A DNA stretch of 64,000 bases from NCBI GenBank assembly GCA_945889085.1, contig CAMDBM010000002.1:9745-73744 (forward strand), given 5' to 3'. Numbering within the stretch: the first letter of the stretch is position 1; each line of letters starts with the position of its first letter. The notes below the pieces were generated by a model. That model was not told the origin of the DNA. It ran no database searches and saw only the letters and a list, made by a program, of their open reading frames with translations. Positions 1 through 64,000 of the stretch are shown piece by piece. The position numbers and the translations under genes are program-made. This stretch comes from Ferrithrix thermotolerans DSM 19514. Lineage in GTDB: Bacteria; Actinomycetota; Acidimicrobiia; Acidimicrobiales; Ilumatobacteraceae.

Positions 1-455
1 CCGTCGAGGACCGCCTTCGCCGTGTGTGGACAGCGCTGCTCTGGCGTGCACGGATCGAGGAGTCCGTCGCTGCACTGTGGAAGTTGTTCAACCGCAAAGT
101 GCCGATCGGTGTGGTCTCCAACGCGAGCGGACAAATCGAGGGCATCCTTGCCACACAGGGCATCTGCCAGGTAGGTGCCGGAGCCGGGGTTCCCGTGAGC
201 GTGGTGAGCGACTCGCACGTGGTCGGTTTCGCGAAGCCCGATCCGCGTGTGTTCGAGCCGGCGCTCGCCGTTCTGGCGGCGCAGGGGATCACCGACGGCT
301 CGCGTATCGGCTACATCGGAGACTCGTTCATCAACGACGTTGCCGGCGCTGCGGCCGCCGGTCTCGTGCCCCTGCACCTCGATCCGTACGGCCTGTACGA
401 CGACCTCGGCCACGAGCGGATCCAGTCGCTGCACGACCTGCTCGACTGGGTGTGA
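1..455 (+). CDS. HAD-superfamily hydrolase (5' end outside the window)
   Basis: The frame stays open from base 3. HAD motif III/IV-like GFAKPDPRVF and IGDSFINDVAGAAAAG are present. Stop at 453..455. Confidence 0.75.
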   Translation, partial: VEDRLRRVWTALLWRARIEESVAALWKLFNRKVPIGVVSNASGQIEGILATQGICQVGAGAGVPVSVVSDSHVVGFAKPDPRVFEPALAVLAAQGITDGSRIGYIGDSFINDVAGAAAAGLVPLHLDPYGLYDDLGHERIQSLHDLLDWV

Positions 456-462
456 CCTGAAC

Positions 463-1110
463 GTGCCCGGTGGTGACGAGCAGCAAGCGCGTGTGCCGGG
501 CAGCGAGGTGTCGGCGCGCTGGGTGAAGTGGCGCCGCGCGATCAACCTCGACGAGTACGACGCACGCTGGCAGCGAATGGTGGACGCTGGCGAGGCGGCG
601 CACGGCGAGGCGGATTTCCTCGACACGCTCGGTGCAGGTGCGGTGCTCGATGCGGGTTGCGGCACGGGTCGTCTCGCGATCGAACTCGCACACCGTGGTC
701 GCGAGGTTGTCGGCGTGGACCTCGATGTGGACATGGTGGACCGTGCACGCCGCAAGGCCCCGCAGATCGACTGGCACGTTGCGGATCTCGCCACCGTGCA
801 GCTCGGCCGCACGTTCCCGATCGTGGTGATGGCGGGCAACATCCTGCTGTTCTGCAAGCCCGAGGACCGTGGGGCGATCGTCGCGAATCTTTCGCACCAC
901 CTCGAACCCGGCGGTCGACTCGTCGCAGGCTTCAGCCTCGACGCGCAGGGCTATCCCGTCGAGCGTTACGACGAACTGTGCGCTGCAGCGGGCCTGGTGC
1001 TGGAGGCGCGCTACGCCACCTGGGAGCGAGCACCGTTTGCTGGCGGCGACGGTGCTGGCGCCGACGGTGCTGGCGGGGACTATGCCGTCAGCATCCACCG
1101 CCAGCCCTAA
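463..1110 (+). CDS. class I SAM-dependent methyltransferase
   Basis: SAM-binding motif I VLDAGCGTGRLAIELA followed by VVGVDLD. GTG at 463 lies just after the upstream stop. The earlier part of ORF 247..1110 overlaps the HAD gene and is not credible. Confidence 0.8.
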   Translation: MPGGDEQQARVPGSEVSARWVKWRRAINLDEYDARWQRMVDAGEAAHGEADFLDTLGAGAVLDAGCGTGRLAIELAHRGREVVGVDLDVDMVDRARRKAPQIDWHVADLATVQLGRTFPIVVMAGNILLFCKPEDRGAIVANLSHHLEPGGRLVAGFSLDAQGYPVERYDELCAAAGLVLEARYATWERAPFAGGDGAGADGAGGDYAVSIHRQP

Positions 1111-1182
1111 CCCCTCAGGGATCTCGGTCTACTTCTGGCGGAGGGGTCGCCCGATGTAGACCCAGAACTTGGTGAGGGAGGG

Positions 1183-2781
1183 TTACTTGCCGAGCGAGTC
1201 GACGAGGCGGCGGGCAACCACCTTGAGGCACAGGGTCTCGTCGGCACCCTCGAAGATGCTGAGCACGCGGGCATCGACGAACAGCCGGCTCACGCTGTAC
1301 TCCTCGGCGTAGCCGTAGCCGCCGTGGATTTGCATGGCCTCACGGGTAACCCACTCGGCGGCCTTGCACACGTAGGCCTTCACCATCGAGGCCTCCATCT
1401 GGCCCTGACCCTTCGCCATGAGCGTCGCCACGGCGTAGGAGAACTGGCGGGATGCCTGGATCACGAATGCCATGCGGCCGAGCTTCACCTTCGTGAGTTC
1501 GTAGTCGCCCACGGTGTTGCCGAACACGGTGCGGTCCTGGGAGTAGGTGAGCGCAGCCTCGTACGCAGCCTGCATCACGCCGACGGCGCGTGCAGCGGTC
1601 TGCAGACGGCCGTTCTCGAATCCCTCCATCTGGTAGTAGAAGCCCTTGCCCATGCCGTCCTCGAGGCCGATGAGGTTCTCGGCGGGCACCCACCAGGCAT
1701 CGAGAGCGATCTCGTAGGAGTGCATGCCGCGGTACCCGATGGTGTCGATCGGGCGGCCTTCCATCTTGCCGCCACCGGGCTGGCTGAACTGGAAGCCGTG
1801 GGCATCGCCGAGCGGCTTGGGCACGATGAACACCGACAGGCCGCGGTGGGTCTTGGTGCGGTCCGGATCGGTGCGGGCGAGCAGCATGAGCACATTCGCG
1901 CGGGCGGCGAACGTGCACCAGGTCTTCACGCCGTTGATCACGTACCCGGCCTCGCCGTTGGGGCCTGCGGCCGGGGTGCCCGTGACCTTGATGCCGGCAA
2001 CGTCGGAGCCGTAATCGGGCTCGGTGACGGCCACGGCGCACATCACCTCAGCAGTAGCGAGCTTGGGCAGCCACTCCTGCTTCTGCTCCTCGGTGCCGCC
2101 CTTGACGAGCGCACGCGTGAGGATCTCGGGGCGGGTAATGAGCGAGCCGCCGATGCCGAGGCTGGCGCGGCTCAGTTCCTCGGTGGCGATGACCATCGCG
2201 GTGTACTCGCCGTCGCCGCCGGTGGAGAACCCGCCGTACTCCTCGGGGATCGAGAGGCCGAATGCGCCGATCTCGGCGAGTCCGCTGATGATGTTCTCGG
2301 GGACGTCCTCGTTGTAGCGGTGCACATGCTCGGCATGCGGGGCGATGACCTTGTCACCGAACGCGCGGAACGTGTCCTGCACCATCTCGAAGTCGGAGTC
2401 CAGATGACGTGGGCCGGGTGTAGCCGCAAGCGATGCGATGAACGACGGGTCGCGGTACGTGGCCACGAAGCCGTGTGCCGGTGTGAGCGCATTCGCGTCA
2501 ACGCCCCACAGCTGTTCGCGCCCGACCAGCTTGCACACGAGGTCGTGAACGGCATCAGCGACAAAGGCACAGGTGAGCGCGGATTCGACGGCGCCCTTTG
2601 CCCCGTAGTCGAGCATCGACCGGGCAGTGGACACGGCGGAGGCGGCATGAGCCACGTCGTACGCCAGCACCTGCTGGGAGTCTGGTCCACCGAGGTCGGC
2701 GAGGCGCCGTACGGCCTTGCCGACAACCCCCTCGGCCAGCTCGATGACGGAAACGGCAGCCTGCAGATCGTGGGCGGTCAT
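1183..2781 (-). CDS. acyl-CoA dehydrogenase family protein (long N-terminal extension)
   Basis: ACAD-like middle and C-terminal regions (TEPDYGSD, IHGGYGYAEEY, IFEGADE). Probable ATG at 2781 (MTAHDLQ). Confidence 0.85.
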   Translation of the reverse strand: MTAHDLQAAVSVIELAEGVVGKAVRRLADLGGPDSQQVLAYDVAHAASAVSTARSMLDYGAKGAVESALTCAFVADAVHDLVCKLVGREQLWGVDANALTPAHGFVATYRDPSFIASLAATPGPRHLDSDFEMVQDTFRAFGDKVIAPHAEHVHRYNEDVPENIISGLAEIGAFGLSIPEEYGGFSTGGDGEYTAMVIATEELSRASLGIGGSLITRPEILTRALVKGGTEEQKQEWLPKLATAEVMCAVAVTEPDYGSDVAGIKVTGTPAAGPNGEAGYVINGVKTWCTFAARANVLMLLARTDPDRTKTHRGLSVFIVPKPLGDAHGFQFSQPGGGKMEGRPIDTIGYRGMHSYEIALDAWWVPAENLIGLEDGMGKGFYYQMEGFENGRLQTAARAVGVMQAAYEAALTYSQDRTVFGNTVGDYELTKVKLGRMAFVIQASRQFSYAVATLMAKGQGQMEASMVKAYVCKAAEWVTREAMQIHGGYGYAEEYSVSRLFVDARVLSIFEGADETLCLKVVARRLVDSLGK

Positions 2782-2878
2782 AGTTCCACAACCTACCGAG
2801 CAGACCGCCCGCAACACTCCGTCGGCGACCGCCTCATAGATGGCCGCAGGGGAGGGCGTCGGGCGTCAGACTGGGTCG

Positions 2879-3436
2879 ATGCGGATCTGTGTGTACTGCG
2901 GCTCGAGCAAGGGCCCCGAGACCTTCCAGCGACTGGCCGTGGAACTAGGCGCCGAGATGGCCAGCCGGGGGATCGGGTTGGTCTACGGCGGGGGTGACGT
3001 CGGTCTCATGGGGATCATTGCGGACGCCGTGCTCGCCGGTGGTGGTGAGGTGATTGGGGTGATCCCCGAGGCGATGATCCCCTTCGAGGTGGCCCACCGG
3101 GGGCTGAACGAGCTGATCGTCGTGGACTCGATGCACGCCCGCAAGTTCAAGATGGCCGAGCTGTCCGACGCGTTCATCGCCCTGCCGGGTGGGTTCGGCA
3201 CACTTGACGAGATCTTCGAGATCCTCTCGTGGAACCAGCTCGGCTACCTGCGCAAGCCGGCGATCTTCCTCGACGTCGAGGGGTTCTGGGACCCGATGTT
3301 TGCCCAGATCGACGTGATGAGCGAGGCGGGTCTGTTGCGCCCCAAACACCGTGGGCTGGCGCAACGAGCAGGGTCGGTTGCGGAGGCGATCGATCTCGCA
3401 GCCGCCGCCCCGCCGCCCACCGAGTCCAAGAAGTAG
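2879..3436 (+). CDS. LOG family / TIGR00730 Rossmann-fold protein (cytokinin riboside 5'-monophosphate phosphoribohydrolase-like)
   Basis: Starts MRICVYCGSS. Carries the signature PGGFGTLDE. Confidence 0.85.
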   Translation: MRICVYCGSSKGPETFQRLAVELGAEMASRGIGLVYGGGDVGLMGIIADAVLAGGGEVIGVIPEAMIPFEVAHRGLNELIVVDSMHARKFKMAELSDAFIALPGGFGTLDEIFEILSWNQLGYLRKPAIFLDVEGFWDPMFAQIDVMSEAGLLRPKHRGLAQRAGSVAEAIDLAAAAPPPTESKK

Positions 3437-3449
3437 CGGAGCCCGGGGG

Positions 3450-4646
3450 TTACTCGCCGAAGGTGACCGGACACATGCGCGGCCCGCGCACCTGACCGCC
3501 GGCCCAGGTGACTTCTGCGCCCTCGGTAAGGCCGAATTCGGGGATCATTGCGAGCCATTCCTCGACGGCCACGCGCAGTTCCATGCGAGCGAGGTTGGCG
3601 CCTGCGCAGCGGTGGATGCCCGATCCGAACGCGATGTGGCGGTTCTGCTCGCGGTCGAAGTCGACCACGTCGGGGTTCGGGAACACGTCCGGGTCCCGGT
3701 TGGCAGCCGGGAACGCGAGCAGCACGTTGTCGCCCTTGTGCATCGGGCAGCCGTTGTACTCGAAGTCCTCGGTGACGATGCGGGCCATGGTGACCGGCGA
3801 GTACGCGCGGAGCAGTTCCTCGAGCGCGAACGGCATGATCTCGGGGTCGTCGATGAGCCGTTGCCGGTCGGCGGGGTGCGTAGCGAGGTGCCACAGTGCG
3901 GAACCGATGGCGCTCCAAGTGGTATCCACCCCGGCGAGGAGTGTGAGCGCTGCCGTGCCGAGCACGTGGGCGTCGGGAATGGCCTCGCCCTCCACCTTGG
4001 TGTGCGCAAGCTCGCTGATGAGGTCGTCGCCCGGGTTGGCCTTGCGCTCTTCGAGGGCCTGCATGAAAAAGGTGAAAATATTGATCTGCCCGCGCTGGAG
4101 GCGCTCGGGGTCGTAGGCGAACTCGAGGACGTCACGCACCCAGCTCGTGAAGTCGTCCGACATCTCGGCGGGAACGCCGAGCACCTTGGCGATGATGCGC
4201 ACCGGGATCTGCTGGGCGTAGTCCTGTGCGGCGTCGGCCTTGCCATCCTCGATAAAGCCCCGAATGAGGCTGCGGCACAGTTCACGCGTAATGACCTCGT
4301 ACTCGGCCACCCTGGTGTGGGAGAACCAAGGGAGCAGGAGACGACGCGACCAGGTGTGCACCGGCGGGTCACTGGTGATCGGCGGGAGACCCATCGGGAA
4401 CGGGTCCGGCGCGCCCTCGGGTGCACGGATCACGCCGACCTCGGCAGAGCTGAAGTGCTCGACATCGTGGGCGATCGCCACGACGTCGTCGTACTTGGTG
4501 GGCAACCACGATCCGCCCCAGCGATCCGTGTGGGCAACCGGGCAGGTGCCGCGCAGTTCCTCGTACACGGGGTACGGGTCCTTCACGAACTCCGGGTCAA
4601 CCACGTCGTAGTCGGTTGCCCAGTTCAGGTGGTTCGGTGTGGACAC
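3450..4646 (-). CDS. cytochrome P450
   Basis: Heme-thiolate loop FGSGIHRCAGANLA, EELLR (ExxR) and the I-helix AGVDTT. GTG start preceded by GAGGAGG. Confidence 0.9.
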   Translation of the reverse strand: MSTPNHLNWATDYDVVDPEFVKDPYPVYEELRGTCPVAHTDRWGGSWLPTKYDDVVAIAHDVEHFSSAEVGVIRAPEGAPDPFPMGLPPITSDPPVHTWSRRLLLPWFSHTRVAEYEVITRELCRSLIRGFIEDGKADAAQDYAQQIPVRIIAKVLGVPAEMSDDFTSWVRDVLEFAYDPERLQRGQINIFTFFMQALEERKANPGDDLISELAHTKVEGEAIPDAHVLGTAALTLLAGVDTTWSAIGSALWHLATHPADRQRLIDDPEIMPFALEELLRAYSPVTMARIVTEDFEYNGCPMHKGDNVLLAFPAANRDPDVFPNPDVVDFDREQNRHIAFGSGIHRCAGANLARMELRVAVEEWLAMIPEFGLTEGAEVTWAGGQVRGPRMCPVTFGE

Positions 4647-4935
4647 GGGATTCCTCCTCGGATCCGGCGGACTGGGCCGGACTGCGCAATCCTAGGCAAC
4701 GGTGTGCCGAACGTCACGAGATTAGTGATGGGTGTCATGGCCGCCCACACAGTCCCGACGCCGTTTCTGGGTGGAGAGTACGGTGGCACCCAATGCCAGC
4801 GCCGTCCGATCCGTCGTGCCTTGAGCGTTTGGTCGACACGTTGTTCAACCCCGCCGTTGCGCAGGTGCCGAAGGTCGATGCGGCACTCGCCGGGATCGTG
4901 GGATGCCTCGCCCCGTTTGCTGGATCGGCTAGCAA

Positions 4936-6072
4936 ATGAGTGTGGACGAGACCGTGACACCGAGGCGAACGCGCCGGCGCCACTGGTGGTACGTGCGCGG
5001 AAGCCTCAAGGTGATGGCGTCGTTCTTCGTCTTCTGGTTCCTCATCCTTCCGCTCATCCCGGGCTTCCGGAAGGCGAGCAGCGACCTGCAGAACTCGAAC
5101 TTCTGGTTCCTCGGCGTGGGCTTTGTCCTCGAGGGCGTCGCCCTGTTCTGCTACTCGATGCTGACACACGCCGCGCTCGGGGCGCCCTCGCCCAAGCCAC
5201 TGCGGTTGTTCCGCATCCAGCTGTCGACCCGGGCGGTGTCTTCACTCATGCCTGGTGGGTCGGCGGCAGGTTCCGCACTCGGCTACCGCTTGCTCACAAC
5301 CTCGGGGGTTCCGGCAGCAGACGCCGGGTTCGCGCTCGCCACCGTGGGCCTCGGGTCTGCCGTGATGCTCAACATCTTGCTGTTCTTCGCGTTGATGGTG
5401 TCCATCCCGCTTCGCGGCTTCAACCCTGTCTACGGCTCGGCTGCGGTGGTCGGGGTCATCCTTCTGATGTTCTCGGCCGGTGTCGTTGTCGGCCTGCTGC
5501 AGGGCCAGACACGCGCCGAGCGGCTCGTGCGCTGGGTCGCACGGCGGCTGCGCTTCGACCCGGACCGCGCGGTCGCTGTCATCCGTCACGTGGCCGATCG
5601 CATGCGGTACCTCCTGAGGGACCGCCAGCTGTTGGCACGTGTCGCGGTGTGGGCGGCGCTCAACTGGTTGCTCGACGCGGCGGCCCTCTGGTTCTTCCTG
5701 CGCGCGTTCGGCGGTTCCATCGCCGTGGACGGCCTGCTCGTGGCGTTCTGTCTGGCGAACGTGCTGGCCGTCATCCCGATCACCCCGGGCGGCCTCGGGA
5801 TCGTCGAGGGTGTCTACATCCCCGCACTCACCGGGTTCGGCCTGACTCGAAGCCAGTCGTCGCTCGGCGTGCTCGGCTATCGGCTGGCCCAGTACTGGGT
5901 GCCGATGCTGATCGGTGGTCTCTGTTACGTCTCGCTGCGAGTCGGCCCGTGGTCGATGGAGCGCCGGGACCGCCTCGCCCGACTGCGCCAGGTGGCCCAT
6001 GACTCAATCATGGACACCACCGACTCGCTGGAGTGGGCCGAGAAATACGCACAGCGCCGTCCGGGCACGTAG
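4936..6072 (+). CDS. integral membrane protein, lysylphosphatidylglycerol-synthase-TM / flippase-like family
   Basis: Polytopic hydrophobic protein with a basic N-terminus and PITPGGLGIVEG typical of the UPF0104/LPG_synthase_TM family. Confidence 0.6.
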   Translation: MSVDETVTPRRTRRRHWWYVRGSLKVMASFFVFWFLILPLIPGFRKASSDLQNSNFWFLGVGFVLEGVALFCYSMLTHAALGAPSPKPLRLFRIQLSTRAVSSLMPGGSAAGSALGYRLLTTSGVPAADAGFALATVGLGSAVMLNILLFFALMVSIPLRGFNPVYGSAAVVGVILLMFSAGVVVGLLQGQTRAERLVRWVARRLRFDPDRAVAVIRHVADRMRYLLRDRQLLARVAVWAALNWLLDAAALWFFLRAFGGSIAVDGLLVAFCLANVLAVIPITPGGLGIVEGVYIPALTGFGLTRSQSSLGVLGYRLAQYWVPMLIGGLCYVSLRVGPWSMERRDRLARLRQVAHDSIMDTTDSLEWAEKYAQRRPGT

Positions 6073-6084
6073 CGTTTGGGTCCT

Positions 6085-6600
6085 ATGACCGTCCACGATC
6101 GCCCCTTCGGCCGCTGCCTCGAAGACTTCGCAGTTGGTGACATCTACCGGCACTGGCCCGGCAAGACCATCACCGAGTACGACGACCACCTCTTCTGCAT
6201 GATCACCATGAATCATCACCCGTTGCACACCAACGACTGGTTTGCGGCCAAGAGCGTTCAGGGTCGCAATGTGGTGGTCGGCAACCTCGTGTACTCCCTC
6301 ACGCTCGGCATGAGTGTCCCCGACGTGAGCGGTGCCGCCATCGCCAACCTCGAGGTGGAGACGCTGCAGCACAAGTTCCCCACATTCCACGGGGACACCA
6401 TTCACGCCGAGACCCGTGTCCTCGACGTGCAGGAATCGAAGTCTCGCAACGACCGCGGTGTCGTCACCGTCGAGACAAAGGCGTTCAACCAGGACGGCAA
6501 GGAAGTGTGTTACTTCCGCCGTCGCGTGATGGTGTGGAAGCGCGAGTTCGCCCCCTCGCGGGAGCGCCCGTATGACGGCCAGGACGTCTGGGCCGGCTGA
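6085..6600 (+). CDS. MaoC-family (hot-dog fold) dehydratase
   Basis: Hot-dog hydratase pattern: ITEYDDHLFCMITMNHHPLHTN, then GDTIHAETRVLDV and GVVTVETKAFNQDG. Confidence 0.8.
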   Translation: MTVHDRPFGRCLEDFAVGDIYRHWPGKTITEYDDHLFCMITMNHHPLHTNDWFAAKSVQGRNVVVGNLVYSLTLGMSVPDVSGAAIANLEVETLQHKFPTFHGDTIHAETRVLDVQESKSRNDRGVVTVETKAFNQDGKEVCYFRRRVMVWKREFAPSRERPYDGQDVWAG

Positions 6601-6613
6601 TCCCGCGTTGAGC

Positions 6614-7459
6614 ATGGCCGACCTCGTCGGCCGTGTGCTGGCGTGGGGTTTGCCCCGCATGCGGGATCTGCCGTGGCGGCAGTCCCGGGACCCGTGGGGC
6701 ATCCTCGTCGCAGAGGTGATGGCCCAACAGACGCAGGTGGACCGGGTGGTGCAGCGCTGGGGCCGGTTCCTCGAGCGCTTCCCCACTCCGGCCGCGTGCG
6801 CAGCCGCACCGCTCGGTGACGTCCTGCGCGAGTGGCAGGGCCTCGGGTACCCGAGGCGAGCAAGGCATCTCCACGAGTCAGCGAACCGCGTGGTGGAGCT
6901 CGGCGTATTCCCGTCCACGCTTGACGGGCTGCTGAGCCTGCCCGGGGTCGGTCAGTACACGGCGCGTGCGGTGCTCGCCTTCGCGTTTGAGTCGCCGGCG
7001 GCCGTGGTGGACACGAACATCGCACGGGTGCTCGCAAGGACGGTGGGGGAGCGGCTCACGGCGAAACGTGCGCAGTCGATTGCCGACGAACTCTGCCCGC
7101 CCGAGGATTCGTGGGTGTGGAACCAGGTGATCATGGACCTCGGTGCCGTCCTGTGCAGGCCAGCGCCTCGCTGTGCTGAGTGTCCGATCCAGCAGCAGTG
7201 CGTATGGACTGCGTCGGGTCAGCCGGATCCAGACCCTGCGATCGGCACGGCCGGCGTCAGTGGCAAGCAGGCGCGTTTCGAGGGATCGGACCGTCAGGCC
7301 CGCGGCCGACTGATGGCGAGGCTTGTTGTGGGCCCCCTCTCGGCTGCCGAGGCTGCGGCCGCGATGCAGGTGGACGCAGAACGCGCCGAGCGACTCGTCT
7401 CGGCGCTCGTCGCCGAGGGTCTTGTTGTCGGCAACGGTGAGTCGCTCCGGCTGCCCTAG
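6614..7459 (+). CDS. mutY: A/G-specific adenine DNA glycosylase (MutY/HhH-GPD family)
   Basis: LPWRQSRDPWGILVAEVMAQQTQV, HhH LPGVGQYTARAVLAFAF, and the 4Fe-4S loop CRPAPRCAECPIQQQC. Confidence 0.8.
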   Translation: MADLVGRVLAWGLPRMRDLPWRQSRDPWGILVAEVMAQQTQVDRVVQRWGRFLERFPTPAACAAAPLGDVLREWQGLGYPRRARHLHESANRVVELGVFPSTLDGLLSLPGVGQYTARAVLAFAFESPAAVVDTNIARVLARTVGERLTAKRAQSIADELCPPEDSWVWNQVIMDLGAVLCRPAPRCAECPIQQQCVWTASGQPDPDPAIGTAGVSGKQARFEGSDRQARGRLMARLVVGPLSAAEAAAAMQVDAERAERLVSALVAEGLVVGNGESLRLP

Positions 7460-7466
7460 GGCCTGC

Positions 7467-8006
7467 TCAGCGGGTCACGGAGCGAAGGATCTCGGCGAAG
7501 GCCTCGTCGGCCTTGGCGCGCATCTCGTCGTCGGTGCGGTCCTGAATGGGATGTGGCACGAACACGCTCGCCGGCGTGAAGCCGAGTGCCGCTGATTGCG
7601 CCTCGGCGGCCTGAACGAACTCGGTGGAGGCAATGAACATGCCGACCACACCGCGGGACTCGAGATCACTGATGTCGTGCACACTGCACGACGTACAACT
7701 GCCTCAATCGGCGAGTGCTTCGATAACCACCTGGCACTGGCTGGCGATCTCGTGGCGGAGGTCCACGGGGGCCGGCTTGGTGAAGGTGGGCTTCTTGAAG
7801 CGTTTCACCTTCGCCCCGACCTCGGTGAGACGCTGCTCGAGCCGGTCGAGGAACACGTCGCCGCGCGCCTTGGAGATGTCGAGCAGACCGACGGTCATGC
7901 CGGACAGCGTCGTCGGTCGCTCGAGGAGCGTCCGGTGGGCGACGGTGCGCTCACTCGTGGGATCCAAGATGGTCGTGGTCACGTGCTCATCTCCTCGTGT
8001 CGTCAA
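7467..8006 (-). CDS. UGSC-family selenoprotein with in-frame UGA (selenocysteine) at 7704..7706
   Basis: Track ORFs 7704..8006 and 7467..7682 are one frame (540 nt), interrupted only by TGA. Read-through gives ...VVIEALAD-U-GSC-TSCSVHDISD..., which contains the U-G-S-C signature. A SECIS-like hairpin follows. The likely true start is GTG 7982, 8 nt after GAGGAG (7991..7996). Confidence 0.8.
7674..7692 (-). promoter_or_regulatory. putative bacterial SECIS hairpin
   Basis: On the minus strand, exactly 11 nt after the UGA, lies GTCGTGCA-GTG-TGCACGAC. This is a perfect 8-bp stem, or 7 bp plus a 5-nt AGUGU loop, with G/U in the apical loop. Confidence 0.65.
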
Positions 8007-8021
8007 TTCTGTGTCGTCGGT

Positions 8022-9494
8022 TCATCGCCAAGTCACTTCTCGTGTGACGGGCTGGCTGCCCGCCGCACCGTTTAGCCAGCCACCGATCATGGTGGAGAAC
8101 AACCCGGCACCGCCACCAGCATGCACCAAGAGGATGCCGCCCTGCCGGAACTTCGGGAGTGTTTGGTCTTTCAGGCCCTCCGGCACGCCCTCGGCGATAC
8201 CGGCGGCCCCGCGGATGATGTCCGCACCCGCTATCTGCGTGCGCTCGTGGAGCTCGGCGAGGATGCGGGTTCGGTCCCACCCGGCGTCCGCGAACACACG
8301 GGCGTGCTCCGGGCCGAGGATGAGGACGACGTCAAAGGCGATGACAAGCTTCGGATGCGTCATGGCGCGCAATGCAGCAGCCAACGAGTTGGCCAGCGAC
8401 TCGGGTGTGCGTGACAACTGATCCACAATCACCTTGGGGCCTTCGCCGGCAAACAGCGTGATGGCGTCCGTGCCCGGGGTGATCCCGCGTTCGGTGGCGA
8501 GCGAGGTCCACGGCGAGCCCACTTCGTCCTCGGGGAAGCAGAACGAGATCTTCCCAGGATTGCCGTGTGCCGCGCGGTCCACGCCGCCCGGACGGCCACC
8601 GCCGACATTGCGGATCACGAGTTGCAAGGCCCTGCCGATGGTGAGGTTGGCGCGGTTGCCCTGGCCGAGCACGTTGACACCGCTGTTCATACCGATGGCC
8701 TGCGTGCCCGGACCGTTACAGATGATGACCGGACCCACCGGCATCGTGGTGGCCAGCACGCCGTGGATGTTGAACTCGTCGGTGCACGCGGCCTGCACGG
8801 CAGTAAGCACCCACGGGAAATACTCGGGTTTGCAACCGGCCATGACGGCGTTGATCGCAACCTTCTCCACCGTGATCTCCACGAGGTCCGGTGGCACGAT
8901 CGCAACGAGTTCGTCCGGAGCGTGCGAGGTTCCCTCGAGCATGCGCAGCACGCGGGCCTCGGTGGGCGGCACGACGGGGAGGCCGTCGGTCCAGCCGCGC
9001 TCGAACAATGTCTCCATCTCGTCCTCGAGCGTTGCGAGTTCGATGCGGCGTGCACGCAATTTTGATCCGGTGAAGCGGACGCGCAGTTCGTCGGCAAGGT
9101 CGGGATCCACCGACTTCGACCCGCAACCCGGGCGCATCACCGGAAGATCGGGTGCTAGCCCCGCAACGCCGCTGACCTGCTCCCAGTCGGTACGGGACCA
9201 GCCAACAGTGCGTTCAAGCTCCCGGCCGTTAGCCACCCGGATGAGCGTGGGTACGGTCTCGATCTCGTGGTGCCAACTGACAGCGAGCTCGGCATCCGAG
9301 AGTGACGGCAGGCCGCCAAGGAACGACGCATCGTCCTGCACGTAGACGGTGAGCGGGGTTGCCGAGGCACCCAACTGTTCGAGCACGGGCACGACCATGC
9401 GGCATGTGGCGCAGTCCTGCTTGACGACCACGACGAGTCCGTCGGGTAGTACAGGTGCGGCGGTCGGGGCGACGGCGTGCGGCTCAGCGGACAT
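8022..9494 (-). CDS. thioredoxin-fold (CxxC) domain fused to a ~350-aa domain of unknown function
   Basis: 490-aa ORF with ATG at 9494. The N-terminus VVVVKQDCATCRMVVPVLEQL is thioredoxin-like. I do not recognise the remainder (GWTDGLPVVPPT..., GGGRPGGVDRAAHGNPGK...). The ORF ends 15 nt upstream of the UGSC ORF on the same strand. Confidence 0.6.
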   Translation of the reverse strand: MSAEPHAVAPTAAPVLPDGLVVVVKQDCATCRMVVPVLEQLGASATPLTVYVQDDASFLGGLPSLSDAELAVSWHHEIETVPTLIRVANGRELERTVGWSRTDWEQVSGVAGLAPDLPVMRPGCGSKSVDPDLADELRVRFTGSKLRARRIELATLEDEMETLFERGWTDGLPVVPPTEARVLRMLEGTSHAPDELVAIVPPDLVEITVEKVAINAVMAGCKPEYFPWVLTAVQAACTDEFNIHGVLATTMPVGPVIICNGPGTQAIGMNSGVNVLGQGNRANLTIGRALQLVIRNVGGGRPGGVDRAAHGNPGKISFCFPEDEVGSPWTSLATERGITPGTDAITLFAGEGPKVIVDQLSRTPESLANSLAAALRAMTHPKLVIAFDVVLILGPEHARVFADAGWDRTRILAELHERTQIAGADIIRGAAGIAEGVPEGLKDQTLPKFRQGGILLVHAGGGAGLFSTMIGGWLNGAAGSQPVTREVTWR

Positions 9495-9582
9495 TGACCC
9501 GGACGGTAGTGCTCCGGTGCGACATGTGCCACAGTCCCGCCCCTAGACACGGCCAGATGGCACCCGTAGCGTCTGTCCCGCT

Positions 9583-10437
9583 GTGGGGAACACCGTTCGA
9601 ATCACGTTCCACGGCGTCCGTGGGTCGACGCCGTGTCACGGTGACGAAGTCCGTCGGTACGGCGGGAACACGTCATGCGTGTCTGTTGACGCGCCCGGGG
9701 AGGACCCGCTCGTGTTCGACCTCGGCACCGGATTGCGCTACTTCGGCCGAAACCAACCCCACGACGGATCGTTCCGAGGAACGTGCCTGCTCACGCACCT
9801 GCACTGGGACCACACCCAGGGTCTCCCGTTCTTCGTCCCGATCCTGCGCGATGGCGCCAAGCTCGACATCTACGGGCCAACCCAGGAGGACGGGGCCACG
9901 GTCCGTACCGCGATGAGCCGCTTCATGGCGCCCCCACACTTCCCGGTGGAGCTGGACAAGCTTCCCGGTGCGATCAACTTCTTCGATGTGGGCGACCACG
10001 ATTTCTTCGTCGGGGGCTTCGCCGTCCGGTCGCGCCTCATCCCCCATGTTGGCAACACGCTCGGCTTCCGGGTGGAGTGGAACGGGCTGTCGATTGCCTA
10101 CCTGTCGGACCACCAACAGCCCTACGACGGTTCGTTCGGCGCCACCGACGGGGCGATGGACCTTGTACGCGGTGCCGATCTCGTGATCCACGATGCGCAG
10201 TACACGCCTGAAGAGTTCGAGATGAAGAGCACGTGGGGTCATTGCACGGTTGATTACGCCGTGTGGCTCGCCGCAACAGCGGGCGCCAAGCGTCTTGCTC
10301 TGTTCCATCACGACCCGACCCGTCATGACGACGATGTGGACGCGCTGCTGTGCGCGGCGCGCGAGTCCGGCCGTGAACAGGGTGTGGAGGTCTTCGCTGC
10401 AAGCGAGGGTCTCACCGTGTCGCTCGACGCTGCCTGA
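9583..10437 (+). CDS. MBL-fold metallo-hydrolase
   Basis: Metal-binding motif HLHWDHTQG and a later HHD near the C-terminus. Confidence 0.85.
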   Translation: MGNTVRITFHGVRGSTPCHGDEVRRYGGNTSCVSVDAPGEDPLVFDLGTGLRYFGRNQPHDGSFRGTCLLTHLHWDHTQGLPFFVPILRDGAKLDIYGPTQEDGATVRTAMSRFMAPPHFPVELDKLPGAINFFDVGDHDFFVGGFAVRSRLIPHVGNTLGFRVEWNGLSIAYLSDHQQPYDGSFGATDGAMDLVRGADLVIHDAQYTPEEFEMKSTWGHCTVDYAVWLAATAGAKRLALFHHDPTRHDDDVDALLCAARESGREQGVEVFAASEGLTVSLDAA

Positions 10438-10511
10438 CCGAGGCTTACCCGTTGCCGGTAAGGGCAGATCCCCGGTTGCGTTGACGAGTACGTGCCGGAC
10501 GTCTGCTCCCC

Positions 10512-10535
10512 GGGTTGACGGACTAGGGTCAACCC
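10512..10535 (+). promoter_or_regulatory. 8-bp perfect inverted repeat (candidate operator or hairpin) upstream of the IOR gene
   Basis: GGGTTGAC-N8-GTCAACCC, about 70 nt upstream of ATG 10607. Confidence 0.3.
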
Positions 10536-10606
10536 CTGAAGAGGGTCTCGCCCAGATCCGCAGTGTCGGCAGTTCGCTGGCGGGAACCGGGTGTGAAGGG
10601 ACGATC

Positions 10607-13600
10607 ATGACTGACGTAGTTCACAAGCGGGGTGGCCAGCACGCCGGGGACCTCGACGCGAAGTACCGGGAGCCCGACGGCAGTTTCTACTTCACTGGGG
10701 TGCAGGCCCTCGTCCGCGTGCCGATCGACCAGATGCGTGCGGACCGGGACGCGGGTCTGAACACGGCGACCTTCATCTCCGGCTATCAGGGCTCGCCGCT
10801 TGGCGGTTACGACCGAGAACTCATTGCGCACAAGAAGCTCCTCGAACCGTGGAACTTCGTGCATGTGCCCGGCCTGAACGAGGAACTCGGCGCAACCGCA
10901 GTGGTCGGCAGCCAGATCTCGGCAACGTTCCCGGGACAGAAATATGACGGTGTCCTCGGCGTCTGGTACGGCAAGGCACCGGGTCTCGACCGCTCGGGCG
11001 ACGCGATCCGCCACGCGCAGTACGGCGGCACCACCCGTCACGGCGGTGTGCTCGCGCTGGTAGGGGACGATCCGGCCTGCAAGTCGTCCACCCTGCCGTC
11101 GTCATCGGAGTGGTCGATGGCGGATCTGCACATCCCCACCCTCCAGCCCGGAAACGTGCAGGAGAGCCTGGACCTCGGTCTGCACGGAATCGCGATCTCC
11201 CGACTCGTCGGGCTCTGGACCGGCATGAAGATCGTGTCGGCGGTTGCCGACGGTACGGCAACCATCGAGGTCGGTCCCGGCCGGTTCGCCCCAGTGATCC
11301 CCGAACTGATCTGGAACGGCAAGCCGTATCGGCCGACCGTCGAGGGCAACGTCGGGCCCTGGACCTCCGGTCCGCTGGAGAAGGAGATCTTCGAAGCACG
11401 GATCCCGCTCGCCGAGATGTATGCGTCGGCCAACAACCTCAACCGGATCACGGTCGACCCACCGCAGGCATGGATCGGCATTGTTGCATCGGGTCGTTGT
11501 TACTACGAGACCCTTGAGGCGCTTCATCTCCTCGGCCTCAGCCGGGCGGACCTCTCCAGATTCGGTATCCGACTCCTGCAGCTCGGCATGCTCTACCCGT
11601 TGGAGCGCGACGTGGTGCGCCGCTTCGCGCAGGGCCTCGAGGAGATCGTCGTCGTCGAGGAGAAGCGCCCGTTCATCGAGACGTACCTCCGTGACGCCCT
11701 GTACGACATGACGAACGCGCCGAGGATCCTCGGCAAGCGGGACCACGAGGGTGCCCTGCTGGTGCCCGGCACGGGAGCCCTCGATGCCGACTACCTCGTC
11801 GACCCCCTGCGCCGGCGTCTCGCAGCGCGCCTCGACTCTGCGCAGATGACACCGGCCACTCCGTCCTCGTCGGCCCTGCAGATCAAGCGCAAGATCGAGG
11901 TGCTCCCGAACCGCACGCCGTACTTCTGCTCCGGGTGCCCGCACTCCACGAGCACCAAGGTGCCAGAGGGCTCGCTGGTCGGCTCCGGAATCGGCTGCCA
12001 CGGTCTCGTGGTGTTCCTCGCCCCGGAGCGCGTGGGCCAGATCATGGGCGGCACGCAGATGGGCGGCGAGGGCGTCCAGTGGATTGGGGTTGCCCCGTTC
12101 GTCGAGACCGAACACTTCATCCAGAACATCGGGGACGGCACCTTCGCCCACTCGGGCTCGCTCGCCATCCGCCAGGCAGTCGCCGCGGACGCGAACATGA
12201 CGTTCAAACTGCTCTACAACAGCGCCGTGGCAATGACCGGCGGTCAGGACGCAGCAGGCGCGATGCCCGTCGACCGTCTCTCGTCGTGGGCGCTGTGCGA
12301 AGGCGTCAAGCGGGTCATCATCACCACCGACGAGTTGTCGAGGTACCGGGGCGTCAAACTGTCGTCCGGTGTCGAGGTGTGGGACCGCTCCCGAATCGTC
12401 GAGGCACAGGAAGTACTCGCGAAGATCCCCGGCGTCACTCTGCTCATCCACGACCAGCAGTGCGCAGCGGAAAAGCGTCGGGACCGCAAGCGCGGCAACG
12501 CCGTAGATCCGGCACGCCGGGTTGTCATCAACCAGCGCGTGTGCGAGGGATGTGGAGACTGCGGCGTGAAGTCGAACTGTCTCTCCGTTCAGCCCGTGGA
12601 TACCGAGTTCGGGCGCAAGACGGCAATTCACCAGTCGTCCTGCAACAAGGACTATTCCTGCCTCGAGGGTGATTGCCCCTCGTTCCTCACCGTGGTGCCC
12701 AAGAAATCCTCCGCTAGGTCGAAAAAAGCGACACGGGCCGAGGGCGGGGCCCGCCGTCGCCCGACGTTCGACCTGTCGCTGCTGCCCGAGCCGACACCGA
12801 TCGTGCCCACAGACAACGTCACGCTCCGGATGCCCGGGGTAGGCGGTACGGGCGTGGTCACTGTTGCCCAGATCGTCGGCACGGCCGCAACCCTCGACGG
12901 CAAGCACGTCGGTGGCCTCGATCAGACCGGTCTCTCGCAGAAGGCCGGGCCGGTGGTTTCCGACGTGCACATCTCCTCCACGCCCATCGAGGGAACGAAC
13001 AAGATCACTGCGGGTGGGGCGGATCTCTACCTCGTGTTCGACCTCCTCGTCGGTCTCTCGCCGGGCAACCTGGTTGGGGTGTCGCCTGCCCGGACGGTTG
13101 CGGTGGTCTCCACCTCGAAGAGTCCCACCGGGCTCATGGTGCGGGATACGAGCGCCGTGTACCCGAATCTCGCGGACCTGCAGTCCGACATGAACCAGGC
13201 GACGCGTGCGGCGGACAACCGTTTCCTCGACACGATCGCCGTCACCGAAGCACTCTTTGGGGAGTCGACAACGGCGAACATTTTCCAGCTCGGTATTGCG
13301 TACCAGTTGGGGGCACTGCCGGTATCTGCCGGGGCGATCGAATCGGCAATCGAGCTGAACGGTGCAGCGGTCAAGGCCAACAAGCTTGCGTTCCGCTGGG
13401 GGCGGCTCTGGGCCGTCGATCCCGCGAGGGTCCGCGAGCACTCGGTGTTCGCGGAGGACTACCTCCCCAAGCCCACGCAGCGCATCGAGGAAGCGATTGT
13501 CTCCATGGGTCTCGGCGACGGGGAACTGGGTCGGATCGTTCGCCTGCGCGCAGGGGATCTCGTCGTCTACCAGAACGAGAAGTACGCACGCTCCTATCTC

Positions 13601-14128
13601 GATGTGGTGAAGCAGGCCGCCGGTACGGACAGCATTGCCTTCGCCGAGGCCGTTGCTCGCGGTCTCTACCGGCTGATGGCGTACAAGGACGAGTACGAGG
13701 TTGCCCGGCTCCATCTGGAGGAGGGGGCCCGCGCCGAGGTGGAGAATGCCGTCGGCGCGAACGTCAAGGTGTACTTCAACTTCCATCCGCCGCTCCTGCG
13801 CAGCCTCGGTATGAAGAACAAGATTGCGCTGGGTCCGTGGGCCCGCCCGATCCTCGGCATGCTGCGCGCAGGGCGCGGCCTGCGGGGCACGTGGGCCGAT
13901 CCCTTCGGCAAGGCCGAGGTCCGTCGGGTGGAGCGTGGGCTCATCAACGAGTACGTGTCACTGATCGGGCAGGTATCTACCCGGGTCAACGACGGCACGG
14001 TGGCGGCAGCGGTGGAGCTGGCTGGTCTGCCGGAACTCGTCCGTGGGTATGAGCAGATCAAACTGCGCACCGTGGAGCACTACCGCTCAGAGCTCGCCCG
14101 CCTCCGTAGCAACCTCGGGCTCGTGTAG
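10607..14128 (+). CDS. indolepyruvate ferredoxin oxidoreductase family protein (fused alpha/beta, ~1170 aa)
   Basis: N-terminus FYFTGVQALVRVPIDQ, a TPP-binding region, ferredoxin-like CEGCGDCGVKSNC, and characteristic length. ATG at 10607. The upstream part of ORF 10250.. overlaps the MBL gene. Confidence 0.9.
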   Translation: MTDVVHKRGGQHAGDLDAKYREPDGSFYFTGVQALVRVPIDQMRADRDAGLNTATFISGYQGSPLGGYDRELIAHKKLLEPWNFVHVPGLNEELGATAVVGSQISATFPGQKYDGVLGVWYGKAPGLDRSGDAIRHAQYGGTTRHGGVLALVGDDPACKSSTLPSSSEWSMADLHIPTLQPGNVQESLDLGLHGIAISRLVGLWTGMKIVSAVADGTATIEVGPGRFAPVIPELIWNGKPYRPTVEGNVGPWTSGPLEKEIFEARIPLAEMYASANNLNRITVDPPQAWIGIVASGRCYYETLEALHLLGLSRADLSRFGIRLLQLGMLYPLERDVVRRFAQGLEEIVVVEEKRPFIETYLRDALYDMTNAPRILGKRDHEGALLVPGTGALDADYLVDPLRRRLAARLDSAQMTPATPSSSALQIKRKIEVLPNRTPYFCSGCPHSTSTKVPEGSLVGSGIGCHGLVVFLAPERVGQIMGGTQMGGEGVQWIGVAPFVETEHFIQNIGDGTFAHSGSLAIRQAVAADANMTFKLLYNSAVAMTGGQDAAGAMPVDRLSSWALCEGVKRVIITTDELSRYRGVKLSSGVEVWDRSRIVEAQEVLAKIPGVTLLIHDQQCAAEKRRDRKRGNAVDPARRVVINQRVCEGCGDCGVKSNCLSVQPVDTEFGRKTAIHQSSCNKDYSCLEGDCPSFLTVVPKKSSARSKKATRAEGGARRRPTFDLSLLPEPTPIVPTDNVTLRMPGVGGTGVVTVAQIVGTAATLDGKHVGGLDQTGLSQKAGPVVSDVHISSTPIEGTNKITAGGADLYLVFDLLVGLSPGNLVGVSPARTVAVVSTSKSPTGLMVRDTSAVYPNLADLQSDMNQATRAADNRFLDTIAVTEALFGESTTANIFQLGIAYQLGALPVSAGAIESAIELNGAAVKANKLAFRWGRLWAVDPARVREHSVFAEDYLPKPTQRIEEAIVSMGLGDGELGRIVRLRAGDLVVYQNEKYARSYLDVVKQAAGTDSIAFAEAVARGLYRLMAYKDEYEVARLHLEEGARAEVENAVGANVKVYFNFHPPLLRSLGMKNKIALGPWARPILGMLRAGRGLRGTWADPFGKAEVRRVERGLINEYVSLIGQVSTRVNDGTVAAAVELAGLPELVRGYEQIKLRTVEHYRSELARLRSNLGLV

Positions 14129-14138
14129 CTGCGGCGAG

Positions 14139-14690
14139 TTATTTGGCAGTCTCGAACCGGTGGTAGTCCGTGGTGTCCATGATGGAGCCGGGGCCCTCGG
14201 TGGGCAGCATCTCGAAGTAGTTGAGTGCGCCGTTCACGTCGTGCTCCCAGACCTCCTTGGGCACCTCGTAGAGCACCTCGATGCCGTTGCCGTCGGGGTC
14301 GCTGATGTAGACGCTGTGGGTCATGCCGTGGTTGCCGCGAATGATGAACTTCACCCCGATGTCCTGGATGTGCTCGATGCGCGCTAGCCATTCCTCCCGT
14401 GTCGGGTAGCCGATGGCAACGTGGTTCAGGCCGACCTTGGCCTCGGGGAAGAAGCCGCCCCACGGTTCAGCGGGCTCGAGGGTGCCCTTCCCCTGGACGA
14501 GCGCGATGTCGTGATGCGAGTCTGGGTGGCCCTGGTAGAACCACATCGTGGAGCCGGCGAGCGGTCCGGTGAGTTCACCGTTGCGCGTGAAGCCGAGGAC
14601 CTCGGTGTAGAACCGATGCGACGCCTCGATGTCCCGGACGGTGAGGACGAGGTGATTGACGGACGGGCCGTACGGGTGTGCAGAAGGCAT
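14139..14690 (-). CDS. VOC-family (glyoxalase / extradiol dioxygenase-like) protein
   Basis: VNHLVLTVRDIEASHRFYTEVLGF and a second beta-alpha-beta-beta-beta module LNHVAIGY. Confidence 0.8.
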   Translation of the reverse strand: MPSAHPYGPSVNHLVLTVRDIEASHRFYTEVLGFTRNGELTGPLAGSTMWFYQGHPDSHHDIALVQGKGTLEPAEPWGGFFPEAKVGLNHVAIGYPTREEWLARIEHIQDIGVKFIIRGNHGMTHSVYISDPDGNGIEVLYEVPKEVWEHDVNGALNYFEMLPTEGPGSIMDTTDYHRFETAK

Positions 14691-14735
14691 GACAGTTCCC
14701 CAGATCGAGAAGATTTCCCGCTTCGGAGACTACGA

Positions 14736-14776
14736 GATCGCCCGAGATGGGGCAACGGTTCGAGGCTCGGGCGATC
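14736..14776. promoter_or_regulatory. 11-bp perfect inverted repeat in the divergent VOC / hpaB-like promoter region
   Basis: GATCGCCCGAG-N19-CTCGGGCGATC. Confidence 0.3.
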
Positions 14777-14878
14777 CGTCCCGCTGCAGAGCGAGTGGCT
14801 GCGTGGTTACGCTGATTGGGTGGGCAGGCAAGCACAAGGACCACCGCCGTGCTGGGCCGATGCGACCGGGGGATCAAC

Positions 14879-16441
14879 GTGACAGCAACCGAGAGTCAGC
14901 CGACCTCGTCCACCGCACGTCGTGCGTACACGGGCGCCGAGTACATCGAGAGCCTGCGCGATGGCCGCACGGTGTACTTCCAGGGCGAGCGGGTCAAGGA
15001 CGTCACCACGCACCCGGCGTTCCGCAACAGCGTGAGGTCCATCGCGACGATGTACGACGCGCTGCACGACCCAGCCACCCGGGACATCCTCACCACCGAG
15101 ACCGACACCGGGAGCGGCGGCCGTACGCATCGGTTCTTCAAGGTTCCCCGGACGGTGGAGGATCTCATCGGCGGCCGTGACGCCATCGCCTGCTGGCAGC
15201 GCCTCGTCCATGGATGGATGGGTCGGGCGCCCGACTACAAGGCGGCGTTCCTCGGCACCCTCGGTGCCAACAGCGAGTTCTACGCCCCGTACCAGGCCAA
15301 CGCGCTGCACTGGTACAAAGAGACGCAGGAGACCGTTCCGTACTGGAACCACGCAATCGTCCACCCGCCCGTGGACCGCAACCTGCCCGCGGACGAGTCG
15401 GCGGGGGTTTGCATGCACGTCGAGAAAGAGACCGACAACGGCCTCGTCGTGTCGGGTGCGAAGGTGGTCGCAACCGGCTCGGCACTCACGCACTACAACT
15501 TCATCGCCCACTACGGACTGCCGGTGAGGCACAAGGCGTACGGAATCGTGTGCACAACGCCGATGGACGCACCCGGGGTCAAACTGATCTGCCGCAACTC
15601 CTTCGAGTTCCAGGCGGCTGTTACCGGCAGCCCATTCGACTACCCACTGTCGAGCCGGCTGGACGAGAACGACTCGATCCTCGTGTTCGACAAGGTGCTC
15701 ATCCCGTGGGAGAACGTCTTCATGTACGGGGCCGACGAGGCAACGTCGTGGGCGGGTGGTTCGGGCTTCACTCCGCGGTTCACCCTGCACGGGCTCACAC
15801 GCCTCTGCGTCAAACTCGACTTCATCATCGGAGTGCTCGCCAAGGCCCTGCGCGCCACCGGCGCGAGCGAGTTCCGCGGCGTTCAGGCAAACCTCGGCGA
15901 GTGCATCGCAATCCGCAACATGTTCTGGGCGATGAGTGACCAGATGTGCAAGTCGCCGACCATGTGGGCGAACGGCTGCTTGCAGCCGAACCTCGAGACC
16001 GGGATGTCGTACCGGGTCATGGCCCCGTGGCTGTACCCGAGGATCAAGGAGATCATCGAGCAGGTGGTCGCATCCGGCCTCATCTACGTGAACTCGAACG
16101 CTGCCGACTTCAAGTCCGACGAGATCCGCCCGTACCTCGAGAAGTACGTCCGTGGGTCCAACGGCATCGGTGCCCTCGACCGCGTGAAGATCATGAAACT
16201 GCTGTGGGACTGCATCGGCAGCGAGTTCGGCGGTCGCCACGAGTTGTACGAGCGCAATTACTCGGGAAGCCACGAGGACGCACGAATCCAGTGCGTAGGC
16301 GTGGCCAGCATGACCGGGACCCTCGAGATGATGGAGGGCATGGCGGATCGCGCGATGTCTGAGTACGACCTCGACGGCTGGACCTCGGACAAGTTCCTGA
16401 ATCCCACAGACGTCAGCGCCATCGGCAAGTTCAACTTCTGA
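14879..16441 (+). CDS. 4-hydroxyphenylacetate 3-hydroxylase family flavin-dependent monooxygenase (oxygenase component)
   Basis: HpaB-family N-terminus [32 protein letters not shown], with length and C-terminal region typical of the family. The start is uncertain (GTG 14879 or the upstream 14816). Confidence 0.85.
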
Positions 16442-16475
16442 TTCCGGGCCGCATGATGGCTACGGTCGGGGGCAC

Positions 16476-17450
16476 ATGAGGTTCATCGTCTACGGAACAG
16501 GTGCGGTCGGGGGCCCGATCGCCGCAAAGCTGGTGCAGAACGAACACGACGTGGTTGCGGTGGCCCGCGGCGAGCATGCCACGGCGATGGCGCGGGATGG
16601 GTTGGTGCTCGAGACGCCCACGGGTGCGGTTCACGTGCGGCTGCCGGTGGTCACGGACCCGGGCGACATCGTGTTCGGCGTGGGGGACGTCGTGATCATC
16701 TCGGTGAAGTCCCAGGACCTCCCCCCGGTACTCGAGCGGCTGGCCAGGACGATGCCGTGGGGTACGCCGGTGGTGTGTGCCCAGAACGCAGTGTGCAACG
16801 AGCCGAGTGCGCTCCGGCTCTTCCCCAACGTGTACGGGATGAACGTGATGCTCATCGGCACGCACCTGAAGCCCGGGGTGGTGCAGGTGTATACGTCGCC
16901 GCTCAACGGGATCCTCGACATCGGTCGGTACCCCAACGGGGTGGATGACACGAGCCGTGCGATCTGTGCTGCGCTCGAACAGTCGGGATTCGAGTCCGCG
17001 GCCCGGCCGGACATCATGCGGTGGAAGTACGGCAAGCTGCTCATGAACCTCAACAATGCGATCGAGGTGGCCGTCGGCCCCGGGTTCGGGTACTCCGAGG
17101 CCTACCGACGCGTGCGTGCAGAGGGGGAGGCGTGCCTGAGTGCCGCCGGGATCGAGTACGTAGGACGCGACGAGGATGTCGCCCACCGTGGGGACACACT
17201 CCGCTTCCACCTCATCGAGGGGCAGGACCGCGGCGGCGGGTCAACGTGGCAGAGCTTCCTGCGCAACCGCGGCAGCGCCGAGACCGACTATCTCAACGGT
17301 GAGATCGTGCTCCTCGGCCGGCTGCACGGAATCCCGACCCCCGCGAACGCGTTCCTCCAGCGCCTGATGCACCGCATGCTCGTCGACGGACCCGCCCCGG
17401 GATCGATGAGCCACGACGAACTCGTGGCGGCTATGGATGCCGACCAGTAG
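16476..17450 (+). CDS. ketopantoate reductase (ApbA/PanE) family oxidoreductase
   Basis: N-terminal Rossmann MRFIVYGTGAVGGPIAAKL. MRWKYGKLLMNLNNA matches the family's conserved KxxxN region. Confidence 0.8.
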   Translation: MRFIVYGTGAVGGPIAAKLVQNEHDVVAVARGEHATAMARDGLVLETPTGAVHVRLPVVTDPGDIVFGVGDVVIISVKSQDLPPVLERLARTMPWGTPVVCAQNAVCNEPSALRLFPNVYGMNVMLIGTHLKPGVVQVYTSPLNGILDIGRYPNGVDDTSRAICAALEQSGFESAARPDIMRWKYGKLLMNLNNAIEVAVGPGFGYSEAYRRVRAEGEACLSAAGIEYVGRDEDVAHRGDTLRFHLIEGQDRGGGSTWQSFLRNRGSAETDYLNGEIVLLGRLHGIPTPANAFLQRLMHRMLVDGPAPGSMSHDELVAAMDADQ

Positions 17451-17545
17451 TCGGTCGCATTGGTCGGTCCGTCGGTTGCGTACCGAGTGGCACGGGGGGC
17501 GAAGTCGTTCCTGACAGTTGTGGCGCCGTCGCCTAACGTGAGCAC

Positions 17546-18034
17546 GTGAGCAACTTCGATACCGCGCGCTTCCGTCAGGTCCTCGGACACTTCCCCACCG
17601 GGGTCACGATCGTGACGGGCCTGTCTGCCTCGGGGGAGCCGGGCGGGCTCACCATCGGTTCGTTCTGCTCGGTCTCGCTCGAGCCGCCGCTCGTGGGGTT
17701 TCTGCCGGCCATCAATTCGCGCAGTTGGCCAGACATCGCTCCCGGCGGATCGTTCTGCGTGAACATCCTCGGCGCCGAACAGGGAGAACTGTGCTGGAGA
17801 TTCGCCAAGGACTCAGAGGGTCGCTTCGACGGCATCGACTGGCAGAAGGCCCCGAGCGGCTCGCCCATCCTGCCGGGTGCAATCGGGTGGATTGACTGCA
17901 GCACGGAGCAGGTCATTGAGATGGGTGACCACTGGTTCGTGCTCGGCCGTGTGGGGGATCTGCACTGCGAGGACGACGTGAGCGACGCCATGACCTTCTT
18001 CAAGGGCAAGGTCTGCAGCGTCAAGATGGGATGA
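17546..18034 (+). CDS. flavin reductase family protein (FMN-binding split barrel)
   Basis: FRQVLGHFPTGVTIVT...GLTIGSFCSVSLEPPLV is typical of HpaC/NADH:flavin reductase components. Confidence 0.85.
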   Translation: MSNFDTARFRQVLGHFPTGVTIVTGLSASGEPGGLTIGSFCSVSLEPPLVGFLPAINSRSWPDIAPGGSFCVNILGAEQGELCWRFAKDSEGRFDGIDWQKAPSGSPILPGAIGWIDCSTEQVIEMGDHWFVLGRVGDLHCEDDVSDAMTFFKGKVCSVKMG

Positions 18035-18035
18035 G

Positions 18036-20060
18036 CTAGGTGGTGGCGAGGAGGAAGACGAACGTCTGGGCCAGATCGCGCCAGGCGTCGTAGCGGCCCG
18101 AGGGCCCACCGTGCCCGGCGTCCATTTCGGTCTTGAACACGATCGGCCTCGACCCCGTATTCACCGACCGCAGGCGTGCCACCCACTTTGCCGGCTCGTG
18201 GTAACTCACCCGTGGATCGTTGAGGCCCGCAGTGACGTACGTGGCCGGATAGTCGGCCGCATCGGTGTTGTCGTACGGCGAGTAGCCGAGCATGTAACTG
18301 GCGTACGGCTCGCTGCGCGGGTCTCCCCACTCCTCCCACTCTGTCACCGTCAGCGGGAGAGTCGGGTCGCTCATCGTCGTGACGATGTCGAGGAACGGCA
18401 CCTCGGCAACCACGGACGCAAAGAGTTCCGGACGCATCGTGGCGCAGGCACCGACGAGCAGGCCGCCGGCCGAGCCTCCCTCGATCGCCACACGGCTCGG
18501 GTGCGCCCAACCCTCGGCGACGAGGTGCTCCGCGCAGGCGATGAAGTCCTCGAAGGTGTTGCGCTTGTTGAGCAGCTTGCCGTTCCGGTACCAGCGCCGA
18601 CCCAGCTCGCCGCCACCCCTCGGGTGCGCAAGTGCCCACACCCACCCCCGGTCGAGGAGCGAGAGGCGGCCCACCGAGAACCATGGGGCGATCGACATCT
18701 CGTACGAGCCGTAGCCGTAGAGCAGTAGGGGAGCGGTGGAGTTGCGCTCCGTCCCCCTGCGCCACACGAGGTCGACCGGTACGCGCTCGCCGTCACTGGA
18801 CGTCGCCCACGTGCGGGTGGTCTCGTACGCAGCGAGGTCCACGTTGGGCGTTGGCGTCTGCTTGAGCAGCGCCCGCTCGCCGGTGCGCACGTTCTCCTCG
18901 AACGTGCCGCGTGGCTGCATGAGCGACTGGTAGTCGAAGCGGAGCAGTTCAGTGTCGTACTCGGGGTTCGCGGAGAACTCGACGTCGCACGGGCTGTCGC
19001 CAACGTCGATGCGACGCGTTGATCGGTCGCGAAACATCACGCGCAGCCCGGGCTGGGCGTCGGCCCACTGGTGGAGGACAAGATGGGTGCCGAAGGGTTC
19101 CACCCCGGTGATGCGGCGCCCAGATTCGTGCGGAACCAATTCGGTCCAAGCGGCCGGGTCGTCGATCGACGCGGTCATCACGCGGAAGTCCTCTGCGTCG
19201 AGATTGGTCAGTACGACGAAGCAGTCCCCCCAGTGATCCACCGCGTACTCGTGCTTGTCGAGTCGTTCACGGACACGCAACGGCCCGGCCGTCGGGTTGT
19301 CGGCCCGGATGAGCCACACCTCGGAGGATTCCTTCGATTCCAGCGTGACGATGATCCAGGCCCCACTGCGGCTCAGGTCCACCTCGAGGAAGAACCGCTC
19401 GTCGGGTTCCTCGAGCACGAGGACGTCCGCGGACTGCTCCGTGCCGATGCGGTGGCGCCACAGTTGATACGGCCGCATCGCCTCGTCGGGCACCGTGTAA
19501 AAGATCCACTCGTTGTCGGCGGACCACGCAGTTCCGTAGTACGTGCGCTCAACTCGGTCGGCGAGGTCCGCCCCGGTGTCGAGGTCTCTCACCCGCAGGA
19601 CGTACTCCTCCGAGCCGTCCCGATCGTGCGACCACGCGAGCAGACGATGGTTGGGGCTGATGTCGAAGGCGCCGAGTGCGAAATAGTCGGACCCCTCTGC
19701 CTCACGGTTCTCGTCGAGGAGCACGTGCGACGACGCGGTCCCGGCCGAGTCGCCGCGGCAGTGAACCCCGTAGGACTGCCCCTCGATCGTGCGCCCGACG
19801 TACCACCACGGTCCCTTGCGCACCGGGACGGACTGGTCGGTCTCCTGGATCCGTGACCGGATCTCGCCGAACAACGTCTCTTTGAGCGCAGCGTGGGGGC
19901 CGAACCACTCCTCGCAATACGTGTTCTCGGCGTGGAGGTAGCCAAGGGTCGCCGGGTCCTGCGGGTTGCTCAGCCACGCGTACGGGTCCTCGGTTGGCCC
20001 GGTGGGGCGTTGCCAGGTGTGGGCACGGCGTTCGGCGACGGGGGGTTGCACGACGGGCAC
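18036..20060 (-). CDS. ptrB: S9A serine peptidase, oligopeptidase B-like
   Basis: DPYAWL N-terminus, a beta-propeller region, catalytic GGSAGGLLVGA, and a late D/H (DAGHGG). Confidence 0.85.
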   Translation of the reverse strand: MPVVQPPVAERRAHTWQRPTGPTEDPYAWLSNPQDPATLGYLHAENTYCEEWFGPHAALKETLFGEIRSRIQETDQSVPVRKGPWWYVGRTIEGQSYGVHCRGDSAGTASSHVLLDENREAEGSDYFALGAFDISPNHRLLAWSHDRDGSEEYVLRVRDLDTGADLADRVERTYYGTAWSADNEWIFYTVPDEAMRPYQLWRHRIGTEQSADVLVLEEPDERFFLEVDLSRSGAWIIVTLESKESSEVWLIRADNPTAGPLRVRERLDKHEYAVDHWGDCFVVLTNLDAEDFRVMTASIDDPAAWTELVPHESGRRITGVEPFGTHLVLHQWADAQPGLRVMFRDRSTRRIDVGDSPCDVEFSANPEYDTELLRFDYQSLMQPRGTFEENVRTGERALLKQTPTPNVDLAAYETTRTWATSSDGERVPVDLVWRRGTERNSTAPLLLYGYGSYEMSIAPWFSVGRLSLLDRGWVWALAHPRGGGELGRRWYRNGKLLNKRNTFEDFIACAEHLVAEGWAHPSRVAIEGGSAGGLLVGACATMRPELFASVVAEVPFLDIVTTMSDPTLPLTVTEWEEWGDPRSEPYASYMLGYSPYDNTDAADYPATYVTAGLNDPRVSYHEPAKWVARLRSVNTGSRPIVFKTEMDAGHGGPSGRYDAWRDLAQTFVFLLATT

Positions 20061-20118
20061 GCTAACGGCAGGCGCCTTGTACCCTGCGGGGCACCATGGT
20101 TACTCAGGGCGGGCCGCG

Positions 20119-20355
20119 ATGAGGGTGTGGATCGATCAGGACCTGTGCACGGGAGACGGTCTGTGCGAGGACCACGCCCCTGATGTGTTCGCCCTGCTCG
20201 AGGACGGAATCGCCTACGTGAAAGAGGCGGATCAGATCCTCAACGACCCGGGCGGCTCGGGCAGCCTCGCCTTCGTCCCCGAGCGCCTCTACCAGCAGGT
20301 GGTCAACGCCGCAGAGGAGTGCCCCGGGGAGTGCATCTTCATCGAGATGCGCTGA
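20119..20355 (+). CDS. small ferredoxin (3Fe-4S/4Fe-4S type)
   Basis: MRVWIDQDLCTGDGLCEDHAPDVF...ECPGECI (CxxxxxC...CP pattern), 78 aa. Confidence 0.8.
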   Translation: MRVWIDQDLCTGDGLCEDHAPDVFALLEDGIAYVKEADQILNDPGGSGSLAFVPERLYQQVVNAAEECPGECIFIEMR

Positions 20356-20404
20356 ACCGGCGGTTCGGCTCGGGGTTTTTGTCCAAGGAATTGTTACTAT
20401 GGCC

Positions 20405-20421
20405 GTAGTGGAAATCCCGGG
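20405..20421 (+). promoter_or_regulatory. shared suf-upstream motif, copy A (upstream of sufB)
   Basis: GTAGTGGAAATCCCGGG lies 38 nt before the sufB ATG. It matches the reverse complement of 33303..33319 at 16 of 17 positions. Confidence 0.45.
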
Positions 20422-20459
20422 TTCCTCGCTCGGGATGCACCTCTCCGAGGAGTCTCACG

Positions 20460-21863
20460 ATGACCGCCATTGATCTCGACCTGAGCAAGTACAGCCTCGG
20501 CTGGAACGACGGTGAAGAGTACGTATTCCGGCCGGCGAAGGGCATTAGCTCCGATGTCGTCAACCAGATGTCGCGCTGGAAGGGCGAGCCCGAGTGGATG
20601 CGCAAATTCCGCGAGCGCAGCTTCAACGTGTTCGAGAAGAAGCCGATGGCAGCGTGGTTCGCGATCAACATGCCCGACATCAACTTCGACGACATCTACT
20701 ACTACATCAAGCCGACCGAGGGCGGCGTGGTGGACGCGTGGGAAGACCTGCCCGAGAAGATCAAGCAGACGTACGAGAAGCTCGGTATCCCGGAGGCGGA
20801 GCGCAAGTACCTCGCCGGTGTCACCAGCCAGTACGACTCCGAGGTCGTCTACCACAAGAACCGTGACGAGCTCGCCGCCCAGGGGATCCTGTTCTGCGAC
20901 ATGGACACCGCGCTGCGCGAGTACCCGGACCTGGTCAAGCAGCACTTCGGCTCCATCATCCCCCCGGCCGACAACAAGTTCTCGGCGCTGAACTCGGCGG
21001 TGTGGAGCGGTGGCTCGTTCGTCTACGTTCCGCCGGGTGTCGAGTGCGAGATGCCGCTTCAGGCGTACTTCCGCATCAACTCCGAGAGTGCCGGCCAGTT
21101 CGAGCGCACACTCATCATCGCCGACGAGGGCTCGAAGGTGCACTACATCGAAGGCTGTTCGGCGCCCGTCTACGCGAAGGAGGCGCTGCACTCCGCTGTC
21201 GTGGAGATCATCGTGAAGCCTTCCGCTCGCGTCACCTACACCACCATCCAGAACTGGTCGTCGAACGTGTACAACCTCGTCACCAAGCGCGCACGCGTGG
21301 AGGCCGAGGGCCACATGGAGTGGATCGACGGCAACATCGGCTCCAAGCTCACGATGAAGTACCCGAGCGTGTACCTCGTCGGACCGAAGGCAACCGGAGA
21401 GGTGCTCTCGGTGGCCTACGCCGGCGAGGGCCAGCACCAGGACGCGGGTGCCAAGATGGTGCACGCAGCACCGGAGACCACGTCGAAGATCGTGTCGAAG
21501 TCGATCAGCAAGGACGGTGGGATCACCACCTACCGCGGTCTGGTTCGTGTCGAGGAAGGCGCGTACGGCTGCAAGAGCCACGTGCAGTGCGACGCACTCA
21601 TCCTCGACGAGGACTCCACCTCACGCACCTTCCCGTACATGGAAGTGGGCGAGAAGGACGCGCAGATCGGCCACGAGGCAACGGTGTCCAAGATCGCCGA
21701 CGAGCAGTTGTTCTACCTGATGAGCCGCGGGCTCTCCCAGGAGCAGGCGATGTCGATGGTGGTCAACGGGTTCATCGAGCCGGTCACCCGCACGCTGCCG
21801 ATGGAGTACGCCGTGGAGTGGAGCCGCCTCATCGAGCTGCAGATGGAAGGCTCGGTCGGCTAG
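20460..21863 (+). CDS. sufB: Fe-S cluster assembly protein SufB
   Basis: Full-length SufB-like sequence (YSLGWNDGEEYVF..., FVYVPPGVECEMPLQAYFRIN, HEATVSKI..QLFYLMSRG). Confidence 0.95.
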   Translation: MTAIDLDLSKYSLGWNDGEEYVFRPAKGISSDVVNQMSRWKGEPEWMRKFRERSFNVFEKKPMAAWFAINMPDINFDDIYYYIKPTEGGVVDAWEDLPEKIKQTYEKLGIPEAERKYLAGVTSQYDSEVVYHKNRDELAAQGILFCDMDTALREYPDLVKQHFGSIIPPADNKFSALNSAVWSGGSFVYVPPGVECEMPLQAYFRINSESAGQFERTLIIADEGSKVHYIEGCSAPVYAKEALHSAVVEIIVKPSARVTYTTIQNWSSNVYNLVTKRARVEAEGHMEWIDGNIGSKLTMKYPSVYLVGPKATGEVLSVAYAGEGQHQDAGAKMVHAAPETTSKIVSKSISKDGGITTYRGLVRVEEGAYGCKSHVQCDALILDEDSTSRTFPYMEVGEKDAQIGHEATVSKIADEQLFYLMSRGLSQEQAMSMVVNGFIEPVTRTLPMEYAVEWSRLIELQMEGSVG

Positions 21864-23908
21864 CCGAGTTTGGTGTAGATGCGACACGGCTGGCCGCGCA
21901 GCGATCCGCAAGGTGCCAGCCCGGCCGGTGCCGCAATGCCCTTCAGTACGGGAAGCACGATGCGCGACGGGTGTTGCTTGTCGGTCAGCACCGTAACCGT
22001 GCCTCCGGCCGGGAGGCCCTGGAAGATCCATTGTGCGCGGTTGCCGCCGGGGGAGCCGACGAGCACCCGGACACGGGAGCCCTTGCGGAACACGTGGGCA
22101 AAGGGGAAAAGTTCCACGCGTACGAGAGTCGGCTCGCCGGCAACGAGTGGAGCCGCGTCCCGCTGGAGATGGGTGTGCACCGGCCGCAGTTCGGTGGAGG
22201 CTGCGGTATCGAGTGCCCGCCGACTGGCACGCAGCCAGCCTGATTGCACGTAGACCTCCTGCCCGTCGGGGCGGACCTCGGTGATTGTCACCTCGAGATC
22301 GGTGTCGGGGGCAGAGGAGGAGATCCAGAGATCGGCCGAAGCGGGCCCGACGAGCACCTGATCGGCCCCCAGCGTCGGACCCTCAAATGCCACTACGGCG
22401 CCTTTCGGCGCAGGCTTCCAGTCCCACTTCACGTCGGCGTTCCAGATCTCGGCGAGCGACCCGGTGTAATACGTGTCGGCAGTTGCATCGGGATCGTAGG
22501 TGTACGCAGCGGCGCCACCCTTCGCGGTGAGCAGCATCGGTGTCGGTTCGGTGCTCGGGATCGGCCACGACGGGAACGACGCCTCGAAGCGAGGAGCGGG
22601 TGCACCGGCGGGCAGGCCGTCGGCTGCGCCCTCCTCGAACAGGATGCGCACCGGAGGCTCGGACTCGAAGGCCGCCAGTGCTTCTTCATACGTCTTGCCG
22701 GTGAACCGGAGCGGGGCGAAGCCGAGCCCGCTCACGTTGAACACGGTCTTGTAGAGCACCGATGGAATGAACCCGGCCATGATGCTCAACTGTGGGGTGC
22801 GCTGTGCGACGTAGAGCTCGAGGAACTCGTGGTAGCGGTTGAGGAAACCGACACCGAGCGCCTCGGTATGCAGGCCGTTCGACATGGTGGCGTACACATG
22901 CGGTGACGACGTGAACTTGTCGAGCAGCGCCGGGAAGCGCCCGCCGGTCTGCTCGTCCTGCCACGCCCCGGCGAGGAATACCGGCACCGTGATCTTCCCG
23001 ACGAGCAGCGACGGGTTCAGCACATCGGAGACGCCCGGGTTGTAGAAGGGGTTGTCCGCGATCTCCTTCGCGGGGTCCAGATTGCCCGAGCGCGCATCCT
23101 GGTTGGTGATGCAGGTTGTGTCGCCCGCGTCAGCACGCTTCTTGGTCCATGCCTGACCGAAGGGCTGTGCCTCCTTGCCGCGCTCGGTGCTCCACATCAC
23201 GGCGAAGCCCGTGTTGAGGATCCCGCCCGGATACAGCGTGGAGCGATAGAGGTCGTCGCTCACCGAGAACGGTGCGATTGATGTAAGGCTCGGCGGCTGT
23301 GTGGACGCAACGAAGAGCTGCGTGATGCCGGGATACGAGATGCCGACCATGCCAACCTTGTTGTGCAGCACCCACGGTTGCGACGCGATGGTCTCGATCG
23401 CGTCGTAGCCGTCGGTGAGCTGCTTGTCCTCGAAGAACCTGAACGCACCGCCCGAGCAGCCGGTACCGCGCACGTTGATGCCGACGTGGGCGTAGCCCAA
23501 TGCGTTATAGAGCGCCGACGATGTTGTGTTGTCGGGGTTGCTCGGGTCGTATCCCGAGTACTCGACCACGGTCGGGTAGGGGCCGGACTTCTCCGTCCCC
23601 GGGAGCATCACGTTGATCGACAGCGTGACGCCGTCTCGGACCGTCAGGTAGCCGAACCCGGGCTTGATGGTCTGGGCACCGGTGGCCTCGGTGGTCGGTG
23701 CGGCACTCTCGGACGGCGCGGGCGCTGTGGTGCCGGCGACGCTGCTCGTGGACGGGGCCACGGATACCAGTGCGGTGGTCGGGCCCCCGGCCGGGGTTGA
23801 AGACCCACAGGCCGCTAGGAGAGCGAGCGGTAGGAGGACGAGCAGGTGGCGTGTGCGACAGATCACTATGCATGATCGTGCCACGAAGCAGCGCGATTGC
23901 GACACCAT
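21860..23908 (-). CDS. CocE/NonD (S15 X-Pro dipeptidyl-peptidase) family hydrolase, probable lipoprotein
   Basis: Lipobox LALLAACGS near the N-terminus, nucleophile elbow GISYPG, and a large C-terminal beta-sandwich region. Its stop overlaps the sufB stop (CTAG). Confidence 0.8.
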   Translation of the reverse strand: MVSQSRCFVARSCIVICRTRHLLVLLPLALLAACGSSTPAGGPTTALVSVAPSTSSVAGTTAPAPSESAAPTTEATGAQTIKPGFGYLTVRDGVTLSINVMLPGTEKSGPYPTVVEYSGYDPSNPDNTTSSALYNALGYAHVGINVRGTGCSGGAFRFFEDKQLTDGYDAIETIASQPWVLHNKVGMVGISYPGITQLFVASTQPPSLTSIAPFSVSDDLYRSTLYPGGILNTGFAVMWSTERGKEAQPFGQAWTKKRADAGDTTCITNQDARSGNLDPAKEIADNPFYNPGVSDVLNPSLLVGKITVPVFLAGAWQDEQTGGRFPALLDKFTSSPHVYATMSNGLHTEALGVGFLNRYHEFLELYVAQRTPQLSIMAGFIPSVLYKTVFNVSGLGFAPLRFTGKTYEEALAAFESEPPVRILFEEGAADGLPAGAPAPRFEASFPSWPIPSTEPTPMLLTAKGGAAAYTYDPDATADTYYTGSLAEIWNADVKWDWKPAPKGAVVAFEGPTLGADQVLVGPASADLWISSSAPDTDLEVTITEVRPDGQEVYVQSGWLRASRRALDTAASTELRPVHTHLQRDAAPLVAGEPTLVRVELFPFAHVFRKGSRVRVLVGSPGGNRAQWIFQGLPAGGTVTVLTDKQHPSRIVLPVLKGIAAPAGLAPCGSLRGQPCRIYTKLG

Positions 23909-23942
23909 GGGGCCAGCGACGAGCCAGAATGTCGGGGTGCCG

Positions 23943-24287
23943 ATGCGTCAGGAATGCAAGAACTTCGAGAGCCGCACCTATGCCAACGGCGAGACCGTGC
24001 AGAAGTGCAACGTCGACCTCGCCCCCGATGCACCGTGGCGCTGCCCCGATCAGTGCGCGGGCTACCAGAGGCGGATCATCGACGGTGGCTGGACCTACGG
24101 GAGTCTGACGCCGCCGAGTACACCGGAGGAACCGCCGGGACTCGATGACGGAACCGCTGCGGCGGTCCTCGACGAGGCTGAGGAGATCATCAACGCGATC
24201 GTGCCCGAGGTGCTCGCGGAGGTGCTCGCCGAGAACCAGCGCAAGAAGGGTTTTGGCCGCTTTTTCCGGCGTCGCGGCAGGTCCTGA
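23943..24287 (+). CDS. small Cys-containing hypothetical protein with a basic C-terminal tail
   Basis: MRQECKNFESRTYANGETVQKCNVDLAPDAPWRCPDQCAGY... contains four Cys, then an acidic helix and RRRGRS. The start was chosen to avoid overlap with the cocE-like start. No family recognised. Confidence 0.45.
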   Translation: MRQECKNFESRTYANGETVQKCNVDLAPDAPWRCPDQCAGYQRRIIDGGWTYGSLTPPSTPEEPPGLDDGTAAAVLDEAEEIINAIVPEVLAEVLAENQRKKGFGRFFRRRGRS

Positions 24288-24305
24288 GCCCCAGCGGGCC
24301 GGGGG

Positions 24306-24337
24306 ATTTCCCCTACGGCGATGGTAGTATTTCCCCT
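24306..24337 (+). promoter_or_regulatory. shared suf-upstream motif, copy B (upstream of sufD)
   Basis: ATTTCCCCTACGGCGATGGTAGTATTTCCCCT. TTTCCCCTACG is identical to the reverse complement of 33323..33333, followed by a GAT(A/G)GT core. It contains the direct repeat ATTTCCCCT. Confidence 0.4.
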
Positions 24338-24362
24338 GCTCCCGACCCCCTCAGGACCGCCG

Positions 24363-25514
24363 ATGAACCCCGAACTTGCGAGCGCGATCCCCGGCCCGAG
24401 CTGGCTGATCGAGCGAAGGACTGCCGCTGCCGTGCGGGCTACCGCCTCAGCGATGCCCCAGGTGGACGAGGAGATCTGGCGGTACAGCCGGATCGACGAA
24501 CTCAACCTCGACCGCTACGCCTACTCGCCCGCCGCATCGTCGATCAGCGGCGCCGGCGAGTGTTTGTCCGAACCCCTCGAGACGGACCCCGTGGCGCCTG
24601 CCCCCGACGTGTTTGCCGAGTGGAACACAGCCCTCAGCGAGCCGATCGTGCTGCGCACGGTCCGCGGTCAGGTGCTCGAGGTGCCGGTCGTAGTTGAGCA
24701 TTCGGTCAGCGAGGGACAGATCACGTTCCCGCGCCTCGTGATCCATGCAGCGGCCGACAGCGAGATCACGGTGGTCGAGCGGTTCCGCAGCGACGCCTCG
24801 GGCGCTGCACTCGTCGCTCCGGTGGTCGAGATCCACGCCGGCCCCGCCGCGCGGGTGAAGTACGTCGCCATCAATGAACTCGGCACGGATGTGTGGCTGA
24901 TCGGCCACCAACTCGCCTGGGCGGACCGCGACAGCACCGTCTCGCTGTCGTCGGTGGCCCTCGGCGGGGACTACGCCCGTGTGCGAACCGAGGCCGTGGC
25001 CAATGGGCAGGGTTCCTCGACGAAGCAAACGGCCCTGTACTTTGCGGACGGCACCCAGATGCATGACTTCCGTACGATCCAGTCGCACATCGCACCGCGC
25101 ACACAGTCGAACCTGCTGTTCAAGGGTGCAGTGAAGGACACGGCCCGAAGCGTTTACACCGGCCTCATCCGGATCGGTCACGAAGCCAAGGGCTCCTCAG
25201 CGTTCCAGACGAACCGCAACCTCACACTGTCGGCGGGGGCGTGGGCCGAGAGTGTCCCCAACCTCGACATCGAGACCAACGACGTGCGCTGCAGCCATGC
25301 GAGCACCGTCGGCCCGATCGACGTGGAGCAGCGCTTCTACCTCGAGAGCCGTGGCGTGTCCCCGGAGATCGCAGAGCGGCTGATCGTGCTCGGCTTCTTC
25401 GACGAGGTACTCGAACAGCTTCCGTTGCCGGCGCTCGCGGCCCAGTTGCGTGCGCGCGTGGCGGCCAAACTCGACGGTGTGCCGGCGGCGCTTGCCGGTT
25501 CGGTGGGCGGATGA
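24363..25514 (+). CDS. sufD: Fe-S cluster assembly protein SufD
   Basis: SufD/SufB-fold C-terminus (NLLFKGAV.D.ARSVYTGLIRI, HASTVGPID.EQRFYLESRG). Stop overlaps the next start (ATGA). Confidence 0.85.
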   Translation: MNPELASAIPGPSWLIERRTAAAVRATASAMPQVDEEIWRYSRIDELNLDRYAYSPAASSISGAGECLSEPLETDPVAPAPDVFAEWNTALSEPIVLRTVRGQVLEVPVVVEHSVSEGQITFPRLVIHAAADSEITVVERFRSDASGAALVAPVVEIHAGPAARVKYVAINELGTDVWLIGHQLAWADRDSTVSLSSVALGGDYARVRTEAVANGQGSSTKQTALYFADGTQMHDFRTIQSHIAPRTQSNLLFKGAVKDTARSVYTGLIRIGHEAKGSSAFQTNRNLTLSAGAWAESVPNLDIETNDVRCSHASTVGPIDVEQRFYLESRGVSPEIAERLIVLGFFDEVLEQLPLPALAAQLRARVAAKLDGVPAALAGSVGG

Positions 25515-25824
25515 GCGTCGTGCACCATCTCGGTCCGCTCGCGCAGTTCGAATCCGGTTCGGCGCGCCGGGTGGAGATCGCCGGTCTGGCCATTGCCCTC
25601 GTGCGCCTCGGAGACAGCGTGTACGCCATCGGCGACGTTTGCTCGCACGCCGACGTGTCGTTGAGCGGTGGCGAGGTGTTGGCCGACGAGTGCGAACTCG
25701 AGTGCCCCAAGCACGGAAGCCGCTTCAGCCTCACCTCTGGCGCCCCCCTGTCCCTGCCGGCTACCCAGCCGGTTCCCGTCTACGACGTCCGCGTGGTGAA
25801 CGGCGAAGTGGAGTTGGAGATCTC

Positions 25825-25828
<4 letters not shown>
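25511..25828 (+). CDS. Rieske (2Fe-2S) ferredoxin-like protein
   Basis: CSHADVSL...CPKHGSRF (CxH...CxxH). Translationally coupled on both sides. Confidence 0.85.
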
Positions 25829-26625
<797 letters not shown>

Positions 26626-26655
26626 ACCGGGCCGCGGGATGCGCCCATCCGCGTC

Positions 26656-26952
26656 CTAGAAGTCGAAGATCTCCCCGAGCAGGCCCTTCTTCTTGCGGTG
26701 CTTGCCGTGCTTCCTCCAGTCGTCATCGTCGTCGTCGTCCTTGGGGCGGTACGGCGGGGGTGGCGGTGCTACCGAGGACGGCCGGGGGCTCAACGGAGCC
26801 GGCGCGACGGACTGGGTTGCCGATCGCTCGATGAGTTTGTCGAGTTCTCCCCGGTCGAGCCACACGCCACGGCACTGCGGGCAGTAGTCGATCTCGATAC
26901 CGGACCGCTCGGACAGGACGAGTCGCTCAGATACGCAAGTGGGGCACAACAT
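26656..26952 (-). CDS. TFIIB-type zinc-ribbon protein
   Basis: CPTC...CPQCRGVWLDRGELDKL, a poly-Asp run, and the basic tail KKKGLLGEIFDF. Confidence 0.75.
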   Translation of the reverse strand: MLCPTCVSERLVLSERSGIEIDYCPQCRGVWLDRGELDKLIERSATQSVAPAPLSPRPSSVAPPPPPYRPKDDDDDDDWRKHGKHRKKKGLLGEIFDF

Positions 26953-26994
26953 GCTGGTCTCCTTCGGTTCTGGGGGGGCTGCGTTCAGGTCAGG

Positions 26995-27864
26995 TCAGAA
27001 GGTCATCGTGCGCAACCGGGCGATGCGCTCCTCGGTGGGGGGATGACTGCTGAAGAGCCGGGCCATGCTGGCGTTGCGCCCGCCGCGGAACTCGCTGAGC
27101 GGGTTGTGGATGTAGGCGTACGCCTGGGCCGGTGCGACCGACATGGGCGCCTTGGCGGCGAGCACCTCAATGCGCTCAAGGGCGGTTGCTAGCGATGCAC
27201 CGGAGCCGAGCAACTGCGCTGCGCCGCGGTCGGCCTCGAACTCGCGTGAGCGGCTGACCGCCATCTGGATGAGCGATGCTGCAATCGGTGCGAGCAGCGA
27301 CATGAGCAACATCGCGAACGGGTTCGGTCGGTCCTCGTCGTCGCGACCGCCTCCGAACATGCTCGCGAACATTGCCATCTGTGCGATGTAGGAGATCGCA
27401 GTCGAGATGGCAGCAGCCACCGAACCGATGAGGATGTCCCGGTGGCGAACGTGCATCAGTTCGTGCGCCATGACCGCCTCGATCTCGTCGCGCGGCATGG
27501 CCCGCAGGAGACCCTCGGTGGCGCAGACCACCGCCTTGCTGGGGCCGCGACCGGTAGCGAACGCGTTGGGCTGCGCACTTGGGGCGATCGCCACCCGGGG
27601 CATCGGGAGATTCGCCCGGGTGGCGAGCGACGCGACCATGTCGTAGAAGTCGGGGTTGTCGGAGCGCTCGATCACCTTCGCCTTGGCCGCACTGAGCGCA
27701 AGGCGGTCGCTGAACCAGTAGGAACCGCCGACCATGACGAAGGCGATGAGCAGGCCGATGGTAAGTGCTCCGCTGCTTCCTCCGCCGAGCAGGCCGGCGA
27801 CGGCCACGATGAGCCCGCCGAGTGCGGCGAGGAGCACGGTTGTCTTTGCGGTGTTCTTGAACAC
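26995..27864 (-). CDS. htpX: zinc metalloprotease HtpX (M48)
   Basis: HELMHV zinc motif, a TM-rich N-terminus, and EFEADRGAA. GTG start at 27864. The longer track ORF is an unlikely extension. Confidence 0.9.
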   Translation of the reverse strand: MFKNTAKTTVLLAALGGLIVAVAGLLGGGSSGALTIGLLIAFVMVGGSYWFSDRLALSAAKAKVIERSDNPDFYDMVASLATRANLPMPRVAIAPSAQPNAFATGRGPSKAVVCATEGLLRAMPRDEIEAVMAHELMHVRHRDILIGSVAAAISTAISYIAQMAMFASMFGGGRDDEDRPNPFAMLLMSLLAPIAASLIQMAVSRSREFEADRGAAQLLGSGASLATALERIEVLAAKAPMSVAPAQAYAYIHNPLSEFRGGRNASMARLFSSHPPTEERIARLRTMTF

Positions 27865-27877
27865 GGGTGGACCCTTC

Positions 27878-30613
27878 CTAACGGGTGTTGCGGGTACGGG
27901 CAGAGATGAACTTGCGGGCCTCCTCGGCGACCAGCACGCTGCTGGCCACCGCGATGCACACGAACCACTGGGCGAGGCTGATCGACATGGTGTCGAACAG
28001 GCTCTGCATCGGGCCGAAATGCGTGACGCCGACCTGCAGGAGGAGCACGGCGGCAAGCGAGACCCACAGCCAACGGTTCCGCAGGGTCGAGCGCCTGAAC
28101 ACGCTGCGCGTGTCGTGGCGGGCATTGAGGATGTTGAAGAACTGGAAGAGCACGAAGGTGTTGAATGCCATCGTCCCAGCGATCGAGGCCGTGCCTGCGC
28201 TGAGTGCGGGCCCGGGTGCGAACTCGAGCACGAGGAGCGTGCCGACGGCCATCACCAGGGCGGAGAGCCCGACGCTGGCCCAGCGGCCGCGCGTCAGGAT
28301 CCGCTCGTCTGCCGGTCGCGGTGCCGCGTGCATCGCGTCCGGTTCTTCTGCGTCAAGACCGAGCGCCATGGCCGGGGGGCCGTCCATGATGAGGTTGACC
28401 CAGAGGATTGCTACGGCAGTGAACGGCTTGCCGCTCGCGATGCCGATTATCGACGCAAGCAGGAACAGCACGGCGAACCCGAGCGTTGTGCTGAGCTGGA
28501 AGCGGACGAACTTCACAATGTTGGCGTAGATCGCCCGCCCCCGCCCGACGGCGCTGACGATCGTGGCGAAGTTGTCGTCGGCCAGCACCATGGTGGCGGC
28601 CTCCTTGCTCACATCCGTTCCGGTGATCCCCATGGCGATACCTAGGTCCGCCTGCTTGAGTGCCGGCGCGTCGTTCACCCCGTCACCGGTCATGGCAACC
28701 ACGTGGCCCCGGTGCTGCAGGATGCGGACGAGCCGCAGCTTGTGCTCGGGAGAGACACGGGCGAACACCGCAACCTCGTCCACGCGCTCGGCGAGTTGCT
28801 CGTCGCTCATCGCCTCGAGGTCCGCTCCCGAGAGCACGTCTCCCTCGAGGCCCAGTTCCCGAGCGATGGCGGTGGCGGTGGACGCGTGGTCTCCCGTGAT
28901 CATCTTCACGGCGATACCAGCCCGGTGCGCCTGCACGATCGCGTCCCTTGCCTCTGCCCGTGCGGGGTCGACGATTCCGACCAACGCGAGGAGCGTGAGG
29001 TCACGGACGAGGCCCATCGGCTCGCCCCCGCTTGACTGGAACTCCTGCCAGGCGTCGAGCGGCAGTTCCCGCTGGGCGATGGCCAGCACGCGATATCCGT
29101 TGTCGCCGAGGCGGCTGTTGTGGGCCTCGAGCGTCGCGCGGTGCTCGTTGATGTCCACTGCTGCGCCCGAACGGTCGATGACGCTCGTAGTGCGTGCGAG
29201 GAGCACGTCGGGGGCGCCCTTGACGAGGACCCGCACCATCACGTCGCCGTTGCTGTCGGCGAGCTCGTGCACCGTCGCCATGAACTTGTGCGTCGAGTCG
29301 AACGGCACCTCCGCAATCCGCGGATGCCGGGTGCGTAGCGGGCCGGCCTCTACGCCGCCCTTCGCGGCGAGCGCCACGAGCGCTCCCTCCGTCGGGTCGC
29401 CGACCAACTGCCAGTCGTTCTCGTTGCGCCGGATCTCGGCATCATTGCAGAGGACCATCGCGACGAGTGCAGTATCGAGCCCAACGGGGTCGTCGTCGTT
29501 CTTGCGGCGGATCTCCCCCTCCGGGGAGTACCCGAGGCCGCTCACCGCATGCTCGTGCAACTGCGTAACCAGCTCCACAGCGGTCATCTCGTTGAGCGTC
29601 AGCGTTCCGGTCTTGTCGCTGCAGATCACGGTTGCGCAGCCGAGCGTCTCGACCGAGGCGAGTCGCTTCACGATGGCGTTGCGCTTGGCGAGCTTGGAGA
29701 CCCCGACGGCGAGCGTGACAACGGTGACGGCGGGCAGTCCCTCGGGGATGGCGGCGACCGCGAGCGCTACCGAGGTGAGGATCACCTTGCTCAGGGGCTC
29801 TCCGCGGATCAGCCCGATGATGAAGACCACGGCGACGATGCCCATGGCGAGCTTGGCGACGCTGTTGGCCAGACCGTGGAGCTGTTTCTGCAACGGCGTG
29901 TCACCCGGCTCGGTTTCCCTGAGCAACGTCGCCAGTCGACCGATCTGGGTCTCCATCCCCGTGCCGGTCGCCACGAACTCGCCGCGTCCGCGGGTGATTG
30001 CGCTGTTCATGAACACCATGCCGCTTCGGTCCCCGAGCGGGACCGACTCGTCGGTGGGTCCACCCACGGCCTTGACCACCGGCGTGCTCTCGCCGGTGAG
30101 GGCGGACTCTGCTGCCTCGAGATTCGCTGTGGAAATCAGCCGCCCGTCGGCCGGCACCCGGTCGCCGGCCTCGAGCAGCACAATGTCGCCGGGTACGACC
30201 TCGCGGGACTCGACGTACAGCAGCGAGCCGTCCCGGCGGACCCGGGCCCGGGAGGTCATCGAGTTCCGAAGTGCGTCAACCGACTTCTCGGCGCGCTGTT
30301 CTTGCATGAAACCGATCACCACGTTGAGGACAACGACGGTGAGGACAATCGCCGGGGTCTTGAGCTCTCCCGACACGAGCCAGGCGACGACGGCGGCCGT
30401 GATGAGGAGCAGGATGAGCCTGTCGGTGAAGCCAGCGAGCAGGCGGCGCCACGCGGGCACACCGGCTGCGGCTACGAGTTCGTTCGGCCCGTGGGAGTCC
30501 AGACGGAGGGCGGCTTCCTGTGTGGAAAGCCCGAGCGAAGCATCACCGCTGTTCGGTGCGGTTTCGGCGGGAATGTTGGAGGCGGCAGTGCTCACGAGGG
30601 TTCCTTCGGTCAA
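27878..30613 (-). CDS. cation-transporting P-type ATPase (P2-like)
   Basis: CSDKTGTLT, MITGDH and TGDGVNDAPALKQADLGIAMG. The start is ambiguous: TTG 30613, or more likely GTG 30595 preceded by GAAGGA. Confidence 0.9.
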   Translation of the reverse strand: MTEGTLVSTAASNIPAETAPNSGDASLGLSTQEAALRLDSHGPNELVAAAGVPAWRRLLAGFTDRLILLLITAAVVAWLVSGELKTPAIVLTVVVLNVVIGFMQEQRAEKSVDALRNSMTSRARVRRDGSLLYVESREVVPGDIVLLEAGDRVPADGRLISTANLEAAESALTGESTPVVKAVGGPTDESVPLGDRSGMVFMNSAITRGRGEFVATGTGMETQIGRLATLLRETEPGDTPLQKQLHGLANSVAKLAMGIVAVVFIIGLIRGEPLSKVILTSVALAVAAIPEGLPAVTVVTLAVGVSKLAKRNAIVKRLASVETLGCATVICSDKTGTLTLNEMTAVELVTQLHEHAVSGLGYSPEGEIRRKNDDDPVGLDTALVAMVLCNDAEIRRNENDWQLVGDPTEGALVALAAKGGVEAGPLRTRHPRIAEVPFDSTHKFMATVHELADSNGDVMVRVLVKGAPDVLLARTTSVIDRSGAAVDINEHRATLEAHNSRLGDNGYRVLAIAQRELPLDAWQEFQSSGGEPMGLVRDLTLLALVGIVDPARAEARDAIVQAHRAGIAVKMITGDHASTATAIARELGLEGDVLSGADLEAMSDEQLAERVDEVAVFARVSPEHKLRLVRILQHRGHVVAMTGDGVNDAPALKQADLGIAMGITGTDVSKEAATMVLADDNFATIVSAVGRGRAIYANIVKFVRFQLSTTLGFAVLFLLASIIGIASGKPFTAVAILWVNLIMDGPPAMALGLDAEEPDAMHAAPRPADERILTRGRWASVGLSALVMAVGTLLVLEFAPGPALSAGTASIAGTMAFNTFVLFQFFNILNARHDTRSVFRRSTLRNRWLWVSLAAVLLLQVGVTHFGPMQSLFDTMSISLAQWFVCIAVASSVLVAEEARKFISARTRNTR

Positions 30614-30630
30614 ACGACGATGTTCGTTTT

Positions 30631-30727
30631 CCGAAGGTCTTTCCCGGCCCAGCTAGCTGGACCCACTGCAACCGGGTGTTTCCACCGTGATGACGACTGC
30701 AATGCGGAGGAATACTCCCCTTCTTGG
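30631..30727 (-). promoter_or_regulatory. yybP-ykoY (Mn2+) riboswitch-like leader
   Basis: The minus-strand RNA reads AGAAGGGGAGUA...AGUCGUCAUCACGGUGGAAACACCCGGUUGCAGUG-GGUCCAGCUAGCUGGGCC-GGGAAAGACCUUCGG. It matches the conserved GGGGAGUA (L1), AGUCGUCA (L3), GAAA-capped hairpin and AAGACCUU 3' strand of the Lactococcus lactis yoaB element, recalled from memory. I could not place a P2 hairpin. Confidence 0.65.
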
Positions 30728-30797
30728 ATGCGGAGTTTACGGCACCCAGAAACACTTTCCACTCATCATCAGCGGGGCTGATGCGTAGGGAGTGTCC

Positions 30798-31238
30798 TCA
30801 AGCGCCGGCTTCGTCCATCGCCTGAGCGAGCGTTGTCCACGCGAGGGTCGCACACTTGATCCTCACGGGGAACTTCACGACGCCCTGCAGTGCCTCGAGG
30901 TCGCCGAGGTTCACGTCCTCCGGTTCCCCGTCCACCTCAAGTCCCATCATGCGGCGGAATGCGTCGAGCACCCGGTGTGCATCGGCGACGGGCTTGCCCT
31001 TCACGGCCTGGGTCATCATCGAGGCAGAGGACTGGCTGATTGAACAGCCCTGACCGCCCACCTTCACGTCCCTCACCACGCCATCCTCGACGAAGAGGTA
31101 CACCTGGATCTCGTCGCCGCACAGCGGATTGTGACCCTGGGCCACGACTGCTGGCGGTGTCTCGAGCGCACCACGGTTCCGCGGGGTGCGGTAGTGGTCG
31201 AGGATGATCTCCCTATAGAGGTCTTCGAGTCCGGGCAC
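30798..31238 (-). CDS. sufU: SUF-type Fe-S scaffold SufU (NifU/IscU-like)
   Basis: LYREIILDHYRTPRN, GHNPLCGDE, GQGCSISQSSASMM and RIKCATLAW. Confidence 0.9.
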   Translation of the reverse strand: MPGLEDLYREIILDHYRTPRNRGALETPPAVVAQGHNPLCGDEIQVYLFVEDGVVRDVKVGGQGCSISQSSASMMTQAVKGKPVADAHRVLDAFRRMMGLEVDGEPEDVNLGDLEALQGVVKFPVRIKCATLAWTTLAQAMDEAGA

Positions 31239-31253
31239 AGCAGGTCCTTTCGA

Positions 31254-32486
31254 TCAGAAACCGAAGATATCGGTGGCCGAGTCGAGGGCGTCCGCCAGTG
31301 CATCGGCGTCGCTCTCGTCGTTGTAGATATAGAAACTCGCCCGGGTGGTGGCGGGTGTACCGAGGATCCGCATGAGCGGCTTGGCGCAGTGGTGGCCGGC
31401 ACGAACGCACACATTCGTCTGGTCCAGCACCTGGCTGACGTCGTGCGGGTGGATGCCGCGGAAATCGAACGACAGGGTTGCCCCGCGAACCTCGATGTTG
31501 TCGGGACCGTAGATGCGGATGTCGTCGCCGAAGCGATCCTTCAGCAGGTTCAGGGCGTACACGGTGAGGTCCATCTCGTGCTGGCGGATCTCGGCCATGC
31601 CGATCGACTCGAGGTACTCGATCGCCGCACCGAGGCCGACTGCCTCGATGATGGCCGGGGTGCCCGCCTCGAACTTGGCGGGCAGTTCGGCGGTGTCGAA
31701 TCCATCGAGACGCACGTCGCTGATCATGTTGCCACCGCCGAGGAAGGGGGGCATGGCGTCCAGCAGTGCTTCGTGGGCCCAGAGGACCCCGATACCAGTC
31801 GGCCCGCACAGCTTGTGCGAGGAGAACGCGAGGAAGTCCGCGCCCATGGCGCTCACGTCGGTGACATGGTGTGGAACGTACTGGCAACCGTCCACGATCG
31901 CGATCGCTCCGGCTGCGTGTGCGGCATCCGTGAGGCGACGCACCGGCGTGATGGTGCCGAGCACGTTGGACATCGCGGTGAAGGAGAAGGCCTTGACCCC
32001 GTCGAGCAGGTGATCAAGATTCGTGAGGTCCAGCTGCCCATCATCGGTGAGCGGCACCCAACGGATGGCGAAACCCTTCTCCGCCTGAAGCATCTGCCAC
32101 GGCACGATGTTGGCGTGATGCTCCATGTGGGTAAGCAGCACTGCGTCATCGCTCGACAGGTTGGCGCGGCCCCATGACTGCACCACGAGGTTGAGCGCCT
32201 CGGTGGCGTTCTTGGTGAAGATGACCTCGTGGGGCTTGCGGGCGTTGATGAATCGCTGTGTGATGGTCCTGGCCTGCTCGTAGCAATCGTTTGACTCGGC
32301 GGCGAGTCGGTACGAACTGCGGTTCACCGGCGCGTACGAATTACGCATGAACCCGGCCATCGCGTCGATGACCTGTCGGGGCTTCTGGGTGGAGTTTGCC
32401 GAGTCCAGGAACACGAGCCGCTTACCGTCGATCATGCGATCGAAGATCGGGAAGTCACCCTTGATCGTTGCGGCGTGCAGGCCCAT
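31254..32486 (-). CDS. sufS: cysteine desulfurase SufS
   Basis: FPIF...VFLDSANSTQKP, PLP lysine SSHKLCGPTGIG, and catalytic Cys RAGHHCAKPL. ATG at 32486. Confidence 0.9.
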   Translation of the reverse strand: MGLHAATIKGDFPIFDRMIDGKRLVFLDSANSTQKPRQVIDAMAGFMRNSYAPVNRSSYRLAAESNDCYEQARTITQRFINARKPHEVIFTKNATEALNLVVQSWGRANLSSDDAVLLTHMEHHANIVPWQMLQAEKGFAIRWVPLTDDGQLDLTNLDHLLDGVKAFSFTAMSNVLGTITPVRRLTDAAHAAGAIAIVDGCQYVPHHVTDVSAMGADFLAFSSHKLCGPTGIGVLWAHEALLDAMPPFLGGGNMISDVRLDGFDTAELPAKFEAGTPAIIEAVGLGAAIEYLESIGMAEIRQHEMDLTVYALNLLKDRFGDDIRIYGPDNIEVRGATLSFDFRGIHPHDVSQVLDQTNVCVRAGHHCAKPLMRILGTPATTRASFYIYNDESDADALADALDSATDIFGF

Positions 32487-32499
32487 GGTGCAGTGTCCC

Positions 32500-33282
32500 T
32501 CAGTCGGCCCCGCGGAAGGCTTCGTAGCCGTCCCGCTCGAGGCGTTCGGCAAGCTCCATGCCGCCGGAGGCAACGATACGACCCGCCACCATGATGTGCA
32601 CGAAGTCCGGCTGTAGCTCGTCGAGCAGGCGCTGGTAGTGCGTGATGAGCAGGATGCCGAGCTGCGAGCGGTCCTTGCGGATCTCACGGATGCCGGTGGC
32701 GACAACCCGCAGCGCGTCGATGTCGAGCCCGGAGTCGGTCTCGTCGAGGATCGCGAGTTCGGGCTCGAGGATGGCCATCTGCATGATCTCGTTGCGCTTC
32801 TTCTCGCCACCGGAGAACCCCTCGTTCAGGTACCGGTCAACGAAGGACGAGTCCATGCCGAGGCGCTTCATCCAGTCCATGGTGGCGAGGCGCAGTTCGA
32901 GCACTGAGAGGTCAAGGCCCTTGCGGGCAGACAGGGCCTGCCGGAGGAACTGGATGACCGAGACACCCTGGATCTCTTGCGGGTACTGGAACGCGAGGAA
33001 CATGCCGCTCTTGGCCCGTACATCGGTGGGCCACTGGGTGACGTCGTCGCCGTCGTACAGGATCCGACCGCTGGTGACCTCGTACGCCGGGTTGCCGAGC
33101 AGCGTGTTGGCGAGGGTGGACTTGCCCGAGCCGTTGGGCCCCATGATGGCGTGCACCTCACCGCGGCGAACCACGAGATCGAGCCCCTTCAGGATGTCGG
33201 CACCGGGGTCGGCGCCCTCCTCGGGTGTCGGTCGGGCATGGAGGTCCTCAATGTGCAGCAGGTCAGCAGCCGTGTCGGTCAC
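32500..33282 (-). CDS. sufC: Fe-S cluster assembly ATPase SufC (canonical-looking copy)
   Basis: GPNGSGKST, FLAFQYPQEIQGVS, FSGGEKKRNEIMQMAILEP, LAILDETDSGLDIDAL and ITHYQRLL. Confidence 0.95.
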   Translation of the reverse strand: MTDTAADLLHIEDLHARPTPEEGADPGADILKGLDLVVRRGEVHAIMGPNGSGKSTLANTLLGNPAYEVTSGRILYDGDDVTQWPTDVRAKSGMFLAFQYPQEIQGVSVIQFLRQALSARKGLDLSVLELRLATMDWMKRLGMDSSFVDRYLNEGFSGGEKKRNEIMQMAILEPELAILDETDSGLDIDALRVVATGIREIRKDRSQLGILLITHYQRLLDELQPDFVHIMVAGRIVASGGMELAERLERDGYEAFRGAD

Positions 33283-33302
33283 GCTTCTCAGTCTATTTCC
33301 GG

Positions 33303-33333
33303 CCCGGGATTTCCACTATCTGCGTAGGGGAAA
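33303..33333 (-). promoter_or_regulatory. shared suf-upstream motif, copy C (upstream of sufC-sufS-sufU)
   Basis: The minus strand reads TTTCCCCTACGCAGATAGTGGAAATCCCGGG and ends 20 nt before the GTG start at 33282. It combines the 5' half seen in copy B and the 3' half seen in copy A. Confidence 0.45.
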
Positions 33334-33354
33334 CGTCTGGGGGCGTGCGGCGGG

Positions 33355-34416
33355 TCAGTTCCCGGAGCGCAGACGGGACCAGAGTGCCCGGTAGGAGGGG
33401 TATTCGAGCGCTTCGCTGACGTAGCCGGCCTCCACCAGCGCCAGGTGGTAGCGCGGGAGATTCCTGAATGGCACGCCGCTGTCGACGTGGTGGGCGAGGT
33501 GCCAGCCGATGCGGTACGGCACGAGGGCGAAGCGAGCGAACAAGTGCTGGCGGACCGAGTGGGTGGTTTCCCGGCGGTCCTCCGACGCCCGCAGTCCGCC
33601 GTGCTCGGCGATGGAACGCAGACGGTTGATGACCCGCCACACCGTGAGGTAGGGCAGCAGCCAGAGCAGCGGGTACATGAGCGGGTGCCCGAACAAGGTC
33701 ATCAGCACCGCGAGCCCGATCTGCACGAGCACGATCTTCAGGAACGTGAGGCGCACCCGTCGGTCCGCGTTGCGCAATCCGTTGCGCCACTGGCCGACGA
33801 GAAGTTTCAGCCCCGTGGAACCGCGTGCATCGCGCCACAGCTTGCGGCGGAATGACGAAGGGCTGACGGGGTAGCCGCGGTAGAGCGGGATGTCTGGCTC
33901 GTCAGGGCCGAACTCCTGGCGGTGGTGCGCCATGTGCACGCGACGGTAGGCGTCGGTGGACGTCCAGGCCGGGAAGCCGAGTATCCATCTGCCGACAACG
34001 TCGTTGGCCGCCTTGTTGCTGAACAGCAGGCGGTGCGCGGCCTCGTGCATGAGCGACGCGAACTGCGCGTTGGTGCGCCCGAGCAGCAATACGGCGACGA
34101 TCCATGCGGCCGGCCACCACGCCCACTGCGTCGTCCATGCTGAGGCCCACAGGATCGCGAGTGTCTGCACGTAGACGGAGAGGACCGAGAGCGCGTTGCG
34201 CAGGTTCGGGATGCGGCGCAGTTCCTCGCGGAAGGCCGGCGTGGTGCGTCCGTCGGGACGGATGAGCGCGGTCTCGTGCGCAGGAGCCAACAGCTTCGGC
34301 TCGGGAACCATCGTCGCGACCACGTCGAGAACGTACTCCGCTCGGTGTGGCGCTTGTGCCTTGGTGTGCGGCGCGGTGGCAGGATAGGCCGATGGATCAC
34401 CAGCAGAACTGCGCAA
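33355..34416 (-). CDS. fatty acid desaturase family membrane protein
   Basis: Three His boxes HEAAHR, HMAHHRQ and HLAHH. The start is uncertain (34416 or ATG 34311). Confidence 0.85.
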   Translation of the reverse strand: MRSSAGDPSAYPATAPHTKAQAPHRAEYVLDVVATMVPEPKLLAPAHETALIRPDGRTTPAFREELRRIPNLRNALSVLSVYVQTLAILWASAWTTQWAWWPAAWIVAVLLLGRTNAQFASLMHEAAHRLLFSNKAANDVVGRWILGFPAWTSTDAYRRVHMAHHRQEFGPDEPDIPLYRGYPVSPSSFRRKLWRDARGSTGLKLLVGQWRNGLRNADRRVRLTFLKIVLVQIGLAVLMTLFGHPLMYPLLWLLPYLTVWRVINRLRSIAEHGGLRASEDRRETTHSVRQHLFARFALVPYRIGWHLAHHVDSGVPFRNLPRYHLALVEAGYVSEALEYPSYRALWSRLRSGN

Positions 34417-35123
34417 TCGCCGCCACGCTCATCGATCGCATGGCAGGGCTGCTGAGCGAGGCAGACCTGTCGACCCCGGTCCCCACGTGTCCGGGATGGG
34501 ATCTCGCACGGTTGATCACCCACGTGGGCGGCATTCACCGTTGGGCGGTCCAGTTGGTGGAGGCCCGGGCCCAGGAGCGGGTCGCACCTACCAAGGGCGA
34601 ACGCGGCGACGATCTTGTTGCGTGGCTGGCGGCAGGTGCCCTCCCCGTTGCCGGTCTCGTCACTGCGGACCCGAACGACCGCATGTGGTCGTGGGGCAAG
34701 GAGCAGACGGTGGGCTTCTGGACCCGACGCCTCGTCCACGAGACAGCCGTGCACTACGCGGATGCGGCGATCGCGCTCGGTGTTGAGCCGCAGATCGAGG
34801 CACCCATCGCCGTTGACGGCATTGACGAGAGCCTCGGGAATCTTCCGTTCGCTACATGGTCGCCCACGGTCGCCAACCTGCGCGGCACCGATTCCATCCA
34901 CCTGCACGGCACCGACACCGAGGGTGCCGAGTGGATGATCCAGATGAACGACAGCGGCTACACGTTCGATCATTCGCACGGCAAGGGATCGGTTGCGGTA
35001 CGCGGTGCAGCGGTGGACCTCTACCTGCTGCTGCAGGGCCGTCGTTCGCTCGACAGCGATCGGTTCGAGACGTTCGGCGACCGAGCGGTCATCGAGTTCT
35101 GGCTGGCGAACGCATCGACGTGA
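34392..35123 (+). CDS. maleylpyruvate isomerase family mycothiol-dependent enzyme (MDMPI_N / DinB-like)
   Basis: CPGWDLARLITHVGGIHRWA is typical of the actinobacterial TIGR03083-type N-terminal domain. Confidence 0.8.
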   Translation: MDHQQNCAIAATLIDRMAGLLSEADLSTPVPTCPGWDLARLITHVGGIHRWAVQLVEARAQERVAPTKGERGDDLVAWLAAGALPVAGLVTADPNDRMWSWGKEQTVGFWTRRLVHETAVHYADAAIALGVEPQIEAPIAVDGIDESLGNLPFATWSPTVANLRGTDSIHLHGTDTEGAEWMIQMNDSGYTFDHSHGKGSVAVRGAAVDLYLLLQGRRSLDSDRFETFGDRAVIEFWLANAST

Positions 35124-36566
35124 TCAGCTGCGCTCGGCGCGCAAGGCGGAGCGGCGCACCTTGCCGGCGTCGTCCCGCACGGCCTCGCTCGTGTACTCGA
35201 ACGTGCGCGGGATCTTGTAGCGCACGAGTCGCTCGGCGAGGAACGTACGCAGTTCGTTGTCGGTAACGGGGCAGACCGCCTGCACGATGGCATGGATGCG
35301 GTTGCCGAGGTCGTCATCGGGAATGCCAACCACGGCGCACGAGCGCACGGCGGGGTGCTCGTCGATGGCAGCCTCCACCTCGGCCGGGTAGATGTTGGCA
35401 CCACCCGAGAGGATCATGTCGCTCCTGCGGTCGCCGAGATACAGGTAACCCTCCCCGTCGAAATGGCCCATGTCGCCAAGGCTCTCCCAGCCGTCGGGTG
35501 AGAGGCGTGCATCAGCGCCCACGTACCGGTAGGTCGGGTTGGCCGACAGCGAGCGCATGAACACCTCGCCCTCGTTGCCGATGGGCACCTCCACGAAGGT
35601 CTCCGGGTCGAGAACCTTCATTTCGCCGACGAGACAGCGACCGACCGAACCCCTGTGTGTGAGCCACTCATCGCCACGGATGATGGTGATCGCCTGTGCC
35701 TCGGTGCCGGCGTACAGCTCCCAGATCCTCTCGCCGCCGAGCCATTCGATCCACGCCTGCTTCAGCCACGGCGGGCACGGCGCCGCCATGTGCCACACGG
35801 TTTCGAGCGACGAGAGGTCGTAGCGATTACGCACGTCGTCGGGCAGGCGCCAGATGCGCAGCATCATCGTTGGCACGAGCAACAACCAGTCGGCTCTGTG
35901 GCGCTGAATCTCGGCAAGGGTGCTCTCGGCATCGAACTTCTCGAGGATGCTGATGTGATTGCCGTGGAATAGCGCCTGCGTGGAGAAGCCGAACGGAGCG
36001 TTGTGATACAGCGGCCCTGGCACGCACACGCTGCCGTCCACCTTGATGCCCTGCGCTGTCTGACCTTCGTTCACCACACCGGGGTCGCCCGACACGATGA
36101 GTTTGGGGCGACCGGTGGAGCCACCCGATGTCGGCGCCTTCCACGTGGGCGACACAGCATCGGGTAGCTCGGTGTCCGCGTACTTGCTCTCTGGCTCCCA
36201 ACCGACCGGGATCACGGTGAAGCCCGGGTGCTTTGCTGGATCGGCACCGACAACGAGTGCGGGTTGTGCAAGGTCGACGATCGCCTGGCGCTCGCGATCG
36301 GGGAGACGGTGCGAGATGGGCTGCGGCACTGCACCGAGTTTCCATGCGGCAGTCGCGGCCTCATAGAACGCAATCGAATTAGGAAGGCCGATGGTGACGT
36401 AGCTGCCGGCCGTCACGCCCAGGTCCGCAAAGGCTCGGGCCAAGCGATTAGTCCGGAGATCGAGGTCGCGGCGAGTAATGGTGCGTTCACCACAGGTGAT
36501 CGCCGGCCGGTGAGGGTCCGCGGCGGCTTTGGAGCTGATTGCACGACTGATCGAGAGCTGTCCCAT
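35124..36566 (-). CDS. AMP-binding acyl-CoA synthetase / ligase
   Basis: Adenylation motif PTSGGSTGRPKLIV, YAGTE, and the C-terminal lysine region GKVRRSAL. Its stop abuts the convergent gene stop (TGATCA). Confidence 0.85.
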   Translation of the reverse strand: MGQLSISRAISSKAAADPHRPAITCGERTITRRDLDLRTNRLARAFADLGVTAGSYVTIGLPNSIAFYEAATAAWKLGAVPQPISHRLPDRERQAIVDLAQPALVVGADPAKHPGFTVIPVGWEPESKYADTELPDAVSPTWKAPTSGGSTGRPKLIVSGDPGVVNEGQTAQGIKVDGSVCVPGPLYHNAPFGFSTQALFHGNHISILEKFDAESTLAEIQRHRADWLLLVPTMMLRIWRLPDDVRNRYDLSSLETVWHMAAPCPPWLKQAWIEWLGGERIWELYAGTEAQAITIIRGDEWLTHRGSVGRCLVGEMKVLDPETFVEVPIGNEGEVFMRSLSANPTYRYVGADARLSPDGWESLGDMGHFDGEGYLYLGDRRSDMILSGGANIYPAEVEAAIDEHPAVRSCAVVGIPDDDLGNRIHAIVQAVCPVTDNELRTFLAERLVRYKIPRTFEYTSEAVRDDAGKVRRSALRAERS

Positions 36567-36640
36567 GGGCGGGGGACTGTACTCGTTTCCTCTGCTCACG
36601 GACCGTGACCAGATCGTCACAAAAATCTTCCCGCCAGATA

Positions 36641-36669
36641 TTGCCAGAGCGTGGTGGACCGACTACAGT
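36641..36669 (+). promoter_or_regulatory. candidate housekeeping-sigma promoter for the pilin gene
   Basis: TTGCCA-N17-TACAGT, about 80 nt upstream of pilin ATG 36752. Confidence 0.35.
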
Positions 36670-36751
36670 ACGTAGCAGTCAAGGGACACCGTCAGCGTCT
36701 CGTGGACCGAGGGTGGCAACTCCGCCACTCAACAAGTTGGAGGGAACTTAC

Positions 36752-37099
36752 ATGGACCGCAAAGCACTCATCGCCAAGAAGCGCAAGGACAAGGGCTTCA
36801 CGCTCATCGAATTGCTCATCGTCATCGCCATCCTCGGCATCCTCAGCACCATCGTCGTGCTGTCGGTCCGTGGTATCCAGGACCGTGGCCAGTCGTCTGC
36901 CTGCTCCAGCGACAAGAAGTCGCTCGAGACCTCTTACGAGACGGCTCTCGCCAACGGCCTCGACCTGACCACCCCGGTCGCCGCCGACGTGTCCAGCTCG
37001 CTGGTCGCCAACGGCTACCTGCACGCCGAGTCGGCCTGGTACAACGTCGGCTCAGACGGATCCGTGACTGTCAAGACGGGCGTCACGGCCTGCACCTGA
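36752..37099 (+). CDS. type IV (major) pilin with prepilin-type N-terminal cleavage/methylation motif
   Basis: GGAGGG RBS and leader MDRKALIAKKRKDKG|FTLIELLIVIAILGIL (class III signal peptide, E5). 115 aa, with a Cys pair. Confidence 0.85.
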   Translation: MDRKALIAKKRKDKGFTLIELLIVIAILGILSTIVVLSVRGIQDRGQSSACSSDKKSLETSYETALANGLDLTTPVAADVSSSLVANGYLHAESAWYNVGSDGSVTVKTGVTACT

Positions 37100-37125
37100 T
37101 GCACTGACGCAGCGACTTCGCTGAT

Positions 37126-37162
37126 GGGGGCCGGACCGCTTGGTCCGGCCCCCATTCGTTTT
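37126..37162 (+). terminator. intrinsic terminator after the pilin gene
   Basis: GGGGGCCGGACC-GCTT-GGTCCGGCCCCC (12-bp perfect stem, tetraloop) followed by ATTCGTTTT. Confidence 0.8.
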
Positions 37163-37217
37163 GGCCCCGTCACCCGCCTGCATGGTCTGCAGTGTGTGAG
37201 GGTGTGAGGGTGTGTCG

Positions 37218-37934
37218 TCAGCGCACGAGTTCGATACGGCGGCCTTGATCGTCCCATTGAGGGTCCTGAGGAAGCCGGGTGATTGCTTTGCCGGCGATCC
37301 TGCGGGCTGTCCAGAGCAAGGCTGCTGCGTTGAGGAGATGACGGAGCGAACTACCTCGAGGTGGCTGGGCCATCGCAAGCGCACGCAGTCCCGGAAGGCG
37401 GTCCTGGAGCAGGGCCAAGCGTTCCGCCGGACCATCGCTCCAGAAACTTGAAGTGGACGCGGCTCGGTCGGCGTTGAGGAGCAGGATGCTGAGGTCGGGG
37501 TTCCCGGAAAATATCCGGCGCTGGTGATACGCCTGAACCTCGGTGTCAACCTCGCGGATCCACCGGAAGCGTCGGTAGGCGAGCGGGGTCAGCCATGGCT
37601 CGAGCGCCTGCGCCTTTGTCATATTGGGCGCGTACAGGGCATCCCGGCTCGGCACCCGTGGGATCGCGATGCGTTGGGGCCAGCCCAACAGGTCCCGGGC
37701 ATCGTGGTCGCACGAGCGGTATCCCCCGAACGGTTTGTCCGGGAGGCCGATCGGTGCGTCGATCACGATGTAGAGGAACGACGGGCGATAGTCGATCACG
37801 TCGGCAAGCGACTCGAGGACAAAGGGCTCCTCGGGCACGATCGTGGCGGTGAAGAGTCGGGCCGGCTGGACCAACCATCCGCCCGGACACGGCACCACAC
37901 CGGCGAGCGGTTTGTAGGGGAGCGGCGGAGGCAT
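37218..37934 (-). CDS. DUF429-like protein (predicted RNase H-fold)
   Basis: VVPCPGGWLV...VIDAPIGLP...YRSCDHDARDLLG resembles the DUF429 pattern. It starts 20 nt after the pilT stop on the same strand. Confidence 0.55.
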   Translation of the reverse strand: MPPPLPYKPLAGVVPCPGGWLVQPARLFTATIVPEEPFVLESLADVIDYRPSFLYIVIDAPIGLPDKPFGGYRSCDHDARDLLGWPQRIAIPRVPSRDALYAPNMTKAQALEPWLTPLAYRRFRWIREVDTEVQAYHQRRIFSGNPDLSILLLNADRAASTSSFWSDGPAERLALLQDRLPGLRALAMAQPPRGSSLRHLLNAAALLWTARRIAGKAITRLPQDPQWDDQGRRIELVR

Positions 37935-37954
37935 GTCGGGTCAGGGGCGCTCGG

Positions 37955-39220
37955 TCAGCGCCGGCCGCCGAGGGGCACCTGACCCGCCCGCGCGAACCGG
38001 GGGTCCTGGATCTCCTTCGGGTACTGGCTCAGGCTGATCGCCTCTTCATAGGTGATGAGCCCGGCGCTCAGCACCGCGTTGATCGAGGACTCGAGCGTCT
38101 GCATGCCCTCGGCGGCACAGGTGGCAATCACGTTGCGGATCTGGCGAGTCTTTCCCTCACGGATGAGGTTGCGCACGGCGTCGTTGGCGAGCAGCACCTC
38201 GTACGCGCCGACACGGCCCTTCCCGATCCGCTTGGCGAGCCGCTGGCTCACGACGCCCTGAAGCACCGAGGACAACTGCGTCTGGATCTGGTCCCGGCGC
38301 TCGGCCGGGTAGGAGTCAACGATGCGGTCGATGGCCTGGGCGGCATCGTTGGTGTGCAGCGTGGCGAAAACGAGGTGACCGGTCTCGGCGAGGGTGAGGG
38401 TGATCGAGATCGACTCGAGATCCCGCATTTCGCCGAGGAGGATGACATCCGGGTCCTCGCGCAGCGCCGCACGCAGCCCATCCTCGAAGGTGCGCACGTC
38501 GGTGCCAACCTCGCGCTGGCTGACAAGGGCAGTGCTGTGGCGGTGCACGTACTCCACTGGGTCCTCGATCGTCAGGATGTGACACGGACGGTTCTGGGCG
38601 ATGCGGGAGATCAGAGCGGCTTGGGTCGTGGATTTACCCGAACCCGTCGGCCCCACGAACAGTACGAGACCGTACGGAAAGTTCATCACCCGCTGGACAC
38701 CGGCCGGAACGCCCAATTCCTCGAGCGTGGGGATGTAGCTCTGGATGGCGCGAAAGACCGCAGAGGGGTAGCCGCGCTGGTGGAACGCGTTGACACGAAA
38801 GCGCGAATCGTCGTCGAGCGCTACCGAGTAGTCCACCTGACGATCGTCGATGAACCGCGTCCAGAGCTCGTCGTTGAGCGAGGAGCGCAGCATTCGGTTG
38901 AGGCGGTCTGCGTCCATGGGCGGCTCGCCCTCGATAGGGAGCAGCGTCCCGTCGATGCGTGCCGAGGGAGGAACCTCAACGGTGAGGTGGAGGTCCGAGC
39001 CGCGGTTGGCGATGAGGTAGTTGAGCAGCCGCTCCAGTTCGGGGTCCAGTTGGTCGCCCGTTGGGGCCAACGACGGCTTGGGGGGTGTCCAGCTGTCGAG
39101 GGAACGATCCGGCTGCGGGGTGCCCGCGGCTGCCCGGTAGAGCAGCGAGAAGTCGTCCTCGGGCGCGTCGACAATAGGTCGGCCCGGCTGATGGGCGTGG
39201 GGTTGTCCGTCAGCGTTCAT
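37955..39220 (-). CDS. pilT: type IV pilus retraction ATPase PilT (with a ~65-aa N-terminal extension)
   Basis: AGGAG RBS, SDLHL, Walker A GPTGSGKSTT, Asp box, Walker B ILLGEMRD, and His box ATLHTNDA. Confidence 0.9.
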   Translation of the reverse strand: MNADGQPHAHQPGRPIVDAPEDDFSLLYRAAAGTPQPDRSLDSWTPPKPSLAPTGDQLDPELERLLNYLIANRGSDLHLTVEVPPSARIDGTLLPIEGEPPMDADRLNRMLRSSLNDELWTRFIDDRQVDYSVALDDDSRFRVNAFHQRGYPSAVFRAIQSYIPTLEELGVPAGVQRVMNFPYGLVLFVGPTGSGKSTTQAALISRIAQNRPCHILTIEDPVEYVHRHSTALVSQREVGTDVRTFEDGLRAALREDPDVILLGEMRDLESISITLTLAETGHLVFATLHTNDAAQAIDRIVDSYPAERRDQIQTQLSSVLQGVVSQRLAKRIGKGRVGAYEVLLANDAVRNLIREGKTRQIRNVIATCAAEGMQTLESSINAVLSAGLITYEEAISLSQYPKEIQDPRFARAGQVPLGGRR

Positions 39221-39243
39221 CAATACTCCTAGGCTGCATTGCA

Positions 39244-40008
39244 GTGTTCGTGACCTTGCTCGTAGTGCTCGGCGTTCTTTCCGGCTCGTATCTCGGCGTT
39301 GTTGCCGACCGTCTGCCCCGTGAGGAGCGCACCAGCACCGGCCGCTCCCATTGTGACGCATGCGGGGCGGCACTCCGGTGGTTCGAGCTCATCCCGATCC
39401 TGTCGTGGCTGGTGCAGCGGGGTCGCTGCCGTCGGTGCGGGGCGTCCATCACGTGGGCGCCGCTCCTCATGGAGATCCTGACGGGCACCCTGTTCGGGGC
39501 AATGGGGGCGCGGTTCGGTTTCCACCTCGAGACCGCTGCCTTCGTGGTGCTGGTGGGCGTGCTGATGCCGCTCGGCCTGATTGACCTGCGGACCAAGCGT
39601 CTTCCCCGTCAATTGATCTACGTGGCCGGCGCGCTCGGAGCGCCACTGCTCGTTGTTGCGGCGCTGATCGCGGACGAACCACAACGGATCTGGTGGGCGG
39701 CGGTCGGTGGCGGTGGGGCCCTTGCGTTCTTCCTCGCGCTCTATCTCGGTTGGAGCGGCGGTATGGGTGACGGCGATGTTCGTCTCGCCGGACTGCTCGG
39801 CATGTACCTCGGGTGGATCGGGCTCTCGCACGTGCCGATCGGTCTGTTCCTCGGCTTCCTGCTGGGCGCCGTCGTCGGGGTGGCGTTGATCGCCCGCAAT
39901 GGCGGTGATCGCAAGACGGCCATCCCGTTCGGTCCGTTCATGGCGATGGGCGCCGTGGTCACGGTTCTCTGGGGCCGGAACATCGTGCATCTCTGGCTGG
40001 GGCACTGA
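39244..40008 (+). CDS. pilD: prepilin peptidase (A24 family)
   Basis: CDAC...CRRC zinc-binding pairs, catalytic Asp motifs GMGDGDVRLAG and IPFGPFMAMG. Polytopic. Confidence 0.9.
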   Translation: MFVTLLVVLGVLSGSYLGVVADRLPREERTSTGRSHCDACGAALRWFELIPILSWLVQRGRCRRCGASITWAPLLMEILTGTLFGAMGARFGFHLETAAFVVLVGVLMPLGLIDLRTKRLPRQLIYVAGALGAPLLVVAALIADEPQRIWWAAVGGGGALAFFLALYLGWSGGMGDGDVRLAGLLGMYLGWIGLSHVPIGLFLGFLLGAVVGVALIARNGGDRKTAIPFGPFMAMGAVVTVLWGRNIVHLWLGH

Positions 40009-40040
40009 GTACGGACGCTCCGGAGTGACCGCTGACGCGG

Positions 40041-42071
40041 TCATTGCACTTCCCAGGTGTTCACGGCGTACGCGCCGTTCTGGTTCACCTGCACGATGGC
40101 GATCGAGGACTCTCGCCCGCTCGAGCGTGACTCGATCCGGAACACCCGTTGGACGACGGCTTCGACAAAGCCGATGGGAACGGTTTGCAGGCCGGTTGCC
40201 CGGGCATCGGTCACGTCGAACTGGGCAGCGAGCACCCCACTGGTCATGCGCACATCCAGCCCGAAAGGGTTGTTCACCCGAAGCCGACCCTGGGGGATGC
40301 TCACATAACCCGGAATGAGGATGCTCGACGATGACGAGTTCGCGAGATCGATCTCGACGACAGCGGTTGGCTGGTACAGCGCGCCGACGACAGGGGGAGT
40401 GCTCGGGATCGTTGATGCCCCGGCCGTTGGGGTCACCGCGGTGCTTGCTGCTGAGGCCACCGAATCACCGGCGGCGTTCGTGGCGACCACCGTGAACGTG
40501 TACGCCGTCCCATTCGTCAGGCCGACGAAGTCGCACTGCAGCGTAGGAGGGGGTGAGGTGGACGCCGACAGGGTGCACGCGAGGCCTTCCGGCGACGAGG
40601 TGACGCGGTAGGACGTCACCGGAGCGGTCGTTGTGGCTGCAGCGGTCCAGGACACGCGGGCTGCCCCGGAGTAGGCAACAGCGGTCGGCGTGGCAGGCGC
40701 AGTCGGAACGGCCAGCGCGGTGCTCGATACTGCCGGGGTGATGGCCGACGAGGCCGACGAGGCTGACGAGTCACCGACCACGTTGCTGGCGACGACCGAG
40801 AAGGTGACGGCCGAACCGTTCGCGAGGCCGGTGACAGCGCACGCCGTGGACCCAGAGGTGGTGCAGGTTGCTCCCGATGACGAGGTGACGCGGTATCCGG
40901 TGATCGAACTGCCGCCCGACGAGGGTGCGGACCACGACACGACCGCCGCGCCGTTGTAGGCCGTGGCGACGACGCCTGTGGGCTTGCTGGGGACTGAGGG
41001 CTTGGCGTGAAAGTTCGATGGCGTGTAATCCGCGCTGGTGGCGCTCACCGGGTCGACGTTGCCGACCAGCGAATAGGGGATACTCAACGCTCCGCTCCCG
41101 CTCCACGTGAGATCCTGGGCTGACTGCGACGGGGTGCCGTTCACGGACGCGATACTCAGTCCGGCCGAGGTGTCCGTGTCAGCCTCGGCGGCGCTCACGT
41201 ACCGTGAGTTGAGCACGAGGGAGGGTCCGAGTGAGGCCGTATTCGTCACCAGCAGGCGGCCGTTCTTGCCGAAGATCAGGGTGCCGCCCAGGCCGCTGAT
41301 GTTGTGCGTGACCGGGGCGTCGACTGCGTAGAACGCAGCATCCTGATCGGTCGAGCATCCCTCCGTGGCCCCGAGGCCGACGACAACCGACGCTCCGTTC
41401 TGAACTGTCAGCGTGTTCTCGAAGTAGTAGATGCCCGACGCGAAGTAAGTCGGTCCGATGAGGGTGACGGCGTCGGTGTAGGTGCCCGGGAAGTACACCG
41501 TGCAGGTGGTGAAGCCCGCCGGCATCTGGAAGCCACCGGGGGATCGCCGGTCGAGGGAGTGGATCGGCAGGTTGGGCAGCCAGATGCGGTTGGTCTCGGA
41601 GAACTGGGTGGTTGCGGTTCTCCACTCCGAAGCCGACTCGGGGTTGGCCGGCGAGTAGCGCGCCCCGGTCAGAGCGCTCGGGATCGCCGACCCGACCTGG
41701 GTGGCGACGAGGCCGTAGCGCAGTTCGTTCGAGTCCTGTGCAGTCTGGTAATCGAGGAAGTAGCAGCGCGTGGTCACGCTCTTGCCGCTGGTCGTGGTGC
41801 CCGCAAGCGTCACCGCCACTGTTGGTCCGGCGTTGCCGCACGTGCGATACAGCGCTGCCGGATCGGCGAGGGCAATCCGCGTTCCTGCCTTGACCGCCTC
41901 GAGGCGGGCGGTCTTCGCGCTCAGCACGGAGTTCGACCGCAGGACGGTCTGTTGGTAGGAAAGAAGTGGGATGATCACCAGCGACACCACGATGGTGAAG
42001 ATCATGACGAGGAGGAGTACCGAACCTTCGTCCTCGTTCGGTCGCTTCCGGCGCCGGGGGGAGGACACCAT
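40041..42071 (-). CDS. large pilus-associated protein with a PilX_N-like hydrophobic N-terminus and two FN3-like repeats
   Basis: The start ATG overlaps the upstream stop (TGATG). N-terminus DEGSVLLLVMIFTIVVSLVII. There are two tandem ~90-aa repeats of the form VSW...Y.V.S....C.....C...GL.NG.A.TF.V.A.N..GDS (nt 40428..40991). Confidence 0.6.
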   Translation of the reverse strand: MVSSPRRRKRPNEDEGSVLLLVMIFTIVVSLVIIPLLSYQQTVLRSNSVLSAKTARLEAVKAGTRIALADPAALYRTCGNAGPTVAVTLAGTTTSGKSVTTRCYFLDYQTAQDSNELRYGLVATQVGSAIPSALTGARYSPANPESASEWRTATTQFSETNRIWLPNLPIHSLDRRSPGGFQMPAGFTTCTVYFPGTYTDAVTLIGPTYFASGIYYFENTLTVQNGASVVVGLGATEGCSTDQDAAFYAVDAPVTHNISGLGGTLIFGKNGRLLVTNTASLGPSLVLNSRYVSAAEADTDTSAGLSIASVNGTPSQSAQDLTWSGSGALSIPYSLVGNVDPVSATSADYTPSNFHAKPSVPSKPTGVVATAYNGAAVVSWSAPSSGGSSITGYRVTSSSGATCTTSGSTACAVTGLANGSAVTFSVVASNVVGDSSASSASSAITPAVSSTALAVPTAPATPTAVAYSGAARVSWTAAATTTAPVTSYRVTSSPEGLACTLSASTSPPPTLQCDFVGLTNGTAYTFTVVATNAAGDSVASAASTAVTPTAGASTIPSTPPVVGALYQPTAVVEIDLANSSSSSILIPGYVSIPQGRLRVNNPFGLDVRMTSGVLAAQFDVTDARATGLQTVPIGFVEAVVQRVFRIESRSSGRESSIAIVQVNQNGAYAVNTWEVQ

Positions 42072-44473
42072 CAGTCCCGTCTCACCGTCAGCGTGCACGA
42101 GATAGCGGCGTTCGCAGGCACACGGACCCGGATGCCTGTCCACTGACTCTGCCCCGCAATAGCGATCGAGGTATAAGACAGCGCAGTGATCCCCGCCTTG
42201 CAGGCCCACGAAACGGGCTCGTAGCCGTTCAGATCCGAGTAGTTCTGCGGGATGATGTCGACATCGACGTACTGCCCGTTGGGGATCGTGAAGTCGAAGG
42301 TGCCGGTCGTGAACTGTTGGTTCGTGGTGACGACGCGTGGTTCTACGTTCAGCGCTGCACCACTGGAGTCGGTAACGGTGGAGTTCTCGTAGCGGAACGG
42401 GTCGGCGACGGCCGCGGAGCCGACTTTGGTCTGGAGCGTGAGCGTGCCGCCGCACACGCCGAGCGACACCGCCTGCATCGCCGTGGCGAACTGGGACCAC
42501 TGGGGCAGGACGTACATGTCCGCAAGCTGGGTGTTGGTGTAGGAGGTTCCGTCGAATGCGGCAGGCGTGCCGTAGTCGTTCCCGGCGATGAGCCTCGCGA
42601 GGATGACGCTGTTCGCAGTGGTCGCGGTGACCGCCGGGTCGTACGCCTCGTACGGCGGGCTGTTGTACACCTTGGTGGAGCGGTACTCGGTGGTCGCCCC
42701 CGAGGAGCGTGAGCCCGTCCACATCTCCCAGTCCGGCCCTGCCGCATAGGTCTTGGTGACCGCCCGGTAGGTGGAATTGCCTGAATTCGCCTGATACTCA
42801 ACGGTCGATACCGGGCTGGTGGTGACGACCACCTTCGCCCCGTCCGTAGTGCTCGTATTGATCGGGTTCTCGACGGTGAGGTACTCGGCCTGCGTCACGT
42901 TCGTCCAGCCGAGGTCCCGGCGGCGGTTTGTCGCTGTCGTTGCATAGGTGTTGTAGTTCACCCAGGACCAGAACTGGGTGGTGGTGTTCCGCGCCTGGTA
43001 GCGGAGTTGGTACGACGTGATGTCCCGCACGTACGAGTACGAGCCCCGCTCCCACTGGGTGCGGTAGCCGGCACCCGGGTCCACGATCCAGTTGGAGGAC
43101 CCGGAGATGCCGGTGCCGACACCGACCCCGATGATGCGCGCACTGGTGCGGAACTCGTCTGCCAGGAATCGTGCACGGTCGAATGCGACCTGGTTGTAGG
43201 CGCTGCCGTTCGCTGTCGGCCACGGAGCACCCAGCGCGGCCGGGTCGGTGGGCAGCACACCCGGCGACGTGCGCCGCACGAGACGGTCGAAGGTGGGCAC
43301 GCCGTCGGTAAAGAACACGATGGTCTTGGGCACCAGACCGGTCGTGGTGGCATCGGACTGGCGCAGGGTCCGGAACAGCGCCTCCTCCCAGTTCGTGCCG
43401 CCGTTGGGACTGGATGACCACGTGCCCTGCAGAGTGTCGATCGCGGTCAGCAGGGTAGAAACCTCGCTGTCCTTGGTCATGTCCCAGTACTTCTGCCAAG
43501 ACGTCGTGCCGAGCACGTGCGAGTAGGTGTGGAATCCGATGATCTGGATCTTCACCGGCGTGCCCACGAGCGTCTGCACAAACTGCTTGACGCCGGCACG
43601 AACCTGGGTGATTGACGTTCCGATCGAGTTGGACTCGTCGACGATCACTGTGATGTTGCCGCCGCAACGACTGCGCACGTCGGCAAAGGACGGGGCGCCC
43701 TGAAGACTTTTCGAGTCGATATTCGAACGGACGGCGCCACCTGCGGTGATGCTGATCTGGTTGATACCGCCGCCCGGGCCGGCCGCGCTGCCGCCGCCGT
43801 TGATCGTGACAACGACGCGGTTCGAGTTCTTCAGGTCGGCGACGGTTGCGACCTGGGTTTCGTTAATTGCATCCGCTGCGAGTGGCTGGCTCACCGTGAT
43901 GACCCAGTCCGGGTTCGTGCAGTTCAGGGTGCTGCCCACCGACGAACAGCCCGAGCCATTCGCCACACCCGCCACGAACGTTTCTCCACCCGGCGGCCTG
44001 GGCAGGTTGCGGAGCACGGTAGTGGTCTCGCAGTTCCAGGCCCCTGCGTCGATGGTGCTGCACTTCACACGCCGAAGGGAGTACGTGCCGTCCGCGGCGG
44101 GGAAAAAGTTGTACGACACCTTGGTGATCGCCGTACCAGTCGCCCCCCTGGTACTCCATGAGAGCATGATCACGTTCGAGCCCTCGGCGAGGTTCACCCC
44201 ATCGCACACGGTCGAGCCGCACGGTGTCGACTCCGGCTTGGTATCCACCGACTCGGCCGACGACAGGTCAGCAGGCAGCCACAGGCTCACGTTCTGCTCG
44301 GAACGGGCAACCTCGGTTCGGCCTTGGGTGTTGCCGATCTGTCGGAAGACGATGATCACAGCAGCCGCAACAACCGAGCCAACGATCCCCAGCACGGCAA
44401 CGGAGACGAGCAACTCCACCAGCGTCATGCCCCTGTCCGGGTTCCTGCCACTATTCAGTCGACGTCTAGACAT
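42071..44473 (-). CDS. modular type IV pilin: prepilin N-terminus fused to a vWA (MIDAS) domain and a large C-terminal region
   Basis: DRG|MTLVELLVSVAVLGIV (E5). The MIDAS triad is VDESNS, a conserved T in GGTNWEEAL, and FFTDG (about nt 43093..43660). 800 aa. Confidence 0.75.
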   Translation of the reverse strand: MSRRRLNSGRNPDRGMTLVELLVSVAVLGIVGSVVAAAVIIVFRQIGNTQGRTEVARSEQNVSLWLPADLSSAESVDTKPESTPCGSTVCDGVNLAEGSNVIMLSWSTRGATGTAITKVSYNFFPAADGTYSLRRVKCSTIDAGAWNCETTTVLRNLPRPPGGETFVAGVANGSGCSSVGSTLNCTNPDWVITVSQPLAADAINETQVATVADLKNSNRVVVTINGGGSAAGPGGGINQISITAGGAVRSNIDSKSLQGAPSFADVRSRCGGNITVIVDESNSIGTSITQVRAGVKQFVQTLVGTPVKIQIIGFHTYSHVLGTTSWQKYWDMTKDSEVSTLLTAIDTLQGTWSSSPNGGTNWEEALFRTLRQSDATTTGLVPKTIVFFTDGVPTFDRLVRRTSPGVLPTDPAALGAPWPTANGSAYNQVAFDRARFLADEFRTSARIIGVGVGTGISGSSNWIVDPGAGYRTQWERGSYSYVRDITSYQLRYQARNTTTQFWSWVNYNTYATTATNRRRDLGWTNVTQAEYLTVENPINTSTTDGAKVVVTTSPVSTVEYQANSGNSTYRAVTKTYAAGPDWEMWTGSRSSGATTEYRSTKVYNSPPYEAYDPAVTATTANSVILARLIAGNDYGTPAAFDGTSYTNTQLADMYVLPQWSQFATAMQAVSLGVCGGTLTLQTKVGSAAVADPFRYENSTVTDSSGAALNVEPRVVTTNQQFTTGTFDFTIPNGQYVDVDIIPQNYSDLNGYEPVSWACKAGITALSYTSIAIAGQSQWTGIRVRVPANAAISCTLTVRRD

Positions 44474-44921
44474 CGCTCTTCACCACCTGGATGCTTCGCT
44501 GTACCCGGCCGTCCGGGCTTCTTACGGTGACACTGACGCGTTGCACGAGGAGGTCGGCGAGCGCCCCAGCGGGGCAGGCGGGCGAACTTGTTGGTCCGGC
44601 GGTCCAGGTGCCGGGCGACGTCGGGTCGATCGCCGGTTGGTAGTACTCCTGGGCGACCGTGGCCGCGGAGGCTGCCCAGCCCTCGGTCTGCACGGCGGCC
44701 TGCGCATACGCGCTGTAGTCGCAGGATTTCGGTGCACGGTTGACGCGGTCGGCGGCGTTCACGATGACGGTCTCGACCCGCGCACCCGATCGGGTGACGG
44801 CCGAAGTTGTCACCGAGGTGATGACCGCCGTGAGCACGGCGATGATCACGATGCCCATGAGCATGATCACGATCACGACCTCGACGAGCGAGAAGCCCTC
44901 GTCGAGCTGTCGGGGCCTCAT
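44466..44921 (-). CDS. minor pilin (prepilin-type N-terminal cleavage/methylation domain)
   Basis: GGAGGAG RBS, DEG|FSLVEVVIVIMLMGIV (E5), 151 aa. ATGA overlap with pilC. Confidence 0.75.
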   Translation of the reverse strand: MRPRQLDEGFSLVEVVIVIMLMGIVIIAVLTAVITSVTTSAVTRSGARVETVIVNAADRVNRAPKSCDYSAYAQAAVQTEGWAASAATVAQEYYQPAIDPTSPGTWTAGPTSSPACPAGALADLLVQRVSVTVRSPDGRVQRSIQVVKSDV

Positions 44922-46135
44922 CCTGTCTCCTCCGCCTTGAACCCGTTGAGGACGCCGTACATGGCAGAGACGAGGGCGATAGCAACGAAACCGACCGCCG
45001 CACCGACCATCAGGATGGTGAACGGCTCGAACATCGAGGTAAAGCGACGGATCTTCACCTCGAGTTCGCGGTTGAAGTACTCCGACGCAGAGGCCAACTG
45101 GTCGTCGAGGGTTCCGGTCTCCTCGCCGACCTTCATCATCTGGCGGGCAGCGCCGGGGAACAGGCCGGTCTCGATGAGGGGGCGGGCGAGCCCGGCCCCG
45201 CTCACCATTGCCTGGCGCGAGATCTCGAGTTTTTCCTGGAAAATGAGGTTCCCGGTGGACTTGGTGGTGACCTCCATGGCCTCGGGCAGCGAGACACCGG
45301 CCTTGGTCATTGTGGACAGGATGAGGCAGAAGCGCTCGAGGATCGAGTACTGGATGATCTCGCCGAGCACGGGGAGTTTCAGGATCATCTTGTCCTTGGC
45401 CCGCCTACCGGCCGGGGTCATCGCCATCCAGATGAGCATCAGCACGAACATGAACACGAACCCGACCGGGATATAGAAGAAGTCGGTGAGGAACCCGGTC
45501 ATCCCCAGGAGCAGTTTGGTGGGGAGCGGGAGGTCCGAGCCGAGTTCGTCGAACAGCGCCTTGAACTGGGGGAGCACCACCACGGCGAGGATCCCGATCG
45601 TGATGATCGCGAGGCCGAAGACGACCGCCGGATAGACGAGGGCGGCGATCACCTTGGAACGGGCAGTGATCTCCCGGTCGAGGTACGAGGTGAGCTGGTC
45701 GATGGTCTCGTCGAGGTTGCCCGTGAGCTCGGCAGACTTCAGCACACCGAGGTAGTACTTCGGGAACGCCTCGGGGTGCATGGCAGCGGCATCTGCGAAC
45801 GTGGAGCCCCCGCGCAGCTTGTCCGCAAGGTCGGCGAGCACGCGGCGCAGCACCTTGTCGTGGGCCTCATCGGCGATCGTCTCGAGGGAGTCGATGATGG
45901 GGATGCCGGCCCGCAGGAACACGGCGAGCTGACGAGAGAAGTGCATGAGCTCACGCTTTTTCAGCTTCTCGCTGGTGAGTTCGAGGTTCAGCCGGCTCTT
46001 GGGCTCGCCAATCTTGATCGGGAACAGTGATTTGTCCTGCAGCCACGAACGGACGTCGCCGATGGTGTCGCGCTTGAGCGAACCCTTAACGGTATTACCG
46101 GTGGCGTCGACGGCGACGTAGTGGAACTTCGGCAT
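44918..46135 (-). CDS. pilC: type IV pilus platform protein PilC (GspF family)
   Basis: Two T2SSF repeats, three TM segments, and N-terminus MPKFHYVAVDATGNTVKG. Confidence 0.9.
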   Translation of the reverse strand: MPKFHYVAVDATGNTVKGSLKRDTIGDVRSWLQDKSLFPIKIGEPKSRLNLELTSEKLKKRELMHFSRQLAVFLRAGIPIIDSLETIADEAHDKVLRRVLADLADKLRGGSTFADAAAMHPEAFPKYYLGVLKSAELTGNLDETIDQLTSYLDREITARSKVIAALVYPAVVFGLAIITIGILAVVVLPQFKALFDELGSDLPLPTKLLLGMTGFLTDFFYIPVGFVFMFVLMLIWMAMTPAGRRAKDKMILKLPVLGEIIQYSILERFCLILSTMTKAGVSLPEAMEVTTKSTGNLIFQEKLEISRQAMVSGAGLARPLIETGLFPGAARQMMKVGEETGTLDDQLASASEYFNRELEVKIRRFTSMFEPFTILMVGAAVGFVAIALVSAMYGVLNGFKAEETG

Positions 46136-46143
46136 GGACTACC

Positions 46144-47886
46144 TCAGCCTGCGTAGAGCGTTCGGACGACTTCGCCGATGGTGCTCACGTCGTTCTCCAC
46201 CAGCGTGAGTGCCTCGTCCACGAGGGTCCGCATGCCCTGGGACACCGCAAGGCGACGCAGTTCCTCCTGCGTGGCCCAACCAACGATCAGCCGTCGCAGT
46301 TCGGGCGTGACGCGCAGCAGTTCGTACACGCCGATGCGGTCGCGGTAGCCGGTGCCGGCGCAGAAGGTGCAGCCCGCCCCGTGCCAGAACTGGCTCTTCG
46401 GGTTGCGGCCCTCACGGTTCCACACAGCGATCTCCTCGGGCCCGGGCTCGTAGGGCTCCTTGCAGGCGTCGCAGATACGACGGAGGAGACGCTGGCCGAT
46501 GACGGCAACGACGGAGGACGCGATGAGGAACGACTCGATGCCCATGTCGAGCATGCGGTGGAGCGCCGCCACCGAGTCCGTGCCGTGGAGCGAGGAGAGC
46601 ACGAGGTGGCCGGTGAGCGCAGACTGCACGGCGATGCGGGCGGTGTCTGCGTCGCGAACCTCTCCCACGAGGATCACGTCCGGGTCCTGGCGCAGGATTG
46701 CCTTGAGGCCCTGCGCAAAGGTGAGCCCGGCCTGCTCGTTGGTCTGGATCTGGTTGATGCCGGGGAACACGTACTCCACCGGGTCCTCGATCGTCATCAC
46801 GTTCTTGCCGCCGTCGTTGATGGCACGCAGCGTGGCGTAGAGCGTCGTGGTCTTTCCGGCACCCGTGGGCCCGGCGCAGATGACCATGCCGAATGGCGCA
46901 TGGATGAGCTTGGACCACTCCTCGTAGGTGGCGCCCGGCATGCCGAGTTGCCTCAACTCCAGCGCAGCGCGGCTCTTGTCGAGCAGTCGCATGACGACCT
47001 TCTCGCCGAACACGGTTGCCAGCGACGACACGCGGACGTCCATGTCCCTGCCGTCGACCGTCATCGAGAACTGCCCGTCCTGGGGCCTGCGACGTTCCAC
47101 GATGTTCATGCCACCGAGGATCTTGTACCTGCTCACGAGGGCAGCGTGTGCCGACAGCGGGAGCGTGAAGGTATCGACCATGTTGCCGTCGATGCGGAAT
47201 CGGATGCGGATGTGGTCGTTCATCGGCTCGACGTGTACGTCCGATGCGCGGTCGCGCAGGCCCTGGGCGATGATCCGGTTTGCGATCTGGACGACGGGGG
47301 CGTCTTCGTCGTCGCTCTGCTGCGATGCGGCGAGCAGGGCCTGGGTGGAGTCGCTGGCTTCGAAGGCTCTGCTGAGGGCGTCGATCTCGGCGTCGGCCCG
47401 GTACATCCGGTCGAGCGTGTTGGAGATGTCCTGCTCCATCGCCACCTTGAACACGACGGTCCCGGTGAACTTCGCGGCGACTGCTGCGCGCGCTGTCTGG
47501 CACGGGTCTGCGATCGCCACGTGGGCGCCGTTCGCGTCAGCCGTGAGTGGCAGGCACTTCAGCAGGCGACAGGTGCGCTCGTCGAGAAGCGAGACGGCGT
47601 CCTCGTTGGGAGTGGTCTGGCGCAGGTCCAGCATCTCGAGGCCGTGGAAGCCGGCCCAGACACTGACCATGTTGGAACGGTTGGCCCCGCGACGCTCGGT
47701 CTTGAAGAGCAGGGCGATCAACTCGGACTCCGACTGCGGTTCGGCACCCTTGGCGATGGCGAGGTCGGCCGGCGACACGGCCTCGGCGGCCACGAGAGCC
47801 TGAGCAAGTTCGTCAACCTGACCGTCGCGGGGACGAATTGCTTCGACCGCCGTCGCAGCCGTCTGTGAGCGCCCGCGAAATGCCAT
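46144..47886 (-). CDS. pilB: type IV pilus assembly ATPase PilB (GspE family)
   Basis: T2SSE_N domain, Walker A GPTGAGKTTT, Walker B ILVGEVRD, and tetracysteine CDAC...CTFC. Confidence 0.9.
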   Translation of the reverse strand: MAFRGRSQTAATAVEAIRPRDGQVDELAQALVAAEAVSPADLAIAKGAEPQSESELIALLFKTERRGANRSNMVSVWAGFHGLEMLDLRQTTPNEDAVSLLDERTCRLLKCLPLTADANGAHVAIADPCQTARAAVAAKFTGTVVFKVAMEQDISNTLDRMYRADAEIDALSRAFEASDSTQALLAASQQSDDEDAPVVQIANRIIAQGLRDRASDVHVEPMNDHIRIRFRIDGNMVDTFTLPLSAHAALVSRYKILGGMNIVERRRPQDGQFSMTVDGRDMDVRVSSLATVFGEKVVMRLLDKSRAALELRQLGMPGATYEEWSKLIHAPFGMVICAGPTGAGKTTTLYATLRAINDGGKNVMTIEDPVEYVFPGINQIQTNEQAGLTFAQGLKAILRQDPDVILVGEVRDADTARIAVQSALTGHLVLSSLHGTDSVAALHRMLDMGIESFLIASSVVAVIGQRLLRRICDACKEPYEPGPEEIAVWNREGRNPKSQFWHGAGCTFCAGTGYRDRIGVYELLRVTPELRRLIVGWATQEELRRLAVSQGMRTLVDEALTLVENDVSTIGEVVRTLYAG

Positions 47887-47971
47887 GACTGGTTCGCCCC
47901 TTTCTCAAGTCCCGACCAACTCTCACTCTGCCATGAGAACGTCGGAAATACAACGATAAGTATTGACGTAC

Positions 47972-48961
47972 CTACTCTGGGTGGCTTTCCCGGCGAAGAT
48001 TGTCGATAATCTGACGCAGCGTGTCAAGATCGCTGCGCATAGCGTAATCTGCGGGGTCAACTTCGGCGAGGACACGCTCGAATTCCTCGGCCCGCTCGAG
48101 TTGCAGATCGAGGTCCGTGCGCTGGTTCAGCACCAACTCGGCCGCCACCACCCGGTCATTCATCCCCATCACCGTGTCGGTCAGGGCGCTGAACTGCGAG
48201 GGGAGGGGCCCGAGCGGACCCATGGCGTTCGTGAGGGCCGCCACCTGGGACTCCAGCCCGGCAATCGTGGTCAACCCGGCGCGCAGCGTGTCGGCGATCG
48301 TCTCCGCCTCCCGTTGGCCGGTGAGCACCTGTTCCCGCAGAGCTGCAGCGTCGGTGAGCTGCTGGTGAGCAAGTGCACCGGTGGCATCCGTGCGCAGGGC
48401 CAGTTTCTCCACGGCGTCACGGATCGCCCGAATCGTGGAACTCATACGTTCGACGATGTCGCCGAGCTCCACACGGAATGTCTCGAACGCATCGACACGA
48501 CCGGACAGCATGCGGGCACTTACCTCGAGCTGATCCACCCGGCCCTCGGACTGGGCGAGGCGTGTCGCCTGTTCCGAGGCAATCGCCCCGACAGCCGACT
48601 CGACTGCATCGACTCTCGCCCCAAAGGTCTCGTCCTGGCGCTTCTGCTGGCGTCGCACCACGTCGAGGACCCCGACCTGGCGGCGGTAGTCCTCCTTTGC
48701 CTGGGCCCTCACGGCCTCGAACTCGGCCCCGGTCGCCTCGTTCTGGGCGGTGATGAGCGCCGTGGTGGCGGCGATGCGTAACTCCAGATCCTCCACCAGA
48801 CGCTGGTGCAAGTCGCTCAGCCCGTCGATGCGGGCCTCGGCCGCCGACAGCCGGTCAGTGGCGTCTCTGGGCACGCCACGGCGCAGCAGACGTTTGCGCT
48901 CGCGTCCCCCTCTTGCCATTGAACGAACTGTACTTCCGGGCCGCACGGGGACCGGGGACAC
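47972..48961 (-). CDS. coiled-coil hypothetical protein
   Basis: Long heptad-like Ala/Glu/Arg/Leu-rich sequence with no recognisable catalytic motif. Alternative ATG start at 48919. Confidence 0.5.
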   Translation of the reverse strand: MSPVPVRPGSTVRSMARGGRERKRLLRRGVPRDATDRLSAAEARIDGLSDLHQRLVEDLELRIAATTALITAQNEATGAEFEAVRAQAKEDYRRQVGVLDVVRRQQKRQDETFGARVDAVESAVGAIASEQATRLAQSEGRVDQLEVSARMLSGRVDAFETFRVELGDIVERMSSTIRAIRDAVEKLALRTDATGALAHQQLTDAAALREQVLTGQREAETIADTLRAGLTTIAGLESQVAALTNAMGPLGPLPSQFSALTDTVMGMNDRVVAAELVLNQRTDLDLQLERAEEFERVLAEVDPADYAMRSDLDTLRQIIDNLRRESHPE

Positions 48962-48982
48962 CGGACGACCGGCTGTCGCAGG

Positions 48983-49390
48983 TCAGACGGCCGGCGAGGT
49001 GCGTGCACGCCGCACGCGGCCGGCGAGACAGGCCAGCGAGGTGAGGGCGCCCGCACCAGCGAGGATGGCTTCGCCCACGGCGACCGAGGGGCTGCGGCCA
49101 GCATCCACGATGGCGAAGGTGCCGAGGGCGGCCACCCCGAGGGCAGCGGCAATCGGCCAGCGACGCCAGTTCGCTGCTGCCGCACACGTGACGAGGAGCG
49201 GGGCGAGGAAGGCGAGCGGGGACTCCCACGAGGCGGTGGCTGCGTCGCTCAACCACCACGTCGGCTTTCCGAAGGAGTTTGCGGCATCGGCCAGTGTCAG
49301 CAGCGCCGGGATGATGAGGGCCCATCCGACGGCGAGCACCCAACGCCAGCCCTCGGTGAGCTGGCCGGGTCGGTAGTCGGTCTCACTCAT
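48983..49390 (-). CDS. small integral membrane protein, hypothetical
   Basis: Four predicted hydrophobic segments. No family recognised. Confidence 0.5.
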   Translation of the reverse strand: MSETDYRPGQLTEGWRWVLAVGWALIIPALLTLADAANSFGKPTWWLSDAATASWESPLAFLAPLLVTCAAAANWRRWPIAAALGVAALGTFAIVDAGRSPSVAVGEAILAGAGALTSLACLAGRVRRARTSPAV

Positions 49391-49443
49391 GCTCTGTCGA
49401 ACGCTAGCCAGCGCTGGCAGCCGATACGCGGCGGGAACGGCCG

Positions 49444-50229
49444 GTGCCGAACCGATACCCTTGCGCCCCGATGCCTACCTCCACCGGCCCCTCGTTCGGC
49501 ACGCTGTCGATCTTCTTCCCGATGTGGAACGAGGAGGCATACGTGCACCGTGCGATCAACGCTGCCACGACGGCCTGTGTGGAGCTCATGGCTGCCGGTG
49601 AGATCGACAACTACGAGCTCATCATCGTGGACGATGCCTCCACCGATGCAACACCCCGGCTCGCCGACGAACTCGCTGCCGCAAACCTCCATGTGAAGGT
49701 GGTCCATCACCCCGTCAACCGCAAGCTCGGCGGTGCCATGAAGACCGGCTTCGCGGCTGCGACCGGCGACCTCGTGCTGTACACCGATGCAGATCTGCCC
49801 TTCGACATGGCCGAGATCGGCAAGGCATGCCGCATCATGCGCCTCTACGAGTCCGACATCGTGAGCGCCTATCGGCACGACCGCACGGGCGAGGGAGCCG
49901 CGCGCGAGATCTACACGTTCTTCTACAACTTCCTCATCCGGAGGTTGTTCGGGGTTCGGATGCGGGACATCAACTTTGCGTTCAAGCTGTGCCGGCGCAG
50001 CATCTTCGAGCACATCTCGCTGGTGAGCGAGGGCTCGTTCATCGACGCGGAACTCATCATCCGCGCCAAGAAACTCGGTTTCGAGGTCACCCAGTTCGGC
50101 GTCGATTACTTCCCGCGTACCCGGGGTGTCTCCACGCTCAGTTCGCCGAAAGTGATCCTGAAGATCGTCCGCGAGATGTTTGCGCTCCGCAAGAAACTCC
50201 GAAATATTCAGCCGGTCGTCAAGCGCTGA
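49444..50229 (+). CDS. family 2 glycosyltransferase (polyprenol-phosphate sugar synthase-like)
   Basis: LSIFFPMWNEE, IIVDDASTDAT and YTDADLPFD. The start may instead be ATG 49471. Confidence 0.85.
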   Translation: MPNRYPCAPMPTSTGPSFGTLSIFFPMWNEEAYVHRAINAATTACVELMAAGEIDNYELIIVDDASTDATPRLADELAAANLHVKVVHHPVNRKLGGAMKTGFAAATGDLVLYTDADLPFDMAEIGKACRIMRLYESDIVSAYRHDRTGEGAAREIYTFFYNFLIRRLFGVRMRDINFAFKLCRRSIFEHISLVSEGSFIDAELIIRAKKLGFEVTQFGVDYFPRTRGVSTLSSPKVILKIVREMFALRKKLRNIQPVVKR

Positions 50230-50341
50230 GACGACTGTCACCCGATGCCCCCCGCTCCGGGGGGGCCGCTAGCCTTTCACGCGATCCGGGGAGCACTCAG
50301 GCGTTCCGGTGCACAGGACGGCCATGGGAGGTGTCGAGCGA

Positions 50342-51427
50342 ATGGAACCACGGTCCCTGAAGCGCTGGACGCCGGCACTCATTGCCGCAATCGTCCTCGG
50401 GGTAGTCGGCATCGGTGCTGCTGTCGGTAGCGGGAACTCGGCCAAGTCCGATGGCTCCGAGAGCACCGACCCGTCCCTTCTCCCGGTCACCGAGGAGCCC
50501 TCCGATGTCATCGACTCCGGTGTCGTCGACTCGCTCCCCGTTGTTGCTACCGCACCGGTGGTTACCGCCAAGCCAAAGACACATCTCAAGCGCACCATGA
50601 AGAAGGGGTCCAAGGGAACCGCCGTCAAGCGTCTCCAGCAGCGACTCATTGATCTGGGCTACGACCCGGGCGACGTGGACGGCAGTTTCAACTCCAAGAC
50701 CCGCGCCGCCGTCTGGGCGTTCGAGAAACTGGTGATGCGCGTGCCCCCTTCGAAGGTGAGGGGACAGGTCAACGACGAGATGTGGCTGCGGATGCAGGAC
50801 AACCTTGTGGTGAAACCCAAGCGACCGAAGGGCTCTACGGTTCACCTCGAGGTGTACCTGCCGGAGCAGGTTGCGGTACTTTTCGAGAAGAACAAGGTTC
50901 GGCTCATCACCCACATCTCCTCGGGAACCGGGAAGTGGTGGGAGGAGCCCGTCACGATTGACCCGGGCGAGGACGGCAACCTGAGCGGCAACAAGCCGCT
51001 CGCTGCGATCGTCCGTGGCATCTCAATCACGCCGGGCGGTACGTACCGCTTCTACCGACGTTACGTGGACCAAAGCACCGGGGGATGGCGAGAAGGCCGC
51101 CTCGGCCGGATGTACCAGCCGGTGTACTTCAACAAGGGACTCGCGGTACACGGCGCGAACGAGGTGCCGTCGTACCCGGCGTCCCACGGTTGTGTGCGCA
51201 TCCCCATGCACATTGCCGAGTACTTCCCGGACCTCGTGAAGAACGGTGACCAGGTGTTCGTGTGGGACGGCAAGAAGCAGCCCGAGTACTACGGGGCCCA
51301 GCCCCCGAAGGCGGACTCGATCAGCAGGGCGCCCACCACCACGGTAGCGACCACCAGCACGACGGTGAAGAAGACCACGACGACGACGACGTCGACGACA
51401 ACGACTACGACTACGACGTCTGCCTGA
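50342..51427 (+). CDS. L,D-transpeptidase with a peptidoglycan-binding domain and a Thr-rich tail
   Basis: TM anchor, PG_binding_1 (GTAVKRLQQRLIDLGYDPGDVDGSF), YkuD catalytic HG...SHGCVR, and a C-terminal poly-Thr. Confidence 0.85.
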   Translation: MEPRSLKRWTPALIAAIVLGVVGIGAAVGSGNSAKSDGSESTDPSLLPVTEEPSDVIDSGVVDSLPVVATAPVVTAKPKTHLKRTMKKGSKGTAVKRLQQRLIDLGYDPGDVDGSFNSKTRAAVWAFEKLVMRVPPSKVRGQVNDEMWLRMQDNLVVKPKRPKGSTVHLEVYLPEQVAVLFEKNKVRLITHISSGTGKWWEEPVTIDPGEDGNLSGNKPLAAIVRGISITPGGTYRFYRRYVDQSTGGWREGRLGRMYQPVYFNKGLAVHGANEVPSYPASHGCVRIPMHIAEYFPDLVKNGDQVFVWDGKKQPEYYGAQPPKADSISRAPTTTVATTSTTVKKTTTTTTSTTTTTTTTSA

Positions 51428-52958
51428 ACGACACCTCGAGCCCGGTGACCTCCTCGAGCAGCGAAGAGCGTTCGCCAGCCGAGTAGAACTCGAGGTCGAG
51501 GTCGGTGTCAGGTCGCCGGCCCCTCACCTCGATGACCAGTTGGTGGCCATCTTGCAAGGCCCGCACGGACTTTGCGCGCTGGTCGTGACTCCGGTCGAGC
51601 CCGATCGCCACGCGCAACAGCGCCGCCAAGACGCGCACTGCCAGCTGGGACTCGGCATCGAGCCGCCCGAACTCGGCGTGTGACGGTTTCGGCGCAGACT
51701 TCCGGTGGTACCGGGCGATCAGCGCGACGATCTCGATCTCGTGGTCGGTGAACCCGGTCAGGTCATCGGTGTTCCGGATCACGTAGTACGAGTGAAGGTG
51801 ATGCTTGGTGTGGGAGATCACGAGCCCGACGTTCGCCAGCAGGGCCGCTGCCTCGAGGTAGTCCCTGTGGGACCGGTCCAGATGATGGATCTCGGCGGTG
51901 GAGTCGAACAGCTGCAGGGCAAGGCGTGCGACGTGATCGGAGTGGGTGCGGTCGTCGTCGCAGCGGTCCGCGAGGTGCCGGACGCTCTGGCGTGACACCT
52001 CCCGGAGGTGGTGGAGCGAGCCCCCCTGGTGCCGCTCGTACGTATCGAGCAGCACGCCTTCACGCAGCGCGTACTCGGAGAACATGAGCTCGTCGATCCC
52101 GAAGGCCTCGCAGACACTCTCGAGGATGAGCGTGCCGGCCACGATGATGTCTGCCCGATCGCTCTCCACACCGGGAACTGCTGCACGTGCCTTGGCCGTC
52201 GGTGCGGCAAGGAGGCGCTCGAGCACCGCTGCAACGTCGCCACGGGTGAACGTGAGGCAGTTGTACGTTCGCAGTTCGGCGCCGCCCGCGAGTGCGTGAG
52301 CGGCCCGGGCCACAGCCTCGGCGGTTCCCGACGAGGCAACGGCTACCTCGAAGCCGATCCGTCGGGCGCGTCCCTCGAACGTCGCCAGTGTGGAGCGGAT
52401 GAAGGCCCGACAGTGGCGGACCGCCTCCGGGGTGACCAGACCCTCCGGGAAGAAACGGTCCGTGAGGCGAACCGCACCGAGCTTGAAGCTCCGGGCATCG
52501 AGCGTCGTGCCACGCTCGCCGAGCAGGATCTCGGTGCTCCCGCCGCCGATGTCGACGAGGATAAGTCTCCTGTCGAAGACGGGCACGGCCTGCAGCACCC
52601 CGAGGTGGATGAGGCGTGCCTCCTCCAGACCGGAGATCACCTCGACGGTCACCCCGACCTCTGCTGCCGCCCTGATGAAGTCGTCCGCGTTGGCTGCCTC
52701 TCGCACGGCCGAGGTGGCAACGGCGCGAAGCGGAGCGTTCTTGCTCCGGGCGAGTTGGGCCATCCGCGCAAGCGCCGCAACGCCCCGCTCGATGGCGTCG
52801 GGCTCGAGCTGTTTCATGTCTCCGCCACCGTGGCCGAGGCGTACCGTCACCTTCTCGCGCTCAATCACGTCGAAACGCGCACCCTGTTTGATCTTCGCGA
52901 TCACTAGGTGGAAGCTGTTGGTGCCCACGTCGATTGCTGCGAGTACCGGATCCGTCAC
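51411..52958 (-). CDS. Ppx/GppA family phosphatase with a C-terminal HD domain
   Basis: AAIDVGTNSFHLVIA, VDIGGGSTE, and an HD-type region HH...HLHSYYVI. The 3' end overlaps the convergent ldt gene by 17 nt. Confidence 0.9.
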   Translation of the reverse strand: MTDPVLAAIDVGTNSFHLVIAKIKQGARFDVIEREKVTVRLGHGGGDMKQLEPDAIERGVAALARMAQLARSKNAPLRAVATSAVREAANADDFIRAAAEVGVTVEVISGLEEARLIHLGVLQAVPVFDRRLILVDIGGGSTEILLGERGTTLDARSFKLGAVRLTDRFFPEGLVTPEAVRHCRAFIRSTLATFEGRARRIGFEVAVASSGTAEAVARAAHALAGGAELRTYNCLTFTRGDVAAVLERLLAAPTAKARAAVPGVESDRADIIVAGTLILESVCEAFGIDELMFSEYALREGVLLDTYERHQGGSLHHLREVSRQSVRHLADRCDDDRTHSDHVARLALQLFDSTAEIHHLDRSHRDYLEAAALLANVGLVISHTKHHLHSYYVIRNTDDLTGFTDHEIEIVALIARYHRKSAPKPSHAEFGRLDAESQLAVRVLAALLRVAIGLDRSHDQRAKSVRALQDGHQLVIEVRGRRPDTDLDLEFYSAGERSSLLEEVTGLEVSFRQTS

Positions 52959-52991
52959 CGAACCATCATCGCAGCCGGTGCGGACGAAGCC

Positions 52992-54281
52992 TCAGGCCCT
53001 CCGGGACAAACGCTGTGCCTCGGCGAAACTGATGTCCTTGTCCACCCTGGGCTCGGCGGGCAGTTGCAGCACCCGTTCCCCAACGATGTTGCGCTGGACC
53101 TCGTCGGACCCGCCGGCGATCCGGTACCCCGGGGCGCCGAGCAGGTGCTCACCCCAGGCATAGGTGCCCCACTCGCCGCTGTCGGCGACAAGACGGGCGC
53201 CGAGGATCAGCGAGACGACGTCACTGACCCGCCGCATGTTCGCGGTCCACATCAGCTTGGACAGCGAACCTTCGGGCCCGGGGGTCTGGCCCGCCTTCAG
53301 CGAGGCTGCGGCCCGGCGGTTGGTGAATTGGGCCATTTTTTCGTGTGCGTAGAGGTCGGCGAGCATCTGGCGGATGACGGGGTCGCCGGTCATCTCGAAG
53401 TGGCGTGCTGTGGCCAGCACGCGTTTCAGGCTGCCGCCCACCGGGGTCCCGCCACCGGAGTGGTCGCGTTCGAAGCCGAGGCAGGTGAGAGCAACCCTCC
53501 AGCCGTCGCCCTCGCCGCCGAGACGATGGTCAGCATCCTTCAGGCGCACGTCGGAGAGGAACACCTCGTTGAAGGAGGCGCCACCGCTCATCTGGCGGAT
53601 CGGGCGGATCTCCACACCGGGGGCGTCGAGGGGCACCATGAACGCCGTGAGCCCACGGTGCTTGGGCACGTCGAAGTCTGTGCGCGTGATGGCGAGGCCC
53701 CACTGGGAGAAGCGTGCACCGGAGGTCCACACCTTCTGGCCGTTGAGCACCCACTCGTCGCCGTCCTTGACTGCCTTCGTGACGACCGACGCGAGGTCTG
53801 ACCCTGCGGCGGGCTCGCTGAACAACTGGCAGCCGTACTCGTCCTGGCGCATGATCGGCTTGACCCAGCGCTGCTTCTGCTCCGCTGTGCCGTAGGCGGC
53901 GACGGTGGGGGCGATGAGCCCCATCGAGGTGGGCGGAAGCTCGCCAGCGTCGGGGATCACGAACCGGGACTCCTCGGAGTTCCAGATGCGCACATACGAC
54001 ATGGGCAGGCCGCGACCGCCGAGCTCCACCGGCCAGCTGAGCATCCCGTAGCCGGCATCGAACTTCTTGCGCTGCCAGTCCTGGGCGAGCGCGAGCATCG
54101 AGGCCTCTTCGGTCTCGGTGCGGTTGTGGAACACGGCGACGTTGTCTGAGCCGGTACCCCAGTCGGGGTCGGTGTCGGTGCCGGGGTCGGTGGAAACGGT
54201 CTGGCGAAGCTCGCCGTGTTGCTCGAGCCACGCCCTCGCCTCGCTGCGGAAGGTATCGGGATCGGGATGGATGGCGGACAT
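52992..54281 (-). CDS. acyl-CoA dehydrogenase family protein
   Basis: CQLFSEPAAGSD, KVWTSGA, and C-terminal RIAGGSDEVQRNIV. Confidence 0.9.
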   Translation of the reverse strand: MSAIHPDPDTFRSEARAWLEQHGELRQTVSTDPGTDTDPDWGTGSDNVAVFHNRTETEEASMLALAQDWQRKKFDAGYGMLSWPVELGGRGLPMSYVRIWNSEESRFVIPDAGELPPTSMGLIAPTVAAYGTAEQKQRWVKPIMRQDEYGCQLFSEPAAGSDLASVVTKAVKDGDEWVLNGQKVWTSGARFSQWGLAITRTDFDVPKHRGLTAFMVPLDAPGVEIRPIRQMSGGASFNEVFLSDVRLKDADHRLGGEGDGWRVALTCLGFERDHSGGGTPVGGSLKRVLATARHFEMTGDPVIRQMLADLYAHEKMAQFTNRRAAASLKAGQTPGPEGSLSKLMWTANMRRVSDVVSLILGARLVADSGEWGTYAWGEHLLGAPGYRIAGGSDEVQRNIVGERVLQLPAEPRVDKDISFAEAQRLSRRA

Positions 54282-54383
54282 GGCGTAAAACTACTTCGGG
54301 GGCACGGCCTTGCGTCGGGTGTGTTTGCGGCGCCACCCGCTCCCGTTCGGGTGCGGCCGTCGCCGACTGACTAAGGTCCGCGC

Positions 54384-55223
54384 ATGGCCGAAGCCGCAGA
54401 CCCCACCGTTCTCGTCGACGATCCCGCCCCCGGCGTCCGCCGGCTCACGCTGAACCGGCCCACGAAGCGCAATGCGCTGTCGCACCGGCTCCGCAGCGAA
54501 TTGTTCGCGGCCCTCCGGGCAGGCGACGCCGATCCAGACGTACGGGTATTCGTCATCCGCGGCGCCGGACCCTGCTTCTCTGCCGGGTATGACCTCGCTC
54601 AGGACCCGGCGGAGCAGCACCCCTGGCCGCTCTCACCGGCCGACGGGGCGTGGGCCCGTCACGTGCTCCAGGGCTGGTTCGAGATGATGGATCTCTCCAA
54701 GCCGATCATCGCCCAGGTGCACGGCTTCTGCCTCGCCGGCGGGACCGAACTCGCCACGGCGTGTGATCTCGTGTACGTCGCAGAGGATGCCCGGATCGGC
54801 TACCCGCCGGTGCGGTCGATGTCGTCGCCCGACATGGCGTGGCACGTGTGGCTAATGGGAATGCGCCGGGCGATGGAGGCCATGCTGACGGGTGACTCGA
54901 TGACCGGAACCGACGCGGTCGAGGCGGGCTTCGCCAACCGGGCCTTCCCGGCGGACCGGCTCGACGCCGAGGTGCTCGACATCGCCGTCCGTGTCGCGAA
55001 GGTGGAACCGGACCTGCAGGCGATCAACAAGCGCGTCGTCCACCGGGCGATGGAGGCCATGGGCATGCGCGACGGCATGCGTGCAACCGCCGATCTCAAT
55101 GCGCTCGGGTTCCACCAGCGCTCGAGCAAGGAATACTTCGAGCACCTGCGCCGTGGGGTTACCCAGGCGCTCGACAAGCGTGACAGCCAGTTCGGGGACT
55201 ACCGGACGGCGGAGAAGGAGTAG
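54384..55223 (+). CDS. enoyl-CoA hydratase/isomerase (crotonase) family protein
   Basis: RLTLNRPTKRNAL, FSAGYDL and HGFCLAGGTELA. Confidence 0.85.
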   Translation: MAEAADPTVLVDDPAPGVRRLTLNRPTKRNALSHRLRSELFAALRAGDADPDVRVFVIRGAGPCFSAGYDLAQDPAEQHPWPLSPADGAWARHVLQGWFEMMDLSKPIIAQVHGFCLAGGTELATACDLVYVAEDARIGYPPVRSMSSPDMAWHVWLMGMRRAMEAMLTGDSMTGTDAVEAGFANRAFPADRLDAEVLDIAVRVAKVEPDLQAINKRVVHRAMEAMGMRDGMRATADLNALGFHQRSSKEYFEHLRRGVTQALDKRDSQFGDYRTAEKE

Positions 55224-55225
55224 CA

Positions 55226-56065
55226 ATGGAATCGATCGACCTCTCCAACCTGAGGACGCTCCACTACGCGGTGGAGAACCCCGGCGACAACGGGATCGCG
55301 GTGGTGACCCTCAACCGGCCCGAGATGCGCAACGCGCAGAACAACCGCATGACGTACGAGATGAATGCCTGCTTCAACGACGCCTCGAGGCGTTCGGACG
55401 TGAAGGTGATCGTTCTCCAGGCCGACGGACCGCACTTCTGCTCCGGGCACGACCTGAAAGAGACCGAAGGGGTCGGCACCTTTGACCTCGTGTTCCCGGT
55501 GGCAGGTCTCGACGGCAAGGGTCAGGAGGCAATGATGGCCGGCGAGGAGGAGGTGTACCTCAACATGACGTGGCGCTGGCGCAACCTCCCCAAGCCGCTC
55601 CTCGCTGCGGCGCAGGGCAAGACAATCGCCGGTGGACTGCCGCTGCTGTGGTGTGCCGACATCATCATCGCTGCGGACGACGCCATCTTCAGCGATCCGG
55701 TCGTCGCTTTCGGCGTGAACGGCGTGGAGTACTTCGCCCACCCTTGGGAGGTTGGCCCGCGCAAGGCCAAAGAGATGTTGTTCACCGGCGACTGGCTCTC
55801 TGCCGCCGACGCCAAGCAGCTCGGCATGGTGAACCATGTGGTCCCCAAGGACGAACTGCGCACGTTCGTGATGGCGATGGCTGCCAAGATCGCGGAGAAG
55901 CCGGCGTTCGGCCTGAAGCTCGCCAAGGAAAGCGTGAACCAGGCGCTCGAGGCGCAGGGTCAGTGGACGGCGCTGAGGGCAGCGTTCAGCCTGCAGCACC
56001 TCGCGCACGCGAACAACCGTCTCAAGTTCGGCATCCCGATCGACCCCGGCTTCCGCAAGCCGTAG
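55226..56065 (+). CDS. enoyl-CoA hydratase/isomerase (crotonase) family protein
   Basis: VVTLNRPEMRNAQN, FCSGHDL and QGKTIAGGLPL. It starts 2 nt after the previous stop. Confidence 0.85.
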   Translation: MESIDLSNLRTLHYAVENPGDNGIAVVTLNRPEMRNAQNNRMTYEMNACFNDASRRSDVKVIVLQADGPHFCSGHDLKETEGVGTFDLVFPVAGLDGKGQEAMMAGEEEVYLNMTWRWRNLPKPLLAAAQGKTIAGGLPLLWCADIIIAADDAIFSDPVVAFGVNGVEYFAHPWEVGPRKAKEMLFTGDWLSAADAKQLGMVNHVVPKDELRTFVMAMAAKIAEKPAFGLKLAKESVNQALEAQGQWTALRAAFSLQHLAHANNRLKFGIPIDPGFRKP

Positions 56066-56087
56066 GCCGCGGCCGCTGGGGGCCTAC
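56062..56087. terminator. hairpin spanning both stop codons of a convergent gene pair
   Basis: GTAGGCC-N12-GGCCTAC with no U-tract. A possible bidirectional terminator. Confidence 0.3.
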
Positions 56088-56383
56088 TCGACGGCCTTGT
56101 AGTCGGTGATCTCAACCCTGCTGCTGCTCGTGATCGTTGCCGTGAACTTGTACCGCTTGCCGTCGGTCTTGCCCTGCCCGGCGCACGAGAAGGTCACGCC
56201 CTTGGAGGTGCTGCCCGGGTCCTCGCAGTAGATCCCGGTGAACTCTTGGCCGATCACGCGGGCGGTATCCGCCCCGCCGATCGCCTTCTCGGCGGCCTTC
56301 GCAAAGTCGGTGCTGCTCCTGCTGCACGATGTCAACGAGAACAGGGCGATTGCCGTCACGCCGACGGCGAGGAGTTTGCGCAT
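56084..56383 (-). CDS. small lipoprotein, hypothetical
   Basis: Signal peptide with lipobox LFSLTSC. 99 aa. Confidence 0.65.
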   Translation of the reverse strand: MRKLLAVGVTAIALFSLTSCSRSSTDFAKAAEKAIGGADTARVIGQEFTGIYCEDPGSTSKGVTFSCAGQGKTDGKRYKFTATITSSSRVEITDYKAVE

Positions 56384-56437
56384 GGGGGAACGGTACCCGT
56401 TGCGGGGCAGGGTGGGGTGGGGTTCCCCATCCCATGA

Positions 56438-57301
56438 TCAACGCAACCCGTCGACAGTCATAATGGCGAGGGCGAGCCACACGAGCGAGAAGCCGATCAC
56501 ACGCGCAGCGGTCAGTTGCTCGTGGTACACCACGGCCCCGAGCACGAAGTTGATGCTCGGCACGAGGTATCCGACCGGTCCGAGCACGGTGAACGGCGTG
56601 CGCTTGGCAGAGTACGCAAAGAGCAGCAGGGGTGTTGCGGTCACAATGCCGCTGCACAGCAGCAGGGCGATCTCGACAGGTGTTCCGGTCGAGAAGATTC
56701 CGGCTCCGTCGCCCTGGCGGATGGCGACGAGGACGACTGCCGGCACGAGCAGGAGCAGGATCTCGCCCGACAGGCTTTCGATCGCGGCGAGCGGGATCTG
56801 CCGCTTCGCGTAGCCGTAGGCACACCACGACGTCCCAAGAACGATGGCCAGCCAGGGCACCTGTCCGTAGGCGGCACCTACGACAGCGACGGCGCACACG
56901 GCGAGACCGAGTGCGCACCATTGCGCGACCCGGAGCCGTTCCTTCATGGCGAAGACACCGATCAACATGGTCCCGATTGGGGAGATGAAGTAGCCGAGCG
57001 CTGTCTCGATCACGTGTCCGTGGACGACGGCGTAGACATAGGTGGTCCAGTTGGTGGCGAGCAGGAGTGCGAGCAGGGCCAAGTGGGCGACGGTTCGTGG
57101 GGACCGGAAGGCATCGAGTACGGCGCGCCCCTTGCGCATCGCCATGAGCACCACGACCAGCACGACGGTTGACCAGACGGTCCGCTGCGCGATCAACTCG
57201 AACGCGTTGAACCGGTGGAACTGCTTCCAGTAAATGGTGATGGCGCCCCACAGGGTGTAGGCGAGGATGCCCGCCCACAGCCCGGAGTGGCCGCGCCTCA
57301 C
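56438..57301 (-). CDS. rarD: EamA-family transporter RarD
   Basis: GILAYTLWGAITIYWK, ten hydrophobic segments, and a GTGA overlap with the upstream gene stop. The rest of the 528-aa track ORF overlaps the beta-lactamase-family gene. Confidence 0.8.
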   Translation of the reverse strand: MRRGHSGLWAGILAYTLWGAITIYWKQFHRFNAFELIAQRTVWSTVVLVVVLMAMRKGRAVLDAFRSPRTVAHLALLALLLATNWTTYVYAVVHGHVIETALGYFISPIGTMLIGVFAMKERLRVAQWCALGLAVCAVAVVGAAYGQVPWLAIVLGTSWCAYGYAKRQIPLAAIESLSGEILLLLVPAVVLVAIRQGDGAGIFSTGTPVEIALLLCSGIVTATPLLLFAYSAKRTPFTVLGPVGYLVPSINFVLGAVVYHEQLTAARVIGFSLVWLALAIMTVDGLR

Positions 57302-58380
57302 ACGCAGGCGCTGGCGAGGGTGGAGAGGTCCTGGGACCGCAAGAAGTCGGTGCGCGGGTCCTGGTCGAGGGTGTCGTGCACGAACGCGAAACTCAGCCCG
57401 GTGTCGGGATCGGCCCAGGCGATCTGGCCCCCGGCTCCCATGTGGCCGAACGCCCGGGGTGAGGGCCCTGACATCCAGCGGTGTGCAGCGAAACCGTCGT
57501 CGCCGGCGATCACGAACGCGAGCGAACGGTTGGCCACCACGTTGTCGGTATCGCTGACCATCCGGTTCCGGACCTGGAACGCGACAGCCGGGAGCGCAAG
57601 GAGGCGCTGGTAGACGAGGGCGATCTCGCCAGCACGCGCGAAACCGCCCCCTCCGGGGACGCCGGCGATCCGCGTCGCCGGGTGGTTCATCACGAGCAGA
57701 GCGTCGAGCGAGATCGTCGACGGCATCACGTAATCCATCCCGCCAAGGACCTCGGCGATGGCGGTATCGGGCGGCCGTTCGCCGGTGGCGCGAACGTCGT
57801 GACAGGGGTCCTCGACCACGGAGGGTCCGATCAGGGGAGCGAGGTCGAGCGGCGAGGTCAGCGTGTCGTGGACCACGTCTGTATAAGGACGACCGGTGAC
57901 GGTGCTGATCAGTTCGGCGAGCACCCAGTGGGCGGCCATCGGGTGGTACGCACAGCGCGTCCCGGGCTCCCAGTCGAGGCGCCAGCCAGCCATCCGTTCC
58001 CGCCGGCCCTCGCTCGTTGCCCACTGCTTCGGGCCCATCGGCGCGTACGGAAAACCACCCTGCATGAGCATCACGTGCTCGACGAGGACGTGATGCTTGC
58101 CGTTGCCCGCGAACTCCGGGATGTAGTGCGCTACGGGTCGGGACGGGTCGAGTGCGCCGGACTCGACGAGCGGGATACAGGTGGCCGATACGAGGGCCTT
58201 GGTGGCCGAGAACATGCAGAACCGGGTGTCCGGTGTTGCGTCCCCGAAGTAGCCCTCGGCGATCACCGAACCGTTACGGGCCAGCGCAAATTGCGCACCG
58301 AGGGATCGGCCGCTGTCAACCTCGTCCCGAACCCGGGCAGCAAGCCGATCCGCACCCGAAAAGTCGACCAATTCGCCCAC
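57298..58380 (-). CDS. serine hydrolase, beta-lactamase (class C/esterase) family
   Basis: S-x-x-K nucleophile motif FSATKAL. About 360 aa, typical for the family. Confidence 0.85.
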   Translation of the reverse strand: MGELVDFSGADRLAARVRDEVDSGRSLGAQFALARNGSVIAEGYFGDATPDTRFCMFSATKALVSATCIPLVESGALDPSRPVAHYIPEFAGNGKHHVLVEHVMLMQGGFPYAPMGPKQWATSEGRRERMAGWRLDWEPGTRCAYHPMAAHWVLAELISTVTGRPYTDVVHDTLTSPLDLAPLIGPSVVEDPCHDVRATGERPPDTAIAEVLGGMDYVMPSTISLDALLVMNHPATRIAGVPGGGGFARAGEIALVYQRLLALPAVAFQVRNRMVSDTDNVVANRSLAFVIAGDDGFAAHRWMSGPSPRAFGHMGAGGQIAWADPDTGLSFAFVHDTLDQDPRTDFLRSQDLSTLASACV

Positions 58381-58432
58381 GATCCGTACACTAGGTGTCG
58401 ACGGTCACAAATGCCGAAGCGCTGGGGAGATC

Positions 58433-60067
<1,635 letters not shown>

Positions 60068-60078
60068 CCCCGCTCCAC

Positions 60079-60840
60079 GTGCGAGTGCTTCGGGCGCGCG
60101 TGCGCGAGGCGATCAAGGGCACGCGCCCCGGGCAATGGCTCGTAGCGGTGCGGCGACTTCGCCTGTGGGGCGGTCCCGGTCAGGCGGTGCTCGCGGCTAC
60201 CCCCGGCGCGCAGTGGACGTGGGGTGGTCCGATGAACGGGCAGCACGGCCGGCGAGCGCTCGTGCGCAGGATCGCCACCGGAATCCGGTTTCGGTACGCC
60301 GTCGAGACCGGCACGCACCGAGGCGCAAGCACCGCATTCCTCGCTGACGTAACCGGCGCGCCCGTTCACACGGTGGATGCCGACCCGGTTTCGGGGGGCT
60401 ATGCCACTCGTGTCTTCGCAGGCCGCACGGACGTCACGGTGTCGATCGACGACTCCCGACGATTTCTCGAGCGCGTGGCCGGCGAACAGGTCCGGACGGA
60501 TCCGGTGCTCTTTTATCTCGACGCGCACTGGGATGCGCAAGACCTCCCGCTGTGGGAGGAGATCCGGTATGTGTTCGCCCATTGGGACCATCCGGTGGTT
60601 GTCGTCGACGACTTCGCGGTGCCAGGCGATCCCGGTTACGGCTTCGACGCGTATGGCGTTGGGCGCAGCCTCTGCCTCGACGATCTGCTTCCTCACCTGC
60701 CTGAGACGGTCGAGGCGTGGTTTCCCTCGCTGCCGTCAGGCTCTGAGAGCGGGGCACGGCGGGGTTGCGTCGTGCTCGTGCGCTCCACGCCCCCGGCGGG
60801 CTGGGACCACGGCGGGCTGCTGTCCGCCGCCCGGCGCTGA
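60079..60840 (+). CDS. hypothetical protein, possibly a class I methyltransferase-like fold
   Basis: ETGTHRGASTAFLA and FYLDAHW resemble SAM-MTase motifs I and post-II. The assignment is weak. Confidence 0.4.
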   Translation: MRVLRARVREAIKGTRPGQWLVAVRRLRLWGGPGQAVLAATPGAQWTWGGPMNGQHGRRALVRRIATGIRFRYAVETGTHRGASTAFLADVTGAPVHTVDADPVSGGYATRVFAGRTDVTVSIDDSRRFLERVAGEQVRTDPVLFYLDAHWDAQDLPLWEEIRYVFAHWDHPVVVVDDFAVPGDPGYGFDAYGVGRSLCLDDLLPHLPETVEAWFPSLPSGSESGARRGCVVLVRSTPPAGWDHGGLLSAARR

Positions 60841-60849
60841 CGCGTCGGC

Positions 60850-62385
60850 TCAGCCCGAACGGCGGGCGACGAGGATGAGGTTCTTGCCGAGCGGCGGGTG
60901 CACCAGGGCGCGCTGCAGCACCTTGCTGACGGGGACGATGACCCGGTCGTAGATGGCGTTCGAGCCGGTGCCGAGCGTTTCCACACCGAGCACCCGGTAC
61001 ATCAGCCAGTAGGGGAGCACGCTGGCGACGTCGAAGTAGTCGATGGACTCCACGGTGAAACCGGCCTGCTCCACCTTTGCACGCAATGTCGCCTTCGTGT
61101 AGCGGCGGTAGTGCCCGGACTTGTGGTCGATCGCGGAGTACAGGCTCGGCATGGCGGGGACGAAGAGGCAGAGGTGCCCGCCCGGGGCGAGCAGGTGGCG
61201 GGCAGTGAGCAGTTCCCCGCCGTCGTCCTCGATGTGCTCGAGCACGTTCACGTAGACGGCGGTGTCGAACGGACCGTCCATGCCCTCGGCGAGGACCTCG
61301 GCCGAGGTGGCCTGACGGAGCGTGATGCGGGGGCTCCCCGCGATTCGCTTGGCGCATCGCGGGTACACGTTGGCGGCCGGTTCGAGCGCGAGCACGGTGC
61401 CGGGGTGGCGTTCGGTGATGGCGAGCGTGACGGTCCCGAGGCCAGCACCGACCTCGATCGTTCGCTGCCCGATGGCGGTGCCGAAGCCGTCGACGATCCA
61501 GCCGAAGAAATTGCGCGCGCCCGAGAGCGCTTCCAGCTCGTCGAGCGCCCCGAAGTGGGACTGCGCTGCAGGGTTCTGGCCGGCGAAGTGTGGCTGCCGC
61601 TTGGCCCAGTTTGTCTGGTCCGAGCGGTGCTCGGCCCGTGCTACGGCTCCGGCCTGTCGGGTGGCGCGGAGTCCGAGCAGAAACCGCCGCGTATCGGCGC
61701 GACTGATGGCAGGCACACCCGAGTAGCGCGGGCGGAACGTGATCGGCATCTCCTGGACGACGAACCCGTTGGCCTGGGCGAGTGCGGTGAGCGCTGCGAA
61801 GTAGACCGAGGCTTCGGCAAGCGCATCGGCGGGCACGGAGAGCGCGAGCACATCGGGGTGCATCACGCGGAACCCCGAGGTGGAGTCGCTGACACCGTCC
61901 ACCGGGCCGAGCCAGCGGACGAGTTGGTTGCCGAGGCGACTCGCGAGGGAGCGGGTCAGGCTGTTGCCGGGGGCTGAACCGCCACGGACCCATCGCGAGC
62001 CGATCGTGATGCCGTACCCGCCGGCGAGGTGTGCGCGCACAAGGTCGGGGATCTGGCGTGCATCGTGCTGGCCGTCACCGTCGAGCGTGACGAGGAAGCC
62101 GGAGGACCCTATTTCCCGAACGTGAGCGAACGCCGTTCGCATCGTGTCCACGCGACCGGTGCGCGCGCACTTCAGCACCTCAAGGTCCACGCCGAGGTGT
62201 TCGGCCTCGGCGCGGGCGAGGTCCACGGTGGCATCGTCTGAGCCGTCGTCGACGAGGAGCACCCCGAGCGTGATATCGCTGCGAACGAGCACCGAACGCG
62301 CTTCGTCGATCTCCTGAAGCACGGGAGCGATGGATCGCGCGTCGTTCTGTGTCGCCAGCAGGATCGTTCCGCGCATTCCGAGCAC
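60850..62385 (-). CDS. bifunctional-looking family 2 glycosyltransferase / class I SAM-dependent methyltransferase fusion
   Basis: The N-terminal half has LLVDDGSDDAT and LDGDGQHD. The C-terminal half has IEVGAGLGTVT, VNVLEHIEDD and APGGHLCLFVP. Confidence 0.75.
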   Translation of the reverse strand: MLGMRGTILLATQNDARSIAPVLQEIDEARSVLVRSDITLGVLLVDDGSDDATVDLARAEAEHLGVDLEVLKCARTGRVDTMRTAFAHVREIGSSGFLVTLDGDGQHDARQIPDLVRAHLAGGYGITIGSRWVRGGSAPGNSLTRSLASRLGNQLVRWLGPVDGVSDSTSGFRVMHPDVLALSVPADALAEASVYFAALTALAQANGFVVQEMPITFRPRYSGVPAISRADTRRFLLGLRATRQAGAVARAEHRSDQTNWAKRQPHFAGQNPAAQSHFGALDELEALSGARNFFGWIVDGFGTAIGQRTIEVGAGLGTVTLAITERHPGTVLALEPAANVYPRCAKRIAGSPRITLRQATSAEVLAEGMDGPFDTAVYVNVLEHIEDDGGELLTARHLLAPGGHLCLFVPAMPSLYSAIDHKSGHYRRYTKATLRAKVEQAGFTVESIDYFDVASVLPYWLMYRVLGVETLGTGSNAIYDRVIVPVSKVLQRALVHPPLGKNLILVARRSG

Positions 62386-62479
62386 AGTACCGGGCTAGTG
62401 CGGTCGAAGACCGAGCATCACCGATGCCTCGTCGGGCGTGGCGCCAGCGGTACTCGATGTCACCGCCGTGCCCCTCATC

Positions 62480-62558
62480 TCCTCATCCTTTCGCGTTCTG
62501 GGCAAACTTTTCCCCCGCATGCGTGGGGAAAGTCCCGTCAGAACGCAGAGGATGGGGG
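62480..62558. promoter_or_regulatory. long nested imperfect palindrome / extended hairpin in the divergent intergenic region upstream of metY
   Basis: The outer arms 62480..62500 and 62539..62558 pair over about 20 bp (8 perfect bp GCGTTCTG/CAGAACGC, then 12 bp with G-U wobbles and one bulge). The inner hairpin is TTTTCCCCCG-CATG-CGtGGGGAAAG (62508..62532). Confidence 0.35.
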
Positions 62559-62659
62559 AAAGGTGACCATTTAGGTCGACATTTGGCGCCCGCGTCACTA
62601 CACTTCCCCGATCGAACGCTTCGGCCGCATCGGTTGGCCATGGGACATCGGAGACAGTC

Positions 62660-63973
62660 ATGAGTGACAACTGGGGTTTTGAGACCAAGCAGATCCATGT
62701 GGGCGGAGACCCGGACCCGGCAACGGGCGCCCGGGCCGTACCGATCTACCAGACCACGTCGTACGAGTTCCGCAACTCCGAGCATGCCGCGAACCTGTTC
62801 GGTCTCGCCGAGGTGGGCTTCATCTACACCCGCATCATGAACCCCACCCAGGCCGCGCTCGAGGCCCGGGTGAACGCTCTGGAAGGCGGTTGCACCACCG
62901 CCATCGGCATCCCCGGCACCCTTGCCGTTGCCTCGGGCCAGGCTGCCGAGAGTCTCGCCCTCACCACCCTGTGCGAGGCCGGCAGCCACATTGTCGCCTC
63001 GCCGTCGCTCTACGGCGGTACCTACAACCTGCTGCACTACTCGCTCCCGAAGATGGGCATCGAGGTCACCTTCGTGGACGACCCGCACGATCTCGAGCAG
63101 TGGCGTGCGGCCATCCGCCCGAACACCCGCGCCTTCTACGGTGAGGCACTCGCCAACCCGAAGAACGACGTGTTCGACGTGGAGGGTGTGTCCAAGGTTG
63201 CCCACGACAACGGCATTCCGCTCATCATCGACAACACGGTTCCGTCGCCGTACCTGTTCCGTCCCCTCGAGTGGGGCGCAGACATCGTCGTGCACTCGCT
63301 CACCAAGTTCATCGGCGGCCACGGCACCTCGGTTGGCGGCGCGATCATCGACGGCGGCAAGTTTGACTTCGGCGCCAGCGGTCGCTTCCCGAACATGACC
63401 GAGCCCGACCCGTCGTACCACGGCCTCGCCTACTGGACGGCACTCGGCCACGGCTCGTTCGTGCTCAAGGCCCGCCTCCAGGGCCTGCGCGATCACGGCG
63501 CAGCCATCTCGCCGTTCAACGCCTTCCTCATCTTGCAGGGTCTCGAGACGCTCAGCCTGCGCATGGAGCGCCACTTCTCGAACGCCTCGAAGGTTGCGGC
63601 GTATCTCGAGGCACGTCCCGAGGTGGAGCGCGTGATCTACGCAGGTTCGGCGTCGTCGCCGTGGAAGGCCCGTGCGGACAAGTACTTCGGCGGCAAGGGC
63701 TACGGTTCGGTGTTGTCGTTCATCATCAAGGGCGGCAAGGAAGTCGGTCAGAAGTTTGCGGACTCGCTCGTGCTGCACAGCCATGTCGCCAATATCGGTG
63801 ACGTGCGCAGCCTCGTGATCCACCCGGCGTCCACCACCCACAGCCAGCTGACGGCCGAGGAGCAGGAGAGCTCGGGCGTGTACCCGGGTCTTGTGCGCCT
63901 CTCGGTGGGCCTCGAGTCGATTGAGGACATCCTTGCCGATCTCGATGCGGGGTTCGCTGCCGTCAAGGGCTGA
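62660..63973 (+). CDS. metY: O-acetylhomoserine aminocarboxypropyltransferase (sulfhydrylase)
   Basis: [22 protein letters not shown]-lysine [11 protein letters not shown] and RLSVGLE. Confidence 0.9.
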
Positions 63974-64000
63974 GTACGGGCTTCCCTCGCCGCGGCGCGC

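Follow-up and report, generated by a model that had tools for sequence, protein, structure and literature searches.

The modular pilin PilB of Streptococcus sanguinis carries a vWA module (PDB 7B7P/7BA2) whose MIDAS is needed for adhesion, and it has been modelled as part of a tip complex with PilC and with PilA, a pilin that has no Glu5 (PMC8179133, PMC9934059). An InterPro survey placed the combination of N_methyl and vWA fourth among modular-pilin architectures by frequency (PMC8179133), and vWA domains recur in tip adhesin pilins (PMC8088525). A vWA module is also frequent at the N-terminus of PilY1/PilC, which associates with the minor-pilin complex at the tip and serves in priming and adhesion, while the pilin fold of GspK itself houses an additional domain (PMC8179133).

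We analysed a stretch of 64,000 nucleotides (the window) from an uncultured freshwater actinobacterium of a free-living freshwater or soil type. It encodes an 800-residue pilin, here called the vWA pilin, in which profile searches and structure models confirmed a vWA fold, confidently predicted, and a complete MIDAS with predicted metal binding. The class has been known since 2021 and the present protein is a variant of it; with N_methyl and vWA already fourth in the InterPro survey, the finding is less unusual than the initial annotation implied. The pilB, pilC, pilD, pilT and major pilin genes all lie within 11 kb, and the vWA pilin gene is the middle one of a three-gene cassette among them (predicted cleavage sites are marked ↓):

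36752..37099, plus strand: candidate major pilin, 115-aa precursor, KDKG↓FTLIELLIVIAILG, from a motif scan (N_methyl E 6.2e-11)
37955..39220, minus strand: PilT-type retraction ATPase (T2SSE E 1.5e-47), 421 aa by the public gene call
39244..40008, plus strand: PilD-type prepilin peptidase, 2 kb from the vWA pilin gene (A24_N_bact E 1.1e-27, Peptidase_A24 E 2.7e-10)
40041..42071, minus strand: FN3 pilin-like protein, 676 aa, downstream cassette gene, with a class-III-like signal without Glu5, NEDEG↓SVLLLVMIF
42071..44473, minus strand: vWA pilin, 800 aa, a single unbroken ORF with an ATG start in the ORF list
44466..44921, minus strand: small minor pilin, 151 aa, upstream cassette gene, QLDEG↓FSLVEVV with Glu5 present (weak N_methyl, weak PilV/GspH)
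44918..46135, minus strand: PilC/GspF platform protein (Pfam T2SSF E 1.5e-47), its gene sharing 4 nt with that of the 151-aa pilin
46144..47886, minus strand: PilB-type extension ATPase with an N-terminal MshEN domain (T2SSE E 1.4e-117, MshEN E 1.3e-12), first gene of the operon

A promoter scan found a promoter-like site with 10/12 matches at 48027-47999, at this pilB-led operon. The vWA pilin gene starts (ATG at 44473) inside the 151-aa pilin gene, whose stop it overlaps by 8 nt, and a single base belongs both to its own TGA and to the ATG of the FN3 protein.

An ORF of this kind might be an artefact in which an assembly or sequencing frameshift has fused the gene of a small pilin to that of a vWA protein, and the initial annotation had named this as a way in which its call could fail. 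We give the idea practically no credence. Surveying the distribution of homologues, as that annotation had proposed, we found colinear full-length relatives at 135 genome loci in Acidimicrobiales from independent assemblies, two of them complete MAG chromosomes. At least 193 database proteins are colinear with the vWA pilin, many covering 98-100% of the query, and four independent assemblies share both the identical protein and its gene order. The colinear relatives and the four identical proteins refute a frameshift fusion, and the AF2 domains are continuous and confident. We found no support for the artefact; one peculiarity alone stands out, namely that the protein begins at Met16 in public gene calls (785 aa).

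Residue conservation was read from an alignment of 54 homologues (40-83% identity), in which residues 10-480 form a strongly conserved core. The protein divides as follows:

44429..44473, minus strand: leader peptide, residues 1-15, MSRRRLNSGRNPDRG, basic and ending in Gly-1 at a predicted prepilin-peptidase cleavage site
44258..44428, minus strand: mature N-terminus and long alpha-1 helix for filament assembly, residues 16-72, with Glu+5 = E20 (N_methyl, TIGR02532)
43874..44257, minus strand: globular pilin module, residues 73-200, with a four-stranded antiparallel sheet (99-157) and conserved Cys pairs
43667..43843, minus strand: Gly-rich segment between the pilin and vWA modules, residues 211-269, VVVTINGGG...GGGINQISITAGG...PSF...RCGG
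43082..43666, minus strand: first part of the vWA domain, residues 270-464, beta1 to beta5, with the MIDAS (279-283, T360, D390) and a long loop, 393-426
42623..43081, minus strand: beta-rich insertion of ~150 aa, residues ~465-617, nested in the vWA domain between strand 5 and helix 5
42449..42622, minus strand: last part of the vWA domain, residues 618-675, with helix 621-629, strand 653-656 and helix 659-674 (DSSP on AF2 models)
42074..42448, minus strand: C-terminal beta-sandwich of 125 aa, residues 676-800, CnaB/prealbumin-like, with the conserved Cys pair C758/C793

The N-terminus bears the canonical prepilin motif that the initial annotation had read there, with residues 11-31 being NPDRG↓MTLVELLVSVAVLGIV. 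Pfam N_methyl matched residues 11-35 at 27.3 bits (cut-off 21.2), and NCBIfam TIGR02532 was above threshold as well. E20 (Glu+5) and L18 are invariant in the 54 homologues; the D-x-G of the leader is kept in 40, those called from the upstream start, which conserve D-x-G↓M-T-L-x-E. In the AF2 model the alpha-1 helix spans 55 residues (18-72) and is followed by strands 99-110, 113-125, 131-141 and 147-157, with pLDDT 80-91. Three cysteines of the module, C85, C138 and C148, are invariant.

Archaeal non-pilus proteins, for example sugar-binding proteins, also use class III signals, so that the signal might act as a signal-anchor only, and the vWA pilin would then be a membrane or envelope surface protein outside any pilus. 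In most genomes a distance of over 8 kb separates the cassette from pilB, pilC and pilD, which would suit such a protein, and the link to the machinery seen here is therefore not a general one. Yet the invariant Glu5 and the retention of a full-length alpha-1 helix with a pilin sheet point to a filament subunit, as do the two further pilin-like genes that flank the vWA pilin, one of them without Glu5 as in tip subunits. In the window, moreover, the cassette genes follow pilB-pilC with overlapping start and stop codons, and a membrane-anchored head in a monoderm would presumably sit beneath the wall. We consider the signal-anchor improbable.

The vWA domain was recognized by Pfam VWA over residues 273-395 (40.4 bits, cut-off 23.8, E 4.9e-10) and by VWA_2 (28.4 bits, cut-off 27); VWA matched 50 of the 54 homologues. 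Its MIDAS comprises ITVIVDESNS (274-283), GGTNWEEAL (358-366) and IVFFTDGVPT (385-394), with codons at 43625-43639 for DxSxS, 43394-43396 for T360 and 43304-43306 for D390. All five residues (D279, S281, S283, T360, D390) are invariant, in keeping with the completeness that had been claimed for the motif, although the nucleotide range then given, 43093..43660, was approximate. The invariance of E20 and of these five residues places the motifs beyond coincidence. The end of the domain implied at about residue 395 was wrong: it reaches ~675. With loop 396-423 deleted in silico, the VWA match went on as far as position 139 of the 174-position profile, and the last part, 618-675, was also delimited by alignment to insertion-less paralogues. 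C270 and C674 flank the domain, C674 ending it, and both are invariant. A Foldseek search with the AF2 model bore out the predicted fold: dozens of solved vWA domains matched with probability 1.0, among them the Mfa5 tip protein and S. sanguinis PilB (7ba2_A, E 1.3e-5). The best PDB match overall was the sortase-pilus tip adhesin SpaC (E 3e-8).

What had been described as ~340 unassigned residues resolves into the nested insertion, the last vWA elements (618-675) and the CnaB/prealbumin-like domain. The insertion is rich in aromatic residues and Thr, is modelled with pLDDT >90 and matched no family in a Pfam search. It is the least conserved and most variable region of the protein (105-249 aa); natural paralogues of 598-647 aa lack it, aligning over 15-~465 and resuming at ~613-798. 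For the C-terminal domain, the 458-800 model matched CnaB2 (8bdw_A, TMt 0.62), the sortase pilins Spy0128 and PitB and the SpaA C-terminal domain in Foldseek. Pfam SpaA_3/SpaA_2 gave weak matches in 5 of the 54 homologues (SpaA_2 E 0.22 on the protein in the window). Lys683, in the first strand, is less than 90% conserved and is replaced by Arg in several insertion-less paralogues, which makes a CnaB-type isopeptide involving it unlikely, as judged from the alignment.

Sortase-pilus tip adhesins with vWA heads include RrgA of S. pneumoniae and GBS104, and their vWA domains are elaborated by inserted arms. Like L. rhamnosus SpaC (PDB 6M3Y/6M48), the vWA pilin combines a vWA/MIDAS head with a CnaB-type beta-sandwich. 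Global TM-scores are low, however (0.16-0.17), and the likeness lies at the level of single domains. Anchoring also differs: sortase-pilus adhesins have a Sec signal and LPXTG, whereas the vWA pilin has a class III signal and an alpha-1 helix, and its sequence lacks an LPxTG sorting motif.

The closer comparison is with PilB. Both proteins come from monoderm hosts, begin with a class III signal with Glu5 and place a pilin module before a vWA domain with a complete MIDAS. Both are encoded in operons with two other minor pilins, one without Glu5 and one with extra modules. Unlike PilB, the vWA pilin is nearly twice as large, has a nested variable insertion of ~150 aa and a CnaB-like domain after the vWA, and joins its two modules by a highly conserved segment of ~60 residues in place of a 9-residue loop. 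The partner without Glu5 is a small pilin for PilB but the large FN3 protein here, tandem duplication of the cassette occurs, and the host of the vWA pilin is an environmental actinobacterium. PilB was absent from PDB sequence searches with the vWA pilin, and since sequence homology does not extend past the generic vWA signature, the vWA pilin is probably an independent graft.

The junction deserves separate mention. Residues 211-269 are the most conserved stretch of the family, with 51% of columns at least 90% conserved and a length fixed at 57-60 aa, yet they were modelled with pLDDT <50, and in PDB searches they gave only a weak repeat-summed match (6xi1, E 0.0025). A simple picture of pilin, linker and adhesin thus misses an essential feature.

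Nearly all of 79 loci preserve the synteny of the three cassette genes. The 151-aa pilin has a conserved prepilin signal, and there are few loci in which its gene does not directly precede that of the vWA pilin. Two FN3 domains were recognized in the FN3 protein, as two stretches of Pfam fn3 (E 8.9e-21); its central region is unassigned, and its N-terminal motif R-D-x-G↓S/A-x-L-x-L-V is kept in ~40 loci. The neighbours were correctly named as a minor pilin and an FN3 protein, but the PilX_N label given to the latter did not hold: Pfam did not detect PilX_N even at E<=10, and the resemblance to PilX/GspK is confined to the motif (G↓SVLLLV, no Glu5). In some genomes the cassette is tandemly duplicated, the copies carrying different heads. 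The conserved synteny of the trio fits a tip complex.

Three minor pilins including a large Glu5-less subunit recall GspI/J/K, and the small pilins give weak GspH-, PilV- and ComG-type matches. The trio might accordingly cap a short T2SS-like or Com-like pseudopilus for secretion or DNA uptake, with the vWA pilin as a non-adhesive tip subunit. We regard this as very improbable: the cluster contains a major pilin gene of its own together with a retraction ATPase of the PilT type, a scan of the surrounding ORFs turned up neither a secretin nor com genes, and vWA/MIDAS heads typify adhesins of sortase pili, type V pili and S. sanguinis type IV pili. The FN3 protein and GspK/PilX are alike in being the largest subunit and in having a prepilin-like signal without Glu5. 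Unlike GspHIJK and FimU-PilVWX, though, which comprise four pilin-like genes, the cassette has three, its vWA subunit keeps Glu5, and the FN3 neighbour has no Pfam PilX_N.

By analogy with S. sanguinis PilABC, we think it reasonably probable that the vWA pilin is a modular minor type IV pilin acting in a metal-dependent adhesin and priming complex at the pilus tip. This agrees with the initial annotation, whose interpretation survived each of the computational checks that it had listed as able to refute it. Literature searches found no experimental study of any member of the family. The prepilin peptidase encoded 2 kb away would remove the 15-residue basic leader after Gly15, and the hydrophobic alpha-1 helix with Glu5 and the small pilin sheet would insert the protein into the filament, its bulk of ~85 kDa confining it to the tip. 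There it may assemble with the 151-aa Glu5 pilin and the 676-aa FN3 protein, the latter perhaps being the topmost, first-incorporated subunit as for GspK, PilX and S. sanguinis PilA. The trio would prime filament assembly and display the adhesive head, the logic proposed for PilA-PilB-PilC as well (PMC8179133, PMC9934059). In the head, the intact MIDAS is predicted to coordinate a divalent cation and capture an acidic group of the ligand. Loop 393-426 and insertion 465-617 probably flank the MIDAS face, where in the canonical vWA topology the loops after parallel strands 4 and 5 emerge, and may tune specificity, with the CnaB-like domain as a strut. Extension by PilB and retraction by PilT could then let the cell attach to particles, surfaces or other cells and pull on them.

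Alternatively, the vWA pilin could be a pilin fusion that does the work of PilY1/PilC, serving mainly in priming, in opposing retraction or in surface or force sensing by its vWA domain, and less in ligand-specific adhesion. The two share the vWA module, which is common at the N-terminus of PilY1, IPR002035-IPR008707 being the top PilY1 architecture (PMC8179133 Dataset S2). Mechanosensing that depends on this domain is reported for P. aeruginosa PilY1 in two studies (PMC8806160, PMC9210963). The conservation of the cassette and of core 10-480 would suit a structural or assembly role, and the minor pilins of S. sanguinis are essential for piliation (PMC9934059). However, PilY1, from diderm type IVa pili, is a non-pilin defined by its C-terminal beta-propeller, which the vWA pilin lacks: Pfam gave no match to one, and the Foldseek matches included none. 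With its hypervariable insertion and its different heads in tandem cassettes, the family looks like one that has diversified in binding specificity, not like a conserved mechanical sensor. We judge a PilY1 analogue rather unlikely. It overlaps with the tip adhesin and priming complex, and the two readings are compatible.

The vWA pilin is encoded on the minus strand by a single unbroken ORF (42071..44473, 800 aa; ATG start in the ORF list), whose translation opens with a short, hydrophilic leader with Gly at -1, MSRRRLNSGRNPDRG|M. The motif NPDRG|MTLVELLVSVAVLGIV spans residues 11-31, and ~21 hydrophobic residues carry Glu at +5 (E20). The initial annotation had recognized a prepilin N-terminus here, and both family models agree: Pfam N_methyl scored 27.3 bits (cut-off 21.2) and NCBIfam TIGR02532, the prepilin cleavage/methylation domain, 24 bits (cut-off 16.3). 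E20 was invariant in an alignment of 54 homologues with 40-83% identity, and a basic leader D-x-G before M-T-L-x-E was kept in all homologues called from the upstream start. Public calls of the identical protein (loci L080-L083 of our genome scan) start at Met16 and comprise 785 aa, losing the leader (44429-44473 in the window) and, in the precomputed Pfam domains, N_methyl. The same start miscall was present in 14 of the 54 aligned homologues. The upstream ATG, which overlaps the preceding gene by 8 nt, restores the conserved leader; for annotation, the Met16 start hides the prepilin signal and leaves a vWA-protein label only.

An AF2 model computed with the 54-sequence alignment as input (mean pLDDT 81.8), together with conservation and database searches, divides the protein as follows:

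Residues 1-15: leader peptide (leader conservation, sequence)
Residues 16-72: one long alpha-1 helix (AF2)
Residues 73-~200: antiparallel, four-stranded pilin sheet with invariant cysteines (AF2, conservation)
Residues 211-269 (43667-43843, minus strand): Gly-rich segment, VVVTINGGGSAAGPGGGINQISITAGG...PSF...RCGG (AF2, conservation)
Residues 270-464: vWA strands 1-5, MIDAS and a long loop, 393-426 (Pfam, conservation, Foldseek)
Residues ~465-617: beta-rich insertion nested in the vWA domain (conservation, paralogue alignments)
Residues 618-675: rest of the vWA domain, helix-strand-helix (621-674), ending at the invariant C674 (DSSP, paralogue alignment)
Residues 676-800: C-terminal beta-sandwich (Foldseek, weak Pfam matches)

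In the predicted pilin fold, residues 18-72 form the helix and the four strands lie within 99-157 (pLDDT 80-91); residues 44-272 had no match in Pfam at E<=10. By its class III signal and this predicted fold, the protein is a predicted type IV pilin. Set beside the same signal and fold, a membrane-anchored non-pilus protein is a less likely reading.

The MIDAS, which had been called complete from three motifs, is indeed so. ITVIVDESNS (274-283), GGTNWEEAL (358-366) and IVFFTDGVPT (385-394) contain the DxSxS...T...D residues D279, S281, S283, T360 and D390; all five were invariant in the 54 homologues and were also retained in the alignment of paralogues that lack the insertion. With the kept leader and E20, such conservation goes far past what chance would give. 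Pfam VWA matched at 40.4 bits (cut-off 23.8, E 4.9e-10), and VWA_2 was matched as well. In Foldseek the full model retrieved more than 40 solved vWA/I-domains at probability 1.0, with TMt up to 0.57, upholding the vWA fold. Among the top matches were SpaC, a tip adhesin of sortase pili (E 3e-8), an Aeromonas adhesin vWA domain, S. sanguinis PilB (7ba2_A, E 1.3e-5) and Mfa5, a tip protein of type V pili.

The initial annotation had left ~340 residues after the MIDAS without a family. From the fold matches and paralogues, this stretch therefore breaks down into three parts: the nested insertion, the elements that complete the vWA domain, and a CnaB/prealbumin-like domain; the insertion is the part that stays unassigned. 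Nature itself shows the nesting, because paralogues of 598-647 aa (L011, L016, L032, L038; tandem second cassettes) align to residues 15-~465 and then resume at ~613-798, yet keep the MIDAS. In silico removal of the insertion did not lengthen the Pfam VWA match; with loop 396-423 removed too, the match reached no further than position 139 of the 174 in the profile. Helix 5, strand 6 and helix 6 are thus assigned from DSSP and from the alignment of the paralogues, and Pfam has no part in this. C270 and C674, both invariant in the 54 homologues, bracket the whole domain. In the A1 and A3 domains of von Willebrand factor a disulfide ties the domain ends, and by analogy a C270-C674 disulfide joining both ends of the vWA domain is a reasonable inference.

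The insertion showed the lowest conservation in the protein, and its length ranged from 105 to 249 aa among the homologues. Searched alone against Pfam at E<=10, it gave nothing meaningful (Imm-NTF2 at 0.066), and a database search of low sensitivity returned only three fragments of the same family and no other protein context. A separate AF2 model of residues 458-800 (mean pLDDT 90.6) resembled the CnaB-type/Ig-like domains of sortase pilins in Foldseek (Spy0128, 4e-5; PitB; CnaB2, TMt 0.62; the SpaA C-terminal domain). This agrees with weak matches to the prealbumin-like Pfam families SpaA_3/SpaA_2 in five of the 54 homologues and with a marginal one in the vWA pilin itself, although the isolated C-terminal domain gave nothing meaningful at E<=10 (SpaA_2 at 0.22). 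A CnaB-type isopeptide bond was rejected, the candidate Lys683 being less than 90% conserved and Arg in several paralogues, and a Thr-Gln ester bond was set aside because the paralogue alignment has no conserved Gln near the last strand.

Between the pilin and vWA modules lies the family's most conserved part. The Gly-rich segment has 51% of its columns at least 90% conserved and a length fixed at 57-60 aa, and despite this its pLDDT was below 50. Against the PDB it matched the Ig-like repeats of 6xi1 weakly (E 0.0025 summed over four repeats, each at ~E 10), a sequence similarity that we treat as a lead and not an assignment. A small spacer domain is one possible reading of the segment; another is an element that needs the partner pilins in order to fold.

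The gene lies in a cluster of type IV pilus genes:

46144-47886, minus: pilB, extension ATPase with N-terminal MshEN (Pfam MshEN, E 1.3e-12)
44918-46135, minus: pilC (ORF list)
44466-44921, minus: 151-aa small pilin (ORF list)
42071-44473, minus: the vWA pilin
40041-42071, minus: 676-aa FN3 protein (ORF list)
39244-40008, plus: PilD-type prepilin peptidase (Pfam)
37955-39220, minus: pilT (Pfam, public call)
37218-37934, minus: DUF429 gene, between pilT and the major pilin gene
36752-37099, plus: candidate major pilin, 115-aa precursor (Pfam)

From pilB to the gene of the 676-aa protein, all five coding regions abut or overlap on the minus strand, and a promoter scan found a promoter-like site upstream of pilB. 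Stop and start codons overlap by 4 nt between pilC and the small pilin (44918-44921), by 8 nt between the small pilin and the vWA pilin (44466-44473) and by 1 nt between the vWA pilin and the FN3 protein (42071), which suggests translational coupling and a fixed stoichiometry of the last three products, the trio that we call the cassette. The 676-aa protein had been described as a PilX_N/FN3 protein; the FN3 half of that name stands, with two domains in Pfam, and PilX_N found no Pfam match even at E<=10. Its prepilin-like N-terminus, NEDEG|SVLLLVMIF, lacks Glu5, and the pattern R-D-x-G|S/A-x-L-x-L-V is kept in ~40 loci. Some 400 of its residues have no family assignment and look beta-helix-like by eye. 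Possibly this protein is, in its own right, a modular tip pilin of a new kind.

A search of ~5.8 billion proteins gave at least 193 relatives, many spanning 98-100% of the query, and an HMMER scan, exhaustive over 1.84 billion cluster representatives, gave 670 matches, 137 of them below 1e-30. Scanning one genome per species, we found 135 loci. Essentially all come from MAGs of Acidimicrobiales (Ilumatobacteraceae and relatives), and two complete MAG chromosomes are among the sources. The identical protein, in the same gene order, occurs in four independent assemblies. A frameshift fusion of two ORFs, raised earlier as a possible artefact, is excluded by the colinear relatives at the 135 loci and the identical protein in the four assemblies. 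Two cassette-bearing loci, L073 and L076, are titled 'uncultured Bifidobacterium sp.' MAGs, all other matches being Acidimicrobiales; these titles probably reflect an error of binning or taxonomy in the public records.

Across 79 loci the trio was syntenic almost without exception, and linkage to pilB/pilC/pilD/pilT was found in some lineages only. Several genomes carry two cassettes, in tandem in four of them. The second tandem copy combines a shorter vWA pilin (598-647 aa, insertion absent) with a larger Glu5-less partner (720-930 aa), which suggests alternative pilus tips. The tandem cassettes lie at L011 (7535-18000), L016, L032 and L038; L045 and L052 also share one contig.

The combination N_methyl plus vWA (IPR012902-IPR002035) is the fourth commonest modular-pilin architecture in InterPro, with 52 (+7) proteins (PMC8179133, Dataset S1), and the vWA pilin fits it, having both Pfam equivalents above threshold in one ORF. 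The closest described system is S. sanguinis PilB, a vWA pilin that shares its name with the extension ATPase, in the PilABC complex (PMC8179133, PMC9934059). A structural comparison with PilB had been proposed, and 7ba2_A (pilin plus vWA) aligned with our model over 475 columns. The differences are substantial: there is no sequence similarity past the vWA signature (Foldseek identity 11%), the connector has ~60 conserved residues in place of a 9-residue loop, the nested insertion and CnaB-like domain are additional, and Glu5 is distributed differently among the partners. PilB chains were absent from PDB searches with the single protein (phmmer) and the 54-sequence profile (E<=10 and E<=1); what these returned was limited to geopilins, through short alpha-1N matches, and MIC2, through marginal vWA matches. 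We rejected orthology with PilB, given no detectable homology over the pilin and vWA modules and the extra parts in the architecture. By analogy, the vWA pilin would work like PilB, and it is not its orthologue.

Membership of the PilY1/PilC family was likewise rejected, Pfam finding no C-terminal beta-propeller (IPR008707) in the vWA pilin or the 54 homologues; the C-terminal model matches CnaB/Ig-like sandwiches, not propellers. A PilY1-like role in priming or mechanosensing, which is compatible with adhesion, is the main rival reading. A sortase-dependent tip adhesin of the SpaC/RrgA type was rejected because there is no LPxTG, the protein ends in ...CTLTVRRD without a hydrophobic tail, and it starts with a class III signal. 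In Pfam scans, the protein and its homologues matched N_methyl instead of TadE or any Tad family, against a TadG-type Tad pseudopilin; a secretion or competence pseudopilus is also less likely. Domain by domain, the head is most like the vWA-plus-CnaB heads of sortase-pilus tip adhesins, and this modelled resemblance across pilus types is noteworthy.

A minor tip pilin with a metal-dependent adhesive head is the best-supported reading of sequence and models. The analysis shows the domains and motifs, the predicted folds, the insertion, the synteny and the machinery genes; that the protein is cleaved, enters the filament, sits at the tip in a complex and binds a metal and a ligand is what we infer. 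The initial proposal of a tip-located adhesin complex gains computational support from domains, folds and synteny. The neighbouring peptidase would process the minor pilin, and the alpha-1 helix would build it into the filament. Its large size would confine it to the pilus tip alongside its two cassette partners. Of these, the Glu5-less one would enter first and sit at the very top, as has been argued for GspK, PilX and S. sanguinis PilA (PMC9934059). The MIDAS would bind a cation and an acidic group of the ligand. Loop 393-426 and the variable insertion could set specificity: they come after the parallel strands 4 and 5, and a canonical vWA topology would therefore bring both out on the MIDAS face. 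PilB (the ATPase) and PilT would drive extension and retraction. A bolder model, which we consider unlikely as a whole, is an evolutionary chimera of a type IV pilin stem and a sortase-tip-type head (vWA, nested beta-rich arm, CnaB-like domain), in which Acidimicrobiales would have duplicated and diversified the minimal three-subunit tip cassette into exchangeable adhesive tips. In this model, residues 211-269 would dock subunits to one another or bear force, as a new element whose folding requires the complex.

Our literature search found no paper on type IV pili of Actinobacteria, notably Acidimicrobiia, and no description of the vWA pilin. Such pili are essentially unstudied. Their hosts are abundant in freshwater, marine and soil habitats. 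Among modular type IV pilins with a vWA domain, a known kind, the vWA pilin is a new and more elaborate version, and it comes from a phylum with unstudied pili; it extends current ideas and leaves the concept unchanged, its value being as a comparative system and for annotation. If the model is true, the cassette would show with just three genes how an adhesive pilus tip is constructed in a monoderm, and would be a natural comparison for the S. sanguinis PilABC, GspHIJK and PilVWX-PilY1 complexes. Nature also supplies a series of heads (with or without the insertion, with insertions of 105-249 aa, and in tandem cassettes) that could help to dissect how specificity arises in vWA adhesins.

Some features of the surrounding genes deserve mention. 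The MshEN domain type binds c-di-GMP in MshE-type ATPases, and by analogy its presence on the PilB ATPase is a hint that a second messenger may control pilus extension. Scanned for Rfam families and tRNAs, the whole window gave no match, and so no c-di-GMP riboswitch near the pilin genes. The position of the DUF429 gene is kept in the four assemblies with the identical vWA pilin (L080-L083), and the gene may be part of the pilus cluster. An L,D-transpeptidase (YkuD plus PG_binding_1; 50309-51427, plus strand) has a long C-terminal tail rich in Thr and Ser (TTTVATTSTTVKKTTTTTTSTTTTTTTTSA); this tail may serve as a linker that is O-glycosylated or spans the wall.
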